A DNA stretch of 59,202 nucleotides, the filler included, from Basidiobolus ranarum (taxonomy: Eukaryota), in the NCBI GenBank assembly GCA_040143965.1. It is 2 parts of 2 records of this genome, joined end to end, with 100 filler letters (N's around TTAATTAATTAA, not from the genome) between each part and the next. Parts side by side here need not be neighbours in the genome. Positions count along the whole stretch, not along the records: positions 29,708 to 59,202 come from JASJQH010006980.1; 1 more part is not named here. The stretch is one strand, 5' to 3'. Position 1 is the first letter of the stretch; every line of letters begins with the position of its first letter. The position numbers and the translations under genes are program-made. The notes under the pieces are model-generated. The model was not told the origin of the DNA, did no database searches, and saw only the letters and a program-made list of their open reading frames with translations. Positions 1 through 59,202 of this stretch are shown here, one piece after another.

Positions 1-210
1 TGCAATGACAAAGAGAAGAGTCAATTGGGAATCTACAAAGGTCAAAAAATTTCGAGTTTGATCAAGTTTCATTTAATCTGATGCATATACAATAATGGCA
101 GCAATAGTAATGTAACTTCTCATCCTATCATTGGCTACTCCATTCTGATTATGGAATCAAATCGTACTCATTAGTGATTTCGCCACTTGTGAAGGCTTAC
201 TTTCAATAGA

Positions 211-3200
211 ATGGCTCGCAGTATGAAGAGGGAAGTAGAAGAGTTCCTCAGAATAGGAGACGACATCTTATTGTCTTCTGAGATTGGCGGCCTACTATTT
301 ACTGAAGGCCCAATTCAACCCCGTGTTTATTTAAGAGACGACAGCAGCCAAAGCGATTTTTTTCACGACGTCAATTCATACATTTTTAGACTAGAGCCGC
401 AGTACAACTATGAAGCTAACAAGACACTTCGAAAAATCTTCACGGCCCTCAAGAACCCTTTGTTTTTTGAGACCCCAGGCGAAGTGTTGAATTCTGAGGA
501 AGTTTTGGAAGAGACCAACCCGCAACTTGAAAAGCTTCGGAAAGCAGCTCTCTCAGAGAATGAATACAATAGAGCTGAGTGTCAACGTCTCAAAGGAAAG
601 GTTGTACTCTATGGACAGATCATCCAACTCCGTAACATTCACCACAATAAGTACCTACGAGTCAATACCAACCAGACTACTACACACAAAGGAACCACCC
701 TAATCATAGACTTGTCCAAGATGACTAGCAAAAAGAATTTCTTCAGAATCCTACCCAAGCACAGAATCCGTGGCGAAGGAGAACCGGTCCGTCTGGGTGA
801 TTCAGGTAAGAACTTTCCCTTTGTTGTACATATTACGTTTGCTGATACCGGACTGCTTTTATAGTTGTATTACAGTCGATCAAAACCGAAGGATACTTGA
901 AGGCTGGTTTATCCATGTTCACCCACGAAGTCTTCAAAACCCGACTTCATGAAGTTTACAACTCGCTAAATGCGTTTGGTTGGAAAGTCCATTGTTTTAG
1001 TCCTATTCAGACACTGAGCAGCAGACGACTCAAGGGCGGACATTTCATCAGACTCTATCATAAGGAGAAGGAGGGGTATTTACAGAACCTCCTTGGAACC
1101 AACCGTGTTGCAGTTCGGCCACATGTTTTCAATCCGTTGAACCCGCAAGAGAGTGATTCCTCACTGACATTCTGGCAGATCACCCTAGAGTCCACATTCA
1201 ATGGAGGTCTGCTGAAGGGCGGAGTTCGGTGCCGAATCAAATGCCCCATATCAAGGTTATATTTGCAGGTGGATCTTAATTCCAAAACCAGCGATGCGGT
1301 ATCCGGAAAAATCTTGTACAAGATTATTTTGGGGCCGCGAGATCCCGATGATGACAATACTTTGTTTGAATTGCAGTCACTGGAATCTGATGATACAAAT
1401 ATTATCACTGGATCCTACACCAAGTTCCGCCATGTGAGAACCCAGACATGGCTCCATTTGCACGATGTTGATGAGGAAGACGCAAGCAAAGCGACAAACT
1501 CACTTCAGCGCCAATATTCATTCTTGATTCATACGGGCCGTAGCGATGGATTTGCCGTGATGGCAACCAATCAGACCAGCTTTGATGATTGCTTCACGAT
1601 CACTCGTGTTGACAGCGAGCTAGGCGAGACTTTCAATTTTGTCAATAGCATGACTCCACATCTCGATCACTTCTTGGTCAAGCCCCGCGCTGCCACCGCT
1701 CGAAAAGCCTTCCCTATCGATGCTGAAGAGGATGAGAAGATTAAAAAGATACTGGTAAGGTGTTGACATGGAAATATTAGACATGTGCTCCTCAGCTCAT
1801 CCATTGCTTCTCTTAGACTTCATTGATCTATTTCTCTTCCAGATCTGGTGAGATGGATCCCAACAGGCGTATTGGACTACCGATTGTTGGTGAGTAACAT
1901 CGTTCTCTTCCATATCGTCTATACCTAATCGCATTTTAAACAGCCCATCAGGACATCCTCAGGGATAGTGGTATTATGGCCAAAATCTTGCTGTTTCTGC
2001 GCGCTCCCTTCTCTTTGAACGTTCGAAGAGCATTGCGTAACGATTTCAAGGCTAACGTGGATGAGGTAGAAGGAGAGGCCGAAGTGAGCTTGGAAGACTT
2101 GAAGAAAGACCCGGTATTAAACGAGATGTTATCTCTCTCATATCGTCTGACTTCCCAATTTCTCTTGGGAGATCATTCAGTCAATCAAAAGTACATATTT
2201 GATTACTTCCCCACATTCTGCAAACACATCCAGTACAATCTGGAGGTAACTCAGGTCATTATTTGCCTGTTACATGGGAATCGAGAATTGATTGAAAAGA
2301 TCACTCCCGAGCAGATTGATTTCTTCGTCAGTGGGGCCCTTGCCAAAAGAGATCCAATGTTCCTGGACATTTTGATTACCCTTTGCTCTTGTAATGACAC
2401 TCCCATCCGACAACATCAAGATTACATCGCCACGCAGATACTTAGCAAATTACTCTTTCCAGAGGTCGAATACCGAAATGGTATGACTTACATCTTTGAT
2501 GAAACTGACAATGTATCAGTGGAGATGCATGAATATTTCATTCGTAAACCTTCTCAAGCCAGGTATTTTGAAGCGATATTGAAGTTCATCAACGCTGTTT
2601 GTCTCGGCAGAAATGAGAATTCCTTGAGTCTTGTCACGGAGGTGTATCTAAAAGTCTCCCTAGAGAAGTGTTTAGTTTGCCTGTTCAATGAGAAATTGCC
2701 GCTGGAGATTAGAACACAGTATTGCAATCTTATTCGAGGTACTTGCTTTCAACATACTCTGGCTGGAATTGTTCTAACTTGACATGAATTTGCATATGTA
2801 GTACTTTACGTTGATGTTTACCCGATGTCCCCTATTTCGGAAGATCTTATTTTCGTCGAGTCGGAGATCACCAATTCCTCGAACTACTCAGTAGAAGGGT
2901 CATTGGCTAATATTCAAAGTATCAAGAAACTCACCAAATGGATAAGAGCATTCTTCACGACTCATCCAAGGGTATCGTATGGGTTCCACTAGACATGATA
3001 GCTGTGTCGTTCTAACATCGTTGCATTACTAGGTGACCAAGGATGAGAAGCTCAACACATTGATTTTCTCGGTTTTGAAGCTTATCAAGGGACTTGCTAG
3101 TTTCGGCTTTTACCATGAGCACATTACCATTGTTTCTTTGATCCGAACTTTGACCACCCTTCTTGATGGCCGTACGGATACCGAGTAAGTATTCCTTAAA

Positions 3201-6200
3201 CTTGCAGTAGCTATTCCGAGCCAAAATCTAACTTCAACTCATTTCTCAGTGAATATGGGTTAATCGATGAATCCAAAAAGATCGTCGATAGATCTACCAT
3301 TAGGTTTTTTATAGTCAACACTTTCCTTATTTCCTTCACCCCCTCCCGTTCTAACCACTCCTTGCTCACTCATGTTTAGCGACGAACGATTCCATTACAT
3401 AGAGAAGAACAAGATGATTATAGACATCAAGATTGAAATCTGTACTGTGCTTGAGTTACTTTTCAACTTGAGAACGGAAATTCGAGTAAGAAAGTTGTTG
3501 TACATTTGGTTGAAAAATGAAGGGTACGTTGGGTTCACTCACACACAAGACATGGAACGATAAATCATTAACTCGTTTTATTTAGAGATCAAAAGCGATT
3601 GAGCACGCTAGATTCCAAGAATTCCGACAAAGTGAATTCATGGGAATCAGCCATTGAGATCATCATCAAACGAATCTTCATGGAAACTCGTTACATCAAT
3701 CGAGAGACTGATATGATGCCAATTCTAATTGATCTTATCAAGTATCGAAACCAAAGGCTGAAGCAAGGCTCCATTGTTGTGATGCACAGATTGTACTGTG
3801 ATTACGAAGAATTGTTCGAAAAGTCCAAAAAGTCCTTCATACTGACTCAAAGTCAAGATATTCAAGTCTACTATTGGATCAGACCCCGGGTAACCATGTT
3901 CCTCACTCTTTCCCTTCAGCATTCTCACGAACACACTGGAACCAGAAAGATGAAGGAGATATTAACGGATTTCACAGATCTGTGCAGCGGTGCCGTAGTT
4001 GTGAATTTCGAGGGCAATCTGGTACCAGGTCCAGCAGCCGCTAAAGAAAGAAACATCATAGCCCAAAAAATCCTGTTCAATATGGAAATGCACTCGTATG
4101 TGATTGACTATCTGCACCGAAATACCTACGGCGAAAGAAAGGCAGAGTGGTTTAATGAGGATGTATTGGACTTGTTCTGGGCTTCCCTTTCTTTCCTTTC
4201 TGTTTGTTGCTACGATGATCGGGAACTACATGGCACTATTCTCATTCAAAACATTGACCTTCTGTTTGAACTCGTGTCTTACGACGCCCGAATGGTAGAG
4301 CCACTGATCGATATCTTTTCCAAGAGTGTGAACCTGTGTTTAAGAGTAGAGGAGCATCACATGCAACGTCTTCTTGAGCTTTCGAAGGGCTATTGTGGCG
4401 AATATCTACGTCTACTCCGAGCCTTAGTGAAGGTTTCAGGGAAAATCATCAAGCGTAATCAGCTCTATATCGCCGATCTACTGTTGGAGAAGAAGGACGA
4501 ATACATTGTGCTCGAAGCAAATCAAGACACCAAATCTGAACCTTATTTCGAACCACCTCCGGTCTCCTATCAAGCAGCATTGATCGATTTGGTGGCTACT
4601 TGTGCCGAGGGAGAAAACAGTCTTCAATCTATCTTCCAGTCAATTCTTCCAGCAGATCAAATCTTAGATGTATTGGCTAATCAAGAGTCTGATTATCTGA
4701 TCGAAAGGGCATATCTACGCTTCTTCATCGCTGTCTATTTATGGACCAGTAGACAGGGAACTACAGGCACCAGCTACATATTCGAAAATCCGTTAATTTG
4801 GACTTATGTGGAGAAACTCTGTAGACTTCTGACTAGCTTCAATCATGATCTACGAAACACTGATCTTCAAGAAAACAAGGCTGAGATGGAGATCAAGTCA
4901 ACGTACATTTACGAATCAGTGTTGATTTTCTTAAGACTATTGTTCGACATCTACTTCTCATCCCAAAAAAGTCCAGTCGCTCAATTCGATGCCGCCGAAG
5001 ACCACAGAGAACTGGGTAATAACATCGTAGATGAATTAGCGGCATTGGCTGAATTACCACCAAAGTCACCCAAGCACCTCAAACACTTGACCAATTGCTT
5101 GGACACCTTGATCATCGAATCAAACCTGTACGGAAACAAGAGGAGAGCAGTGTCAAAATCATTGTTCAACTCCCTTAGGTCCGTTCAACCTAAAAGAACT
5201 AGCGTAGAAAGTATATCTATCGCGTTAGGTACATTGAATCAAAACTTCCAAAATTTCCTTCACCGTATGATGACATCGGGTAAGATCGTGGAATCGGAGA
5301 AAGAGGAATTCCGTCAACTCAGTCTTCACTTTCCGTTAGAGGAATCTCATACCCTTGGAGAGTACTCTATCGTGTCACTCGTAGAATATCTATCCGGTCG
5401 ACTTAACGATGTCGAGGATTCCCGTAAGGAAATATATGACATTCGCACAATGAGGATTTTGAGAAATCTTGTCAACAATGTCACTGACGAAATAGAACAT
5501 ATGCACCATCTAGATGAGCCTCTAGAGTGGGCACGCCTACAGCAACGAAAGATAGAAATTCAAAATAAATTGAACAAGCTTGGCTGTACATTGATGGCGG
5601 AGAAGCTCCTGTCCTCCAATAGTCAACAAATCTATATTAGCGCGATGAAATTACTCAATGCTATGCTTGATGGGGGCAATAAGAAGGTTCAGGTAAGTGG
5701 AATTATGTACTCAAACTAAGGTTTGCTTCCTCATACTAACATTTCCCTTAGGATACTCTTGAAAACTATTTCCTAGGGACTAGGTAAGCAACGATCAATT
5801 CACTCGTAGATATAACTTCACATCGTTGATAATTTAACTCATGTTCTTCTTCAGAGTGGAGCGATTCTTCTATTGTGTCCATCATAAGTTAAGAGAAGGA
5901 ATCCTTTCTCTTCGCAAAGCTAAAGAGCTACTCGTTGTGGATGCCAAGAAGAAAGAAAGAAGTTCCACTCTCTCGTCAAAGATTAGACGTAGACTCCGAG
6001 GCCATAAAAGCGGACTATCCGTTAGCACATCGAATTTTTTGAACCAAATACTCTCCCACTCGGACGACGTACCTATCATAACCCTGAACCTATCTCATAC
6101 CAAAGATGACAACAAGATATCCAAATATCTTCAACATGAAGATAAGACCGATCTAGGTACTACTGCACAGGATTTCGAAGCTATCTGCCACCTTATGAGA

Positions 6201-8571
6201 CTCTTACAACTAATGGTGGAGGGTCATAATTATAGTCTGCAAACGTATTTTAGTGCTCAAGGAGATAATATCAAGAGTTTCAATTTGGTCACTGGAGTAG
6301 TGGATTATCTACATGCAATCGTTCCCATTACTAGCCTTCAAGACGAGAATCTGATATTCCAAACCATGCCAGTAATTACCCAAGTATTCGACACTATCAT
6401 TGAAATGGCTCAAGGATGCATATCCAACCAAGTGAGCATCTTCAACGCCAAGATTGTGCAATCAGTGAACATAATACTACGTGAGCCATTCCATCAATGC
6501 CCAGCAGAACAAGCAGTAGAGCTCAAGGGAAAAGCAGTTCTATGTCTTTTGAGTTTACTTGAAGGCGGTAACATCGAGGCTAAATCGATCTTCAGAGAGA
6601 TGGCCAATACACTAGATTTGGATACTATCAACCGCAACCTAAGAAATCTATTCGAGCAAAGTAAAAATGTGACTTGGAAGCCTGGAAAGCAGTCCGCCAT
6701 TGATTCCGGATTTTTGTACTGTATGTTGATTATGACATTGTTCCCAGCGCTCACGAAGGAACAACAATATCGCTTCCAAAATGAACCAGCCTTCACTTTC
6801 TTCAAAAGGAACACTGGTCAGATTGAAATCTTGCGTGAACTCTCCCCGGGTGATAAACGAGTAGTACCCGTACTATTTCCAATTCCAGAAGTTTGTAGAT
6901 ATTTGCGTGAGGACACTAAGGAACATTTCCTGTGGAATGTGAAGAGAGATTCAGCTGATGGCAAAATCGAGGATTTCGTAACCAAATCAGAGGATATCAT
7001 CTATGAAATTGAAAGTCAAGCTCGAGTCGCTAGAAACTGGTATCTCTCAGCGTTGTCCGGATACCATTCCTTATGGTGGCAAAGTGCTTATCTAATGACT
7101 CTTTTACTGAATATCTTGGGATTAATGTGTGCCGCAGCGCCAGAAGAAGCTGTTGGCGGAGGAGGGGAGTTGTTTTTGGGATATGGTTGTCATTGGCTTA
7201 CTGAAGCAGTCAGAATCAGCTTTGGATTGATACACTTGTTGCTATGGGCTTTATCTTCTGGAGAGTTTCTCCTAATCCAATTGCCCATTCTTATCAATAG
7301 AAAAAGATTAGAAAAGTTAAATCAACTGCGAAAGCAAAAAGCTAAAGAAGACGCACACCTACAATCACTTGAAATAGGCTTCATGAATGATGAAGATACT
7401 TCAGATAATAGCCAAAATGACACATCCACCCAATTTAGCGCCATCATATCTGAAGGAGAGAGTCTCTCGCCATCGGTAAGTTTGTCCACTCAGCAGTGTA
7501 CGGATTCCAATGCTAACATCCATCTCCATTCACCCTAGAATTTTATTGAAAAAACCATGTATTTTGTCATGGAGCCTAAGGCGCTTTATCATGTGTTTAT
7601 GGTGCTATTGTCTATCGGTGGCCTTCGCTATCATATGCTATACTCCATACATTTGCTAGATTTTATATACAGAGATCAAATCCTTCAAGGAGTTATCGCC
7701 AGTGTCACAGTCAACATCAACTCCCTAACTAAAACGGTAAATAACATTTGTTTACTTCAATCTTCACCTTGCCAAGGAGTAAGGGGTCATCGGCGTAGAC
7801 TAATCCAGTGAAATACGGATGTTTAGGTTTTACTTGGTGTTATCATTATATATGTGTATTCCGTTGTAGGATTTGTTTACTTCAGACATTCTTTTGATAG
7901 TGAACAAGGGCTATATTGTGATACTCTGCTTGATTGTTTCGTCACCGTTCTTGCCTATGGGTATGTTTCATATTGATTTATCTGAGTTACTATCCAGTAA
8001 CTAACATTAGTCCAACACGTGGGGTAGTATCCGAGCAGGTGGTGGATTAGGGGACGTGCTACAAGCACCTGTACATGGAGATAATTCCTATGCCTATAGA
8101 ATCATTCTGGACCTATCCTTCTTCCTCATCGTGATCATTTTCCTGTTGAACGTTATCTTTGGTATTATTTTTGATACATTCGGTAGTTTAAGAGATGAAC
8201 GATCATCTATTCAGAATGACATGAAGAGTGTTTGCTTTATTTGTAATATTAGTGCGACCGAATTCCAAAGACACGCCAAAGGATTTGAACATCATATCAA
8301 GCATGATCACAACATTTGGCAGTACCTCTTTTTCTTGGTTCATTTGAAGACAAAGGATGTTACCGAATATACTTCTCAAGAATCTTACGTAGCGGAAATG
8401 TTAAAAGACAACGACTACAGCTTTTTCCCGGTTAATCGGGCTTTATGCCTACGTCAGAGGGAAAAGCATGATGATCAACGCATCACAAACTTGGAAGAAA
8501 TGATCGCAAGTCTAGTTACTCGTATTGAACAACATACCATCCCCCAGTCAACCAAGTCTAAGCATTATTAA
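211..8571 (+). CDS. ITPR: Inositol 1,4,5-trisphosphate receptor-like Ca2+ release channel (multi-exon)
   Basis: Successive ORFs joined by short GT-AG introns. MIR motifs (VLYGQIIQLRNIH, GGHFIRLYHKE, KFRHVRTQTWL), RIH-like regions, LLQLMVEGHN, pore motif spliced as YGIRAGGGLGD, LNVIFGIIFDTFGSLRDE, and C-terminal CFIC...HIKHDHNIW zinc motif. Start codon uncertain. Confidence 0.93.
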
Positions 8572-8809
8572 CACACGAACCAACATCGAATAGTAGAAGC
8601 TTTCTGTTTAGCAACATTGATTTCAAATTGTTGTGAATATATACGTGAACATGATAGAAATTGACATCAATGAACATTATAAATAAAAATCCAGAAGATG
8701 GAACTTGTTTATCTTATGAATTCGACTGGACAAGATGAGAATCATTGTGCTTGAAATGGCAATCTTAATCGTAATGGTATATGCCATTCATAAAGTGATA
8801 TACTAATAC

Positions 8810-9767
8810 TTATTTTGCCATGGCGATGAGTTGACCACGCGGTGTTAAATTCTCCTCTTTCAAGGTTTTCTGTAGCTCAGCCCCTTCATAGATTCTTTTC
8901 AAAGGGTAAGTATTCACACCCAAGTACATGAAAGATATGTCCTAAAGTCAACTTACTTTCTGGGGAAGGAAGTACTTAGTCGGAAAGCACTCATATTTTT
9001 ACCGACTTTAGTTGAGACGAATTCGTACACAGTTTGAATCGTATCACTTGCTTTGAAAAGTTCACGTATATTTTCACCATTCATGAGACGAATTTGGATT
9101 AAACAGTCATTTTCCTCTAATTTCTCATTCGGTTGACGGTTGTTCAAATGCACTTCTTGGGGTAAAGGATTGCTATTCGTAGCAGACTGACCAATTTACG
9201 AAATAATTCTACATGGTAAGTACTAAAAAATCTTATTTGAGTTAAAGAAAATTCTCTTTACCATTTCACCAAGACGCTTGCCGCTACCACTGAAAGCATC
9301 TAACTCGGTATAATATTGCTTAATCAAAGATTCAATGGCTCCAACATCTGGTCCAACTACTTCCCCAACTTTGGAAGAATTCTTAAAGAATTGTATGGTA
9401 GGCATGGCTCGTACACCCATTCTACCCGATAACTCTGAGCTTTGGTCTACATCTACTTGAAGGAATACCGCACCCTTGGAATATTTACGGGAAAGTTCGT
9501 GAAGAGGGCCTTCAAGAGTTTTACAAGGACCACACCTGTTTTTGAATGGTCTTAGTGAACTATTCAACCTAATAGACATACAAGCATATGTGGTCAGATA
9601 TTTCACTTACCATACTGCAAAAAAATCCACTACCACCTAAGGACCAAGTAATTCTATCAGTATTCAATATTTTCGTCTTGACTAAGAAAGTAAACATTAA
9701 ATACCACTTTCTTCCCAGCTTTGGAAAGTTCACGGTCAAACTGAGACGAATCGGTTACGAGTAACAT
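8810..9767 (-). CDS. Thioredoxin (WCGPC) + SHP box + UBX domain protein (multi-exon)
   Basis: Spliced MLLVTDSSQFDRELSKAGKKV|VVVDFFAVW|CGPCK...VRAMPTIQFFKN (thioredoxin), then FSGSGKRLG, then IQIRLMNG...LSTSFPRK (UBX). Stop TAA at 8810-8812. Confidence 0.85.
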
Positions 9768-10160
9768 ATTTACGAAAGTGATATTAAAGTGAAAATAGAA
9801 ACGGTTGTCTTTCGTTTAATTCTACTTTAGGAGCAGTCAAGGAGTATTATGAGGACTATACTAAGGATATATTATTTCGATAATTAAATTACCTTCAATT
9901 AGCCTAGGATCTGAATGACGTATACTTTATTATTGCATAAAATATGCCACATGGATGATCAGCATACTTTAAAAAACACACCCTCATCACATCCTTATTA
10001 ATCATAGCTAATGAGATTCAAGTAATAGTCCTAGTCAACTCAACAAGATAGGTTTGGTTCAATGATGATTCAGTCAGCTATTATGGTAATATAAATGAAG
10101 AAAAAACCCCGGTCACATTGATATAAAAGAGCTCAACTTCATCCGTTCTATCCTGTTATC

Positions 10161-10495
10161 ATGCATTTCGTTATCAATCCTGTTCGTCTTGGTCAAGTTC
10201 GTAACCTCGCGTTTACATCGCGATTTGGTGTCGTTCGATTCACCTCAAATATCTCAAAAGGTGATTCTAAAAATCAAACCGAAGTATATCAAAAATCCTC
10301 GGAATCTATTCATCGAGAGTGGGACGAAAAACTAGCTAGCAATTCAGAAGCCGATGTAATTCTTACTTACTTCAATTACTTCAAAACCCTTATTAACCCC
10401 CTTACCCTTAGGTCAAAGCAGACCGTGAACCAGAGGTACCGTTGGAACAATTGCAAAAACAATCGGTCGAACACATTACAAGCCATAATAAATGA
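10161..10495 (+). CDS. Small probable mitochondrial protein (2 exons)
   Basis: TATA-like ATATAAAA at ~10121, Arg-rich acid-free N-terminus, spliced EKLASNSEAD|VKADREP, TGA at 10493-10495. Confidence 0.6.
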
Positions 10496-10534
10496 TTGGT
10501 CAAATGAAACAAATAAACAATCTTTATTCCAGTA

Positions 10535-11261
10535 CTAACGGAGGTAGGCAACTGCCTTAATTTCAATCAGTAAATGTTTACCAGGGAGCTGTTTAACTGC
10601 CACACAAGTACGCGAAGGACCTTAAATCAAATGATTGAGTTTAAAAGCACATAAAGAATGTCTGTTGTGAGCACTAGTTTTACCATTTTCAGCAGTAAAA
10701 TATTGATTGTAAACCTAAAGCATAAACCCAATTCAATTAAACAGTCATTCTAGATGATATATAACAATGTGTATAACCTCATTAAACGCCTGGTAATCCT
10801 CCATGTTAACTAAAAATATAGTCACATCCACAATATTACCCAAGTCACCGCCTGCTTTTTGGAGAATTACTCGAATGCTTCATGAAACGTCAGTAAGCTC
10901 TTTAGTAATATTTTTAATACTTCAACTTTTCACTTACTTTTCGATAACTGCTTTTGTTTGAGCCTTCACATCAAGCTTGTAGGTTCCATCAGCTAACTGA
11001 GTTACCTATGCATGTAATTTCTAATGAGTTCAACTTTCACTGAGAGTATGGAGAGAATAGGCTTACTCCGTCATAGCTACATTTTCGAATAATAGTTAGC
11101 TCTAATGCACACAACTACCGAGGAATAAAGTTACAGTACGTATTATCAGGTCGTCGAGAGGATATACCAGACACATATAGAAAGTCGCCAACTTTGCGGG
11201 CATGAGGATAGTTTGCCAAAGCTTGAGCACGGTCACCTAAAATGATACTTTCACCGTTCAT
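10535..11261 (-). CDS. RidA/YjgF family protein, 2-aminomuconate deaminase-like (multi-exon, missed by ORF track)
   Basis: Spliced MNGESIILGDRAQALANYPHARKVGDFLYVSGISSRRPDNT...VDVTIFLVNMEDYQAFNE...GPSRTCVAVKQLPGKHLLIEIKAVAYLR*. Confidence 0.85.
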
Positions 11262-12372
11262 CTTTCAAGGATATCAATGACTTTGTGAGAATGCTTTTGA
11301 AAACGCAAGAGTTAGGTGGCGCATTTGGCTTCTTAATCTTCCATTCCATATCTCCCCATGGTTGACCAAATGTTTCCCACGATTTCACTTGAAAATTACC
11401 AGACATTTATGACACAATGAGACATGCCATTGAGCGTGTGTAGATGAAAACAGCCAATGAAATCTACAACAATCAAACCTAACCCTAACCTTAAAGTACC
11501 AAATGATTTATTAGTAGGATCAAACAAGGATTGAAAATATGAGAAGATATAATGAGCATTAGGTTGGCCATGTAGCCCTAACCCTAAATATGTATGTAAG
11601 AATCATTGCCATCCACGTTCCCTGGCTGCTGGCTGCGATGCCTGGCCTGCGATACCTGTCCGCGTAAACAAATATTACAGATGGCCATATTTCATCCAAT
11701 CATGAATAAACAAAATTCACTGTAACACTCGATAATTTCACACAAGTATGATCCAGGTTCGCTTTCGTCGAGAATGGCTTGTCTACAACTGACTATGCAA
11801 CCATTTACAATATTGATGGGAACTTGTAGCATTGCTCACTGGTTCAAACAAGAGGCTGTTTCGTATACAGGAACCAAGATTGGTCTATACAGCTCGCACT
11901 CGAGGGCCATAACCCCAAGTAATTGATTGAAACATATCTGTTTCATTGACCGGATACCCGTCTCACGAACATGCTCCCAAAAGGGATAAATGTCAGGTTC
12001 ACGCCAATGAACGTGAAGTGCACATAAAGATGGTGAAACATTTTGTAACTTTGTTCGTCCATCTTAATTCGCCAAATTAGGAACAGTACAAGAGAGTATC
12101 AGGTTAATCAGTAGATTTTAAGTTTTGTTGTCAGGAAGACAAACCTCACATCTGGTTTAACAGCCTTGTCTCCTATTTTATCTTATCGCGCCCCATTGGT
12201 GTATCCACATTTTCGGTCGGGGATTTGGAATATATTGTTGTGAGTTGTCCACACTCTCGCTTGATTACTTCACTTACTTGCTTGGTAACTCTTCCCTCAA
12301 GTTGACAAGTTGGCTTTGAGAGCGGACTGGGTGAAGATTTCCCTTCTCTACAAAATATCTTTATCATCTTAC

Positions 12373-13239
12373 ATGAAGTTCCCCAACGGTGAAGTGGCTA
12401 GGTTTTTCTATGCTTATGTGTTTCTACAGCTGGTTGTTTGCTTAATGGTAACTTTCCAACAGGTCTCTGACTGGCGTTGGTTAGAGTCAGAGACCAAAGT
12501 ACCACTAAGAGACGGAGGCTTTGAATTGCTGCCGAAACTAAATACTTTCGATATACCTGATTTCTTAGTTCTTTCCTTGTTCGTGTCAACGATGGTTTGG
12601 TTAACGATAGCGTCGAATACTAGGACACAAAGGATCATCTTTTGGAGAAGAATATTCTGGATATCTGGGTGTTTATACTTATTCAGAGCATTCACCATTG
12701 TTTCTACCACTCTCCCTCCAACTAAAGAATGCCAGCCAATCATCGGCAAAGATATTCATGAAATGTTGCGAATTGGCGGTCGTATGATCTTTGGTATTGA
12801 TAAAGCGTGTACTGACAACATATACTCTGGACACACTATGATGTTGACCTCATGTATCATGCTCTGGAAGATCTACTGTCCGAACAAATATGCCAACACC
12901 TATGTCCAGTTACATGGATCTATTGGTTTGGTAACTATTGTGGCCTCGCGATTACATTACACCGTGGATGTTTTACTCTCCTTGTTCATCACTTATGCAA
13001 TGTATTCGGTCTACTTTTTCTTGGTACGAATCGCCATGTTTTCCAGATATCATCTCACTATAGAATTACTGGAAAGTAGAGATAACGATGAATATCAGAG
13101 AATCGCTTTTACTCCGGAAATAGTCAATCGACATTTGGTGGCATGGATAATATGGATGGATGGACTAGATTTACGCTGGGAAGAATGGAATACTGCCGAA
13201 AGTTTACCTTTCTACCAGCCAAAGCGATCTCTTTACTAA
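12373..13239 (+). CDS. Sphingomyelin synthase / PAP2_C family membrane phosphotransferase
   Basis: PLRD, RAFTIVSTTLP, CTDNIYSGHT and HYTVDV motifs with several TM segments. First in-frame ATG at 12373; an upstream exon is possible. Confidence 0.85.
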   Translation: MKFPNGEVARFFYAYVFLQLVVCLMVTFQQVSDWRWLESETKVPLRDGGFELLPKLNTFDIPDFLVLSLFVSTMVWLTIASNTRTQRIIFWRRIFWISGCLYLFRAFTIVSTTLPPTKECQPIIGKDIHEMLRIGGRMIFGIDKACTDNIYSGHTMMLTSCIMLWKIYCPNKYANTYVQLHGSIGLVTIVASRLHYTVDVLLSLFITYAMYSVYFFLVRIAMFSRYHLTIELLESRDNDEYQRIAFTPEIVNRHLVAWIIWMDGLDLRWEEWNTAESLPFYQPKRSLY

Positions 13240-13608
13240 ACAACCATGGTATGGCTCAATACTGGAATATTAACAACTTAAAGATGATGATAGAGTGGAG
13301 GTTACTAATGAAGATTCCAATTTTGTTTTCATTTATCCCGTAACCTACTTCATTCAACCTCCTTCCTTCTCCTCATACAGGACAATGTATACTTATTATG
13401 TGTAACATATTCAATTATTTTCAATTAAATTAGCAAAGATAGTGATTATGTTGTTTATTGGTAGTGAGAATATGTTCCTAGGGCTGTGCTCTGCGCTTAC
13501 TTGAAAGTAATCAGTTAAAAATGAGAATCTGGGTCATGTGCTATAAAGACATGAAGATTCTGGCAAAATTGAGAATTAATAATTCATTATAGTTGAAGCT
13601 GTGTCCCA

Positions 13609-14682
13609 TTACGCGTGAACTCGCTGGGCTGATCGAACGATATTGGGGGTTTTGGTGCAAATAAAGAGTTCGTATATGACTCCACCCAACAATGCACCCG
13701 CAATCGGACCTGCTAAAGGCACCCAAAAATAATAGTTATGCTCTGTCCAGACACCACTTCCCCAACCAGCAATCGATGTGAATATCCTGGGGCCTAGATC
13801 TCTCGCAGGGTTAAGTGAATAGCTTGTCAAATAACCAGTACATATACCAATGGTCATAAGTAATACCCCCAAAAATATAGGGGCGAATTCGGCTAAATCA
13901 GCCACTTGAAATTCTTGGGAAGCGAATATCCCCATCACCAGCAACGCAGTGGACAATAACTCGGTATAAAAAGCATTCCCATTTCGTAGATATTCCTGTG
14001 GATAAGTGGCAAAAAACCCAGCGGTGGATTTTGGTCCTGAAACTTGGCGCACTCCACCATCAAATTGGTCTAACATTGGATAGAATATACTGTAAACTAA
14101 ACAAGCGGCCAGAAAAGCTCCTAATAATTGACTGAAGATATAGCCAGGAACTCGACGTAACGGGAATCTCTTGAACGCGGCAAAAGCCAAGGTAACTGCG
14201 GGGTTTAAATGGGCACCCTATGATAAGTAACGGTGAGAATTAGATTAAGGTATTACCAAAGTGCCAGCTGCTGTAAAGTTACTTACAGAAACTCCAGAGT
14301 TAATATAGATAGCTATACTCAAAGAAAATCCCCAACCAATGTTCACACTTAACCAGGAGCCGGCAATTTGGGAGTAGCTTAAAAGTACCTGGTTAACAAC
14401 CGATAGTCCAACAAATACCAGAACTAAAGTCCCCAGAAATTCGGCCAAGTAAGGTGCGTAGTTTTGACGAAAGCGGTATATCATTGGAAATTTTCTTCCT
14501 TGGATTATGGCAGTTAAAGGAGTTACTTCACTAACAGCCGTAGCATCAGATATTTCGGATATACCCGGAGTATTGATCGGCACAGAGTTGTTGGTAATTA
14601 AATTCCCAGTATTGCCATTGTAACCATGAATTTCGTCAGGTATCTCGATAACTTTTTCGCAAAACTCTGGTGTGGGAGCCAT
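13609..14682 (-). CDS. Aquaglyceroporin (MIP family), 2 exons
   Basis: AEFLGT, SG|AHLNPA across an intron at ~14218-14286, and SLNPARD. Confidence 0.93.
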
Positions 14683-15165
14683 TTGAAGAGTGTTGATGTC
14701 AAATTGGGGAACTCGTTAACTTATATAAGAAAAAAGGGAGAGAAATGGGAGAAAATGGGAGTGGTGGATGGGTAGATTACTTTGAAACCTTCGTAGATAC
14801 AAAAGAAGGATGCTACAATCAGAAATTCCACTCTAGGGGTATTAGTGAAAAATGGCTGAAATGATGTTTGGTTTCTCAGTACACACTTAATGTGACCTGA
14901 AGAGGTCAAACATGAGTTTGTCACGATGCACAGAGGTCTTTCAACATAGAGATGGAATTTAGTGCTAGTTTAGCTCTGGAAGTTCCATACAATATCGGTG
15001 ATGGACAGGAATGTGGAGATATTGGTCTCAATCGAGTGTGGATGTAGATAATTGATGCCCCTTTACCAAAGAAACCTCCTACTTTAGTTTAAGGGAGGAG
15101 AGATCCTCGAAACAAGCATACTTAAAACCAAAACAATTAAAACGTGAACATTTCATGAACATTTT

Positions 15166-15236
15166 GATGGTTAAGGAACAAAAACAAGTTGATGAACTTT
15201 TCGATGGTTAAGGAACAAAAACAAGTTGATGAACTT
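15166..15236. repeat. Tandem direct repeat, 37-bp period, 2 copies
   Basis: GATGGTTAAGGAACAAAAACAAGTTGATGAACTT starts at 15166 and again at 15203. Confidence 0.85.
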
Positions 15237-15434
15237 AATTTACCTCTTATCCGAAAGATTCTTTTTTGTGTCGAACTTTAGAAAATTACTGAACTTTCCT
15301 GCTTGTAAATGAAAATTGACTTTATTGATGCTAAGCACATGGCATCAAGAGATTAATTACATGTGGAATGGGGAAATTACTATGGGATGTTCATATCTGC
15401 AACAATGCCTCCCAGTTATTCTTATAAAATGCAT

Positions 15435-16331
15435 TTAACAATCAATTGCAAGTGCGGTCTTTTTGGTTTCTTTGTGATGTGGTCCACAATAGATAAAGAA
15501 TGTATAGACAGCACCACCCAAGATACTACCCAGTATAGGGCCAACGATAGGCACCCAGAAATAATAGTTATACGCAGTGAAACACTCTTTCCCCCAACCC
15601 GCAATCAGCAGAAACAAACGCGGTCCAAAATCTCGAGCTGGATTAAGTGCATAACCGGTCAAGTAACCAGTACTAATTCCAATTACCATTAATGTGAGGC
15701 CTAGAAAGATTGGCGCGAATTCTACCAAACTGTGTTTCTTCATATCTTCTACGGCAAATATAGCCATTACTAACACGGAGGTAGATAAAATCTCGGTATA
15801 CAGCGCGTTGCCATTGTTAAGGTAAGGTAACGGGTAAGTAGCGAAAAATCCTGCTGATCCTAAAACTCCGGTAACTTGACGTACGCCACCATCAAAATTG
15901 TCAATGGCTGGATAAAATATGCTGTAAACCAGCGCTGCACCGACAAAAGCTCCCAAGATTTGTGAGATAATATACCCAGGTACTTTGCGAAGCGGAAAGC
16001 CCTTGAGTAAGTACAATGCAATGGTTAAAGCGGGATTTAGGTGAGCACCCGAGATTCCAGCGTTAGCATAGATTGCAATACTGAATGCGAACCCAAACCC
16101 AACGTTGATACTTAGCCAAGATCCAGCGGCTCCTTTCATATTTACATGAACTTGAGTCACTACAGACAGGCCCAGAAACACTAATATAGCAGTGCTGAAA
16201 AATTCAGCCAAATAACATCGGTAAGTTGAACGAATCTTTCCCCAGGCCAGAAAGTATTCTCCATGCAAATAAGCTTGAATTCCTAAATGCTCACTGTGAA
16301 CATTGCTTGGCTGGATCTCAGGTGTGTCCAT
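15435..16331 (-). CDS. Aquaglyceroporin (MIP family), intronless tandem paralog
   Basis: AEFFST, SGAHLNPA and ALNPARD; clearly similar to the neighbouring gene. Confidence 0.95.
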   Translation of the reverse strand: MDTPEIQPSNVHSEHLGIQAYLHGEYFLAWGKIRSTYRCYLAEFFSTAILVFLGLSVVTQVHVNMKGAAGSWLSINVGFGFAFSIAIYANAGISGAHLNPALTIALYLLKGFPLRKVPGYIISQILGAFVGAALVYSIFYPAIDNFDGGVRQVTGVLGSAGFFATYPLPYLNNGNALYTEILSTSVLVMAIFAVEDMKKHSLVEFAPIFLGLTLMVIGISTGYLTGYALNPARDFGPRLFLLIAGWGKECFTAYNYYFWVPIVGPILGSILGGAVYTFFIYCGPHHKETKKTALAIDC

Positions 16332-17029
16332 AATGGTTTGCAGAGTATTATAGCTTCTTTTTAACCAACGAGTAGATTTTTCAGAAAAACTTTCTGAAAG
16401 AGAAGTCGAGTGATTGAGGTGCGAGGAATTGAGCTTATATATCTTCGTAAGTCGTGGTTGACGAAATAAGTTTTGATATCAAAAGGGATTTTCCCATTTT
16501 TAAATCTCGTGAACTAAGTTTAAGTTCGATTAGGAGTACGAAAGAAATATACTTCGAAAACCTCCTCCATAAGACACTTGTATTTGCTAAAAATGGAGTA
16601 AATGATATTGTGGATAGTTATATTCAAAAAGAACCATATATCTCCCCTGCATATTCCACTCTTTATATCCTCAACGCAAGTGTTTCTTGTACTGTATTGG
16701 AACCCTTCTTCAGGGTTGAAAAGATAAAATATGAATCCGTCTCGAATTGGTGTCACATTACCCCAGCTTGTCATAAAAAACACTAACTAAAGATTTCCAA
16801 CGTGCGAACAAGCTAGTTACTAATAACACTATCCAGTTATCTCCAATTTCTAATTTATTAGGCATCGATCGTGGCAATGCAGCGAATATAGGTTTCAAAT
16901 GAGCTGGTATATATCTGTCTGTTCAGTGCTTGATTAGATAATAGGGTCGATTCAGTATGATCAATTTTTACAATATAATTTTGATAGTTCAAATGACCTA
17001 GCGTGCTTCGTTCTAAACAACAACCAAGA

Positions 17030-18503
17030 ATGTCGAATAACACACCGAGATGTATGCAAGAGTTTAGCCTGATACCTGTGGGTACAAAGACTTATCGAGT
17101 GCGAAGTTCTGGTTTAGAAAGTACGTTACGACCATTGGAAGATATAGAACATTTGACTCATGAGAAATATAATAGGTTTAAAGAAAGGAAAGGAAGACGC
17201 ACCAGTGTCAGGTGAAATGATTCTTAATAAATGGAGTTTGAACCTTTGTTATTAACGGAGCTGGGTTGCTTTATTCATGCAGGAAAGACTTCTTTAGATG
17301 AGCTTAACTTTGAGACTATAAAAGTCCAAGTACCAAAGGCTATGTTCGGCATCTTGATAGGTACCCTATGTAAATCTCATTCTCAAAAATATCAATGGTG
17401 TTCCAACTTTCCTTCAACATAGGAAAACGCGGTGCAAATCTGATCAAGCTGCGCTCAGAAACAGGTGCCAAAATTTTGATACCAAAGTTAGAAGAAAGCA
17501 GTGATTTTATCAGTGAGTCATATATCTTCTATTGAAGTTGGTGCAAACCCAAAATAACATGTTGCGTGCTCGTTATTTAGCGATCACCGGAACCACGGAA
17601 TCGGTGAATCAGGCGAAAAAGCGAGTAGAAGAAATTATTGAAGAGGTACCAACATGAATTCATATTGCCGTATCTGCTTCAAGCTTACCATTTCTTTTAA
17701 GGCGCTTGAAAAACTCCCACCGACCCATTTTTTGATGTTTTCGTTACCAGATACCTATTTACATAAGAAAGTAATCGATTTTCGCGACCAAATCAAAGGA
17801 CTTCGTGCAAATGACGTTGACCCCAATATGTTCACTCACGTACACTCATTACATATCACCATTGGAATGCTTCGCTTGATCAGCCCTGAAGATATTCTGG
17901 CTGCAGGGAAGATATTGAAGGAGCTGACGGAGAGCGTCAATGATTGCGTGAAGGATAGGTCTTTGTTGATTCGATTGGCTGGTCTGGCCATTATGGACAG
18001 TAGCTCAGGTTCGTACCAGAATTGGCTTATTCAGTTATTGTTGACCAACATTGTTCTCTAGAAAACACAAATGTATTGTACGCGCGTGTAGAGGAAGTCG
18101 AAGCAGATGGAAGATTAATGAGTTTGATTGGTAAGCTAATGAACCTTACTTTTCTTCAGCACGATAAAGCCAACATACATAATTCCAATCCAGATCTCCT
18201 CCGAGCTCGATTCAAGGAGGCCGGCTATCTCGTAGATACGCACTCAACGTTCAAGGTATGTGAGTTCCCCTCCTCATCCATGCGATGATTCTAACGTGCA
18301 TCTGTTACTAGATTCATGTCACTCTAATCAACTCGAAATACGCTTCAACTGATGAGCGCAAATCTTTTGATTCAACCTTGATATTGCGTCAATTCGGGGA
18401 TACTGATTTTGGTAGCGTCAAATTGCCTGATATCCGGCTAGCTAAGAGGGCACTCGATAGAAATATGGAGTACATATGCGAAAGTAAAATCTCACTTCCG
18501 TAG
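17030..18503 (+). CDS. ASCC1: ASCC1-like KH + 2H phosphoesterase (AKAP7-like) protein (multi-exon)
   Basis: KH GxxG loop (FGILIG|KRGANLIKLRSETGAKI), PPTHF, and two HxT motifs (LHITIGML, IHVTLINS). TAG at 18501-18503. Confidence 0.8.
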
Positions 18504-18630
18504 AAGCGAGTGTGCATAAATATTTCAATAAAGGGAATTCTGATTGGGCTAGGTTTTGTTCGTTGATTTTATTTGTCCAGTTGTGTATGGTCTATTAGAG
18601 TAAAGATTGGGGATGAAATTCTACATGTTG

Positions 18631-19540
18631 CTAACCGCTCCACCAGGAGACCAAGCCAAGACCATCTTCTTGAATGGAACACTAAATAGATTGGTGGTTA
18701 GATGCATTCTCATATATGTGTTATCATCTGTTAACTTACCACAAGAGAGTACGGTGGCTCGATGGGCTTAGGTTCTGCCGACTCGCTGCTCTTTTGCTTG
18801 TTTTTGGCGTCTGGGATTGGTGTAGTGTCAACGAACATTTCGTCGATCACACGAAGTCGAATGATTTCGTCAATATCCATGAAAAGCTCGTTTCCGTCAA
18901 AGCGCCACACCCATACTTGCTCATTTTGATCACTATCGATAGTTGGTTAGTACACAAGCGGTGGTGAATGGCTGTGAATAATGTTACTCACAATTCAGTG
19001 CTTTCTTGTAACAAAGCCGGAGGAATTAAGATATCATCAAAGAAGCCCAGAGATACTAAATTCATCCCAATGAGTAAACGACTATCTGATGAAAGGTTTT
19101 CAATGCTACTAACCTCTAACACCTTCAGAACTACAACTACGAATCTTTCCCGTAATTACCTCCCCAAGGAACGGCCTAAAAACGACCAATCTAAACTTGA
19201 CTGACAGCAAAAGCAGATTAGAGGGATCCTATAATAAATAAATTCCTTAAACATGGATAAAGTGATACCTTTAACATAGCTACAACCATCGCTGTGATGA
19301 ATAAAGCCCTCACTAGCCTCTAGAATGTCGTGCAGGCAAATGCATAAGCCAACATCGTGAACGACCTTTGTAAAAGACAACAATAAGAATACACAAGATT
19401 CATACGGATTCTCTTGACATTGCACAAACCTTGTTTGCATATTTTTTATTGATTTCATCAGCTAGAGCATCATTCTTACTTTTCCGAAAATTTTGTGGAA
19501 CAGTTTTGACCGTGTCTTTAAATACAGACAATATAAACAT
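18631..19540 (-). CDS. RPC25: RNA polymerase III subunit RPC8/C25 (multi-exon)
   Basis: MFILSVFKDTVK...INKKYANK|VVHDVGLCICLHD...FRPFLGEV...SLGFFDDILIP...EDGLGLVSWW. Confidence 0.92.
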
Positions 19541-19944
19541 ATCGCAGTGAGAGTGTGGGGGTGGGCGTGGGCGTGGTCGCAAGTGCTCTCTATAGGAACA
19601 TTTGGTGCCTGCGAAACAGTACAAAAAAAATTGTTTTTCCAGGCACTTTTTATTAGCGACGAATTGTGAATCGCAGAATGATCAAATTAATTGATTGATA
19701 CAGAAGTCGAGTTGACTTCAATAAATAGTAAATATAACTAATATGGAAAGATTTGGGACTAACCTGGTGAAAACAAAACAAACCAACAAATAGTACTGAA
19801 AATTAATGCTATCTGGTATTTCCACATACTCAAGTTGCCAAAGTGACCGGTGAGCTCACTTTTAGTTGCAGAGATTGACGAGTTGAATATAAAGTATCAC
19901 ATTGAATAACAAAGCAACCGAAATCCTGTCAAGCACACTCTTCT
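19541..19944. promoter_or_regulatory. Short divergent intergenic region between RPC25 and separase (candidate bidirectional promoter)
   Basis: About 400 bp between head-to-head start codons; tandem GGGCGTGG GC-box-like motifs at 19563-19576. Confidence 0.45.
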
Positions 19945-22900
19945 ATGTCAGACGTTGAATCAACAACACACCTCCTCAGCACATTATCAGATTTTAAACT
20001 ATGTAATTCAGACCTAAGCAATCAAATACGGAATCTGTTGCTTTCTCCCTTTAGTCTGGCTGTGCCGAATACCTCACGCACTCGTAGACTAGAGAAAGCT
20101 GCAGATTCTATTGACCTCAAGGCGCACGCAACAAAATATGGATCCTTCGCCATGAGGATCATAAACCAGAACACAGCAAAAATGAATACTCTAAAGACAC
20201 GCAACACGGCTGAGGAGGATTTAGCAGAAGCTACTCATTGTCTAATTGACAGCTCCTTTTGTGCAATAGAAGCTCTTGATAAAATGCGGGAACATTTGAA
20301 TATAAAATCACTGGAGCTTGAAAAGGCCACCTCAAATCTGATAACCCTATCAATCGATTTTCGAATGGTAATCCAGCAATACCTTGTTTCCTGGTAGATA
20401 GATTATTAACAATTTGATAGTATACGAAAGGGTTGGACGAATTGAGAAAACTGCGCGACAGACTGATAGTAGCGAGTGGAGGAAAACCCAATTCTACAAA
20501 AAGAACAGGCACTGCTTCTGCGAGAGGGGGGAAAACCAATGCTAGAGTTCGAACGGTCAAAAGTACCACTAGAAAACCCAAAAATTCACCAGAGCCAAGT
20601 GGCGTGGATTCAGTGACATCATATGCTGAATATTTTGACTTTCCTCTGAACGACAAATGTACCGATCGTGAACTAATATTGTTGATTCTTGCATGCCAAT
20701 TAAATGTCATACGATGTTTATCTGAAATCGACTATTTCGGCTTCGCTAAGGTCTATTCCTTTTCACTTAAAATGAGGGAAACAAGAACTAACGTTGAGGA
20801 TTTTAGGTATACCTGGAGGACTTGTGTCGAAAGGATGGGAATGCATTTGACTGGTGCATGAAACTAAAAGCCATAAACCAGGAGAACGCTTCTAAACAAA
20901 CAGAGTTGATGTTTCGTGCCCTTCAGCGAGTAGCTGCAAAAGTCAATTCCGAAAACGGTAGCCAATTCCAATCCATTTTTTCTCACTTGGTCCAATGCTT
21001 AACTTTTGACTAGGATTATATAGTTTTAAATTGCGCTCACTATCAATGAGATTCTTCTATGAATCCACTTTGTTCAGTGTCAACGAATTTTGTGATCTAG
21101 TTGTTAAAACGGCCATAACGTATGACAAAAGTGTCCCTAAAGGTAGTAGTGAATATTTACAGCTGTGCGATGTTTGGACTAACTCGGTTATATCTTAGAC
21201 GACTCTAAATATCAAAGTTTGCTAATTTACTTCAAGCAGATGGGAAACTTGTTAAGCCTACACACACGAGATGTCGAAAGCTCTCCAAAATTACTAGCAT
21301 TCAGGGAATATTACATTCATGTTGCAAAGAAGGTACCTTCATTTTCTACGGTTATGTTTATTATAGGTCAAAAAATTCAAATTACTTTCTCAGCTTAACG
21401 ACATGGACAGTGTGAAGGCTGCAAACAACCTGGTAGTTTCCATGAACCCACCCAATCCAGCCGGTCAGGAGTCCACCTCTGGTAAGAGTCTCAAAAACTC
21501 TTCTGCTAGCTTGAATTTTGCCAGTACAGTCCTTCAAGAAAAACTCTCCAAGCCCCCAAGTAAGTGCTGTAAGCTAAATAGTTTATTTCAGTATCTTCTA
21601 ACTTTTTCTTATCTCAGACAGGGGTAAAGAACCTCACGATCCGATTTTGGTTCTCGACGAAGCCTTCAAAGTACTGAGTATTGCCCTTGCGGATTTTGGG
21701 AGAGATGGCGAAGAAAATACCTTAGATATCAATGAAGTTCGACGCTTCTTACGATCTATTGACATGTACAGAAAGTCTCACTCGGCATTTATTAGTAAAG
21801 AGCAGGGTGAAACTACGGAGATGTGCAAACTTACCTCTAAATCCGAGTTGGTTTTGTTTTTAGCTATTGAGGTAGCATGTAATGCATGTTCTACCAATGG
21901 AGTATTCGTAAGTATAGGCCAGTATATTCAGTCTGCTTCAATCAAATATTCACAAGTATTTAAACAACTCAGGGCATTCCAGGGATGCTTCAACCAGATT
22001 CAGATAAAATCGGCCTCAACCTTGTCGATTTCGTGGTGTTTCAGGCCCGGATGATGTTTGAGAAAGATACAACTAAGAGTACCAGCAAGATACTGCTTCT
22101 GTTGGATAAGGCTGCATCTATCGGAGATTCGACCAGCTCCCGTGAAGGCATCAAATGGGTAGCAAGTTCTTGCTACAACTTCGGAATTGCACTCTACAAA
22201 TGCAAAAATTATCCACTTGCCATTACTTACCTCTCCAAGTCTTGTCAACTTCTGGAGCAATTTGCGGAGGCAAAAGCCTCCAACTTAGAGGCGCAAAGTA
22301 AAAGCGACCTTTGGATGCAACTCAACAAACGATACGAGGCTTTGGGGATATGTCAACAGGCCATCGGTGATTTCAAGGTATACGTTTATTGTGTACCTTT
22401 TTATTCATATTTTTATTAATGTACTCTTTTGTAGAACGCACAATGGTCCTTCGCAAAGTCAATGGTTTATATTCCTGAAATCGATACAAAGCCGCTTCAG
22501 AATAGCAAATCCACCGCACCTCTCTTGAACTTGATAAACCCTTTGGTTAGCAGATATATCAAAGCTGGTATTCATACGAAAGATCAAACCTACCGATCTC
22601 TTTACGAGCTCCCACAAATGGAATCCATTGAAAAGTCTAATCTTGGCTACATTCTGGAAAAGGAGATGTATTTTTTAGAGATATTCGGAGCGCATTATCC
22701 CACCCAGAATCCACGTCAAAGTATTATAGAACGAACTTTGGATATATATGTAGCTGAGGAATATCCCATCAGAAGAGCAAGAGTTTTGATTGAGAAATGC
22801 AAAATCTCTAGGTTCTCTCAAGCTGACGGCGAAGGAACTCTGAAACTATCTCAAGAAGCATTAGAATTACTCAAGAATGAGCCAAACGGTGAGGATATCA

Positions 22901-25900
22901 GCCTCGATTACTTGAGAAATCATTATCTTGCAATCGCGTTCTCCTGGAACGGCATCTTACTTGTAGAGAACGAACAATACGATCCTAAACCATTCAGAAT
23001 GGCTTTACAATTGTGGAACCGATTAATGAGTGACTTGCCTTGGTATGGAAACGGCAAAGTTTCGGTTCACAGCATCGCTAAATCTCGAGAAATATTCGGC
23101 GATGTAGAGGCTCTTTACGCACACCTTTATATGCTTACCGAATATTTTGGTATTTTAGAGCAGTATGTTTATCAGATTATGTGTTTGAGATTGATGTTGA
23201 AATTGAACAATATCCGCAAGAATAATTCCGAAGCTGCTGAAGATACTGTAAAGGCTTATATGGGAATCGGAGATTCGTATTTACGACTTGGGTATACTGG
23301 GCAATCTGGATTAGCATTGTCTCAGGCCAAATCTTTGTTGGACTCAAGTGGTTGTTCTGCAGATGTTAAACTTATGTGGTTCTTAAATTACGCTCGCTAT
23401 TTGTGTACAATTGGAAATGAAGAGAAATGTTTGACCGCGTTTAACTCAGCTAGAAACTTCGGAGAGGAATGGATAGCAAAATCACAAGATACCAATAGTA
23501 AACGTGCAATCAAGAAGTTGTTAGGAAAAGCGTACTATGTTCGCTCTATCATAATGCACCGAATGGGTTTCCTGGATTTTGCTATTATAGATGCTACTAA
23601 ATCACTTCGATTTCTGAGTTCTATAGCCCACAGCTATTCTAAAGCTGCAGGTAAACTTAAGCAAGGTCAGATAGAGATGGACTCCACACTTGGCCTGGAT
23701 TCCAATGGGAAGAAGTCTTATAACATGGAACTACATGGTCTTTTGGGTGCATCATCTCAATGGGAAGTCGTCAAAGACCTATTGGACCTGTTCAGTCATA
23801 CCTCACGCCTACATGAAATGAGAGGATCCATCAAAGAGGCTGAGTATTTCAATCGTAGAGGTTTAGAGCTTGCCCAAGCTACCCGAAGCCATGGCGCAAT
23901 GAACATCTTCTTGCTGTCGGATGCTGAACTGGCATATCGAAAGTATCTTTGGAATGAGAGCAGAGAAGCCCTGAATCAGGTTGTTGAGCATCAGGCTCAA
24001 ATGAAGGACGATGTTTTTAATTTGGATCAAGCTATGGCCTATCTGAATTTAGGAGAATTAAATCTAAGACAAGAAGAATATGAGGAAGCTTTGGAATCCT
24101 TTGAAATGGCAGAGGAAAAAATCACCGCTTCTATGGATGAGGAATTCATTAAAAACCTTGAGGAACTCTCGCTTCCTGAATGGCAGACACCTAGAGAGAA
24201 GCGTATGATTGATGCGCTACCCACTGAGCTACTCAAATCCGACCCACTGAAGAAGAGTAAAGTCCAATTCGAATGTTCTATGCTCTCTCATTTACATGGA
24301 ATTCTTTCATGTCGATTAGGTGGCCTATTTATAAAGAATGGTGATCTACAAGAGGGAGAGAAGATCATGGACTTGGTTGACACTAGACATCAGTTGAAAC
24401 CCGAGCGAGCAGAATTTGAATTAAATTTAGCGAGAATCAAACTTCAAGAGGCTGCCTCATTACTTGAAAGTCATCAGACTCTAAGAATGCTGCAAGACTC
24501 TGTTCTTGTCCTTCCTGTACTAGAGTTTTCTTCCCAAAAAGTGGTGAAGAGACGCGGACGAACGGAAACCACGATAGCAAATATCGGGAAACTGTTTGAC
24601 CAAGCCCAAGAATATTTGCACAATGCATATTGCTTGGCTTTCGACTCGGCGATTCCGTATGTCATACATGAAGTGTGTTTAGCTAGGGCTGCATTATTCA
24701 TGCTAAAAACTTATTCAGATCCATCAACACATGCACTTTCTCTTGATACTTCACTAATGACTGCATTCACCCTTGAGATGACTAAGGCAGTGACAGCCCG
24801 CCGTGAATTCTTATCGTTGCTAAGGAGTCGCCTTGGCCCTCAAACTAGCGATGACGATTACTGTTGGCCAGATGAGATCAGCAATACACGTTTAATGACA
24901 AATCAAGAAGCAAGGCCATCAACGGTGGAGAGCGATTATAAAAGTGAGATTCTTGATTATTATGAAAGAGAGCTATTGATAGAACCAGAAGAATTTCAAG
25001 ATAAATTCATCAACGGCATACCCGACGAGTGGACTGTATGTTCAATGTCGGTTGACCTCGAACGTGAAATGCTTTATATTGTTAGATATAGAGCTATGCA
25101 TGTGCCGACTGTTCTAAGGTTGCCTATGCGAAGACATTTCCTACGCGAAGGTGAAGAGGGTAGCTTTTCATTTAAGGAAGCATTTGATGAACTTCAAAAA
25201 ATCCTGCATGCGAGTGATCAAACCACAAGTAAAGATCGACGCTACGAAACACGTGAAGAAAAACTCGCATGGTGGGAAGAAAGGAAAGATTTGGATACGA
25301 AACTGAAGTTATTGTTAGATAACCTCGAAAAGTACTGGCTGGGTGGATTCAAAGTAAGTCTTACCATCTTAACTTATTCTTTTTGTTGATAGTAATGAAC
25401 AAACAACCCTCCATTAGAATATTCTTGTGCCTGGATCTCATGCCTCTCCCAAATGTATTGAGGAGTTCTCCATGGCGGTGCACAATTTGTTATTGCGAAC
25501 AGCGGCCCCCAAGTCTATTGGAAAAGTGCGACAGGTCATGATTGACAATGAAATAGCGCAAAGCCTACTACTATTAGGGAGCAATGCCAAAGACACGGAT
25601 ATTGAGGATGTGATTTATTTTTTGCTTGATATATACATGTATAGTGGTGTTCCAGTAGAATTTGACGAGATTGACTTTGATGAAGTAAGAATTGGAAATC
25701 CTGCCGTCTTTGTTGTTGTATTCATGAAACTGACTCGCCCTTCTCTAGCTTATAGAAGACTTCAAAAGTACCATCCTCTCTTTCGCTAGCCACTTGGAGA
25801 ACCCCACTAGTGATAGTCATATGATACTTATTCTGGATAAACACTTGCAGGCTTTCCCGTGGGAAAGTACCAATGTTCTAAGGAGTGTTCCTGTCTCCAG

Positions 25901-26720
25901 ATTACCCTCGTTGTCTTTTCTCAGAGATCGAATTCTACATACGAAGTGTGCAAGCAAAAACAATTCTCACAAGCTTTATGTGGATCCTAAGCATACATCG
26001 TACATTTTGAATCCAAGTGGTGATCTGAAGAGCACCCAGAAAGAATTTGAAGATTTTTTGAAAAGGTTGACTCGAGTTTAACGTCTTTGCTTTTTGGATC
26101 CACTGATTTATCTTCTTTTGACTTTAGTAAGCAAACATGGAATGGAATCATCGAAAGGACGCCTACTGAGACCGAATGGGAAGATGCTTTATTGAAAAAT
26201 GAAATTTACCTGTAAGTGAAAATAAGCTAGAATGTGTTGTAACATCTTCGATTTTAACGATTTCGTTATAGCTATTTTGGGCACGGTGGTGGCGAACAAT
26301 ATATACGTGGCCAACGTATTCGACAACTAGAAAGATGCGCGGTAACATTCCTTCTGGGTTGTAGCAGTGGGCATCTTCGGCCAGCAGGTGAATTCGATCC
26401 AACTGGCACTGCAATGAACTATATTATAGCTGGATGGTAAGCTCAGTTTGACTGTTTGTGAACACATGTATCATACACTAACGACTGTCTATCAAAGCCC
26501 TTCATTAGTAGCTAACCTTTGGGATGTCACTGACAAGGATATCGACCGGTTCAGTATCGCTATGTTTGAAGAGTGGGGACTATCAGAGAGTGGGGATAGT
26601 GAAAATGAAACATCTATAGCCCATGCAGTTACTAAAGCTCGCAACGCCTGTACATTGAAATATTTGATTGGCGCGGCACCAATTGTCTATGGGATTCCTT
26701 CCTATCTCAAAAGGACATGA
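19945..26720 (+). CDS. ESP1: Separase (peptidase C50), multi-exon
   Basis: Long helical N-terminus, WWEERKDLD...WLGGFK, LILDKHLQAFPWES...VSRLPS, YILNPSGDL, catalytic YFGHGGGEQY and LLGCSSG, VANLWDVTDKDID, YLIGAAPIVYGIP. Confidence 0.95.
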
Positions 26721-27078
26721 AGCAGCTATGAAAGCCTGTATATTAACGCGTAATAATATGAAAAGCTGCCTGTTCTGTTGAGTCATTTAGACAATCTTGT
26801 GTTAATAGTAATATTCATGTTTCGTGAAACATTGTAACAGTTTAATGTAATAGTGTTGTCGTAATAAATCTAACCCTAAATCCATTACCATGTATTATCG
26901 GCATTGGTTTCCAATTGGAAATTCGATATTCTTGAATACCCTGATCCAGCCCTAATCCACTCAACATCACTCTACTGATCATCTCAATATCAAATTTTTA
27001 GGATGGTTTCATCATCATATAATATCCTGATAAGGTTATGATTTAGACTCGCATCGGAAACCCAACTTACTGCTTACT

Positions 27079-27851
27079 ATGTCTTCCCAAGAACGATACA
27101 CCTTAAGGTGCGTTGTTTTATCAGATAATGCACGAGAGTACGTGATGGCGAACAACAAAAGCTCATTTGATGCCTTAGACATCCTCACACTGCTATTGTT
27201 TGCCATAATATCACTCATGGTAGTTTGAGATTCTGTTTATTTGAGGACAAAATGAACCTTCTATCTAGCCATAAATATTTAATATATCAAATATTAGGTA
27301 AAAGGGAATTACGGTTGGCTCGTCTCTGCTGTATTATTAGGGATTTGGATTAAATCTAAACTAGGCCATATCCGACAAGGTTTGTTTGATACTTCAATAG
27401 ATCTAGCCCTTACCTTTTCTTAATAAATACGTCGACTTGAGTACTTTGCTGTATAGTGATCTAATCATACACTATAAAGAATCAATATTAGCAGTGCGTG
27501 ATGTGGGAGTTCAGGTGAAAACAACATACTTAATGGGGCGTACCGTTAGTCAGTTTATAGACAAGTCCAAAATAGGAGAAATCATCATCAATGAAGGATT
27601 TACTATGCTTCAAGTAAAGTATTATCTCGCAATTATTGTTGAGAAAAAGAAGATGGTAGTGGTATTTGAGGTATGCCATTTCTAAACTCTATCCTGCCCA
27701 CAAGATTTTAATACAGCTTTGCTATTCGTAGCACCTATTACCCCGCTTGAACATTCTACTAACGGTGTATAGAGGCACAAGAGCCATCATGTTTAATGAG
27801 CACGAAGAATTTTCACCTGAGAACCACGAGGAAGAAAACTCAAATCATTGA
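27079..27851 (+). CDS. GPI15: GPI-GlcNAc transferase subunit PIG-H/Gpi15-like (multi-exon)
   Basis: Two TM segments, then ESILAVRDVGVQV...FIDKSKIGEIIINEGFTMLQVKYYLAIIV...VVFE|HLLPRLNIL. TGA at 27849-27851. Confidence 0.85.
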
Positions 27852-29414
27852 CTTTACAAACCATATGCATAGACCGTATAGAAAATTTACCACTCCGACC
27901 ACACATTGTAATGATTTTGTGCGTGAACAATAAATCCGAACTCATCACAGTGGAAAGCCACCAAGAATATGCTGTGTAGTATCATTTTATTGAGCTGATG
28001 TCCTAATCGTATATTATTTATACACGTCGGATTTAATTCACTGCATGTCGTTTGTTACTATATAACCATTAAATCACGATATGAAAGACAGCCCTAGTCA
28101 AAGACGAAAACATCATTGAAATTCTAGGTTTAACATCCCGTTAGCTGTGTTAATGACATCAGATCCCTGTTCTCAAATTGACACGAGCCCAGAAAGATTA
28201 TTCAAAATATACAAAATCTTGTTAAGTTAGTATAAGTCGGTCAGCTTGCTAATGCTTGATTAAATCTCTGACTAATCACAAACTCGGCCAAAGGCATCTG
28301 TCAAGAGAACACTACAGATATGAAAAGCCCCGATTTACGAGCTATCGAGAATGTAGTAACTGACTTCTGGCTAAAAGCGTTATTAAACCATTCAATATCT
28401 AAAGCATCAAAGCATTAATAATAGCGACTAAAGCGAGACCTAATACTGTTGCCAGATTGGTCGGAGATAGCTTAATCTGATGCAATCATCGTTCTAAAAT
28501 ATCTGTACAAAAACGCAAATGTTTAGAGAAATCTGCCTTTAGTAATGTTATTATTTAAACTCAACTTTTGATTGGTGTATACATGTTGATCCCATTCCAA
28601 TGCTTGCACTCTATTAAAATCGAATGCAAGGTCCTACTTGGGTAAAGTTATTACGTTTTAATAGATCCAATGAAGCTACTGGCCTTGCATTTTAATTTCA
28701 TTTCTCTTGGAATGTCTGAGTAGCGCTGCTATCTACAACAGACATTCTGTACTACTCATCACTAATCAATTTATTGAAATATGTACTTTGTCGCGATTTT
28801 CAGCCAGAATGATTCGGAGATGTGTTAATATTGACAAACCTGTTACTTGGATAGTGGTTGTATTGTTTGAAAAATTACCAATAACCTAATCATATAAATG
28901 CCAACTTCAATCGATTATAGAGGTGATGTAATCTAGTGTTATATTTAATGAAATCCAAAAAATAGCAACCTGGGGTCTATTAATGACCTGAAAAAGATCA
29001 AACGTTCCCAGGTACTCTCGAATCACCTATGAGACTAGAATATCACTTGCTTATTATCGGAGGCATGATTAAAAACAATCGTATACTTACAAATTAGATG
29101 GAATGGTTAACTTCAAAGAGCTAAATTAGCAATCGATTTCATTTAGCTCGTTGGATATAACGGAAGGCCATTTAGCTGACCAACGAAAGTTATAGATGTA
29201 AGTGCAATGTTAGGAGAGCAAATAACAATGGCTTTACGCTGGAGTATGGTCCCAAAACCCACACCAACAGTTAAAACTCAAATTCTATATAAATATTCCT
29301 GGGCTATTTATACTATTGTATGTGCGCTTTAAGGTATAAAATGCAATAGAGAGAGCAGTTTTAGAGTAGTACTTACACGCATCTAACCGAACAGTCTTGA
29401 AACTTTCCAAAGCC

Positions 29415-29607
29415 ATGAGATCCAACTTAATTGCCCTTTTAGCAGTCATAGCTTTCGCTACATTAGCGTCAGCCCACGGGTCTACCTCTACTAGTATGGT
29501 GACAGTTACAGATGTTGGAACTGACAGCGAGCCGACTGTGACCACAAGTAAGAAGAAGGGGAAAGGAAAACATAAGAGTACCCATTCAGATGAAGATAGC
29601 GAGCCTA
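29415..29607 (+). CDS. 5' part of a secreted Ser/Thr/Lys-rich protein, truncated by the gap
   Basis: TATAAA at ~29335, signal peptide MRSNLIALLAVIAFATLASA, and a repeated DSEP motif running into the Ns. Confidence 0.65.
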
Positions 29608-29707
29608 NNNNNNNNNNNNNNNNNNNNNNNNNNNNNNNNNNNNNNNNNNNNTTAATTAATTAANNNNNNNNNNNNNNNNNNNNNNNNNNNNNNNNNNNNN
29701 NNNNNNN
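29608..29707. other. Artificial 100-bp contig linker (N44-TTAATTAATTAA-N44)
   Basis: Symmetric N runs flank a palindromic 12-mer that gives stop codons in all six frames. Confidence 0.95.
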
Positions 29708-29709
29708 GT

Positions 29710-30972
29710 AAACAGCGTCGTACTTTGGAGCAGCAAGGTCCCAAGAATAATCAGCCCATGTCCAAAGATGTATCCGACAAGAATGGCTCACAATGGGCCT
29801 CTACTGAAATGCAAACTTCTAATTGTTCAGACTCTGAAGTTCCACTGGGTCATTCTAACCTACACATCAGCCCACAATCCCAATCTACAGCTCGTTCTGA
29901 ATATCAAACCGCATCCATGCTATCTCAAAAAGAACCCCAGTCCTTGCCAATATCACCTCACTCAATGAAGAATGGTACCCCTCCTATTCCACCATCTTCA
30001 TCTTCACCCTCTCTGTTTCCACCTATTAGAGACACTCGTTCAGAATCACCTCATATTCGACTGACCTCATCACCACATAATCCTGCTTCACCAAGCCCAG
30101 CTCAGCGACCAAATCCACCTAGCAGTCACGACTTTACACTCCCACCGATTTATGAGCAACATCCTCATCTCCCGCCTATCTCTATGGGCTCGATGCCCTC
30201 TAATATCTCGGATCCAATGAGCTATCAACCAAGCCATGGCTACTCCAACCCTTCAATGAATGGGCCTGTTTCGCAACCGAATCACCAACCTATTCGATAT
30301 TCACCCAACCCGCAGCCATCCTCCACTGAATACTATAACTCAGGCACCCCCAATCAACATCCAGTCCATCAGTCACCCAGTCCACGCACTCTGCCTTCAG
30401 GTGAAGTGCAAGGATCGAGTGGTTCCAACATTACTAAAGAAGATTTGGAAGCGCATCGAATGGAGTTGCAAAGAGAAGTTTCTCATCTAAGCATTCTTTT
30501 GAGTAAAACCACAGCTATGTTGGCTGGTCTTGATCAAGCAGTGACGTCCAAAGAGCCTTCACGTCCGGATATCCGAGCTGGTATACCATCTCGTGAACAG
30601 ACCACTTCAGGTCCACCATCCTATTGGGACGGTAGTAGTAATGGGTATCAACCAATGCAGCAGCCAAATCCGAATTATCGAAATCACTACTATCCGCCAA
30701 ACGGTGGTGCAGGGTATGCTCCGACATATCATAACGTGGATGAGTATTCGAAAAGAGAGAGTTCCAGATATCCTGAAGGTTTGATGCAGTCGCAATATTA
30801 CCCTCCACAATATCAAAATATGCAGCCACCGCAACAGCCGCACTATGATCCTCGTTCTCAACCACCCTACCACTATGGAAACCCACAGCTGCCACCATTA
30901 TATCCGTCACCACCACCACCACCACCCTCCTCAGATGGTGTGAATCAACCGTCTCAAACGATACGATATTAG
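29710..30972 (+). CDS. 3' part of a Pro/Ser/Gln-rich protein with a coiled coil (possibly a transcription regulator); 5' end lost in the gap
   Basis: Frame is open from the gap edge (KQRRTLE...), low complexity, with heptad segment LEAHRMELQREVSHLSILL. Confidence 0.7.
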   Translation, partial: KQRRTLEQQGPKNNQPMSKDVSDKNGSQWASTEMQTSNCSDSEVPLGHSNLHISPQSQSTARSEYQTASMLSQKEPQSLPISPHSMKNGTPPIPPSSSSPSLFPPIRDTRSESPHIRLTSSPHNPASPSPAQRPNPPSSHDFTLPPIYEQHPHLPPISMGSMPSNISDPMSYQPSHGYSNPSMNGPVSQPNHQPIRYSPNPQPSSTEYYNSGTPNQHPVHQSPSPRTLPSGEVQGSSGSNITKEDLEAHRMELQREVSHLSILLSKTTAMLAGLDQAVTSKEPSRPDIRAGIPSREQTTSGPPSYWDGSSNGYQPMQQPNPNYRNHYYPPNGGAGYAPTYHNVDEYSKRESSRYPEGLMQSQYYPPQYQNMQPPQQPHYDPRSQPPYHYGNPQLPPLYPSPPPPPPSSDGVNQPSQTIRY

Positions 30973-31565
30973 ACTTGACGTGTAAATAGAAATACTCATC
31001 GTAATTTTGACCCATTGGTTCGTGAACGGTGTAGGATTTTCAAGGCGCTACTTATCTATTCACCGTTTGATATTCCGCAATTTGAAGTACTTTTTTGAAA
31101 TACTTGACTAGACCAGTAATCAAGCCACTTTTAAGATTATCTAAATGATTTTGTTGTTTTGCAGAAATCTCAGCTAGCCCTTCGCCACCCTATCTTTGCA
31201 TCATTTCAACCCTTTTCTTGTTCATATTTCACGCCCACACCCACGTTCATTCAACGTTTCCTAATTCTCCATTTTAGTTGATAAAAAATTTTAAACATTG
31301 CTTGTGCCACTTTACTTCGTGATTTTTAGCTCTGATTTGTCCTATCATCATTAACCTCAAAAAGCAACTGATCTAATGGAATCATTGGATCTGGTACTGA
31401 TAGTATGTGTATTTAATGTAAGTGAGTTACAATACGGTTATACAATGAAGTCCATTCCAATCGAAGAAACAAGTGGCTATCATAATATTTTCCTTATAAG
31501 AGCCAATCTAACTAAATCTACCCTATCGCTTCTATCACTATTTGCCCACTTTAATATATCGAAAG

Positions 31566-33224
31566 ATGGTTAGACGTTGGAGAAGGTCTGAAGTTTCTGA
31601 GCCACTCCCTATCTACTCAAGAGTTAAACGATGGGTGCCTTTACTTGAATGGTTACCAAAGTATAACTGGAAACTGGACTTTACTTATGATCTGGTGGCC
31701 GGTTTAAGTATGTTTATTATCCTGTACTTGTTTTGTTACAATCAACTCTAACCACTATTGTTGCGTTGTTGTAGCTTACTCGACCGTAGTGATCCCTCAA
31801 AGTATGGCATACGCAATGTTAGCCAGTAAGTTACCATAGATTCCCTCTCCTACTCAAATACAACTTAGTAATATCTCCTTCCTTGTATAGAACTACCACC
31901 GGTGTATGGGCTATATTCCTCCATTATGCCGATATTTCTATACTCTGTGTTTGGAACGAGTAGACATTTAGTTGGTGGAACATTTGCGTTAATAAGTATG
32001 ATGCTAGGAGAAGCGGTGACCAGTATAGTACGAACGAGAGTAGATTCCAATATGGAAGAATACGAGGAAGAGTTTCTTAGAACAACCTTAAGAGTTACCT
32101 TCTTAGTTGGGGTGATACAAATATTATTCAGTTTTATGAATATTGGAAAATATATTACCAAATACCTTTTACCAGATCCGTTAGTTTCGGGATTCACTAA
32201 CGCCGCTGCCATTTACATTGTCACTTCTCAGTTTCAAAATCTATTTGGAATTCAAGTACCAGAGTATAACGGAGTTTTCAGTTTAGTGAAAACTTGGGGA
32301 TACGTTATATCTCGTATACAACATGTGGATATGGCTACTTTTTTGTTGGGTTCAATTTCGATCGTGTCAATATTGTTCCTTAGAGCGTTAGAATCCAAAG
32401 TTCGCGAATGGCTCAATCGATTCCAAAATAACCAGGAGATAGACGATGAGACTCGACCATTTTTAGAGGTGCCTGTAACATCACAAGTGTCCAACACCAA
32501 AAATACTCTCAATGAGAACGGAAGTACCGGGATCAAACTTCCGCTTCCAGATATTCTTTTGGTCATCATTTTCTATACCACCGTTACCTGGCTATTTCGC
32601 TTGGACCAGAAGTTCAACATCTCAGTCATAGGATACATACCTTCCGGGTTTCCATCACCAACGAATCCGGTCCATTTTCAAGATATACCGGATATTTTAA
32701 TCCATTTGAAAGAGTCCTTTCTGTTAGCAATTATCGCTTACGTGATGACCATTTCTATTGGAAAAAATTTCGCCAAGAAAGACGGTTATCAAGTAGATGG
32801 AAACCAAGAGATGTTTGCCTTAGGTATATCCACAGCTATTTCCAGTTTCTTCTCCAGTTACGTTAGTTGTGGCTCGTTAACCAGAACATCTGTGATACAC
32901 ACCAGTGGTGGTAAATCCCAAATTTCTGCATTTATTGGTACTTTAGTGGTGTGTGGGATATTATTATCACTTACTTCACTCTTTTATTATCTTCCCAAGG
33001 CCGTTTTAGCCGGAGTAATTCTTATGGCATGTAAAAGTTTATTTTTACAGTTGAGTGAAGTGACTGCATATTGGAAACATAATAGGACCCAATTCTTCAT
33101 TTGGCTTATTACTTTTATTGCTGCCATAACTGTTAAAGCTGAATTTGGAATAGCAGTGGGAATGGTTGTTTCAATTATAGGATTAATACTGGAGACATTG
33201 TATAAATCTCAAACTCCTCTCTAG
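31566..33224 (+). CDS. SulP/SLC26 anion transporter, apparently without a STAS domain (3 exons)
   Basis: PLLEWLPKY, DLVAGL, PQSMAYAMLA, YGLYSS...FGTSRHL, GFTNAAA, NQEMFALG and GSLTRT. Stops shortly after the last TM segment. Confidence 0.9.
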
Positions 33225-33276
33225 CAAATGAATAAATATTCCCAATGTTTATTACTTTACTTGAATAGAGGCTCTT

Positions 33277-33906
33277 CTAAGGTTCTTCTTTAGATACAAT
33301 GAATACACCTTCCGCTTCAGTTAGAACCTTACCGGTTGAATCAGAGATCGTTCCTTTACAGAACCCTTTTCTATCTTGAATACGATCCACCATTGACTTT
33401 ACAAAGATGAATTGTTCCGGTAGCACTGGTTTCAAATATTTCACATTTAATTGTCCAGTAAACACACCTCGATTTGGCCACTGATTTAAGACGACACGAA
33501 ATAATGCTTCATCAAGAAGGGTGCATAAAAGACCACCATGGATGATTCCTGGATGACCGGTTAATTTTCTACCCAAATGTACAATAGCGACTAATTCCTG
33601 TTTAGATTTATGTTGAAATAGTAATTGAGTTAATGCTAGTTCTCCGGGTTTGTTTAATGTATGCCCAGTTAAATGATTTGCTTCTATATTATCTGGTAAG
33701 AAATCGTATGGTTCCAAGGTAGAATAATTCCGATCATTTCTTAATTCTTGTACGTATTTTAAATTCTCTCTTTCTTGTTGTAAATTTGAAAGGTAATTCG
33801 ATTGTGGTGATAAGACTGCCGATGCTGATACTTGAAGTGTTCGATAGAATATTTGGGTTAAAGGAAATCTCTTTCCATGAAATCTGAAAGGAGTTGATTT
33901 AAACAT
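33277..33906 (-). CDS. Hotdog-fold thioesterase (THEM4-like), probably mitochondrial
   Basis: GHPGIIHGGLLCTLLDE motif, FTGQLNVKYLKPV, and a basic N-terminal presequence. Confidence 0.88.
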   Translation of the reverse strand: MFKSTPFRFHGKRFPLTQIFYRTLQVSASAVLSPQSNYLSNLQQERENLKYVQELRNDRNYSTLEPYDFLPDNIEANHLTGHTLNKPGELALTQLLFQHKSKQELVAIVHLGRKLTGHPGIIHGGLLCTLLDEALFRVVLNQWPNRGVFTGQLNVKYLKPVLPEQFIFVKSMVDRIQDRKGFCKGTISDSTGKVLTEAEGVFIVSKEEP

Positions 33907-34551
33907 GTCTGGTTTTTTTCATAGAAATTTTATCCATTTATATAAGAAATCTGTGAGTGGGATGTTTCGTTTCTATTCTCTTCATCTATTTCCCATCACA
34001 CACTCCTTTGATGAGTTGAGTTCATTTCGTGTGAATATAACCAACTCGAATACTCGCCCCATCCGTTCATTGAATTATGCTATCTTGGTAACTGTTAGGG
34101 TGAGAAATTAGTCAGCGTGATTGATGAGAGCCCTTATCCTTCACATGACATATGTGAAATGTACGAAATATTCCATTGTCTGAATCAAACTGGATTGACA
34201 ACTCTTGTGAATGGACCATTACTGCCATTGCTATCACTACCACTACTGATTGTTCTAATGAATGAAATGAGGGGATCGATTTAATATCATGACTCACAAT
34301 ATAGACACATAAAATACATGCTTCTCTCTTGGGGGTATTCTGAAGTGAAGTGATGAAAAAGATAGGGAAATCATCTAACAAGTTCCATGTGTCCATGCGA
34401 AAAAAAAGTGTAGTAAGATGAAGTGTGGGATTTCGAAATTAGGCAGTACAAAGTGAATGAATATCAAGGATGTACTGATTTCTTCAACTCTTATGAATGA
34501 AAAAATTTCGAAATTTCTCTTGGTAATTGCTTATAAACATCGTGGGTGTCT

Positions 34552-36403
34552 TCAAAAATTTTCTAAAAATCAAGGTAATGTTAAGTTAGCGGTTTGGATA
34601 ATCCATGATGTCTGGTGGTTATGAAGGGTACCTTTGTTGTAATAGAACTTCGTTCCATCCTCTTGTGGTTGATTGAATTTGTTACAATATGTATGCAGCT
34701 GTTTGCCAAGAGGTTTGGGTCCACAAAAGAAAACTCCAACATCTGTAGCTGGATGATGATGGCATAAGCCACTGAAAACCTGGTCGAGATTTGGACGACC
34801 ATAATGAGTAGGTGCGCGTAATCCAGTCAGCGCATCTTGATAGCCTTCTTCATCGTTGATAATAACATTGTTCACCTCATCTTGCTTCAATCTACCAGTC
34901 AAATATGTATGAATCTCGATAAACTGCTCAATATCCTCCTCCTCAATAGCCTTTAACAGATCTTGGAACCACACGAATGCCTGGCAAAAGTAACAGCAAG
35001 ATTAGTGAAGTTCATTAATATGAGCTGCCAAAGAAAAATCTCTCACCTCTTTGTCACGACAAATCCAGAAGAAGTATACTTTACGAAGTCTGGTAGACTT
35101 CATAGGATAATTGACACGATACCAAATAGACTTTAAAATGGAGGCAAATGGTGTGACACCAATTCCAGCACCAACCAACACGGCAACTTCGTAATTGAAA
35201 ACATCTTCACTAGCTGATCCAAAAGGACCATCAATCATCACCTTGGGCAGAATTTTGTTGACCGGTGCTTTGGAGTTGATGGAATTAGGCTCTTTAGAAT
35301 CCACATTACAACCTAGCCTTTTAGCGAGTTCTTTGGTGAAGTTTCCAACCACTCTAATATGAACTGAGAGATAGTCTTCCTCCGGGGCAGAAGTTAAAGT
35401 AAAGGGATGCCATTGATGAAGTGAAACTTCTGGACAGCATAAGAAAATATATTGACCAGCTTGTGAATGGAAATAATCTTTCTTAATTTGAATCTCTACA
35501 ACCTTGGAGGGGTGAAGTACCACTTTAGAGATAAATGTACGATGACGGCCACGCACCTCTCTTAGAATTCTCTCACAAAGATAGATAGTCCCCGAAGCGA
35601 TCCAATACTTCCAGAAAGACCCACCGGTACTACAGTATGGAGGTCTATCAGGCTTAATTAGGCAAAACATTCCATGGATGGAGAATAAGCCAAAGTATAT
35701 GGAGAACAGATGGTGTGAATACCAAAATAGTTCGAAATTTCTTTTGCGTACGCATTTTAACCCAAGTATACAAATGAACATAAGAGCGAGCAGCATTACA
35801 TGACCGGTCCAACCAGGTCCAGAAATGAATGAGTACCATACCCAGCTGTGCGCAGCTTTAGGCCCAGAGGAAGCATAATAGAAGTTGAAGTAATGGGCAA
35901 TAGTATGCACCCAGGTGAAAAACATGATTGACCACCCTGTTACTTTGTGGAAAGAAACATTCTTATCAAAGGGAATGACCTTGTTTAGAGGTGTTGTACG
36001 CAACCACGATATAACGTTACGGCACATAGGGAACAAAATAATCCCAGTGTCGACATGCAAAGCAAGGGCAGCCGCTCTGGCAATAGGAAAGGTGATACCG
36101 AAGGCTGCACGAGAGTTTGAAAAATTATCTCCGTAGTAATAATTGAGGAAGCCCAAGCCATAAATTAATATTTGAACAAATATCCATAAACAAAACCACA
36201 CGTATTTCTGTCCTAAAATAAAGAAATAGGACGTCAGTTTGAGTATTTCTCAGGGTTATGTTGAGAATCAACTTGGAACAGAGTAGAAGTTCAGAAATTT
36301 AAAGGCTATGCTGACCATCATTTATCATCCAAATATGAAACTTTTCTCTCCATGTTGGTCTTGTCTGGATCACCGGCGGATAAGCTTGATATGGGTTTAA
36401 CAT
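34552..36403 (-). CDS. noxB: NADPH oxidase catalytic subunit, NoxB/gp91phox type (4 exons)
   Basis: WMINDG N-terminus, ferric-reductase TM histidines (FHK, HTIAH, FWYSHH), QWHPFTLTS, DGPFG, GAGIGVTPF, FFCGP, spliced YNK|ENF*. NoxB versus NoxA assignment is inferred from the N-terminus. Confidence 0.9.
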
Positions 36404-37249
36404 AATAGTGTACCTGTCTAATGAAGTACAACAAGATACTGAATAGTACGAAAAGGATAGTTCCTATACAAATAGCCTTAAGTACTGTAGTGGCAAGTGA
36501 ATAAGAAAGAAATAAAGTGACCAGTTATTGAACAAATAAAGAAATGAAGGTAGAAAAAGAAGCTATGATTTCTAAATAGGGGAGCCCTAATAAATAATAA
36601 AATGTCGATGTATGCATTTTTTCACCCTGCCCCACCCTCCTATCGGGTTGAAACTAAAATTGGGAGGGAACCTTACTGCATATCCAAATCTGTACATGAT
36701 TTATATTGAAGATAGATTTGTATGGATGGGTATTCACATACGCAAGTGAGCTTCGCGCTCTGGTTTGTATTTCCCGATAATGTCAAATAAAAGCGACATC
36801 CAGGGAAATCACCACTCTGGCGTCCAATAAGCACCACATAATACCAGAAATTTGCGGCAATCCTTCTTGTTGCTGCATTACCTGATATAAATATACATAC
36901 AGTGAATTACTCGATATAAATATACACATACAGTGATATCCTATCAAAGGCATATGTAAGTGTATGTGCATACTTAATTAATTATTGTAGTGTACCCTTA
37001 GTGCTCATTATATGTCGAAAATGATAGTCGACCATTAAAATAACGTTACACAGTGGATGGATGCAAGGGATTCGAGGGAGGCCATTCTTCAATCTAGAGC
37101 TTACTTTTCTATGTACATGCTGTATATGTGTATATGAAAGATGCAACACGCTCTATTCCCAATGCCACTAAGAGAAAACAAGTCAAGCGGGATAAATCTT
37201 GTAATCGGTTCCACACAGTTAATGATATTTAGATTTGCAGACCCTTCAT

Positions 37250-37317
37250 GTCAATACCCAAGTCTAGATTGATGAACAACTAGTCAATGCCCAAGTTTAG
37301 ATTGATGAACAACTAGT
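37250..37317. repeat. Tandem direct repeat, 33-bp period, 2 copies
   Basis: GTCAAT(A/G)CCCAAGT(C/T)TAGATTGATGAACAACTA occurs twice. Confidence 0.85.
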
Positions 37318-37548
37318 TACGGAACAGAAGATGAAGGGCACTCTGATCATATGCTACATAAACACCCAGCGTAGAGGCGGTTTGGTCAAATAGCCAAGAA
37401 TTATAAACTGGAATTGAGTTGACAGGCAGTGTGTGGTATGTGATATGTATGAATATAATTGATCTTAATATTCATCTAAAATTTGCCAAAAAAAATCCAA
37501 GCTGTATTGATTTTTAAGAATTGTTTTCTTCAAAGATACCTTATCGAG

Positions 37549-38266
37549 ATGATTTACACTCTCCTCCAAACTGCACCAACCTTCAAGGCTAAAGGCTCTA
37601 ATGAGCCAGGAAAATCAGTCCTTCGTTTCAAACTTGCTGATGTTGTAGCGGAATTTACCAACGCAGAGGTTTCGTTTGAGAAAGGAACTGTTTATGTAAC
37701 TGACAAGTATGAGACAACCTTCAGAGCAAATTCTACTCAACTATTACTTATCAAAGTTTCCCAGAGATTTATATTTTTATTCCGAAAAAAGTCAATCCGG
37801 TTTCACCACCAATTACTCGAACATTGTATTACAAACAGTATCTCGTCAAGATCGAAACGGTCCTTGCGTTTACATTCAGTTGAGCGAGGACTTCACTAAA
37901 ATGAGTGAGGATACACCCGAAACTTTCTGTGAGATTCGACTTTCTCCTGAGAATCTTGATTTCCGTATGTCCTTTTCTCTTTTCAGCTTAGGACGAATAC
38001 TTCATCGCAACAACAAAACTGACAAGCTCATTTTTTTAGTGGACGATTTGTCCTTGGCTATAGCTGAGTGTGCTCCTCAACCAGAGGAGGTGTATGAAAA
38101 AGATGTCTGGAAACCTGAGGAGATTAATGAAGCGGAGCTCTTGGAAGCAGCGAAGGTATTTATTACGAGCATTCTGGTACTTAGACCATCAAATTAATGA
38201 CTTGAGTTTTAGGCATCAAGAGAGTATTTAGATTCCATCTTGATTCCTGCCGCAAAGAGAAACTAA
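37549..38266 (+). CDS. pICln/Lot5 (Voldacs PH-like domain) family protein (4 exons)
   Basis: GTVYVT...GFTTNYSNIVLQTVSR...PCVYIQL...EIRLSP...LAIAEC resembles the pICln fold pattern. Confidence 0.65.
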
Positions 38267-38653
38267 TAGAGCTCATTTGTCCCTAAATCAATGAATCTTG
38301 TTACGTCAGATGTGTATTTGTGTATATATTGATAGCGTATCATTTTATGAACTCTATAAAAGGATTTGTGGTAAATGGCTTGGGTTCATTAAAAATACTA
38401 TTTAGCCTATATTTGATGGTGAAGTGTCAGGTAGCTAGAAAATGATTTGCTAGGGAAATATCATATTATGTGCTAGTGATTCTATCGGTCAAGGCTCACT
38501 AGGATGGATGACGTGGGCTCGAGTGTTTGCGAGCAAGATTGGCTCTTAGAAATGGCACGCTTGCTAGTGGCGGTGAATGTGTCCAAGAGCTACAAAAGCA
38601 AATGTATATAAGGACTTGGCTAGGGTCAAAGCTTTGAATAACCCTACTTGAAT

Positions 38654-38875
38654 ATGAACACCCGCTCCAAGACCCGCAACTCGATTTCCTCCAATTCTGA
38701 GAAATCTCAAATGACCTCTGATTCTAATGCACCTCGTGCAAGTGGACAACGTCAAGCAAAGAAGCAAGCAGAGCGCCAGGAGGAACTACAACAGAACACT
38801 CCTAGCCAAGTTGCAACCAACGAGGTTTACGATGCCCCTGTTGAGGGAGAGTTTTTGAAGTCGAGTTACCAATAG
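38654..38875 (+). CDS. Small hydrophilic orphan protein (73 aa)
   Basis: TATATAA at ~38605, ATG about 50 nt downstream, AATAAA at ~38897 and ~38906. Confidence 0.5.
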   Translation: MNTRSKTRNSISSNSEKSQMTSDSNAPRASGQRQAKKQAERQEELQQNTPSQVATNEVYDAPVEGEFLKSSYQ

Positions 38876-39246
38876 TCGATAGTATCGCCCTTGTATAATA
38901 AATTGAATAAATCATGGCCTACTGACCTAATTGCTGAGATTTCGATTCTATCATGACATGTTATGCAGCTAGTTTAAAGACCCATGGCATCAGGATCATG
39001 GATGATAACTCTACTTTATTTACCCAATTCAAGTGAAACTGGTAATCAACCAAACTCATTTCGTAGTACAACAGATGGGGGTTAGTTAGACTTACAGGCA
39101 CATGCTACCCCCTCTCAAGTCACCAATCATGAGCTAGCTGCATGTTCACATCACTATTACAACCGCAAAGAAGGACCAAGTATATAAAGACTGTAGTGCT
39201 TAACCACTCTCTTAATCCACAGTATCTCCCCACATTCTCATCCAAC

Positions 39247-39429
39247 ATGGAAGCCCCTAACCAAATTAGTTCTGACTCGCCGGGTAACGCCCAGCAAATA
39301 GAAGTTGTTCCTACTGTTCACGATAGTAATGTAACCTCAGAATCGAGACAGGTCTATGAAACGGAGCATCCTCAAGCAACTGTCACTTGTGTTGTTCATG
39401 ACTCCAACAATGTGGTCCATCACCACTAA
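39247..39429 (+). CDS. Small orphan protein (60 aa) with repeated VHDSN and terminal HHH
   Basis: TATATAAA at 39181, CAACATGG start context, AATAAA at ~39473. Confidence 0.5.
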   Translation: MEAPNQISSDSPGNAQQIEVVPTVHDSNVTSESRQVYETEHPQATVTCVVHDSNNVVHHH

Positions 39430-39740
39430 CTTTTCTACTTTCTATACCCGCTGTTTTTCATTGTCGTATCATAATAAAGTATTGATCGTTACGTATCTCC
39501 TCATATTGTGGCTTATCGTATTGTCAAGTTGCATATACATCTGATGCTTGGTGAGAAATGAGAACGGTTATATTGATGTAGTAAAATAGTCAATATTAGA
39601 ATTTTTACATCTCCTAATATAATCGGTAACGTCACGAGACTTTGGCTGTCGAGAAAATCAGATAACTCTCTTCGAATGTTAGTCAGCCTTTATTGTAAGC
39701 CTAAAATATTCCTCTGGTTTAACCTCCAAGTAAACAAAAC

Positions 39741-40929
39741 ATGCCTTCTGCTTTCAGCGCCGTTCGTTTGAAGGTTCAATTGAAACTTACAGTGAACCGA
39801 CTCAAGATGTTGCAAGCGAAGAAGAAGTCATTAAACAACAAAATGCGTAAAGAACTGGCTTTGCTACTAGAAGCGGGAAAAGAAGAGAGCGCCAAGATTA
39901 GAGTAAGTGAAATAGTTTTTCGATGGGAACATTTGACTTATCTCTTAACTCTTATTTATTTCAGGTAGAGAGAGTTATCTTGGAAGATTTTCACACTGAA
40001 GCTCTGGAGATTTTGGAATTATATTGTGAATTGTTGCTGGCCAGATTTGGTTACATCGAACAGATCAAGTATGTGATTCTTACACTACTTATCATGTCAC
40101 ATTATCTTTTGCTCGTATTAAAAGAATCGTCCTAGTCAATGTGATCCAGCCATTCTTGAGGCTGTCCACACAATCATCTATGCTGGTACTCGTATATCGG
40201 AGGTTAAAGAGTTTCTATCCGTATGTTCATTTTATCAGCATTACTTTTAGTTATAACTAGCCTGACCTGAATTAACTCTCTTTAGGTACGTGACCAATTT
40301 GCCGCCAAATATGGGCGGGAGTTTGTCGTTACAGCTCTAGATAATAGAGATAGCACTGTGAACCCAAGGGTTTGTACTTTATTAATCGCAATAATATCAC
40401 TTGTCAAATACTGATCTGTTGGAATATAGATCATTCATAAACTACAGGTCCATACTCCTGAGCCCTTCTTGGTAAATCAGTATCTTCTAGATATAGCGAA
40501 AGCATACAATGTTGATTGGAAACCAGACGATGAAAGCCTAGTAAGTCATCTCTCTGATCGAGGTTTATAAATGAATTCGACCATTAATACTTGATAGATA
40601 TCAGATATGATAAGTAACTCAGAAGATCTCCTCCAAGATGTTCCAACTCTTTCTTCTACACAAATTGGCGATACCCAAGAATCTATCATTCCTCAAGAGA
40701 CTAAGAATCAGGTACATAATATGAAGGGTTTTGTTTCTGTGCAGAAAGTTGTATTCAAGTAAACTCTCCCTTTGATTAGGAAAATGATGAGCCAGAAATA
40801 CATCCCGATTTTCCTCAGACGCCCATCAGCCATCCGAATGCTAGCTCCAATACAGAAACTCCAAAACCCAATGCATTACCAGACTTTGATGAATTGGCCC
40901 GTCGTTTTGAAGCATTGAAAAAGAGGTGA
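39741..40929 (+). CDS. IST1: ESCRT-III-associated IST1 homolog (multi-exon)
   Basis: LKVQLKLTVNRLKMLQAKK, GKEESAKIR|VE, ELYCELLLARFG, AKYGREF, and C-terminal MIM PDFDELARRFEALKKR*. Confidence 0.93.
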
Positions 40930-41004
40930 TCACTGTCTTAATGGCATCAGTTATTACTTGAGGTTTTGTTTCCTTTGTAAATACAGTGTCTGCGCCATTC
41001 ATTG

Positions 41005-41168
41005 CTGTATCATTCATAGTTAATTACGAAGAGTAGTAGATTTATCTGTATCATTCATAGTTAATTACGAAGAGTAGTAGATTTATCTGTATCATTCATA
41101 GTTAATTACGAAGAGTAGTAGATTTATCTGTATCATTCATAGTTAATTACGAAGAGTAGTAGATTTAT
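41005..41168. repeat. Minisatellite: 4 perfect copies of a 41-bp unit
   Basis: CTGTATCATTCATAGTTAATTACGAAGAGTAGTAGATTTAT at 41005, 41046, 41087 and 41128, with no spacers. Confidence 0.97.
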
Positions 41169-41323
41169 TGATGTGTTTGTGTGTATAAGAGTAAAAGTGT
41201 ATACCCTCATGTACCCATTTCCACTTGCCACTAGAACTGATTAATTTACATGGACTAGGTGACTTGGATTGATTTGAAAACGGTTTACTTGCAAATGATT
41301 TATTGGAAAATTCATATTCATGT

Positions 41324-42343
41324 CTACAGTAAAAATGGAATTATACACCACCGATCAACGGGGAATTCTTCGATATTGTTTAAATACCACCGCCTTAGAG
41401 TCAAAGTAAGGAATGTTAGTGATAGAGATAGAGGTGTAGAAGAGATACTATGTTAACTCTACCTAGTTTGGAAACCTCTAGATATCATGCTTGCGCTTAG
41501 AAATATCGTCACTGCAAATACCAGTGTAGTTCTGGCTATCAGTGCAAATCCAAACCAAGCGAAGCATTCGAAGCAATAATGTGGACAGACTACCCAACGG
41601 AACCAACCACGTTTAGGAACTCGATAGCTTCTTAGCACGTTGTACTTGCCTTTTCTAGGCCTTAACTCCATTAGAATCGAATGATGCCAAAGATTCCCTA
41701 ACCAGCTGTACATGATCAATGGTATGGGACATAATAATTCACTTAAGCCAATCTTACTATGATTGTTAAAGATTGAGTAGCAACAAGTAGTCGCTATAAT
41801 TGAATGATATACTGTCAAATATATCACGGAAAATTGGCAAAGGTTTCCTGCATATCTAGTATAAACACAATGTAAATAACCGCTTCTATTACCTAAAAAT
41901 GAAAGCCAATGTGAGCAATTTACCTATGTAAAAACAAGGTTTCCAACATTCGTTTCACGTAGTGTCCAAACAAAAATCCAAAAGTTGCTAAATGATATGA
42001 ATTACACCAGTCGCCATACTTGAAGTAAATGGTGAGCACAAGCATGGTAGGTACAAAGTGCGCTATAAACATTCCAGCTCGAGTGGTAATGGCCAAACGA
42101 TGAAAATAAGTTTTCCGAAATTTCCCATAAGGGGCGTTGAACTAAGATAAAAAGAGGTACAGAAATTGGTTGATATCAGTTAACACGTCAGTATATTAAT
42201 AAAATATGGTAGAAGCCCTTGATATACTTGCGGTAAGAAGCCTCTAGTACATCAAAATAGCATACCTTTCCTGTTCCTTCCAAATATACGATTATCCCAC
42301 TCAAGAAAATATAGCCAAGTGTGAGTGTGCCTTGAAAGCTCAT
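41324..42343 (-). CDS. Steroid 5-alpha-reductase / very-long-chain enoyl-CoA reductase family (4 exons)
   Basis: APYGKF, HYVKRMLETLFLHR, GNLWHH..L..LR, Y.VPKRGWFRWVVCPHYCFE and WY...IIPFLL*. Start uncertain. Confidence 0.85.
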
Positions 42344-43143
42344 CCCTCCAGGAGCTATAAATACGAGCTACGAGGGAGATGCTGCTGAAGTATTTCCACT
42401 CTATTTTCACAGCGAATTGGTTTCAATGGTATGCTGTCAAATCCGGCAAAGTGACAAATTATACTCAGGTGTAAAGAAGTAAATGATTTAAAGGTAGATC
42501 CACTATTTGTGTAATGGTTAGATTGGCGGAGTATGTGTGAGTGGAATAATTTTTGTTGCTTTAGGATACGTGTATAGTCGACATCAGTGTGACTTGTATT
42601 GGGGGAAATGAATAAGGATATTGAGAAAAATAGATCATTCCTAGATCTATTTCAATTCCCGTAGGAATATTGACACTGGGTTCAGCGAATCGAGTGTAGT
42701 ACCAATCTCCCCTGGCTTGTCACTTTGTACGTTGCTAGTTACTTGACGTAAATTGATAATTCTTAGCACTTGGCCAGAATCAAATCATGATTGGAATGGA
42801 TCCACCAGGAAGCCACACTCGGTCTGCAAGTCTCCTGGGTTGCTAATCTCTGATCTGATACCCAACACCCGATGTGATAAGTACTTTTGCGCAGGCAGTT
42901 GATAGGATTCGATTGTCCCTTGCTATGGTGAATTTATCTAATAGATCAATTATGTGTCACAGGTATCAAAGAACATAGTTACCTCCACCTATGACTATCT
43001 TTGATTGGATAAAAAATATCCATTTTAGCTTTCTGGAACAAGAAGGATCACCCATTTCTTCTAACCCTCAAAATTAAGATTCAATAAGAAGCAATTCTTT
43101 CAGTTGGTCCCATTTTTTTTGTCTTTCTACTATTGTGCACAAC

Positions 43144-45465
43144 ATGCGTCCGGAGAATCGTGGATTTCCTCCTAATAGAGCGAGAACTTTCAACAATAGA
43201 CAAAGAGAAAACCTAACTGGTTCAAACAGTGAAGAGATTGCCGTAAGACGACCTAGATTTCGTAACGACCAACAAAACCAACATAGTAGTAACAGAGACT
43301 TTAATGAGACGAATTATTTTCCACAAAACAGTGAACGTGGAAGACCTCGTTGTGCTCCTTCTAATTTTCAGAATAGAAGGGAGATAGATTTTAACAAGGT
43401 AGCTAATTGATATGAATCTTCAAAAGAGATCCTTCCTTCTCTTATATTACTGGTGCTACAGAGCAGACTTGTTTTTCGAAAGAATTATTTGAGTTAAACT
43501 TTGAGTCTATGCTCGTGTCGAAACCTTGACTCGAAATAGCGCTTTTTTCATATGAGCATGCACACTTGTACATATGTCTATATACTTTGGACTTTGAACA
43601 AGAGTTTTCTGGAAATCTCTACTCCCTCATCAACTTATTTATGAAACTCACCGTAAGTTTACCTTTTCAAGACGAAGCAACCTGAACGTGATTACAACAG
43701 AAACCGTAGAGGGCGTGGCTCTCAAAATTATAGAGGAGATGACCGTAGAAACAACTATTCGACGAACAATAGGCATGTTGATAAAATCATATTCATAAAT
43801 AGCCACAGATGTGCTCCGATATTCGAAATAGTTTTGTTAATTCCGACCTGATATTCTAGGAGATACGAAACAAAGGAGAGACCTCGTGATGTTGAAGATA
43901 ATCTACCTCACAATGAGACGACAAAAAAAGTAGAATCGTTACATTTGAAAGAGAATACGCCTGTTGAACCCGATCCAGAAAAACCTAACGATGCTCACGA
44001 AGGTAAAGAGATAAATACCAAACAGCACGAGAAAGCTCAGGTATATGAAAATGTTCAGCATAAGCATTCGACAAAGGATGAGTCCCATTCGAATTTAAAG
44101 GTTTCTGCTTTCGACGAACCTGAGGATGTAATTTCTTTCCATGCTGACGAAGAAGATGAGATGCTTCTTTACGGGGATGATTCCGACGATGAGGAAATAG
44201 AGAGCAGTTCTCACACACCATCCAATACTAATTCCCATTCTGATGAAACTAACCAACTCTCTGTAAAGAACCCAAATGGGGTTAAAAGTACCACAGAGAA
44301 AGAACCTACGGTAGTGGAGAATAAACCGAAATCGGCACTTGTAAGCGAGAAGAAATGTCAAAGGGAGAATATTAAAGAGGATTTGAAAGAAACAACTGTG
44401 AAGGAGACAGTAGTTAGCCATAAGGAAGATACCACTCTCACAAAACGCTCATCGAGTCGCGACTCGAATCAATCTCATAAGAGATCACGAACCAGCTCAC
44501 CCATTCCCCAGCCATGGACAAAAGTTTATTCTAGTAAAGGTGAATTATATTTTTATAACCCAGACACAAATGAGAGTCGTTGGACTATTCCCGAATTCAA
44601 GCCTGCAGATCAACACGAAAGACAAGCAAAGCACGATTTGTGTACTCCCAGCGATTCCCTCAAACGCTCTCCTACATCACGAGATTATGACTGGGAGAGA
44701 AGATCTAATAGACATCGGGGAGGGGATTCTTGGCGTCCAGAGGAGCGCAAAGCGAATGATCTTGCAGACTTACATCGAAATTCTGGGGATAATTCGGCGA
44801 TAAAAGAAGAGAAAGGTAAATTTTCTGATACAAAAGCTCAAACAATTTGGTCCGATCGCATAGCGTCTAAGCTCGTGTATTCCGATTTTTGGAAAAGCCC
44901 CCTTCTCGCGGGATGATAGATATGGATCCAACAAACCTGAACGTAGAGATCGCCGTCAGAACCAGGCCGATGTCTACCGTCCTTCACAGTCGTTTACTCT
45001 GCCATATGAAGATCGCCACTTTTCTAGGCGCTCTGGTCGAAATTCTCGAGAGCATTCCATTGGTATTGTAACAACTTTCACGTATCGCTTCATTTATGAT
45101 CCAATGCTGACCATCGTATATCTTACGCGTCAGATCGCACACAAGATGCTCCTTTTCGGTCTGATAGTAGGATGGACCAAAGATTTACAAACCAACCATT
45201 TCGCCAATATTCACCTCAACGTCGTCTCCCCGATCGAAAAACCTCTCGTGGATCCTCTAACGACATACCTATCACTGAGCATTTAACCAGGACAAACTCG
45301 TATGAATCCCGAGAGAGGAGAGGACGTCCAAATTTTGAACCAAGGTCTGACTTTAAGGACCCTTCAATTAGGAACCCTGGTGGGGATTTTTATGGTCGGT
45401 CACAACATAGTGAGCCTCAACACTGGCGATACGCTCCAAGGACAGAAGGGGAACATAGGAGATAG
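43144..45465 (+). CDS. Low-complexity Arg/Asp-rich WW-domain protein (multi-exon)
   Basis: PIPQPWTKVYSSKGELYFYNPDTNESRWTIP is a WW domain; flanking R/D/N-rich exons. Internal exon boundaries partly uncertain. Confidence 0.75.
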
Positions 45466-45854
45466 CTGGTGGGCTAGTAATCAAGTTTGTCTCATTCGCT
45501 GATCGATGCTTTTATTCTTGATTCTTTTGCATGCAACTTGCTCATCGAAGTAAGATAAACTGAAAGCACACTTCATACATATAAATATATTCCGCGTTTA
45601 TTACATAAATCCTTTCAACCAACTTCAATAATCTCCATTGGCTTATGTTTCGTTGATGTTGCCGACCTTCAGTAAAAAGTATGGTCATATCTATATATTA
45701 TATATTCCTCATCCGAAAAAGTAATCAACTTCTCCAGAATAAACCATCATTTTCATTTCACCTTTGCTCACATGACCTAGTGACGTATAGACTACTTAGA
45801 GTATAGAATTAATATATGGGCCTGATACCCCAGTCTATAGTGGTATTTGAAACA

Positions 45855-46046
45855 ATGTCAAGCACCCCAAGTCTCGCTATGGACGACGAGCTCTGTCTTG
45901 TGTGCAAAAAGCTACCTATTAGTTACGCACCGCGCTCATGTGGATGCCCTACTCTATGTAAGAAATGCGCCATGAAACAAGCTACTGGCGGTAAATGTCG
46001 TAAATGTGGTGAGTTCTTCGCCGAATTGAAGAAGATTAGAGATTGA
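45855..46046 (+). CDS. Tiny RING-like zinc-finger protein (63 aa)
   Basis: C-x2-C-x11-C-x-C-x3-C-x2-C-x9-C-x2-C pattern; ACAATG start context. Confidence 0.7.
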   Translation: MSSTPSLAMDDELCLVCKKLPISYAPRSCGCPTLCKKCAMKQATGGKCRKCGEFFAELKKIRD

Positions 46047-46228
46047 ACCAAATGGGTGAACAAGAATTCCTAAATATCGCACTACAGTCAACATACTAAG
46101 CCCATCTATATCAGCTTTCATCTCTTTTTATTTATATCTTCAGAGTTTTGTTATTATGACGGCAAGAAATCTTTCGAAAATAAATGCTACCTCTCAGTAT
46201 TTGCTTTTATAATACATGAAATACTGTT

Positions 46229-47059
46229 TTAAAAGTACTCTTTACAATATTCGTCTGCCTCGACGTAACTATCTAACCCACCAATATCTAACCTACCAGT
46301 GATGGGTACTGAATGAATGGTGGTTTTTTTGTAAAGCCATTTTATAAGATTACCAGGCGCATCAGTTGCCTCTTTTGATACCCGTTGTTGACTCATCTCA
46401 GCTAGAAACAGCTTGATAAGCTTTAAGTCCTCTTTTTTGAACAAGTAAAAGCAAGGGCAAGCGAATCTAGAGTTTGTCTCATCCAGTTTAGGTTTCTCCA
46501 AGAAATTGGAGATACAATTAGAGTTATCTAGCTCCAATATACCATTTTTCTGAGTATCGGTGACGACGTAATGAGTAGTCAAAGAGGTCTTAAAAGTTGA
46601 AAAATGTGTAAAAAAATTTTCAAGTTCAAAGTCCTTTAACAATAATATATCAGCACCAATAACCAAAGTATTCTCCAAACTTCCATAAGAATTAATAGAA
46701 AGTTCCAAGTCTTTAACCGCTCCCAAACGTGTTTCATTAGTGAGTGTATGATTGTTGAAGATATTTTTACGGGGGAAGTTGTGTTTACTCGCCCAGTCTT
46801 GGAACCTTGTATGGTGTGTTTCGTTAGTTATTATATACACATTATCGAGTTTGAACTTCAACGATGTAGTCGATGACTTTTCAAATTGCTGAAGCAATTC
46901 CCACCAACGAGTGAGTAAAGCGTCATAGTTTCCAAGCGGTACCAAAGCTTTAGGTAGTCCAAGCAAAGAGCTATATTTTCCGGAGATATCCTGCTCTATA
47001 TCTCTCTGTAGTCTAGTTCCGTACCCAGCACTTAAGAATATCACTTTCAAGGAGCACAT
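46229..47059 (-). CDS. Sugar-1-phosphate nucleotidyltransferase family protein, intronless
   Basis: LSAGYGTRL...LPKALVP, RLGAVKDL, VIGAD, FLEKP and LDIG. Confidence 0.85.
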   Translation of the reverse strand: MCSLKVIFLSAGYGTRLQRDIEQDISGKYSSLLGLPKALVPLGNYDALLTRWWELLQQFEKSSTTSLKFKLDNVYIITNETHHTRFQDWASKHNFPRKNIFNNHTLTNETRLGAVKDLELSINSYGSLENTLVIGADILLLKDFELENFFTHFSTFKTSLTTHYVVTDTQKNGILELDNSNCISNFLEKPKLDETNSRFACPCFYLFKKEDLKLIKLFLAEMSQQRVSKEATDAPGNLIKWLYKKTTIHSVPITGRLDIGGLDSYVEADEYCKEYF

Positions 47060-47977
47060 TATGAGTATAGTGTATATAGGAAGTACGAAATGATAATAAC
47101 CGCATAGATTAATATCCTGACGATCAAGCGAATCCCAGAAATTGGAAGATACTTACTCCGAGACAAGGTATCATATTTTCTTGGTAAATATGGTGAACTG
47201 TAAAATCCAAGTTATAGCTTCATGGTAAAAGATTCCCCAACACTTGCATGCATGGGTTCCACCAACTGTCAAAGACAGTATTTTAATAGAATATGGCTGT
47301 CAAAACGTATTCTGTACTAATTTGAGAAGTGAAACCTAAACACCAAGTGAATTGTTGATGGAAATATCAAAGGATAAAGCCCTCAAGCTGTCAAAAGGTG
47401 AGCTAAATTTAGAGATGGTTTCAGTAGCTGTAACCTAAAACCCAACATCTAAATTGGATTCGAGTTCCACGGCAATGTCGCACTTAGGCATGTCACCTCT
47501 CTACTAACTCGATCACACTAGGAAAAGACTACTGGGTAAGCAAGTGCAGCTGGGTAATACTAGTTCTTTATTGGCCAATACTACTCATATGCTAAATTAA
47601 CACATGGTGGTTTGAAAGGTAAGCCTCTGATATTCCCACGTAAATCCCTAGTAAACTTCACCAACCTCAGCAATATATCACCTTTCGACTGAGGTATCTT
47701 TTTAGCAGCCTGTTGCTGCCTTATTTGGCTAAAATGGCCTAGATGAAGACTGGCTTTCTTACGCTTTCCTACTTGACACCAAAGTATTGTCAGATTTGGT
47801 CATTCGACATTTTCAACCAATAATATATTTTATGTAACTCCTCGAAATCGAGGTATAAAAGGAACTTTGGTGCTTTGTGAATCGAAACTTTCATTTGTTC
47901 TTTTTGATAGTGTTCTTGTGCTCGATTCACTATCTATTCTACTTTTTGGTTGCACTTGGATTCTACGTTAGCAAAGC

Positions 47978-49035
47978 ATGTCTACAACCGCTGGAACCGT
48001 CTCTATCTCTCCCGTTACTCTTCCAAAGAATGAATCTGCCACCAAAAAGTAGGTTTCCACGCTTCTTTAGCATATTGGGAATATCATTTTGACCCTTTGC
48101 ATCACTTGTAGACTTGTTTTAAAACTATTTAATGGTGCTATTGCCGGAGTGGTTGGTACCTTGATTATCTATCCATTGGATATGGTGAAAACGCGTTTAC
48201 AAAGTCAAAAGCCCGATGCGTTTGGGAATCTTCGTTACAAAGGAGGGTATGTACTGCTCTTTATTTGTGTTTTTAACGCGTATACTAAAGGTTTTTTTTC
48301 TTAAATAGAGTTCATTGTTTCAAAACCATCGTCCAAGCTGAAGGAGCTCGTGGTTTATACCGAGGTTTGGTGCCAAATCTTATTGGTATTACCCCTGAGA
48401 AAGCTATCAAACTTGCAGTGAACGACTACGCTCGTGAATATTTGGCAAAATCAAATAATGTAGACCCAGAACACCTTCCAATTCACTTGGGAATGCTAGC
48501 AGGTGCCACCGCAGGATTTTGTCAAGTAATTGCAACCAACCCAATGGAAATTGTTAAAATTCAAATGCAAGTTGCCGGTGCTGACTTAAAACCAGGACAA
48601 CCGAGAGCTACTGCGATCCAAGTAGTTCAGAAGTTAGGTCTAAGAGGGGTATATAAGGGTACTCCGGCCACATTACTTAGAGATGTGCCATTCTCTATTC
48701 TATTCTTCCCATCCCACGCATACTTGAAAACCCTATGTGCTGACTCGAATGGAAATGTTTCCTTCCCAGCTGTATTTGGGTCTGGAATTGTGGCTGGTGT
48801 CTTCGCTGCTGGTGCAGTTACTCCTGCTGATGTGATTAAAACCCGTTTACAAGTTGCCCCCAAACCTGGAGATCCCGTTTACCGCGGTTTCGCTCATTGC
48901 TTCAAGGAGGTTGTACGCAACGAAGGTCCTGCAGCACTCTTCAAGGGAGTTGTACCTCGTTGTATGATTGTAGCACCATTGTTCGGCTTCGCTCTACTTA
49001 CCTATGAAGCTCAACAACGGTATCTCAAAATCTAA
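47978..49035 (+). CDS. Mitochondrial carrier, glutamate or aspartate-glutamate carrier-like (3 exons)
   Basis: Three PxD/ExxK motifs (YPLDMVKTRLQ, NPMEIVKIQMQ, TPADVIKTRLQ), plus PEKAIKLAVND and RDVPFS. Confidence 0.9.
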
Positions 49036-49299
49036 ACTCTAACACCCACAACATCATCATTATGAGGTTATTGTAAAGTCCAAAGTAATCTTTCTCATCT
49101 ACCAACATTGAAAGGAATTCACATTGTCCAAATCATAGAACTTCCACATAATAGAGTCCTCTCATTCATCACTTTGACTCGATTCTTAACCAGCATTCAC
49201 TTATGGCCGCCACTTAATAGTAACATACCCTTGATTTGTTCATTTTGTTCACCTAATATACTCGTCATTTCATTTTCTTTGTGAGAACATATATACATC

Positions 49300-50202
49300 T
49301 TATTTTATTGTGATTTCCCGTTTAGACATGGACGAGATCTCTATCTCCACGTGTTCCGAACGGTTTCTGTAGGAGTTATGGTTGATCTCCAGTGTATTGG
49401 GGGCTGGTTGAACATCAGTTCTTCGCACATTGTAAGAGGTCCGACATTGCTGAGTGGTAAGTAGGGAAAGGAATATCCCTAAAAAGAAAAGGATTAGATT
49501 GAAGAATTCATTGTCAGTAATCGAATTGGATTTACATAAAGCATGAAGTAATACTCCAGATTGAAGGACCCTCAGAATCTGTAAGATAAGCACCAATATA
49601 GTCACCAGTGTGATTAAAATGAGAGAGATAAAACCATCCCGAATGAGTACTTTAAATATGGGTGATGAACTAACTTTGGCATATTTGTACATGGAAAGGA
49701 CGGTCATCGAAGCCAAGAAAACGATAATACATGTACTGTTGGTCAGTAATAAGATGATGTAAATGTCACTCGTTACCCAAGAGCAATTCCCTTGTGAATT
49801 CGCGAAGATATTTCGAGTGTTCTTCAGCATGAATACCTCAACCATTATATGGGATACTTGGGAGAATCCAAATATTCCTTGTATAAGTCGAGCATGTCGA
49901 TTGATACACACTGATCTCAAATATACAAGTGTAAGCACCAACGTAACTGATGTGAAGGCCATAATATTGTACGTGTAAAAGTAGATGGTGCAGTTTGGTT
50001 GGTAGCTAAATAATCTTATGCCAAGATTTATGAACCCTGTGCAGAGTAGTAGCAATGATTGTACTAAATTTATCTTGTAGATAAGCGCTCGGTCTCCTAT
50101 CACCATTCTTATCGAGTCATATACGTCTCGAACGACTGGAAGGAAGGTAAATGTGACGAGTAAGAACTCTACCCGATCATTTATCATCGCGTCTTGGTTC
50201 AT
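49300..50202 (-). CDS. Multi-pass (about 7 TM) membrane protein, receptor-like
   Basis: About 7 hydrophobic segments, extracellular Cys pair, LIRDG before TM6; probable 57-nt intron at 49479-49535. Confidence 0.65.
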   Translation of the reverse strand: MNQDAMINDRVEFLLVTFTFLPVVRDVYDSIRMVIGDRALIYKINLVQSLLLLCTGFINLGIRLFSYQPNCTIYFYTYNIMAFTSVTLVLTLVYLRSVCINRHARLIQGIFGFSQVSHIMVEVFMLKNTRNIFANSQGNCSWVTSDIYIILLLTNSTCIIVFLASMTVLSMYKYAKVSSSPIFKVLIRDGFISLILITLVTILVLILQILRVLQSGVLLHALCKSNSITDNEFFNLILFFLGIFLSLLTTQQCRTSYNVRRTDVQPAPNTLEINHNSYRNRSEHVEIEISSMSKREITIK

Positions 50203-50999
50203 GATATGTTTTGGATGGTATATATATGGTCAAATACCCTAGGTAAAGAATACAAATCTGGGAAGTTTGATGTTAAAGGGAACGACAAAGAGAAAAAGGT
50301 CCACGTAAAATACTCGTTGAGGGCGTAGTTACTCTCCGAAATATGGGGGAGGTGGTGAATATATGGTCAGAGAAGCCGCCATGTCACGATCATTTACTCA
50401 TTAAAGTGGCAGAAATATGCCCAATGAAGCTTAGAGAAGCCGTTGCTTCAAAGTCCCGATCTTCACCTAACTCATGAAATCCAATGGTTCTCCTACGTTT
50501 CATCCAAGCTCTCATGCAGCTTCCCAAACACATCATATCCACCCTAAAATGGCTTAGGGTTTGAACTGATCTGATTGATTGAAGCGCCACGTTCGAGCCA
50601 ACATTCCAAGCGGTCGTTATGTTTGGTTAGCAAAATGAACTAATTCATGGCATGATTTTACTCCCAATAAGCAGTACTTGTTCGGTAATAAAAAATCATA
50701 ATAATTGCGGATGGTTTCCAAGCTTACAGAATAGAAGCGAATATTCAAGATTAAAGTAAATTACTTTAATAAAATTGAAATCTCACATTAAAAAATCTCT
50801 TGACTGAGATTATGTACAAATGTGATAGATAGCAGGTAATTAGTGTAACTTAAGGGAATTTAAGGAACGCATTTGAAAGCTAACGAAGAGTTCCTCATAT
50901 TTATATCTATAATACTAAGGAGGTTTGGAGAGAGCCGGAGTAAAGATGAAGATGGTGGGCAATGGGTAATGGGTAATGGGCGATAGGTAATGAATTCTC

Positions 51000-53347
<2,348 letters not shown>

Positions 53348-53881
53348 GACTTACTTGAATACCTTCTAAGAGTTGGGTCTCGAAACTGGAATTTTTCTAC
53401 TATTAACTACGAGACCACTAAAAAAAAGTGGATTTTTTTTCGCCGTCGATCATAAATAGCGTATATGCTGTGACTTGAAAAAAGTGATTTATCGAAATAT
53501 AAATTTATATCAATCAATCTGTTAACCAACCAACACCTTCAAATATAGGTTAAATTCGGGATATTCGAATTAATTAATGTGTTCAATAAACGGATTTATC
53601 AAACCAACTCGCACGAACCAGGTGATCCTGCTTACTCTCCAGCTTGGATAAAAAATCAATCAATATCTATGGTAGGTACAAATATATATATATGGTTGCA
53701 AAAAGTTCATTTTATTTTCAATATAGTTATTTTGCTCTATATGAATCACTCTGTGTAGTTAATGATATGTACTATCTGAGGTACGTTCTTTTACGTTCAT
53801 GGTCTATCTATAAAGAAATCGAGTTAGATATTCGTTGCCTTTATATATACAACATAGTCAAGAATGTAAGAGTGTTCAGGT

Positions 53882-53971
53882 AGTTCAGACATCCAAGGAA
53901 GATAATACCAGCATCGGATCTTTCGATCCTTCGGTGAAAACTGCGAATTGGTATGGTTGTTCATCATTTGG
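53882..53971 (-). ncRNA. U14: U14 (snR128) box C/D snoRNA, copy 3 in transcription order
   Basis: Box C AUGAUGA, domain A AUUCGCAGUUU, domain B CUUCCUUGGAUGU directly before box D CUGA; both domains complement conserved 18S rRNA. Confidence 0.93.
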
Positions 53972-54177
53972 ACCTCGTACATGCTTACAATCTATACTAT
54001 TTCACTCTCTAAACATTGTAGTGCCTGAAGTGAGAAGAATTCTGGAGCTGGGTTCATTTTATTTACATAACAATCTTGCTCATGTCTAAAGAGAAGTGGT
54101 AACATGTTATTAGTTTTTTCCATTACAACATTCGAATTCAGGCTCGAACCCGTCAGAATGTTAGTGTGTGAATATCT

Positions 54178-54268
54178 AGTTCAGACATCCAAGGAAGATA
54201 ATACCAGCATTGGATCTTTCGATCCTTCGGTGAAAACTGCGAATTGGTATTGCTTTTTCATCATTTAG
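54178..54268 (-). ncRNA. U14: U14 (snR128) box C/D snoRNA, copy 2
   Basis: Same C, A, B and D elements; GGAUC-GAAA-GAUCC hairpin. Confidence 0.93.
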
Positions 54269-54508
54269 ACGCCACACACTTTTACATTCTAGACCAGCTC
54301 AGCTTATAAGCAGTGTGATGGAATGTGCCTTACCTAAGAATCACTGACTGAAGAAAACTTTGACAATGCAGACTGTGGTTTTTATCATTACAACGAATAT
54401 CTAGAGTAGCAATAAGATATTAGTCAATGTGATTCGACAAACAATTGAAGTATCAGCTATGAATAGAACAGGAAACAGTAAAGACACTATTGTAGTAGCT
54501 TTCATTGG

Positions 54509-54599
54509 GGTTCAGACATCCAAGGAAGATAATACCAGCATCGGATCTTTCGATCCTTCGGTGAAAACTGCGAATTGGTATTGGTTTTTCATCATTAAA
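54509..54599 (-). ncRNA. U14: U14 (snR128) box C/D snoRNA, copy 1
   Basis: Same C, A, B and D elements; GGAUC-GAAA-GAUCC hairpin. Confidence 0.93.
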
Positions 54600-54921
54600 T
54601 GAAGCTACTACTGCTCTTGCTTCACTGCCAAGTACTGCTTTCAATATGCCAATGTTGAAATTGACCTGACTCTCACCTTATAATAGTCGGATAGTTACAG
54701 TTAACTGCTGTATTCGTAGAAGCAGAGTGGCATAGGTACAAAGTTCTGAGATGCGGCAAAATAATGAATGCGTATAGCACAGAGGTAATCAGAGTGGATA
54801 TTATATACAGTAGTCATATCTAGATATCAAAGAATGTTCGTTAGCAACCGGTTCATTCACTCTACTGTCACTCTGCAACTGAAATCGTCTGTTTCTGAGC
54901 GTGATTGAGCTTTATTGCAAT

Positions 54922-55034
54922 ACGGTCAGTAAAGTATACTGGCAAGTATGAAACGCCCTCAGCGAAGGGCATTTGTATTGTATCTTCATGATCGATAAGA
55001 CAGGTTGAAGACAAAAATGGTTTTCGTCATTCCG
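54922..55034 (-). ncRNA. SNR190: Box C/D snoRNA, snR190-like, copy 3 in transcription order
   Basis: Box C AUGACGA, D'/C' UCGA-uc-AUGAAGA, internal GCCCU/AGGGC hairpin, CUUGCCAGUAU antisense element, box D CUGA, terminal stem; adjacent to U14. Confidence 0.75.
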
Positions 55035-55219
55035 ATTGCACTATCACCACAATACATCAAACTCAGAAACCAGCAACCCATTTATAAAACTCACCTGATG
55101 TTTACACGGAGCTCGGATGTCGGAGTTTCAACAATGATTGTTCACTTTGTCTAAAAGTAAACTAATGGATTATTAGTAATTGTGTGGATGGGAAAGGACT
55201 AGCTTCTTGCGAAGTTATA

Positions 55220-55337
55220 ATGCGGTCAGTAAAGTATACTGGCAAGTATGAAACACCCTCAGCGAAGGGCATTTGTGTTGTATCTTCATGATCGATAAGA
55301 CTGGTTGAAGACAATGATGGTTTTCGTCATACCGCAT
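55220..55337 (-). ncRNA. SNR190: Box C/D snoRNA, snR190-like, copy 2
   Basis: Same elements; 6-bp terminal stem AUGCGG/CCGCAU. Confidence 0.75.
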
Positions 55338-55518
55338 ATACATTCTTGAGAATATTCAATTGAAACTTACTTACTCAAACGGAGCATGCACCCTGGGAAT
55401 GGCGGAGGGGTGACTTAGTTCTCAGATTCATTGTTAGTGTTCATGTCTGGAATAAAACTAATAACTTATTAATAAACATGTCAATGAGAATGGGAAAAAC
55501 TTCTTGCGAAGTTAAGTA

Positions 55519-55633
55519 TGTGGTCAGTTGTATATACTGGCAAGTATGAAACGCCCTCAGCGAAGGGCATTTGTGTTGTATCTTCACGGTCGATAAGACG
55601 GTTTGAAGACAATGATTGTATCGTCATACCACA
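55519..55633 (-). ncRNA. SNR190: Box C/D snoRNA, snR190-like, copy 1
   Basis: Same elements; D'/C' UCGA-cc-GUGAAGA; terminal stem UGUGG/CCACA. Confidence 0.75.
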
Positions 55634-55720
55634 CATAGAAATTCGCAGAAATAAGATCAGGTACTTACCAACTTCTAGATGTTGTGATGAATGTTATGAT
55701 GAATGTTCAATTCTGTGGCT

Positions 55721-55810
55721 CTATTTTATAGAAAACATTGACTAGGTTTATTTTTTTTCATTGCAAGGGTTTAGCTAGGAATAGGGCTAGTAATAGAGGG
55801 TATGGGTATA
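55721..55810 (-). promoter_or_regulatory. Putative promoter of the snoRNA host gene
   Basis: Minus-strand TATAAAAT at 55723-55730, preceded by AAACCTAG (~55742-55749), AAACCCTT (~55765-55772) and AGCCCTAT (~55781-55788). Confidence 0.5.
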
Positions 55811-55878
55811 TGTATTATTTATGAGTCGAGTATCTATATTATTAGATACCATATATAGGCATGAAAAAGAAATCAACT

Positions 55879-56826
55879 TCAAGGCTGTCCAATAAATGAT
55901 TTAGGGAAATAAGGTTTAAAGTAATCTTCATATTTCCTGTTAACGCACATTCCTCCACCAGTAGGTCCGATATGAGGACAATGGAAGGCTGGCCTGTAAG
56001 GGATCATGTTGACATGGATTACTCTGCACAATACATTGTCTGCTCCCATCTCGTCAGGAAGGCCTAGAGGGACCTGTCGCTGTAAGAAGTCCAGACAATC
56101 CTGAGTAGTTTTATATTGTTGATTTTCGTTCAAACAATATTTACTATGCGATTGACAAATTCCTAATGCTAGGAATTTCTGTACGAGACCTGGGAGTGTA
56201 GCAGGGGTAACTTCTGATAGTGGAACTTTCAGAAAATTAGCAATCAATGGTGCTATCTGGGGTAAGAAGCTTCGAAAAGCTAAAGACCAGCGTCGAAATA
56301 CGGCATCATATTGTTCTATTTCTCCCTTATGATTGAACCGTAACCACACATCGACTTGAACAGGTAAATGTATTCCAGTAGCTTCATGTACAAAGTCGAT
56401 TATCACGCTTGTAGATACAACATCTCCAGTTGTGGCGAACTCAAATATACTGTAACTTTTAGGGACACCCAAGATAGTTGGCACATCGGAAGAGGTAGCA
56501 AGATTAGAAAACAACCCGAATAGGTACTCTATGTTCTCCTCGAGGTCATTGAAAGTCCATGTAATATCCACTCTTCCTCGAACATCTGAGGCTAAAATTC
56601 CTGGTGCCTTGCCACTCCTTGCTATAGCGGTATTGTTAGGGTACATGAAATTTTCAAATAATCTGTTTACATAACCCAACTTCCTCTTGTAGTTTTGGTG
56701 CTGATTGATGTCAATGTTGGCCAAAATCCCACGATCCAAGCCAGACTGAGCGTTAGATTGGCCAACCAATTGATTGGAACCAATTGTAAGTAAAGTTAAA
56801 AGGAGTGCAGCTTTTTTGGTAAACAT
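55879..56826 (-). CDS. Conserved secreted fungal-type hypothetical protein with Cys/His-rich C-terminus
   Basis: Intronless 315-aa ORF with signal peptide, EYLFGLF, and CRVIH...RPAFHCPHIGPTGGGMC. Confidence 0.85.
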   Translation of the reverse strand: MFTKKAALLLTLLTIGSNQLVGQSNAQSGLDRGILANIDINQHQNYKRKLGYVNRLFENFMYPNNTAIARSGKAPGILASDVRGRVDITWTFNDLEENIEYLFGLFSNLATSSDVPTILGVPKSYSIFEFATTGDVVSTSVIIDFVHEATGIHLPVQVDVWLRFNHKGEIEQYDAVFRRWSLAFRSFLPQIAPLIANFLKVPLSEVTPATLPGLVQKFLALGICQSHSKYCLNENQQYKTTQDCLDFLQRQVPLGLPDEMGADNVLCRVIHVNMIPYRPAFHCPHIGPTGGGMCVNRKYEDYFKPYFPKSFIGQP

Positions 56827-57652
56827 GTTTGGATGCTACATCCAGCAATCATTCATCGCCTTTTATAGTGCTTTCAAATCCACCTGGCCAGGTAAACAAC
56901 AGGCAAGCAACTGGTAAATAAATCTCCTACATCATATGTAAGAGTGGAAGGATCATTTATTGTTTACTAGGTCAATATGCACTTTGCCGAAACAATAAGC
57001 AATAGCTTCCCAAACTGTATCTGTGCCTAGAAGCACGCATTAGACTTGTGATTGTTGAGCCTAAAATCAAATGGCTTGCTCCTTTTTTCTTAAATACTTT
57101 GATCACAATTTATTGACACAGTAAGTAGCTAAATGCGCGCATCTACTGAGCCCCTTGGGTCTAATACGACCTGAGTCATTTTAGCCAGCTTTTGATGCAT
57201 TTTTTCCTCTACTACCTAATAGTACATTTGTATTGTTTTTGTCCTCTATGACGCGAAAATCTCTCACCTTTAAATACTGCTTAGTTCTAGATGCAGTTAT
57301 CTGCTTGACGCATTGATATTCTTATCACTGAATAGGTGTAATACAATATTCCCCAGAGGCAATAGTCAGTCTGCTCATGTATTCTGCTAACAAGGAAAGG
57401 GTAAGATGATGTTCAAAACTGACTAAGATAAATATCAGATACACATTGTAACTCATATGAATAATTACCGTGACTTATTCTGATACCAGTTGATATATAG
57501 ATCATTGGTACTGATTATACTGCTCTGGTAACATAACTGAGGAATTGACTATACTAGTAATATTCTATAAAACTATTGAACATGTGACAATCAGATGCTA
57601 AGAGCAGTTAGACCACACATGATAAACTCTCATAAAAAATTATAGGGGATAC

Positions 57653-57982
57653 TATTGAAATTAACATAGCCTAAACATCTATATATTTAAATATAGCTTT
57701 CTGGTAGATGTTGAAGTTAGCATTGCCTAAACACCTATATAGTCATATATAGCTTAATACTTAGTTATCCTATATTGAACTAAGATATTATCCATCATTC
57801 CCATAAGGAATTTACTTAGAATATTGACAACAACGTAGAAGTTCTTGTTGAAATTAGCATTGCCTAAACACCTATATAGTTATATATAACTTAGTACTTA
57901 GTTATCTTATAATTCACTAAGATATTATCAATTATTCTCAATCGGAATTTACTTAGAATATTGACACCAACTTAGAAGTTCT
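57653..57982. repeat. Stacked diverged copies of an LTR 5' end
   Basis: TGTTGAA(G/A)TTAGCATTGCCTAAACACC...AGAAGTTCT at 57709-57845 and 57846-57982 (137-bp period), plus a shorter, more diverged copy at 57653-~57699. Confidence 0.85.
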
Positions 57983-59202
57983 CAGATATAGAGATTTTTC
58001 AAACTTATGCTAGAAGCCCCAAACTTTGCACACATGTTCCTGGGACCTTTCCTAACACATTTTACATGTTATTTTGTTTACATCTTGACAAAACTACAAA
58101 TGTCAACTGAATACTCAATAAATCAATAAGTGAAAACCACCAATTCCTCTAATTCTCCAAACCACTTCCAACAGGCTCCCAAATACTTTAACAGGTTATG
58201 AGCCCCGAGCTTGCACTCTCTGTAATGTCTACTTCTCAAATTTCTGGAACTTTTCCCTCTTCTGAAAAATTGGATGGAACCAATTATCAAGTTTGGAAAA
58301 TTAAAATGAAAATGCTGCTGCAAGAAAAAGGACTTTGGGACACTGTTGTAGGAGAAGAAAACAATGCAAAACTATCTGAAACCAAAGTTTTACTCCAGGT
58401 TAAAAAAGAACAAAGTGCCTTCAACACAATTTGTCTTAATGTTAAAGACAAATTACTAATTCAATGTTCAAGAGCTAAAACTGCCAAGAAGGTATGGAAA
58501 GCCTTGGAAGACACCTACCAAACAAGTTCTGCTGCCAACAAGATGTTTCTAAGAAGACAATTCTTTAACTTAAAGATGAAGCCAGGAGAAGACATTAAAT
58601 CACTAATTAATAGAGTCACTATTTTAGTGGATGAAATGGAATGCATTGGAGTACCTACCACTGATCAAGATATCATAGTTACAGTCCTGAATAGCCTGCC
58701 ACACAAGTTTCAGAGCCTAGTAATGGCTCTAGAATCAAGAACTGAAAATTTGTCTTTAAATTATGTATTTGGCAGACTTCTGGATGAAGATTTACGCAAA
58801 TCAGGACTCAACCAAAAGAGTGAAGAAAATGCTTTAATAGGCTATGGGAAACCTTCCTATAAAGGTCAAAAGCACTTTAAGAAGAAAAGTAACACATTCT
58901 GTGATTACTGTAAAAGAACTGGCCATTTAAGCAAAGATTGCTTTAAAAGAATTGCAAAAGAAGAAAAACATACTGAATCTGGAAATGTGGTTACAACAGA
59001 AGATCACTTGTTCATATCTGCTCTATCTATGACTACCAACAAGGATTCTCAGACGTGGTATATTGATTCTGGAGCTTCCCAACATTTCACAAATGAAAAA
59101 CATTGGTTTGTGGAATATGAAGAAATCCCAATTAGAAAGGTTTTCATGGGAGATGACCGCACATTGGATGCTATTGGAATGGGAACAATTCAAGTCAATT
59201 TA
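57846..59202 (+). mobile_element. Ty1/copia LTR retrotransposon, 5' part (LTR ~57846-58193, PBS 58194-58205, gag-protease)
   Basis: TGTTGAA...TTTAACA termini, GGTTATGAGCCC immediately after the LTR, open polyprotein frame. The LTR may instead start at 57709. Confidence 0.92.
58198..59202 (+). CDS. Copia gag-pol polyprotein, partial (runs off window)
   Basis: No stop to the window end. KLDGTNYQVWKIKMKMLLQEKGLW, KTAKKVWKAL, zinc knuckle CDYCKRTGHLSKDC, protease WYIDSGASQHFT. Alternative ATG at 58225. Confidence 0.93.
   Translation, partial: MSPELALSVMSTSQISGTFPSSEKLDGTNYQVWKIKMKMLLQEKGLWDTVVGEENNAKLSETKVLLQVKKEQSAFNTICLNVKDKLLIQCSRAKTAKKVWKALEDTYQTSSAANKMFLRRQFFNLKMKPGEDIKSLINRVTILVDEMECIGVPTTDQDIIVTVLNSLPHKFQSLVMALESRTENLSLNYVFGRLLDEDLRKSGLNQKSEENALIGYGKPSYKGQKHFKKKSNTFCDYCKRTGHLSKDCFKRIAKEEKHTESGNVVTTEDHLFISALSMTTNKDSQTWYIDSGASQHFTNEKHWFVEYEEIPIRKVFMGDDRTLDAIGMGTIQVNL

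Follow-up and report, generated by a model that had tools for sequence, protein, structure and literature searches.

An intact IP3 receptor-family channel gene in Basidiobolus ranarum whose protein lacks most IP3-coordinating residues and may be gated by something other than IP3

The stretch of DNA analysed here (the window) spans 59,202 nucleotides of the Basidiobolus ranarum assembly GCA_040143965.1, filler included, with its first contig (JASJQH010006979.1) ending at position 29,607 and a run of Ns separating it from the second part. Near its start lies an IP3 receptor (IP3R)-family gene of 14 exons and 2502 codons, whose single stop is terminal and whose frame holds zero in-frame internal stops, all 13 introns being GT-AG and 54-90 nt long (Table 1). 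The genes around it appear to be unrelated. An earlier note on this DNA, made from the sequence alone, had joined a peptide across the 54-nt intron at 1890-1943, and that splice holds: the GT-AG intron belongs to the stop-free 14-exon model, and the same junction is found in the protein of a second gene copy (P0001) and in a relative (P0003). A Pfam scan of seven exon pieces, run without the small exons 3, 5-8, 10 and 13, placed the domains in the order suppressor, MIR, RIH, RIH-associated and C-terminal pore (Ion_trans), with a second RIH domain weak and below cut-off (E 0.003); SPRY and RyR-repeat domains were absent from these same seven pieces.

Table 1. Features of the window, with residues given in window-protein numbering and their rodent IP3R1 equivalents after the equals sign
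Feature	Position	Strand	Details and basis
IP3R-family channel gene	211..8571	+	exons 211-805, 865-1754, 1817-1889, 1944-2738, 2802-2971, 3033-3184, 3250-3303, 3380-3523, 3586-5692, 5752-5783, 5855-7475, 7539-7736, 7827-7960, 8028-8571
Suppressor domain (beta-trefoil 1), exon 1 part	238..801	+	Pfam PF08709, E 5.9e-14
MIR beta-trefoil 2, beta half of ligand-binding core	1029..1493	+	Pfam PF02815, E 1.6e-10; PDB IP3R1 matches
R261 (=R241, kept), K265 (=A245), G269 (=K249, lost)	1050..1076	+	alignments
Remodelled pocket loop: R283 (probably =R265), no R269, P289, acidic E294 at the S274 position	1116..1151	+	alignments, model
ARM1 helix spanning intron 3: R513 (=V498), V519 (=R504), H521 (=R506), D523 (=K508), R526 (=R511, kept)	1868..1963	+	alignments; codons V519 1886-1888, D523 1952-1954, R526 1961-1963
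RIH domain, alpha half of binding core	1946..2446	+	Pfam PF01365, E 3.7e-19; alignments; contains H597/S598/V599 (=Y567/R568/K569; 2174-2182)
RIH-associated domain	6168..6476	+	PF08454, E 2.7e-21; both Ca2+-activation-site glutamates (6219-6221, 6402-6404)
Pore: filter GGGLGD (8038-8055) and TM6 with gate Phe and Ile	8029..8200	+	PF00520, alignment
C2H2 zinc finger and ATP-pocket residues (8233-8310), Ca2+-site Thr (8371-8373)	8233..8373	+	alignment
Intron-free frame resembling a sphingomyelin/inositol-phosphoceramide synthase-type membrane enzyme	12289-13239	+	by eye
Two tandem aquaglyceroporin-like genes	13609-16478	-	by eye
Large separase-like gene	19906-25389	+	by eye
Run of Ns	29608-29707
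NADPH oxidase (NoxA-like) frame	35002-36249	-	by eye
318-aa frame, secreted-looking, Cys-rich C-terminus	55879-56835	-

The pore and C-terminal zinc motif, described as intact in the earlier note, are indeed unbroken, and the filter, the Phe and Ile of the TM6 gate and the C2H2 zinc ligands all align with rat IP3R1. The Cys, Phe, Ile, Lys, Asn and Trp of the ATP pocket align as well, with K2221 replaced by Glu, and the Ca2+-activation site reads Glu, Glu, Thr, the corresponding site of human IP3R1 being E1938, E2002 and T2614 in the accessible text of bioRxiv 10.1101/2022.03.07.482538. Across 18 full-length fungal rows the residues of the Ca2+ site, gate and zinc finger are kept in 16-18, with the first Glu and the Thr of the Ca2+ site invariant and the second acidic position either Glu or Asp. 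With the full frame, filter, gate, zinc finger and Ca2+-activation site all kept, the claim of an intact channel from an early-diverging fungus is borne out.

The fold was predicted on the second-copy protein, for which an AlphaFold2 model (P0001, 1054 aa, 56-row alignment, mean pLDDT 87.3) contains the two N-terminal beta-trefoils and the armadillo fold of the IP3R/RyR superfamily. Its best structural match is IP3R3 7t3p (Z 33.9, rmsd 4.2 over 856 residues), and identity to mammalian IP3R in the N-terminal 1000 residues, taken from the model match, is about 24%. The four top matches are IP3-bound IP3R3 states (Z 33.5-33.9) and ligand-free 6dqj scores 31.6, yet apo 3uj4 (31.9) ranks above bound 3uj0 (30.5). 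N-terminal fragments of ryanodine receptors score about 27-28 (2xoa, Z 27.6), and for the window protein itself ITPR1-3 outscore ryanodine receptors in each region searched against solved structures. Mammalian ITPR1-3 (PDB 3jav, 5xa0, 7t3p, 1n4k) and the window protein share domain order, fold, size class, filter, gate, zinc finger, Ca2+-activation site and most ATP-pocket residues. Ryanodine receptors have the N-terminal three-domain fold without an IP3 site and share the Ca2+, ATP and zinc sites, but they are about 5000 aa long and carry SPRY and RyR-repeat domains. A ryanodine receptor identity was rejected on these grounds of length, domains and regional scores; by a length within the range of about 2500-2800 aa, lack of SPRY and RyR repeats, and closer sequence similarity to ITPR than to RyR, the window protein belongs by descent to the IP3R branch.

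Genome searches with the binding core, the pore and PF08454 recovered the window gene and one second copy only, and no canonical IP3-binding paralogue, these counts being lower bounds in a fragmented assembly. The second copy, which is likewise non-canonical, is split over contigs C410 (120-3842, L003) and C428 (30-4592, L012); its N-terminal part matches P0001, a protein named Basidiobolus ranarum by NCBI, at 99% in clean exons. The window protein is 84% identical to P0001 over 1024 aa, and the two copies are about 80-84% identical at the protein level. Over 1022 codons, dN between them is 0.054 in the suppressor, 0.097 in the core and 0.107 in the region after it, against a dS that is saturated or about 3, which indicates that both copies are under purifying selection. 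The two copies represent an old duplication with saturated synonymous sites. A pseudogene or mis-splicing was ruled out by the intact frame and the purifying selection between both copies.

We scored the IP3 site at ten basic residues, which we take to be positions 241, 249, 265, 269, 504, 506, 508, 511, 568 and 569, using rodent IP3R1 numbering counted on solved chains. Such a set of ten basic residues is described as important for the site in passages of PMC3194816, and in rat IP3R1 the 4- and 5-phosphates are contacted by T267, R269, S274, K508, R511, Y567 and K569 and the 1-phosphate by R504 and R568 (accessible portion of bioRxiv 10.1101/2022.05.27.493711). Only three of the ten are kept in the window protein (R241, R511 and probably R265), or two in another alignment register, and Y567, T267 and S274 are not kept either. 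As all 11 canonical animal rows in the same alignment score 10/10, this low score is not a matter of chance. The assignments of R504 to V, K508 to D and Y567/R568/K569 to H/S/V, proposed by eye in the earlier note, were reproduced by a phmmer comparison of P0001 with solved rodent IP3R1 chains, in which the 504-511 helix and the 567-569 turn are gap-free, and by two multiple alignments (FFT-NS-i and L-INS-i, the latter without P0064), after 56 of 151 proteins not spanning the core had been dropped. Its central claim that most IP3-coordinating residues are missing is thus upheld by three alignment methods at 504-511 and 567-569, as is the retention of R511, and R265 is probably kept too; its statement that nothing else remains overlooked R241, which is kept as R261.

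The counterpart of R265 depends on the alignment, being R283 in FFT-NS-i and H285 in L-INS-i. The AlphaFold model of P0001 places the candidate Arg within strand 275-280, and with the register read from these strand boundaries R283 is probably the R265 equivalent. Neither register puts an Arg or Lys of the window protein at the R269 position. This shifting placement is what could be said for regarding the gene as a decaying or non-conducting relic, or its pocket as an artefact of alignment, a reading we consider very improbable given that all 2502 codons are open, both copies are under purifying selection, pore and gate are intact, and three alignment methods concur on positions 504-511 and 567-569. 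The gene thus encodes a protein whose channel anatomy, fold and conservation are those of a selected IP3R-family member and whose cleft is stripped of most of its phosphate-binding charge.

Scanning 1.84 billion representatives yielded 822 matches at E 0.001, and among the best 150 of these 822, which were listed, the top matches come from chytrids (Phlyctochytrium, Dinochytrium, Blyttiomyces, Chytriomyces, Rhizoclosmatium, Polychytrium, Cladochytrium, Entophlyctis and others) and Mucorales (Apophysomyces, Phycomyces, Mucor, Absidia and others), the protein of Phycomyces blakesleeanus (P0170) being annotated as an IP3 receptor. An ESM Atlas search added nothing beyond family membership. A channel-region tree built from 66 rows and 514 columns, with P0201 left out, resolved a fungal clade of 20 rows with SH-aLRT 100, made up of 9 chytrid and 7 Mucorales rows, the window protein, P0003 and 2 further rows, separate from a canonical animal clade of 11 animal-type rows (SH-aLRT 99), so that the window protein falls outside the animal ITPR clade. 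Five long-branch proteins (P0023, P0030, P0058, P0065, P0070) have fungal-like loop motifs, and two of them, P0065 and P0070, adjoin the fungal clade (SH-aLRT 90). Extra domains in P0178 of Dichotomocladium (PF02197/PF00027) and in P0152 of Dinochytrium (PF01738) are probably products of merged gene models.

Within this clade, pocket residues were counted over 46 sequences from chytrids, Mucorales and Basidiobolus (fragments including P0019 and P0002 left out), many of which are close kin, so that the counts do not represent independent events. K249 is lost throughout (0/46), as is any Lys or Arg at loop position 287 in the R269 region (0/45), and on the ARM1 side R504 (2/45), R506 (1/46), K508 (2/46) and Y567 (0/46) are almost or entirely gone, with R568 present in 10/46, K569 in 12/46 and both together in 2/46. 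Kept are R241 (42/46) and R511 (44/46). The variability of positions 504, 508, 568 and 569 (entropy percentile 0.65-0.80 among 399 columns of 17 representatives) fits released constraint. Other positions are fixed: the pocket loop is Pro-rich, with P289 in 44/45; the S274 position, set by counting eight residues back from an invariant Trp, is Asp or Glu in 45/45; His occupies 506 in 39/46; Arg or Lys occupies 498 (R513 of the window protein) in 46/46; and K265 (=A245) is conserved in 28/28 rows. A Lys or Arg at 265 occurs in 17/45 sequences, nearly all from Basidiobolus and Mucorales, whereas most chytrids are without it.

The altered pocket, as read from these alignments, is therefore a clade trait of chytrids, Mucorales and Basidiobolus and not special to this gene: the homologues of Phycomyces blakesleeanus, Mucor, Apophysomyces and Absidia and of the chytrids Phlyctochytrium, Chytriomyces and Polychytrium share clade, domains and altered pocket with the window protein, Basidiobolus differing in its two copies and in its Asp at 508. 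The loss singled out in the earlier note is thus real here but extends throughout the fungal clade, nor is it confined to fungi: of 77 non-fungal rows, 18 retain at most three of the ten basic residues. We rejected the new basic residues as fungal innovations, as K245 and Arg at 498 both occur outside fungi; the R513 motif is also present in Naegleria and Balamuthia proteins, which points to an ancestral feature.

It is conceivable that the cleft binds another ligand, such as an inositol phosphate other than IP3, a phosphorylated small metabolite or a protein partner, with the Pro loop, His506 and the Arg residues making the contacts, since the fixity of the Pro, the acid, the His, R513 and R511 across three phyla could define a new site. 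We judge this improbable, as the ARM1 face meant to close on the ligand (504, 508, 567-569) is variable, there is no candidate ligand, and the conserved residues may have a structural role instead.

A second ITPR family, remote from the canonical one, is present in molluscs (P0020, P0161, P0187-P0199). This non-canonical family (molluscs, for example Patella P0020, Mytilus P0161 and oysters, with other eukaryotes) is the nearest group to the fungal clade, though weakly so (SH-aLRT 87; FastTree 0.72). It shares with the fungi a Lys at 245 and a longer loop but, unlike them, keeps 7-8 of the ten basic residues in 9/9 rows, including 508, 511 and 569. If this sister link holds, the IP3 site would have been lost on the fungal stem.

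The reading we favour, with a probability of about 0.5, is that the window gene encodes a working release channel that is not opened by IP3 in the animal manner and would instead be run by Ca2+ and ATP with a self-occupied cleft. The protein, which represents Basidiobolus in a single orthologous group shared with chytrids and Mucorales, would form a tetrameric intracellular Ca2+-release channel; the animal-type IP3 site of the group was presumably lost before these phyla split. As five or six contacts, positively charged or hydroxyl-bearing, are gone and a carboxylate takes the place of S274, IP3 probably cannot bind as it does in animals. The invariant Asp or Glu of the Pro-rich loop would occupy the place at which S274 contacts the 4- and 5-phosphates, close to the retained R511 equivalent, and would there repel IP3 or mimic its phosphate, so that the two halves of the cleft may be held by the charges of the protein itself. 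Because the acid is invariant and stands beside an almost invariant R511, an internal acid-R511 pair is the simplest use for both; an essential salt bridge is disfavoured by two Mucorales that have Cys at 511 and retain the acid. The main opening stimulus would be cytosolic Ca2+, aided by ATP as a co-activator, a RyR-like mode of working in a channel that is an IP3R by size and descent. Against this stands the observation that the acid is not exclusive to fungi, occurring in 14 of 70 other rows (3 of 96 rows left out of that analysis), and that, according to passages of bioRxiv 10.1101/2022.03.07.482538, the Capsaspora IP3R keeps the Ca2+-site residues, apparently without mammalian-type Ca2+ regulation.

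The conserved R241, R511, R513 and K265, and in part the Lys or Arg at 265, suggest that the cleft could still bind a phosphate, and the channel may accordingly still be IP3-gated, with R526, R283, R513, H521 and K265 binding IP3 weakly or in a different pose, the mode presumed for trypanosome receptors. We regard this as the less likely but most serious competitor of a Ca2+/ATP-run channel. Several conserved basic residues lie near the cleft by alignment, and there is precedent: in the accessible portions of PMC9694693 and PMC6027440, trypanosome receptors with equally poor cores are IP3-activated, releasing Ca2+ on IP3 in IP3R-null cells (PMC6027440), and the authors of PMC9694693 prefer continued IP3 gating for oomycete receptors, whose IP3-binding residues are also poorly conserved. 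Moreover, from sequence alone Prole and Taylor (2011) suggested that a messenger other than IP3 acts on the trypanosome homologues (passages of PMC3194816), the same kind of argument as ours, and later work demonstrated IP3 activation (PMC6027440). As described there, trypanosome and oomycete homologues combine an intact channel with a poorly conserved IP3 site, as here, with the difference that the trypanosome channels respond to IP3 in experiments. Weighing against IP3 gating are the absence of K508, Y567, R568, K569 and R269, whose columns drift, the lack in most chytrids of even the basic residue at 265, and the invariant acid at a phosphate-contact position, which strengthens non-IP3 gating. 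The suggestion in the earlier note that something other than IP3 gates the channel is thus plausible and the leading reading, with the acid adding weight and the IP3-activated trypanosome receptors speaking against it.

IP3 itself can be made in Basidiobolus, as PI-PLC is encoded in the genome, which also favours an IP3-gated channel; matches to PF00388 (PI-PLC-X) number 2 strong and 3 weak. Both strong matches, on C7978 (L011) and C3599 (L007), contain introns, and on C7978 segments resembling PH, EF, X, Y and C2 domains can be recognised by eye. To our knowledge, Dikarya keep PLC without any IP3R, a point against IP3 gating. An IP3R homologue is reported in Mucor and IP3R is reported absent from late-branching fungi (passages of PMC9694693), and IP3/Ca2+ pathway genes are described as retained until the Mucoromycota-Dikarya split (accessible text of PMC10406608). 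Our full-text literature search, thin on subscription papers, found no account of how a fungal IP3R works or of its ligand pocket, and the available parts of PMC4263762, PMC7016017, PMC11085791, PMC8318260 and PMC7935092 contain nothing on the fungal pocket. Fungal IP3Rs and degenerate pockets in protists were known, and what the present alignments add is a fixed remodelling across three fungal phyla with an acid at a phosphate contact.

A wider proposal, which we put forward tentatively and hold to be doubtful, is that all early-diverging fungal IP3R homologues form an IP3-independent class, in which the cleft was plugged on the fungal stem by an acidic Pro-rich loop mimicking phosphate and paired with the R511 equivalent; these channels would be Ca2+/ATP-gated and RyR-like independently of animal RyR, and their uncoupling from phospholipase C would long predate the loss of the gene in Dikarya. 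The orthologues of Mucor, Phycomyces and chytrids make non-IP3 gating testable. If IP3 still opens these channels, they would be one more trypanosome-like case, in which the animal residue list fails to predict the response to the ligand. If they ignore IP3, the link from IP3 to calcium would already have been broken at the receptor in early fungi, what Dikarya later lost with the gene would have been a different function, and the fungi would offer a natural, small IP3R-type channel for studying gating without IP3.

Follow-up and report, generated by a model that had tools for sequence, protein, structure and literature searches.

A candidate non-coding gene of Basidiobolus ranarum predicted to carry three snR107/snR190/SNORD12-family and three U14 snoRNAs, one per intron

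Introduction

In yeasts, the snoRNAs of the snR107/snR190/SNORD12 family pair with 25S rRNA and promote the assembly of the 60S subunit, and U14 pairs with 18S rRNA and is needed for 18S processing. The locus described here raises the question of what two short repeats, each present in three regularly spaced copies, encode in an apparently intergenic gap of the genome of Basidiobolus ranarum. The window, i.e., the whole stretch of DNA that was analysed, comprises 59,202 nt of the assembly GCA_040143965.1, and the locus lies in the part that comes from JASJQH010006980.1. The original prediction had assigned it to an early-diverging fungus, in agreement with the closest proteins, which are those of Basidiobolus (a neighbouring protein shares 77-80% identity with Basidiobolus proteins). 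We consider, with a probability of about three in four, that the locus is a ~2-kb minus-strand gene without coding capacity that delivers a box C/D snoRNA from each of its six introns.

Results and Discussion

Two triplicated repeats correspond to two snoRNA families

A repeat search detected, on the minus strand of 53808-55731, a ~115-nt repeat in three copies followed by a ~90-nt repeat in three copies, at a spacing of ~300 bp, i.e., the two triplicated families that had been anticipated. The first one (D1, hereafter family A) is 116 nt long (54919-55034, 55219-55334, and 55517-55632; spacing of 300 and 298), and the second one (D2, hereafter family B) is 87 nt long (53883-53969, 54179-54265, and 54510-54596; spacing of 296 and 331). 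Read on the minus strand, all six copies open with a C-type box, which is UGACGA in family A and UGAUGA in family B, and close with CUGA, as originally described. The snoRNA bodies are 85-98% identical between copies, whereas their flanks share 35-66% identity, a contrast that, judged from these identities, points to selection on the snoRNAs. Since the flanks of the copies differ to this extent, an assembly artefact was ruled out.

The Rfam search of 53000-56500 at E<=10 yielded three snR107 (RF04328) and three SNORD14 (RF00016) matches, all of them full-length, and nothing else. The covariance-model check that had been proposed for both families thus gave matches, and the A copies all precede those of U14, which bears out the predicted order of snR190 family and then U14, amplified as AAA-BBB. 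The assignment of family A to snR190 itself is made through snR107, since the three copies match that model and no model named snR190 was found at E<=10. The label depends on the work on snR107, whose available text describes S. cerevisiae snR190 and human SNORD12/B/C as orthologues of this RNA, which is syntenic with U14 (bioRxiv 10.1101/2024.10.03.615557; PMC12508059). In addition, environmental-only nhmmer profiles, built from 17 distinct A-family and 8 distinct U14 sequences from metagenomes with the copies of this locus excluded, matched precisely the 3+3 sites in the whole window (E between 1e-9 and 1.5e-11 in family A and between 4e-12 and 4.6e-13 in U14), and gave no further match across it at E<=10.

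Family A snoRNAs

The three members of family A are the following:

55519-55632, minus strand: snoRNA A1, C/D box, snR107/snR190/SNORD12 family (RF04328 41.6 bits, E 1.1e-5; environmental-only profile E 1.1e-9; terminal stem GUGG/CCAC)
55217-55335, minus strand: snoRNA A2, snR107/snR190/SNORD12 family (RF04328 40.8 bits, E 1.7e-5; environmental-only profile E 3.5e-11; terminal stem GCGG/CCGC)
54917-55035, minus strand: snoRNA A3, snR107/snR190/SNORD12 family (RF04328 44.4 bits; environmental-only profile E 1.5e-11)

The gathering score of RF04328 (44) was reached by A3 (44.4) and just missed by A1 (41.6) and A2 (40.8). The cores are 85-94% identical among copies, A1 being the most divergent (85-87% vs A2 and A3). 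Their box C is UGACGA in the three copies and not UGAUGA, a one-base departure that is shared by none of the relatives examined. Box D and a terminal stem of 4-8 bp are found in all three, and a U-A pair of the A1 stem is replaced by C-G in A2 and A3, which constitutes a compensatory change. Folding the alignment of 15 family A sequences did not recover the terminal stem (7 pairs only, -0.86 kcal/mol), because the flanks do not align. A GCCCU/AGGGC hairpin between box C' and the second antisense element appears in the folds of the three copies, and among the 15 sequences two of the four consensus pairs of this stem-loop show changes on both sides, with a weak consensus energy (-0.86 kcal/mol).

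The second antisense element (ASE2), which in the snR107 family is complementary to 25S domain I, is found upstream of box D as AUACUUGCCAGUAU and coincides with the Rfam consensus at 14 of 14 positions in the three copies. The first element (ASE1), located upstream of box D', is partly kept: GUCUUC is followed by AACC (or AAACC), which replaces the UUU(U/A)CCC present in the Rfam consensus and in 11 aligned Dikarya-like loci. In this sequence comparison, the ASE1 that guides the methylation of a G in 25S helix 73 was not found entire in any family A copy. Since ASE1 is only in part retained, it is doubtful that family A guides here the 25S methylation known from S. pombe and N. crassa.

U14 snoRNAs

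The three members of family B are the following:

54508-54600, minus strand: snoRNA B1, U14 (SNORD14) (RF00016 43.4 bits, E 5.4e-7; environmental-only profile E 4.6e-13; external stem GUAGUAGCU/AGCUACUAC)
54177-54269, minus strand: snoRNA B2, U14 (SNORD14) (RF00016 46.7 bits, E 6.4e-8; environmental-only profile E 4e-12; external stem AGUGUGUG/CACACACU; fold z-score -4.27)
53881-53972, minus strand: snoRNA B3, U14 (SNORD14) (RF00016 44.1 bits, E 3.4e-7; environmental-only profile E 2.7e-12)

All three score below the RF00016 gathering score (43-47 vs 64 bits), because their internal hairpin is short and the terminal stem of the model is absent, and their matches extend over the full length of the model (1-111). 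AUGAUGA (box C) and CUGA (box D) are present in the three copies, and so are two 18S-complementary blocks, assigned by their match to the Rfam consensus: AUUCGCAGUUUUCAC, and CUUCCUUGGAUGU directly before box D. In U14, these blocks are named domains A and B. The identification of family B as U14 is therefore sustained by full-length SNORD14 matches (E of 6e-8 to 5e-7) with both blocks intact. All 12 aligned sequences share the C box, the ATTCGCAGTTT(T/C)CAC block, and CTTCCTTGGATGTCTGA, which in part follows from the regular expression with which the relatives were picked. The cores are 97-98% identical among copies, and the external stems, of 6-15 bp each, differ among the three.

It could be argued that a single copy per family is functional, the others being recent duplicates that drift to pseudogenes or are unexpressed. 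The A1 core is indeed the farthest from A2 and A3, all A copies combine a non-canonical C box with a shortened first antisense element, and multiple copies were found in 0 of 21 metagenome relatives (see below). However, the cores have remained 85-98% identical although their flanks fall to 35-66%; boxes C and D, both rRNA-complementary blocks of U14, and the second antisense element of family A are intact in every copy; the terminal stems are maintained through compensatory or copy-specific changes; and each copy retains its own splice signals. We find this explanation improbable, and the array is better read as six snoRNAs that would each be functional.

Each snoRNA lies within a predicted intron

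The predicted introns, all on the minus strand, are listed below (a slash marks the splice junction):

55447-55668, minus strand: predicted intron 1 (donor TTG/GTAAGT; acceptor CCAG/ACA; alternative acceptors 55421 and 55414 after ACTAAC)
55151-55374, minus strand: predicted intron 2 (donor in the GAGTAA/GTAAGT region, alternative 55370; branch ACTAAT; acceptor TTTTAG/ACA, alternative 55162)
54820-55094, minus strand: predicted intron 3 (donor CAG/GTGAGT; branch GCTAAC; acceptor TCTAG/ATA)
54401-54676, minus strand: predicted intron 4 (donor AAG/GTGAGA; branch ACTAAT; acceptor CTCTAG/ATA)
54086-54333, minus strand: predicted intron 5 (donor TAG/GTAAGG; branch ACTAAT; acceptor CTTTAG/ACA; alternative acceptor 54143 after ACTAAC)
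53808-53988, minus strand: predicted intron 6, the least certain of the six (donor ATT/GTAAGC, alternative GTGAAA 54004; branch TCTAAC; acceptor TTATAG/ATA)

Introns 1, 2, and 5 are ambiguous as to their precise acceptor, and that of intron 1 was chosen because it aligns with the acceptor of intron 2. The donor of intron 6 is ambiguous as well; it is placed 16 nt from U14, within the predicted external stem.

All six copies are preceded, at 16-76 nt, by a GTRAG donor and followed, at 66-107 nt, by a branch point plus YAG. To obtain a background, 20,000 random 105-nt positions in the window were scored for a GTRAG in the preceding 85 nt and a YTRAY...YAG after them. Both splice signals occurred at 6.2% of these positions vs 6/6 snoRNA copies, a count that overstates independence because the six units derive from duplication. 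Between 53700 and 55720, GTRAG occurs on the minus strand at six non-overlapping sites only (55668, 55374, 55094, 54676, 54333, and 53988), one upstream of each copy, and twice on the plus strand. The donor types and branch points of the host gene are like those of the approximately ten short introns of a neighbouring PRMT3-like gene. By sequence signals, then, the proposal of one snoRNA per intron, each between a donor and a branch point plus AG, is upheld for the six copies. The copies are not fully independent with regard to splice signals, yet their flanks have diverged to 35-66% identity.

Plant snoRNA clusters exemplify a processing route without splicing, and a similar one might operate here: six real snoRNAs would be cut from an unspliced polycistronic precursor by an RNase III-type endonuclease and an exonuclease, the splice-like motifs being incidental. 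This has precedents in the yeasts, since the available text on snR107 describes that S. cerevisiae needs only Rnt1 cleavage to mature snR190 and U14 from their common precursor, and that in S. pombe an exonic U14 is released with the aid of Pac1; an external stem of 6-15 bp flanks each U14 copy of Basidiobolus. These stems are, however, shorter than the at least 20 bp reportedly needed by Pac1 according to the same text (bioRxiv 10.1101/2024.10.03.615557; PMC12508059). Moreover, GTRAG appears on the minus strand only at the six expected sites, each with a downstream branch point and YAG, against a background of 6.2%. The snoRNA-acceptor spacing of 66-107 nt resembles both the 62-81 nt of 12 of the 13 related loci and, as far as the available part of the N. 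crassa study details it, an intronic arrangement verified by RT-PCR (PMC2780460). Processing from an unspliced precursor is thus unlikely, and release from introns remains our preferred reading.

The host gene has no apparent coding capacity

The longest ATG-initiated ORF measures 38-43 aa over all 48 splice-site combinations (52 aa in the unspliced sequence), and no ORF of 60 aa or more in the region matched a Pfam family (0 of 4 ORFs tested). A protein-coding reading was thereby ruled out, and the host can be called non-coding, as had been claimed, under every splice model (ORF <=43 aa). Its putative ends are as follows:

55721-55731, minus strand: TATA-like element CTATAAAATAG, ~63 nt upstream of the first donor, read from the sequence as a putative host-gene promoter
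53711-53807, minus strand: predicted last exon, ending near AATAAA (53716-53711), the putative polyadenylation site

An independent promoter is not certain, because a protein gene on the same strand (55879-56826, minus strand, 315-aa ORF) stops at 55879, ~210 nt before the first donor. The snoRNA introns might accordingly form a long 3' untranslated extension of this gene, with no separate non-coding host, and in a related Umbelopsis-like metagenome contig (L009) a same-strand ORF likewise ends ~105 nt before the first donor. Against this stands an AATAAA at ~55750, followed by the TATA-like CTATAAAATAG at 55731, both between the upstream stop codon and the first donor, and L009 has a comparable TATTTAAA ~55 nt before its first donor. 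Furthermore, the upstream genes of the Basidiobolus locus and of L009 differ, and the N. crassa hosts are separate non-coding genes in the available part of the corresponding study (PMC2780460). We give little credit to an untranslated extension and favour a host gene of its own.

Such a host would be transcribed by RNA polymerase II on the minus strand, from the TATA-like element at 55731 to the AATAAA at 53711, with a member of the snR107/snR190/SNORD12 family in each of introns 1-3 and a U14 in each of introns 4-6. Splicing would be followed by debranching of the lariats and by exonuclease trimming down to the core protected in the snoRNP, and the copy-specific terminal or external stems may assist by joining boxes C and D. 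The spliced exons would probably be a disposable by-product. We infer from the sequence that the gene is transcribed, spliced, and processed, and that each copy has a function.

Comparison with known snoRNA hosts

In vertebrates, the U14 copies lie in several introns of a protein-coding host. Among fungi, cluster V of N. crassa contains CD16 (the snR190 homologue) and CD37 (U14), both intronic and co-transcribed in a UHG-like host with short ORFs only, and U14 also guides 18S methylation in this fungus, according to the available part of the study (Liu et al., 2009; PMC2780460). As described there, cluster V resembles the Basidiobolus locus in having both families on one transcript, in separate introns of a short-ORF host, with splice-site distances typical of intronic snoRNAs. 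It differs from it in that each snoRNA is present in one copy and not as 3+3 AAA-BBB, and in that the D' guide of CD16 (13/0) is directed to a G of 26S, whereas the first antisense element of Basidiobolus is shortened; besides, N. crassa is an ascomycete, unlike the present fungus.

The available text of the snR107 work describes three more systems (bioRxiv 10.1101/2024.10.03.615557; PMC12508059). In S. pombe, the mamRNA-snR107-snoU14 precursor contains an intronic snR107 upstream of U14, and snR107, on which the Rfam family matched by the A copies was founded, carries two elements complementary to 25S and, behind box C', a stem-loop. In contrast to the Basidiobolus copies of U14, which look intronic, that of S. 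pombe is exonic and is released with Pac1 cleaving a hairpin across the splice junction; both snoRNAs are single, box C is the canonical UGAUGA, and a long 5' exon acts in meiotic regulation (Mmi1/Mei2 binding). S. cerevisiae likewise has the snR190 family first and U14 second on one transcript, but without introns, with Rnt1 cleavage, and with single copies; its snR190 is a 60S assembly chaperone whose predicted target is not methylated. The human non-coding host ZFAS1 also carries SNORD12, SNORD12B, and SNORD12C in consecutive introns, but without U14, so that the two families are not linked there.

Therefore, the linkage of the pair (Neurospora, S. pombe, and S. cerevisiae) and its location in separate introns of a non-coding host (N. 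crassa) are already published. What is new here is the 3+3 amplification and the early-diverging hosts; a search of the available literature found neither a snoRNA study of the Basidiobolus lineage nor one of U14 in Mucoromycota. For this lineage, six snoRNA genes are annotated here together with their putative host.

Relatives in metagenomes and origin of the array

A first search pattern (k-loop plus full ASE2) gave 0 matches in metagenomes, and a looser second pattern gave 29 loci. Eight of these (L002, L003, L007, L010, L013, L018, L021, and L028) were discarded as chance matches, with no C/D boxes by eye and no profile match, and 21 snR107-family loci were retained. At the Rfam gathering score, 20 of the 21 (L012 left out) gave four snR107 matches and no U14. 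The nhmmer profiles were used because the curated cut-offs of Rfam are too strict for these short RNAs; the first profiles, from which the linkage counts derive, included sequences then found, and the later, environmental-only ones were free of the copies of this locus.

Downstream sequence of at least ~800 nt was available for 16 of the 21 loci, and 13 of these 16 have a single U14 downstream on the same strand. None of the 21 relatives has more than one copy. Of the 13 linked loci, 12 have an acceptor-like site 62-69 nt past the first snoRNA, and 12 have one 68-81 nt past U14; a strict donor regular expression applied between the two snoRNAs found a donor after the acceptor in 6 of the 13 only. 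In L009 both snoRNAs of the pair are single, the first within a predicted intron and U14 behind a second donor. The pair, for which a search of other early-diverging fungi had been proposed, is encountered, linked, on this Umbelopsis-like contig.

Each snoRNA would ancestrally have been single, the two lying in consecutive introns, as in Neurospora and, as far as the contig reaches, in L009, and AAA-BBB would have arisen through tandem duplication of intron-plus-exon units of ~300 bp. We propose, tentatively and with considerable doubt, that the pair had come to lie in consecutive introns of a dedicated host before Basidiobolus-type fungi, Mucoromycota, and Dikarya diverged, with a block-wise amplification to 3:3 in Basidiobolus. 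If true, the equal amplification of both blocks would imply selection for a balanced, co-transcribed dosage, and hence that the biogenesis of 40S and 60S is inherently coupled.

The snR190-family/U14 pair is in any case no peculiarity of ascomycetes, being also found in two early-diverging lineages (Basidiobolus and the Umbelopsis-like contig), and this supports an old, possibly functional, coupling of snoRNAs for 60S assembly and 18S processing. The amplification of both families to three copies and the erosion of the first antisense element offer small, testable points on snoRNA dosage and also bear on whether the ancestral role of family A was that of a chaperone or of a methylation guide. 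The family A homologue of L009 reaches 40.4 bits with RF04328, and its ASE1 also departs from the consensus (GUCUUCAUUUU).

Identity of the repeated snoRNAs

The original prediction had placed two repeat families with three copies each in this part of the window, and both were recovered by a repeat search: one of 116 nt (54919-55034, 55219-55334, 55517-55632; spacing 300 and 298) and one of 87 nt (53883-53969, 54179-54265, 54510-54596; spacing 296 and 331). Read along the minus strand, the order of the copies is A1-A2-A3-B1-B2-B3.

snoRNA copies (all minus strand), Rfam scores at E ≤ 10 within 53000-56500, and best predicted splice sites; the last value is the distance from the snoRNA 3' end to the acceptor
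55519-55632, A1, snR107 (RF04328), 41.6 bits; donor 55668, acceptor 55447, 72 nt
55217-55335, A2, snR107, 40.8 bits; donor 55374, acceptor 55151, 66 nt
54917-55035, A3, snR107, 44.4 bits; donor 55094, acceptor 54820, 97 nt
54508-54600, B1, SNORD14/U14 (RF00016), 43.4 bits; donor 54676, acceptor 54401, 107 nt
54177-54269, B2, SNORD14/U14, 46.7 bits; donor 54333, acceptor 54086, 91 nt
53881-53972, B3, SNORD14/U14, 44.1 bits; donor 53988, acceptor 53808, 73 nt

At gathering thresholds, the Rfam search of the whole window gave a single match, snR107 on A3 (cut-off 44). At E ≤ 10, the covariance models returned three snR107 and three SNORD14 matches in 53000-56500, all full length, and no other family. 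The proposed U14 identity of the B copies is thus upheld by full-length matches with E values of 6.4e-8 to 5.4e-7, whose bit scores are all under the RF00016 cut-off of 64. No snR190-named model matched in this search, and the proposed snR190 label of the A copies is therefore based on the paper that names snR107; it is right at the family level, through the published orthology. That paper describes snR107 as an intronic C/D snoRNA, 107 nt long, within the mamRNA-U14 precursor of S. pombe. It is stated there to be the orthologue of snR190 in S. cerevisiae and of SNORD12/B/C in humans, and to be in synteny with U14; its first antisense element (ASE1) guides the methylation of a 25S G, and the second (ASE2) supports 60S biogenesis (bioRxiv 10.1101/2024.10.03.615557).

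Nhmmer profiles built from metagenome relatives alone (17 distinct A-family and 8 distinct U14 sequences) matched precisely the same 3+3 places, with no further match at E ≤ 10 anywhere in the 59-kb window. The B copies retain AUGAUGA, the AUUCGCAGUUUUCAC block and CUUCCUUGGAUGU immediately 5' of CUGA, and the A copies retain the k-loop region (UAUCGA...UGAAGA), the hairpin, AUACUUGCCAGUAU and CUGA. The C box of the A copies is UGACGA. Their ASE1 is shortened: after GUCUUC they have AACC in place of the UUU(U/A)CCC found in the Dikarya-like loci and in the Rfam consensus. The ASE1 of an Umbelopsis-like contig (L009, 385-506) likewise departs, with AUUUU after GUCUUC.

The window U14 copies are short (~90 nt): a GGAUC-GAAA-GAUCC hairpin is all that separates their 18S-complementary blocks; at that place the Umbelopsis-like U14 (L009, 41-218) carries an insertion of ~80 nt.

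Predicted introns and host gene

Within 53700-55720, the minus strand holds one GTRAG 5' of each snoRNA and no others (that at 55374 is overlapped by a second GTAAGT at 55370); the plus strand has two. A YTRAY motif and then a YAG follow every one of the six snoRNAs, and the six best acceptors have the common form YAG|AYA. The arrangement of one snoRNA per intron is therefore supported as a prediction, with donor, branch point and acceptor around 6/6 copies vs. 6.2% of 20,000 random window positions positive in the joint donor and YTRAY/YAG test. Alternative acceptors exist for predicted introns 1, 2 and 5, and the predicted donor of intron 6 lies 16 nt from U14, within its predicted external stem.

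The neighbouring PRMT3-like gene, split by about ten short introns, served as the local splice-signal reference. Its introns are 50-110 nt long, with GTAAGT, GTTAGT, GTACGT, GTAAGC or GTATTA donors and TAAC-, TAAT- or TGAT-type branch points; the predicted snoRNA introns (181-276 nt) show the same signals and exceed these reference introns by about the length of a snoRNA.

The longest ATG ORF in the joined exons has 38-43 aa across 48 combinations of candidate splice sites, that of the unspliced host region has 52 aa, and none of four unspliced-region ORFs (63-84 aa) matched a Pfam family, in agreement with the non-coding host originally proposed. Both the splicing and the expression of this host gene are predictions.

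Conservation among the copies

Core identity is 85-94% among the A copies and 97-98% among the B copies, and the aligned flanks share 35-66%, the top value being that of the A1/A2 downstream flank. These conserved cores and diverged flanks fit a history in which entire intron units were duplicated in tandem and the sequence outside snoRNA and splice signals then decayed. The terminal stem shows a compensatory change, GUGG/CCAC in A1 vs. GCGG/CCGC in A2, and the external stems differ among the three U14 copies. Fold z-scores are -2.9 to -4.3 in five of the six snoRNA copies.

Comparison with known systems and metagenome relatives

The window snoRNAs are members of known families, and host genes of this design are known too. 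Both families are intron-encoded in N. crassa: CD16, which is listed as homologous to snR190 and guides a 26S G through a 13/0 D' duplex, and CD37 (U14) make up cluster V, co-transcribed according to RT-PCR, in a UHG-like host with only short ORFs (PMC2780460). In S. pombe, snR107 is intronic, U14 lies in the next exon and Pac1 helps to release U14 (bioRxiv 10.1101/2024.10.03.615557; PMC12508059); S. cerevisiae has an intron-less snR190-U14 dicistron cut by Rnt1, and human SNORD12, SNORD12B and SNORD12C occupy consecutive ZFAS1 introns (bioRxiv 10.1101/2024.10.03.615557). The accessible text of a fungal snoRNAome survey lists snR190 (CD_16) and U14 (CD_37) among the families not found in Basidiomycota and does not discuss their linkage; its supplements may contain calls for early-diverging fungi. 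Our literature search found no prior description of a snoRNA in Basidiobolus or of a U14 snoRNA in Mucoromycota. What is new is the equal 3+3 block amplification, found in 0/21 metagenome relatives, the occurrence of the two linked genes in fungi of Basidiobolus-like and Umbelopsis-like type, and the lineage-specific erosion of ASE1 together with the UGACGA C box.

The relatives come from scanning metagenomes with a loose pattern for family A, which gave 29 loci. Inspection by eye of C/D boxes and antisense blocks led to 21 being judged true family members (17 distinct sequences); the other eight were set aside as chance matches. The A copy is single in all 21. Thirteen have a same-strand U14 downstream, starting 163-359 nt past the end of the A-family snoRNA, and five loci end <160 nt past it. 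Three have no U14 in the 0.8-8.7 kb downstream, and therefore the linkage is not universal:

L022, 8682-8799: snR107-family gene without downstream U14
L025, 799-922: snR107-family gene without downstream U14
L027, 5359-5482: snR107-family gene without downstream U14

L022 has the best Rfam snR107 score of all (51.4 bits).

Acceptor-like sites occur 62-69 nt past the first snoRNA in 12/13 linked loci and 68-81 nt past U14 in 12/13, and a strict donor separates the two snoRNAs in only 6/13. Nearest to the window A copies is L009, which shares GUCUUAUCGA and the CUUCGCUGAG hairpin loop with them and scores 40.4 bits for snR107 and 41.4 for SNORD14. Its order is GTAAGT, snoRNA, TTCTAAC...TTTCAG, GTATGT, U14; a predicted intron thus encloses the first snoRNA, and U14 follows a second donor on a contig that stops short of the U14 acceptor. 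The ORF next to the pair shares 90% identity with a protein of Umbelopsis vinacea, which places L009 in Mucoromycota. A second early-diverging lineage thus has the gene pair too, with one copy of each snoRNA.

Host organism and neighbouring genes

The snoRNA cluster is flanked by a 315-aa ORF ending at 55879 and by the multi-intron PRMT3-like gene starting near 53270.

55879-56826, minus strand: 315-aa protein with a signal-peptide-like N-terminus, Pfam PF28387 and PF28386
50990-53270, minus strand: gene for a PRMT3-like arginine methyltransferase, whose protein has a C2H2 zinc-finger motif at the N-terminus and a methyltransferase motif
58198-59202, plus strand, running off the window end: 335-aa open frame encoding a zinc knuckle of the CCHC type (CDYCKRTGHLSKDC) and the protease motif DSGAS
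49300-50202, minus strand: 300-aa ORF with several hydrophobic stretches

The 315-aa protein shares 77-80% identity with three Basidiobolus proteins, the next best being 43%, from ascomycetes. These matches, together with the classification of Basidiobolus in Basidiobolomycota, outside Dikarya, sustain the assignment to an early-diverging fungus. Outside Basidiobolus, this protein has a patchy distribution, with next best identities of 35-44% in Ascomycota and a few Basidiomycota. The 335-aa frame resembles the initial, Gag-protease part of a retrotransposon of the copia/Ty1 type, and the 300-aa ORF probably encodes a multi-pass membrane protein.

Follow-up and report, generated by a model that had tools for sequence, protein, structure and literature searches.

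The box C/D snoRNA snR107 of S. pombe has a length of 107 nt, is encoded in an intron upstream of U14, and is the orthologue of snR190 and of human SNORD12/B/C (Leroy et al., 2025, PMC11971394; this and the other reports on the family are cited from part of their text). Its antisense element ASE1 (14 nt) pairs with positions 2480–2493 of the 25S rRNA and guides formation of Gm2483. A second element, ASE2 (11 nt), pairs with 25S positions 333–343 without methylation and is needed for 60S biogenesis. Box D′ reads CCUA, and a conserved 6 nt motif between D′ and C′ belongs to the K-loop (PMC11971394). The RNA also has roles with Mmi1 and Mei2.

In S. cerevisiae, G2395 is not methylated by snR190, and the box A (directed to H73) and box B (directed to domain I) of this RNA are redundant (Jaafar et al., 2021, PMC8536666). 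In addition, a portion of box A is able to form base pairs with box C′ (PMC8536666). The Npa1 complex is bound largely via a long internal stem-loop, and this extra stem-loop explains the length of 190 nt (PMC11879421). In a study of the fungal snoRNAome, snR190 (CD_16) and U14 (CD_37) are given as fungal families which were undetected in Basidiomycota (PMC5824354). Our literature search retrieved no snoRNA literature for the Basidiobolus lineage, and no report of snR190 in Mucoromycota.

We analyzed 59,202 nt of DNA from Basidiobolus ranarum (GCA_040143965.1), referred to as the window. The GC content is 0.36–0.43. The minus strand carries three snoRNA genes of about 110 nt each, followed by three U14-like genes, in units of about 300 nt which extend from 55700 to 53800. 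When the whole window was searched with Rfam 15 at gathering thresholds, copy 1 alone gave a match, which was to RF04328 (snR107, “Fungal C/D box small nucleolar RNA 107 family”) and scored 44.4 bits, the gathering score being 44. With permissive thresholds (E ≤ 0.05), the window yielded three snR107 and three SNORD14 matches, all of full length, and nothing else. Copies 2 and 3 stay just under the gathering score (40.8 bits, E 1.9e-05, and 41.6 bits, E 1.3e-05, respectively, on 4 kb), and all three copies span model positions 1–118. No other Rfam family overlaps the three copies at E ≤ 10. The preliminary description of this region had recognized an snR190-like RNA, and the Rfam alignment agrees while assigning it to snR107, the S. 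pombe orthologue. The range which it gave, 54922–55633, takes in all three genes, which are encoded on the minus strand. A search of assembly G001 and 14 control genomes with RF04328 gave no match. A scan of metagenomes with a pattern for the family returned a single match (L038), which is not a snoRNA, either by Rfam or by eye.

Copy 3, which would be transcribed first, extends from 55632 to 55519 (minus strand). According to hand computation from alignment indices, it has its box C (AUGACGA) at about 55627–55621, its ASE1 core (UUGUCUUCAA) at 55612–55603, its ASE2 (CUUGCCAGUAU) at 55544–55534, and its box D (CUGA) at 55527–55524. The corresponding elements of copy 2 (55335–55217, minus) are at 55314–55305 (ASE1 core), 55246–55236 (ASE2), and 55229–55226 (box D). 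Copy 1 (55035–54917, minus) has its box C at 55030–55024 and its ASE1 core at 55014–55005, the latter overlapping the 13 nt sequence UGUCUUCAACCUG at 55013–55001. These are followed by a UCGA..AUGAAGA unit (54995–54983), an internal hairpin (54974–54951), ASE2 (54946–54936), and box D (54929–54926).

The snoRNA bodies are conserved far beyond their surroundings: within the interval bounded by boxes C and D, identity amounts to 100/105, 93/105, and 91/105 positions (87–95%), as opposed to only 31/81, 27/83, and 26/83 positions (31–38%) in the 5′ flanks. Box C shows one departure from UGAUGA, which is common to all three copies, and box D is CUGA. In the terminal stem, 4 of the 10 listed stem pairs are retained despite changes on both sides (e.g., GCGG/CCGC vs. 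GUGG/CCAC; 36 pairs are predicted in total). The predicted folds have z-scores of −3.3 to −3.9 relative to shuffled controls, and for each copy, 0 of 200 shuffled sequences were as stable. A hairpin of 24 nt with 10 bp is predicted between box C′ and ASE2. A UCGA-nn-RUGAAGA D′/C′ unit, already reported in the preliminary description, occurs in all three copies, with TCGATCATGAAGA in two and TCGACCGTGAAGA in one. The same account had pointed to variability just upstream of box D and in the D′ guide region, and both are evident from the alignment: the 5 nt ahead of box D are CUUUA, CUUUA, and UACAA, and GUCUUC is followed by AACCUG, AACCAG, and AAACCG.

These genes resemble snR107 of S. pombe in their size class (about 110 vs. 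107 nt), in their position upstream of U14, and in their location in an intron, which is putative here. D′ and C′ are separated by an AUCGA..UGAnGA unit in both, and C′ is followed by a short hairpin. Both also have an 11 nt ASE2 upstream of box D, which in the present copies would likewise pair with the 25S region near 333–343 without methylation, as judged from a stand-in rRNA (see below). They differ from the S. pombe gene, as far as it is described in the cited text, by occurring as three tandem copies instead of one, by the UGACGA form of box C, and by an ASE1 which lacks 2 nt of spacing and in which only GUCUUC (6 nt) fits the H73 site. With snR190, they share the linkage to U14 and antisense elements for domain I and for H73 in domain V (PMC8536666, PMC11879421, PMC8536713). 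A stem between the D′-side element and box C′ is predicted for both, and for snR190 the cited sources describe no methylation at the H73 G but a function as chaperone or placeholder. Unlike the copies described here, which are located in putative introns, snR190 is released by Rnt1 from a dicistronic precursor. The long Npa1-binding stem-loop is absent here, where only the 10 bp hairpin is found. In addition, box A of snR190 is fully complementary to H73 and its box B has 15 nt, a comparison which is based on the published description rather than on the sequence. Human SNORD12/12B/12C, encoded in consecutive introns of ZFAS1, likewise represent three paralogues in a non-coding host, which is putative here. 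They guide 28S Gm3878 via ASE1 and have a relatively small ASE2, and in the cited part of the report none is mentioned beside U14 (PMC11971394).

The pairing of the copies with rRNA was evaluated on a yeast-like rDNA which served as a stand-in for that of Basidiobolus itself and which originates from contaminant contigs in one prokaryote assembly. It consists of four pieces (L028, L033, L034, and L018; about 4.4 kb) which cover the 3′ part of the SSU, the 5.8S, and nearly the whole LSU, the 5′ part of the SSU being outside their range. Eukaryotic LSU loci had been found by scanning genome contigs for an H73-region motif, which gave at least 27 loci, and the stand-in pieces were obtained with pattern and DNA queries. 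A scan of viral contigs gave 0 matches. As a side observation, at least 27 contigs of prokaryote assemblies or MAGs (L001–L027) carry eukaryote-type LSU rRNA, due to contamination or mis-binning.

The preliminary description had listed CUUGCCAGUAU, the ASE2 sequence, as common to all three copies, which the alignment bears out; moreover, a 19 nt stretch consisting of ASE2 and its flanks (UUUCAUACUUGCCAGUAUA) is invariant, and ASE2 matches the RF04328 consensus letter for letter. Within the window, ACTTGCCAGTAT occurs three times (54936–54947, 55236–55247, and 55534–55545), with 0.18 occurrences expected, and three occurrences were reached in 0 of 100 shuffled sequences. Two pieces of yeast-like LSU (L028 and L030) contain the proposed target AUAUUGGCGAG at about position 323, and the pairing between ASE2 and this sequence, as proposed earlier, was recovered on the stand-in rRNA with 11 bp, including 2 G-U pairs. 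For the 21 nt ahead of box D, this domain I site is the best duplex in the 4.4 kb of yeast-like rRNA for all three copies (−15.5 kcal/mol), with the runner-up site at −15.0 kcal/mol. Taken alone, an 11 bp match is at chance level (about 0.3), with 638, 642, and 473 of 2000 shuffled guides giving an equal or longer run on the 4.4 kb of rRNA. The pairing carries weight because the element is invariant, is identical to the Rfam consensus, and is backed by the experiments in S. pombe. By hand count, ASE2 spans the nucleotides 7–17 upstream of box D, so that position 5 is left unpaired and ASE2 would not be able to direct methylation, which fits a non-methylating role.

In the RF04328 consensus, ASE1, the D′-side element, is GUCUUCUUUACCCG. 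In the three copies, UUU is replaced by AA or AAA and two model positions are deleted. The 10 nt core UUGUCUUCAA is invariant, and both of its flanks vary. The H73 motif is generally conserved across eukaryotes, and GGGGAAAGAAGAC is present in L018. Against the stand-in H73 sequence GGGGAAAGAAGACCC, the copies form 6 bp (GUCUUC:GAAGAC), in line with the earlier statement that only GUCUUC matches the H73 site. With duplex energies of −11.7, −11.4, and −12.0 kcal/mol, the H73 site is outside the top four sites on the stand-in rRNA for every copy. An ASE1 or box A which is complementary to H73 across the equivalent of G2483/G2395/G3878 characterizes the family, and none was found in the copies when compared with the stand-in H73 motif. 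The window does not carry a canonical H73 guide elsewhere, as a search allowing up to 3 mismatches gave 7 matches, with 5.0 expected. The loss of the canonical H73 methylation guide is thus supported, assuming that Basidiobolus has the usual H73 sequence. Most likely, ASE1 no longer guides the Gm which the family ancestrally specifies (G2483 in S. pombe, G3878 in human).

We thus consider it likely that the three genes at this locus are functional paralogues within the snR107/snR190/SNORD12 family of box C/D snoRNAs, and that they have retained the ASE2 chaperone element and have lost H73 guiding. Each copy would be located in its own intron of a host transcript which also bears three intronic U14 copies further downstream. 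An RNA of about 110 nt may be freed by splicing and exonucleolytic trimming, and would then assemble into a C/D snoRNP. Members of this family are characterized as stable nucleolar RNAs to which fibrillarin, Nop56, Nop58, and Snu13 bind and whose loss impairs 60S biogenesis. In the RNA from Basidiobolus, ASE2 would base-pair to domain I of the LSU (at about positions 323–343), and ASE1, being devoid of the UUU and of two spacing nucleotides of the consensus, would form just 6 bp with H73. The RNA might thereby assist early pre-60S particles as a chaperone for folding or as a placeholder, without directing methylation, as do snR107 in S. pombe and snR190 in S. cerevisiae. Expression, splicing, snoRNP assembly, chaperone action, and the absence of methylation are inferred from the family match, the conservation, the synteny, and the complementarity to the stand-in rRNA.

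The preliminary description had proposed a minimal snR190 in which chaperone pairing is the selected function. Much of this agrees with our analysis, namely the assignment to the snR190 family, the length of about 110 nt, the invariant non-methylating D-side element, and the truncated H73 arm. That the form is newly minimal is not supported, as a 107 nt version with an 11 nt non-methylating ASE2 has already been published for S. pombe (PMC11971394). A compact snR190-like chaperone with a non-methylating ASE2 is therefore known, and the central idea is not of a new kind. The three RNAs are ordinary members of their family apart from ASE1, the arm which normally pairs with rRNA near the catalytic center; that this arm is broken or altered in a fungus of early-diverging position represents a new, if modest, variant. 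The locus extends the linkage of snR107/snR190 with U14, and the intronic multi-copy layout, to an early-diverging fungal lineage. It may also be regarded as a natural experiment, with the domain I element frozen in three paralogues and the H73 arm broken. This combination fits the published view that chaperone pairing rather than methylation is essential in the snR107/snR190 family.

As to why the ASE1 core has been kept, a possible though not the favored explanation is that it has no rRNA target and is retained because it folds back onto box C′ to form a stem (UGUCUUCA paired to UGAAGAUA). Such a stem would shape or inactivate the C′/D′ half of the snoRNP. An ASE1–C′ stem of 8 bp is predicted in the minimum-energy fold of all three copies and in the alignment consensus, and it resembles the internal stem which a portion of box A forms with box C′ in snR190 (PMC8536666). 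The invariance of UUGUCUUCAA between variable flanks is in line with it. All 8 pairs are invariant, however, and invariant pairs neither favor nor oppose a structure. Furthermore, the K-loop which C′ forms would be in competition with this stem. In S. cerevisiae, breaking the stem between box A and C′ did not restore methylation, and the role of the stem is described as unknown in the cited part of the report (PMC8536666). An internal stem is compatible with three functional paralogues having lost H73 guiding, and the two are not mutually exclusive.

Alternatively, ASE1 might have been retargeted rather than lost, with the change from UUUA to AA(A) having moved the arm from the GAAGAC of H73 to a second GAAGAC in domain V, CCGGGUUGAAGACAUUGUC. 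We regard this as unlikely. Relative to the H73 motif, the second site is located about 190 nt further downstream, and the GGCUGGGGCGG motif follows about 25 nt after it. With such a switch, the snoRNP would connect domain I with another part of domain V, or would methylate at the new site. On the stand-in rRNA, the second site gives the best ASE1 duplex for all three copies (−24.0, −23.1, and −19.2 vs. about −12 kcal/mol for H73), and the flanks of GUCUUC have changed toward it on both sides. The preliminary description had stated that a complementarity of 10 nt or more to another site would speak against it. Such a complementarity is partly present, as contiguous pairing of the D′-side arm extends over 13 bp (1 G-U) in copy 1 and 11 bp in copy 2, on stand-in rRNA and with weak significance; copy 3 has 9 bp, and according to a hand alignment, its duplex resumes past single mismatches. 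GAAGAC occurs at 3 sites in the 4.4 kb scanned. For copy 1, the run score was reached in 35 of 2000 cases when the sequence was shuffled in full and in 55 of 2000 with the core fixed, and its energy was reached by 1 of 100 core-fixed shuffles. The exact second site is found in 4 of 27 eukaryotic LSU fragments among the matches listed (L005, L018, L021, and L026).

Several points argue against retargeting. The second site was noticed post hoc, and copies 2 and 3 are non-significant both by energy (9 and 34 of 100 core-fixed shuffles) and by run score, which was reached in 157 full and 265 core-fixed shuffles of 2000 for copy 2, and in 1312 and 1527 for copy 3. The three copies, being paralogues, do not count as separate tests. 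According to the Rfam consensus, the CCNG which forms part of the duplex is homologous to the D′ box of the family and was present before the change. No box containing GA directly follows the duplex on its 3′ side, so that the +5 rule designates no clear target. We found no known 2′-O-methylation at the second site; human 28S G4166, which we take to be a P-loop site, was considered as a candidate and set aside, as it is listed as a target of SNORD31. Finally, the second site varies among eukaryotes (GGGCGGAAGAC, GGGUCGAAGAC, and GGGUUGAUGAC), and the comparison is based on its yeast-like version rather than on that of Basidiobolus. We are slightly more doubtful still about the specific scenario in which the D′-side arm would have jumped between the two domain V GAAGAC sites, from the H73 root helix to just upstream of the P-loop helix, by a 2 nt deletion and U-to-A changes. 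If it were true, the snoRNP would link domain I with another part of the peptidyl-transferase domain, and a chaperone for pre-60S folding would have been rewired naturally. If the altered arm truly targets the second domain V site, the locus would show how such chaperones get rewired; otherwise, it is routine annotation.

That at least one copy is a decaying duplicate (a pseudogene) in which the guide region differs by drift is very improbable: two copies are under the Rfam threshold, guide-flanking positions differ between the copies, and box C is non-canonical, but the contrast in identity between bodies and 5′ flanks, the compensatory changes in the terminal stem, the boxes, hairpin, and ASE2 which are intact in all three copies, and the intron signals which each copy has of its own all speak against decay.

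Additional complementarities to the stand-in rRNA were considered and rejected. The 3′ strand of the hairpin together with the next bases (UGAGGGCGUUUC; 54951–54965 and equivalents) matches GAAACGCCCUUA over 12 bp (1–2 G-U) in all three copies. This site is at index 381 of the reverse strand of the stand-in LSU piece L033, and the match is probably due to chance, given that the Rfam consensus shows the hairpin to vary. In copy 1, AACCUGUCUUAU (54995–55006) forms 12 bp (2 G-U) with GUGAGACAGGUU at index 606 of L018, a pairing which copies 2 and 3 do not maintain. A 13 bp match of copy 1 past the 3′ end of the LSU falls into a species-specific spacer.

The U14-like (SNORD14) triplet directly follows the snR107-type triplet on the same strand, with copy c at 54600–54508 (RF00016, 43.4 bits, E 6.2e-07), copy b at 54269–54177 (46.7 bits, E 7.3e-08), and copy a at 53972–53881 (44.1 bits, E 3.9e-07), E-values being given for 4 kb. 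The matches cover the full model, and the three copies are near-identical from box C to box D in the alignment. With 43–47 bits against a gathering score of 64 for RF00016, they would be missed by automated annotation.

Splice motifs outline a putative host transcript with six snoRNA-bearing introns (53808–55668, minus strand). Candidate 5′ splice sites of the GTRAGN type (GTAAGT, GTGAGT, GTGAGA, GTAAGG, and GTAAGC) are located at 55668, 55374, 55094, 54676, 54333, and 53988, and candidate 3′ splice sites near 55447, 55151/55162, 54820, 54401, 54086, and 53808. CTAAC/CTAAT-like branch sites occur 41–83 nt downstream of each snoRNA and are followed by YAG. This arrangement suggests that all six snoRNAs reside in introns of one host transcript, which is probably non-coding. 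A TATAAAA-like motif, seen by eye at 55729–55735 (minus strand), precedes the first 5′ splice site by about 60 nt and is a possible independent promoter of this transcript.

Directly upstream of the putative host transcript, on the same strand, is an ORF of 315 aa (55879–56826). Its nearest named relatives are hypothetical proteins from Basidiobolus meristosporus and B. ranarum (77–80% identity). Precomputed Pfam data assign PF28387 and PF28386, and a separate Pfam scan of this ORF gave no match. The snoRNA introns could belong to the 3′ UTR of this ORF or to a separate transcript, and the TATAAAA near 55735 suggests the latter. Elsewhere in the window, all on the plus strand, are ORF pieces with a RIH_assoc (RyR/IP3R homology associated) domain (5841–7538), with Peptidase_C50 (separase) and TPR (22462–25389), and with a Sulfate_transp domain (31902–33224), which look like ordinary intron-interrupted eukaryotic genes.
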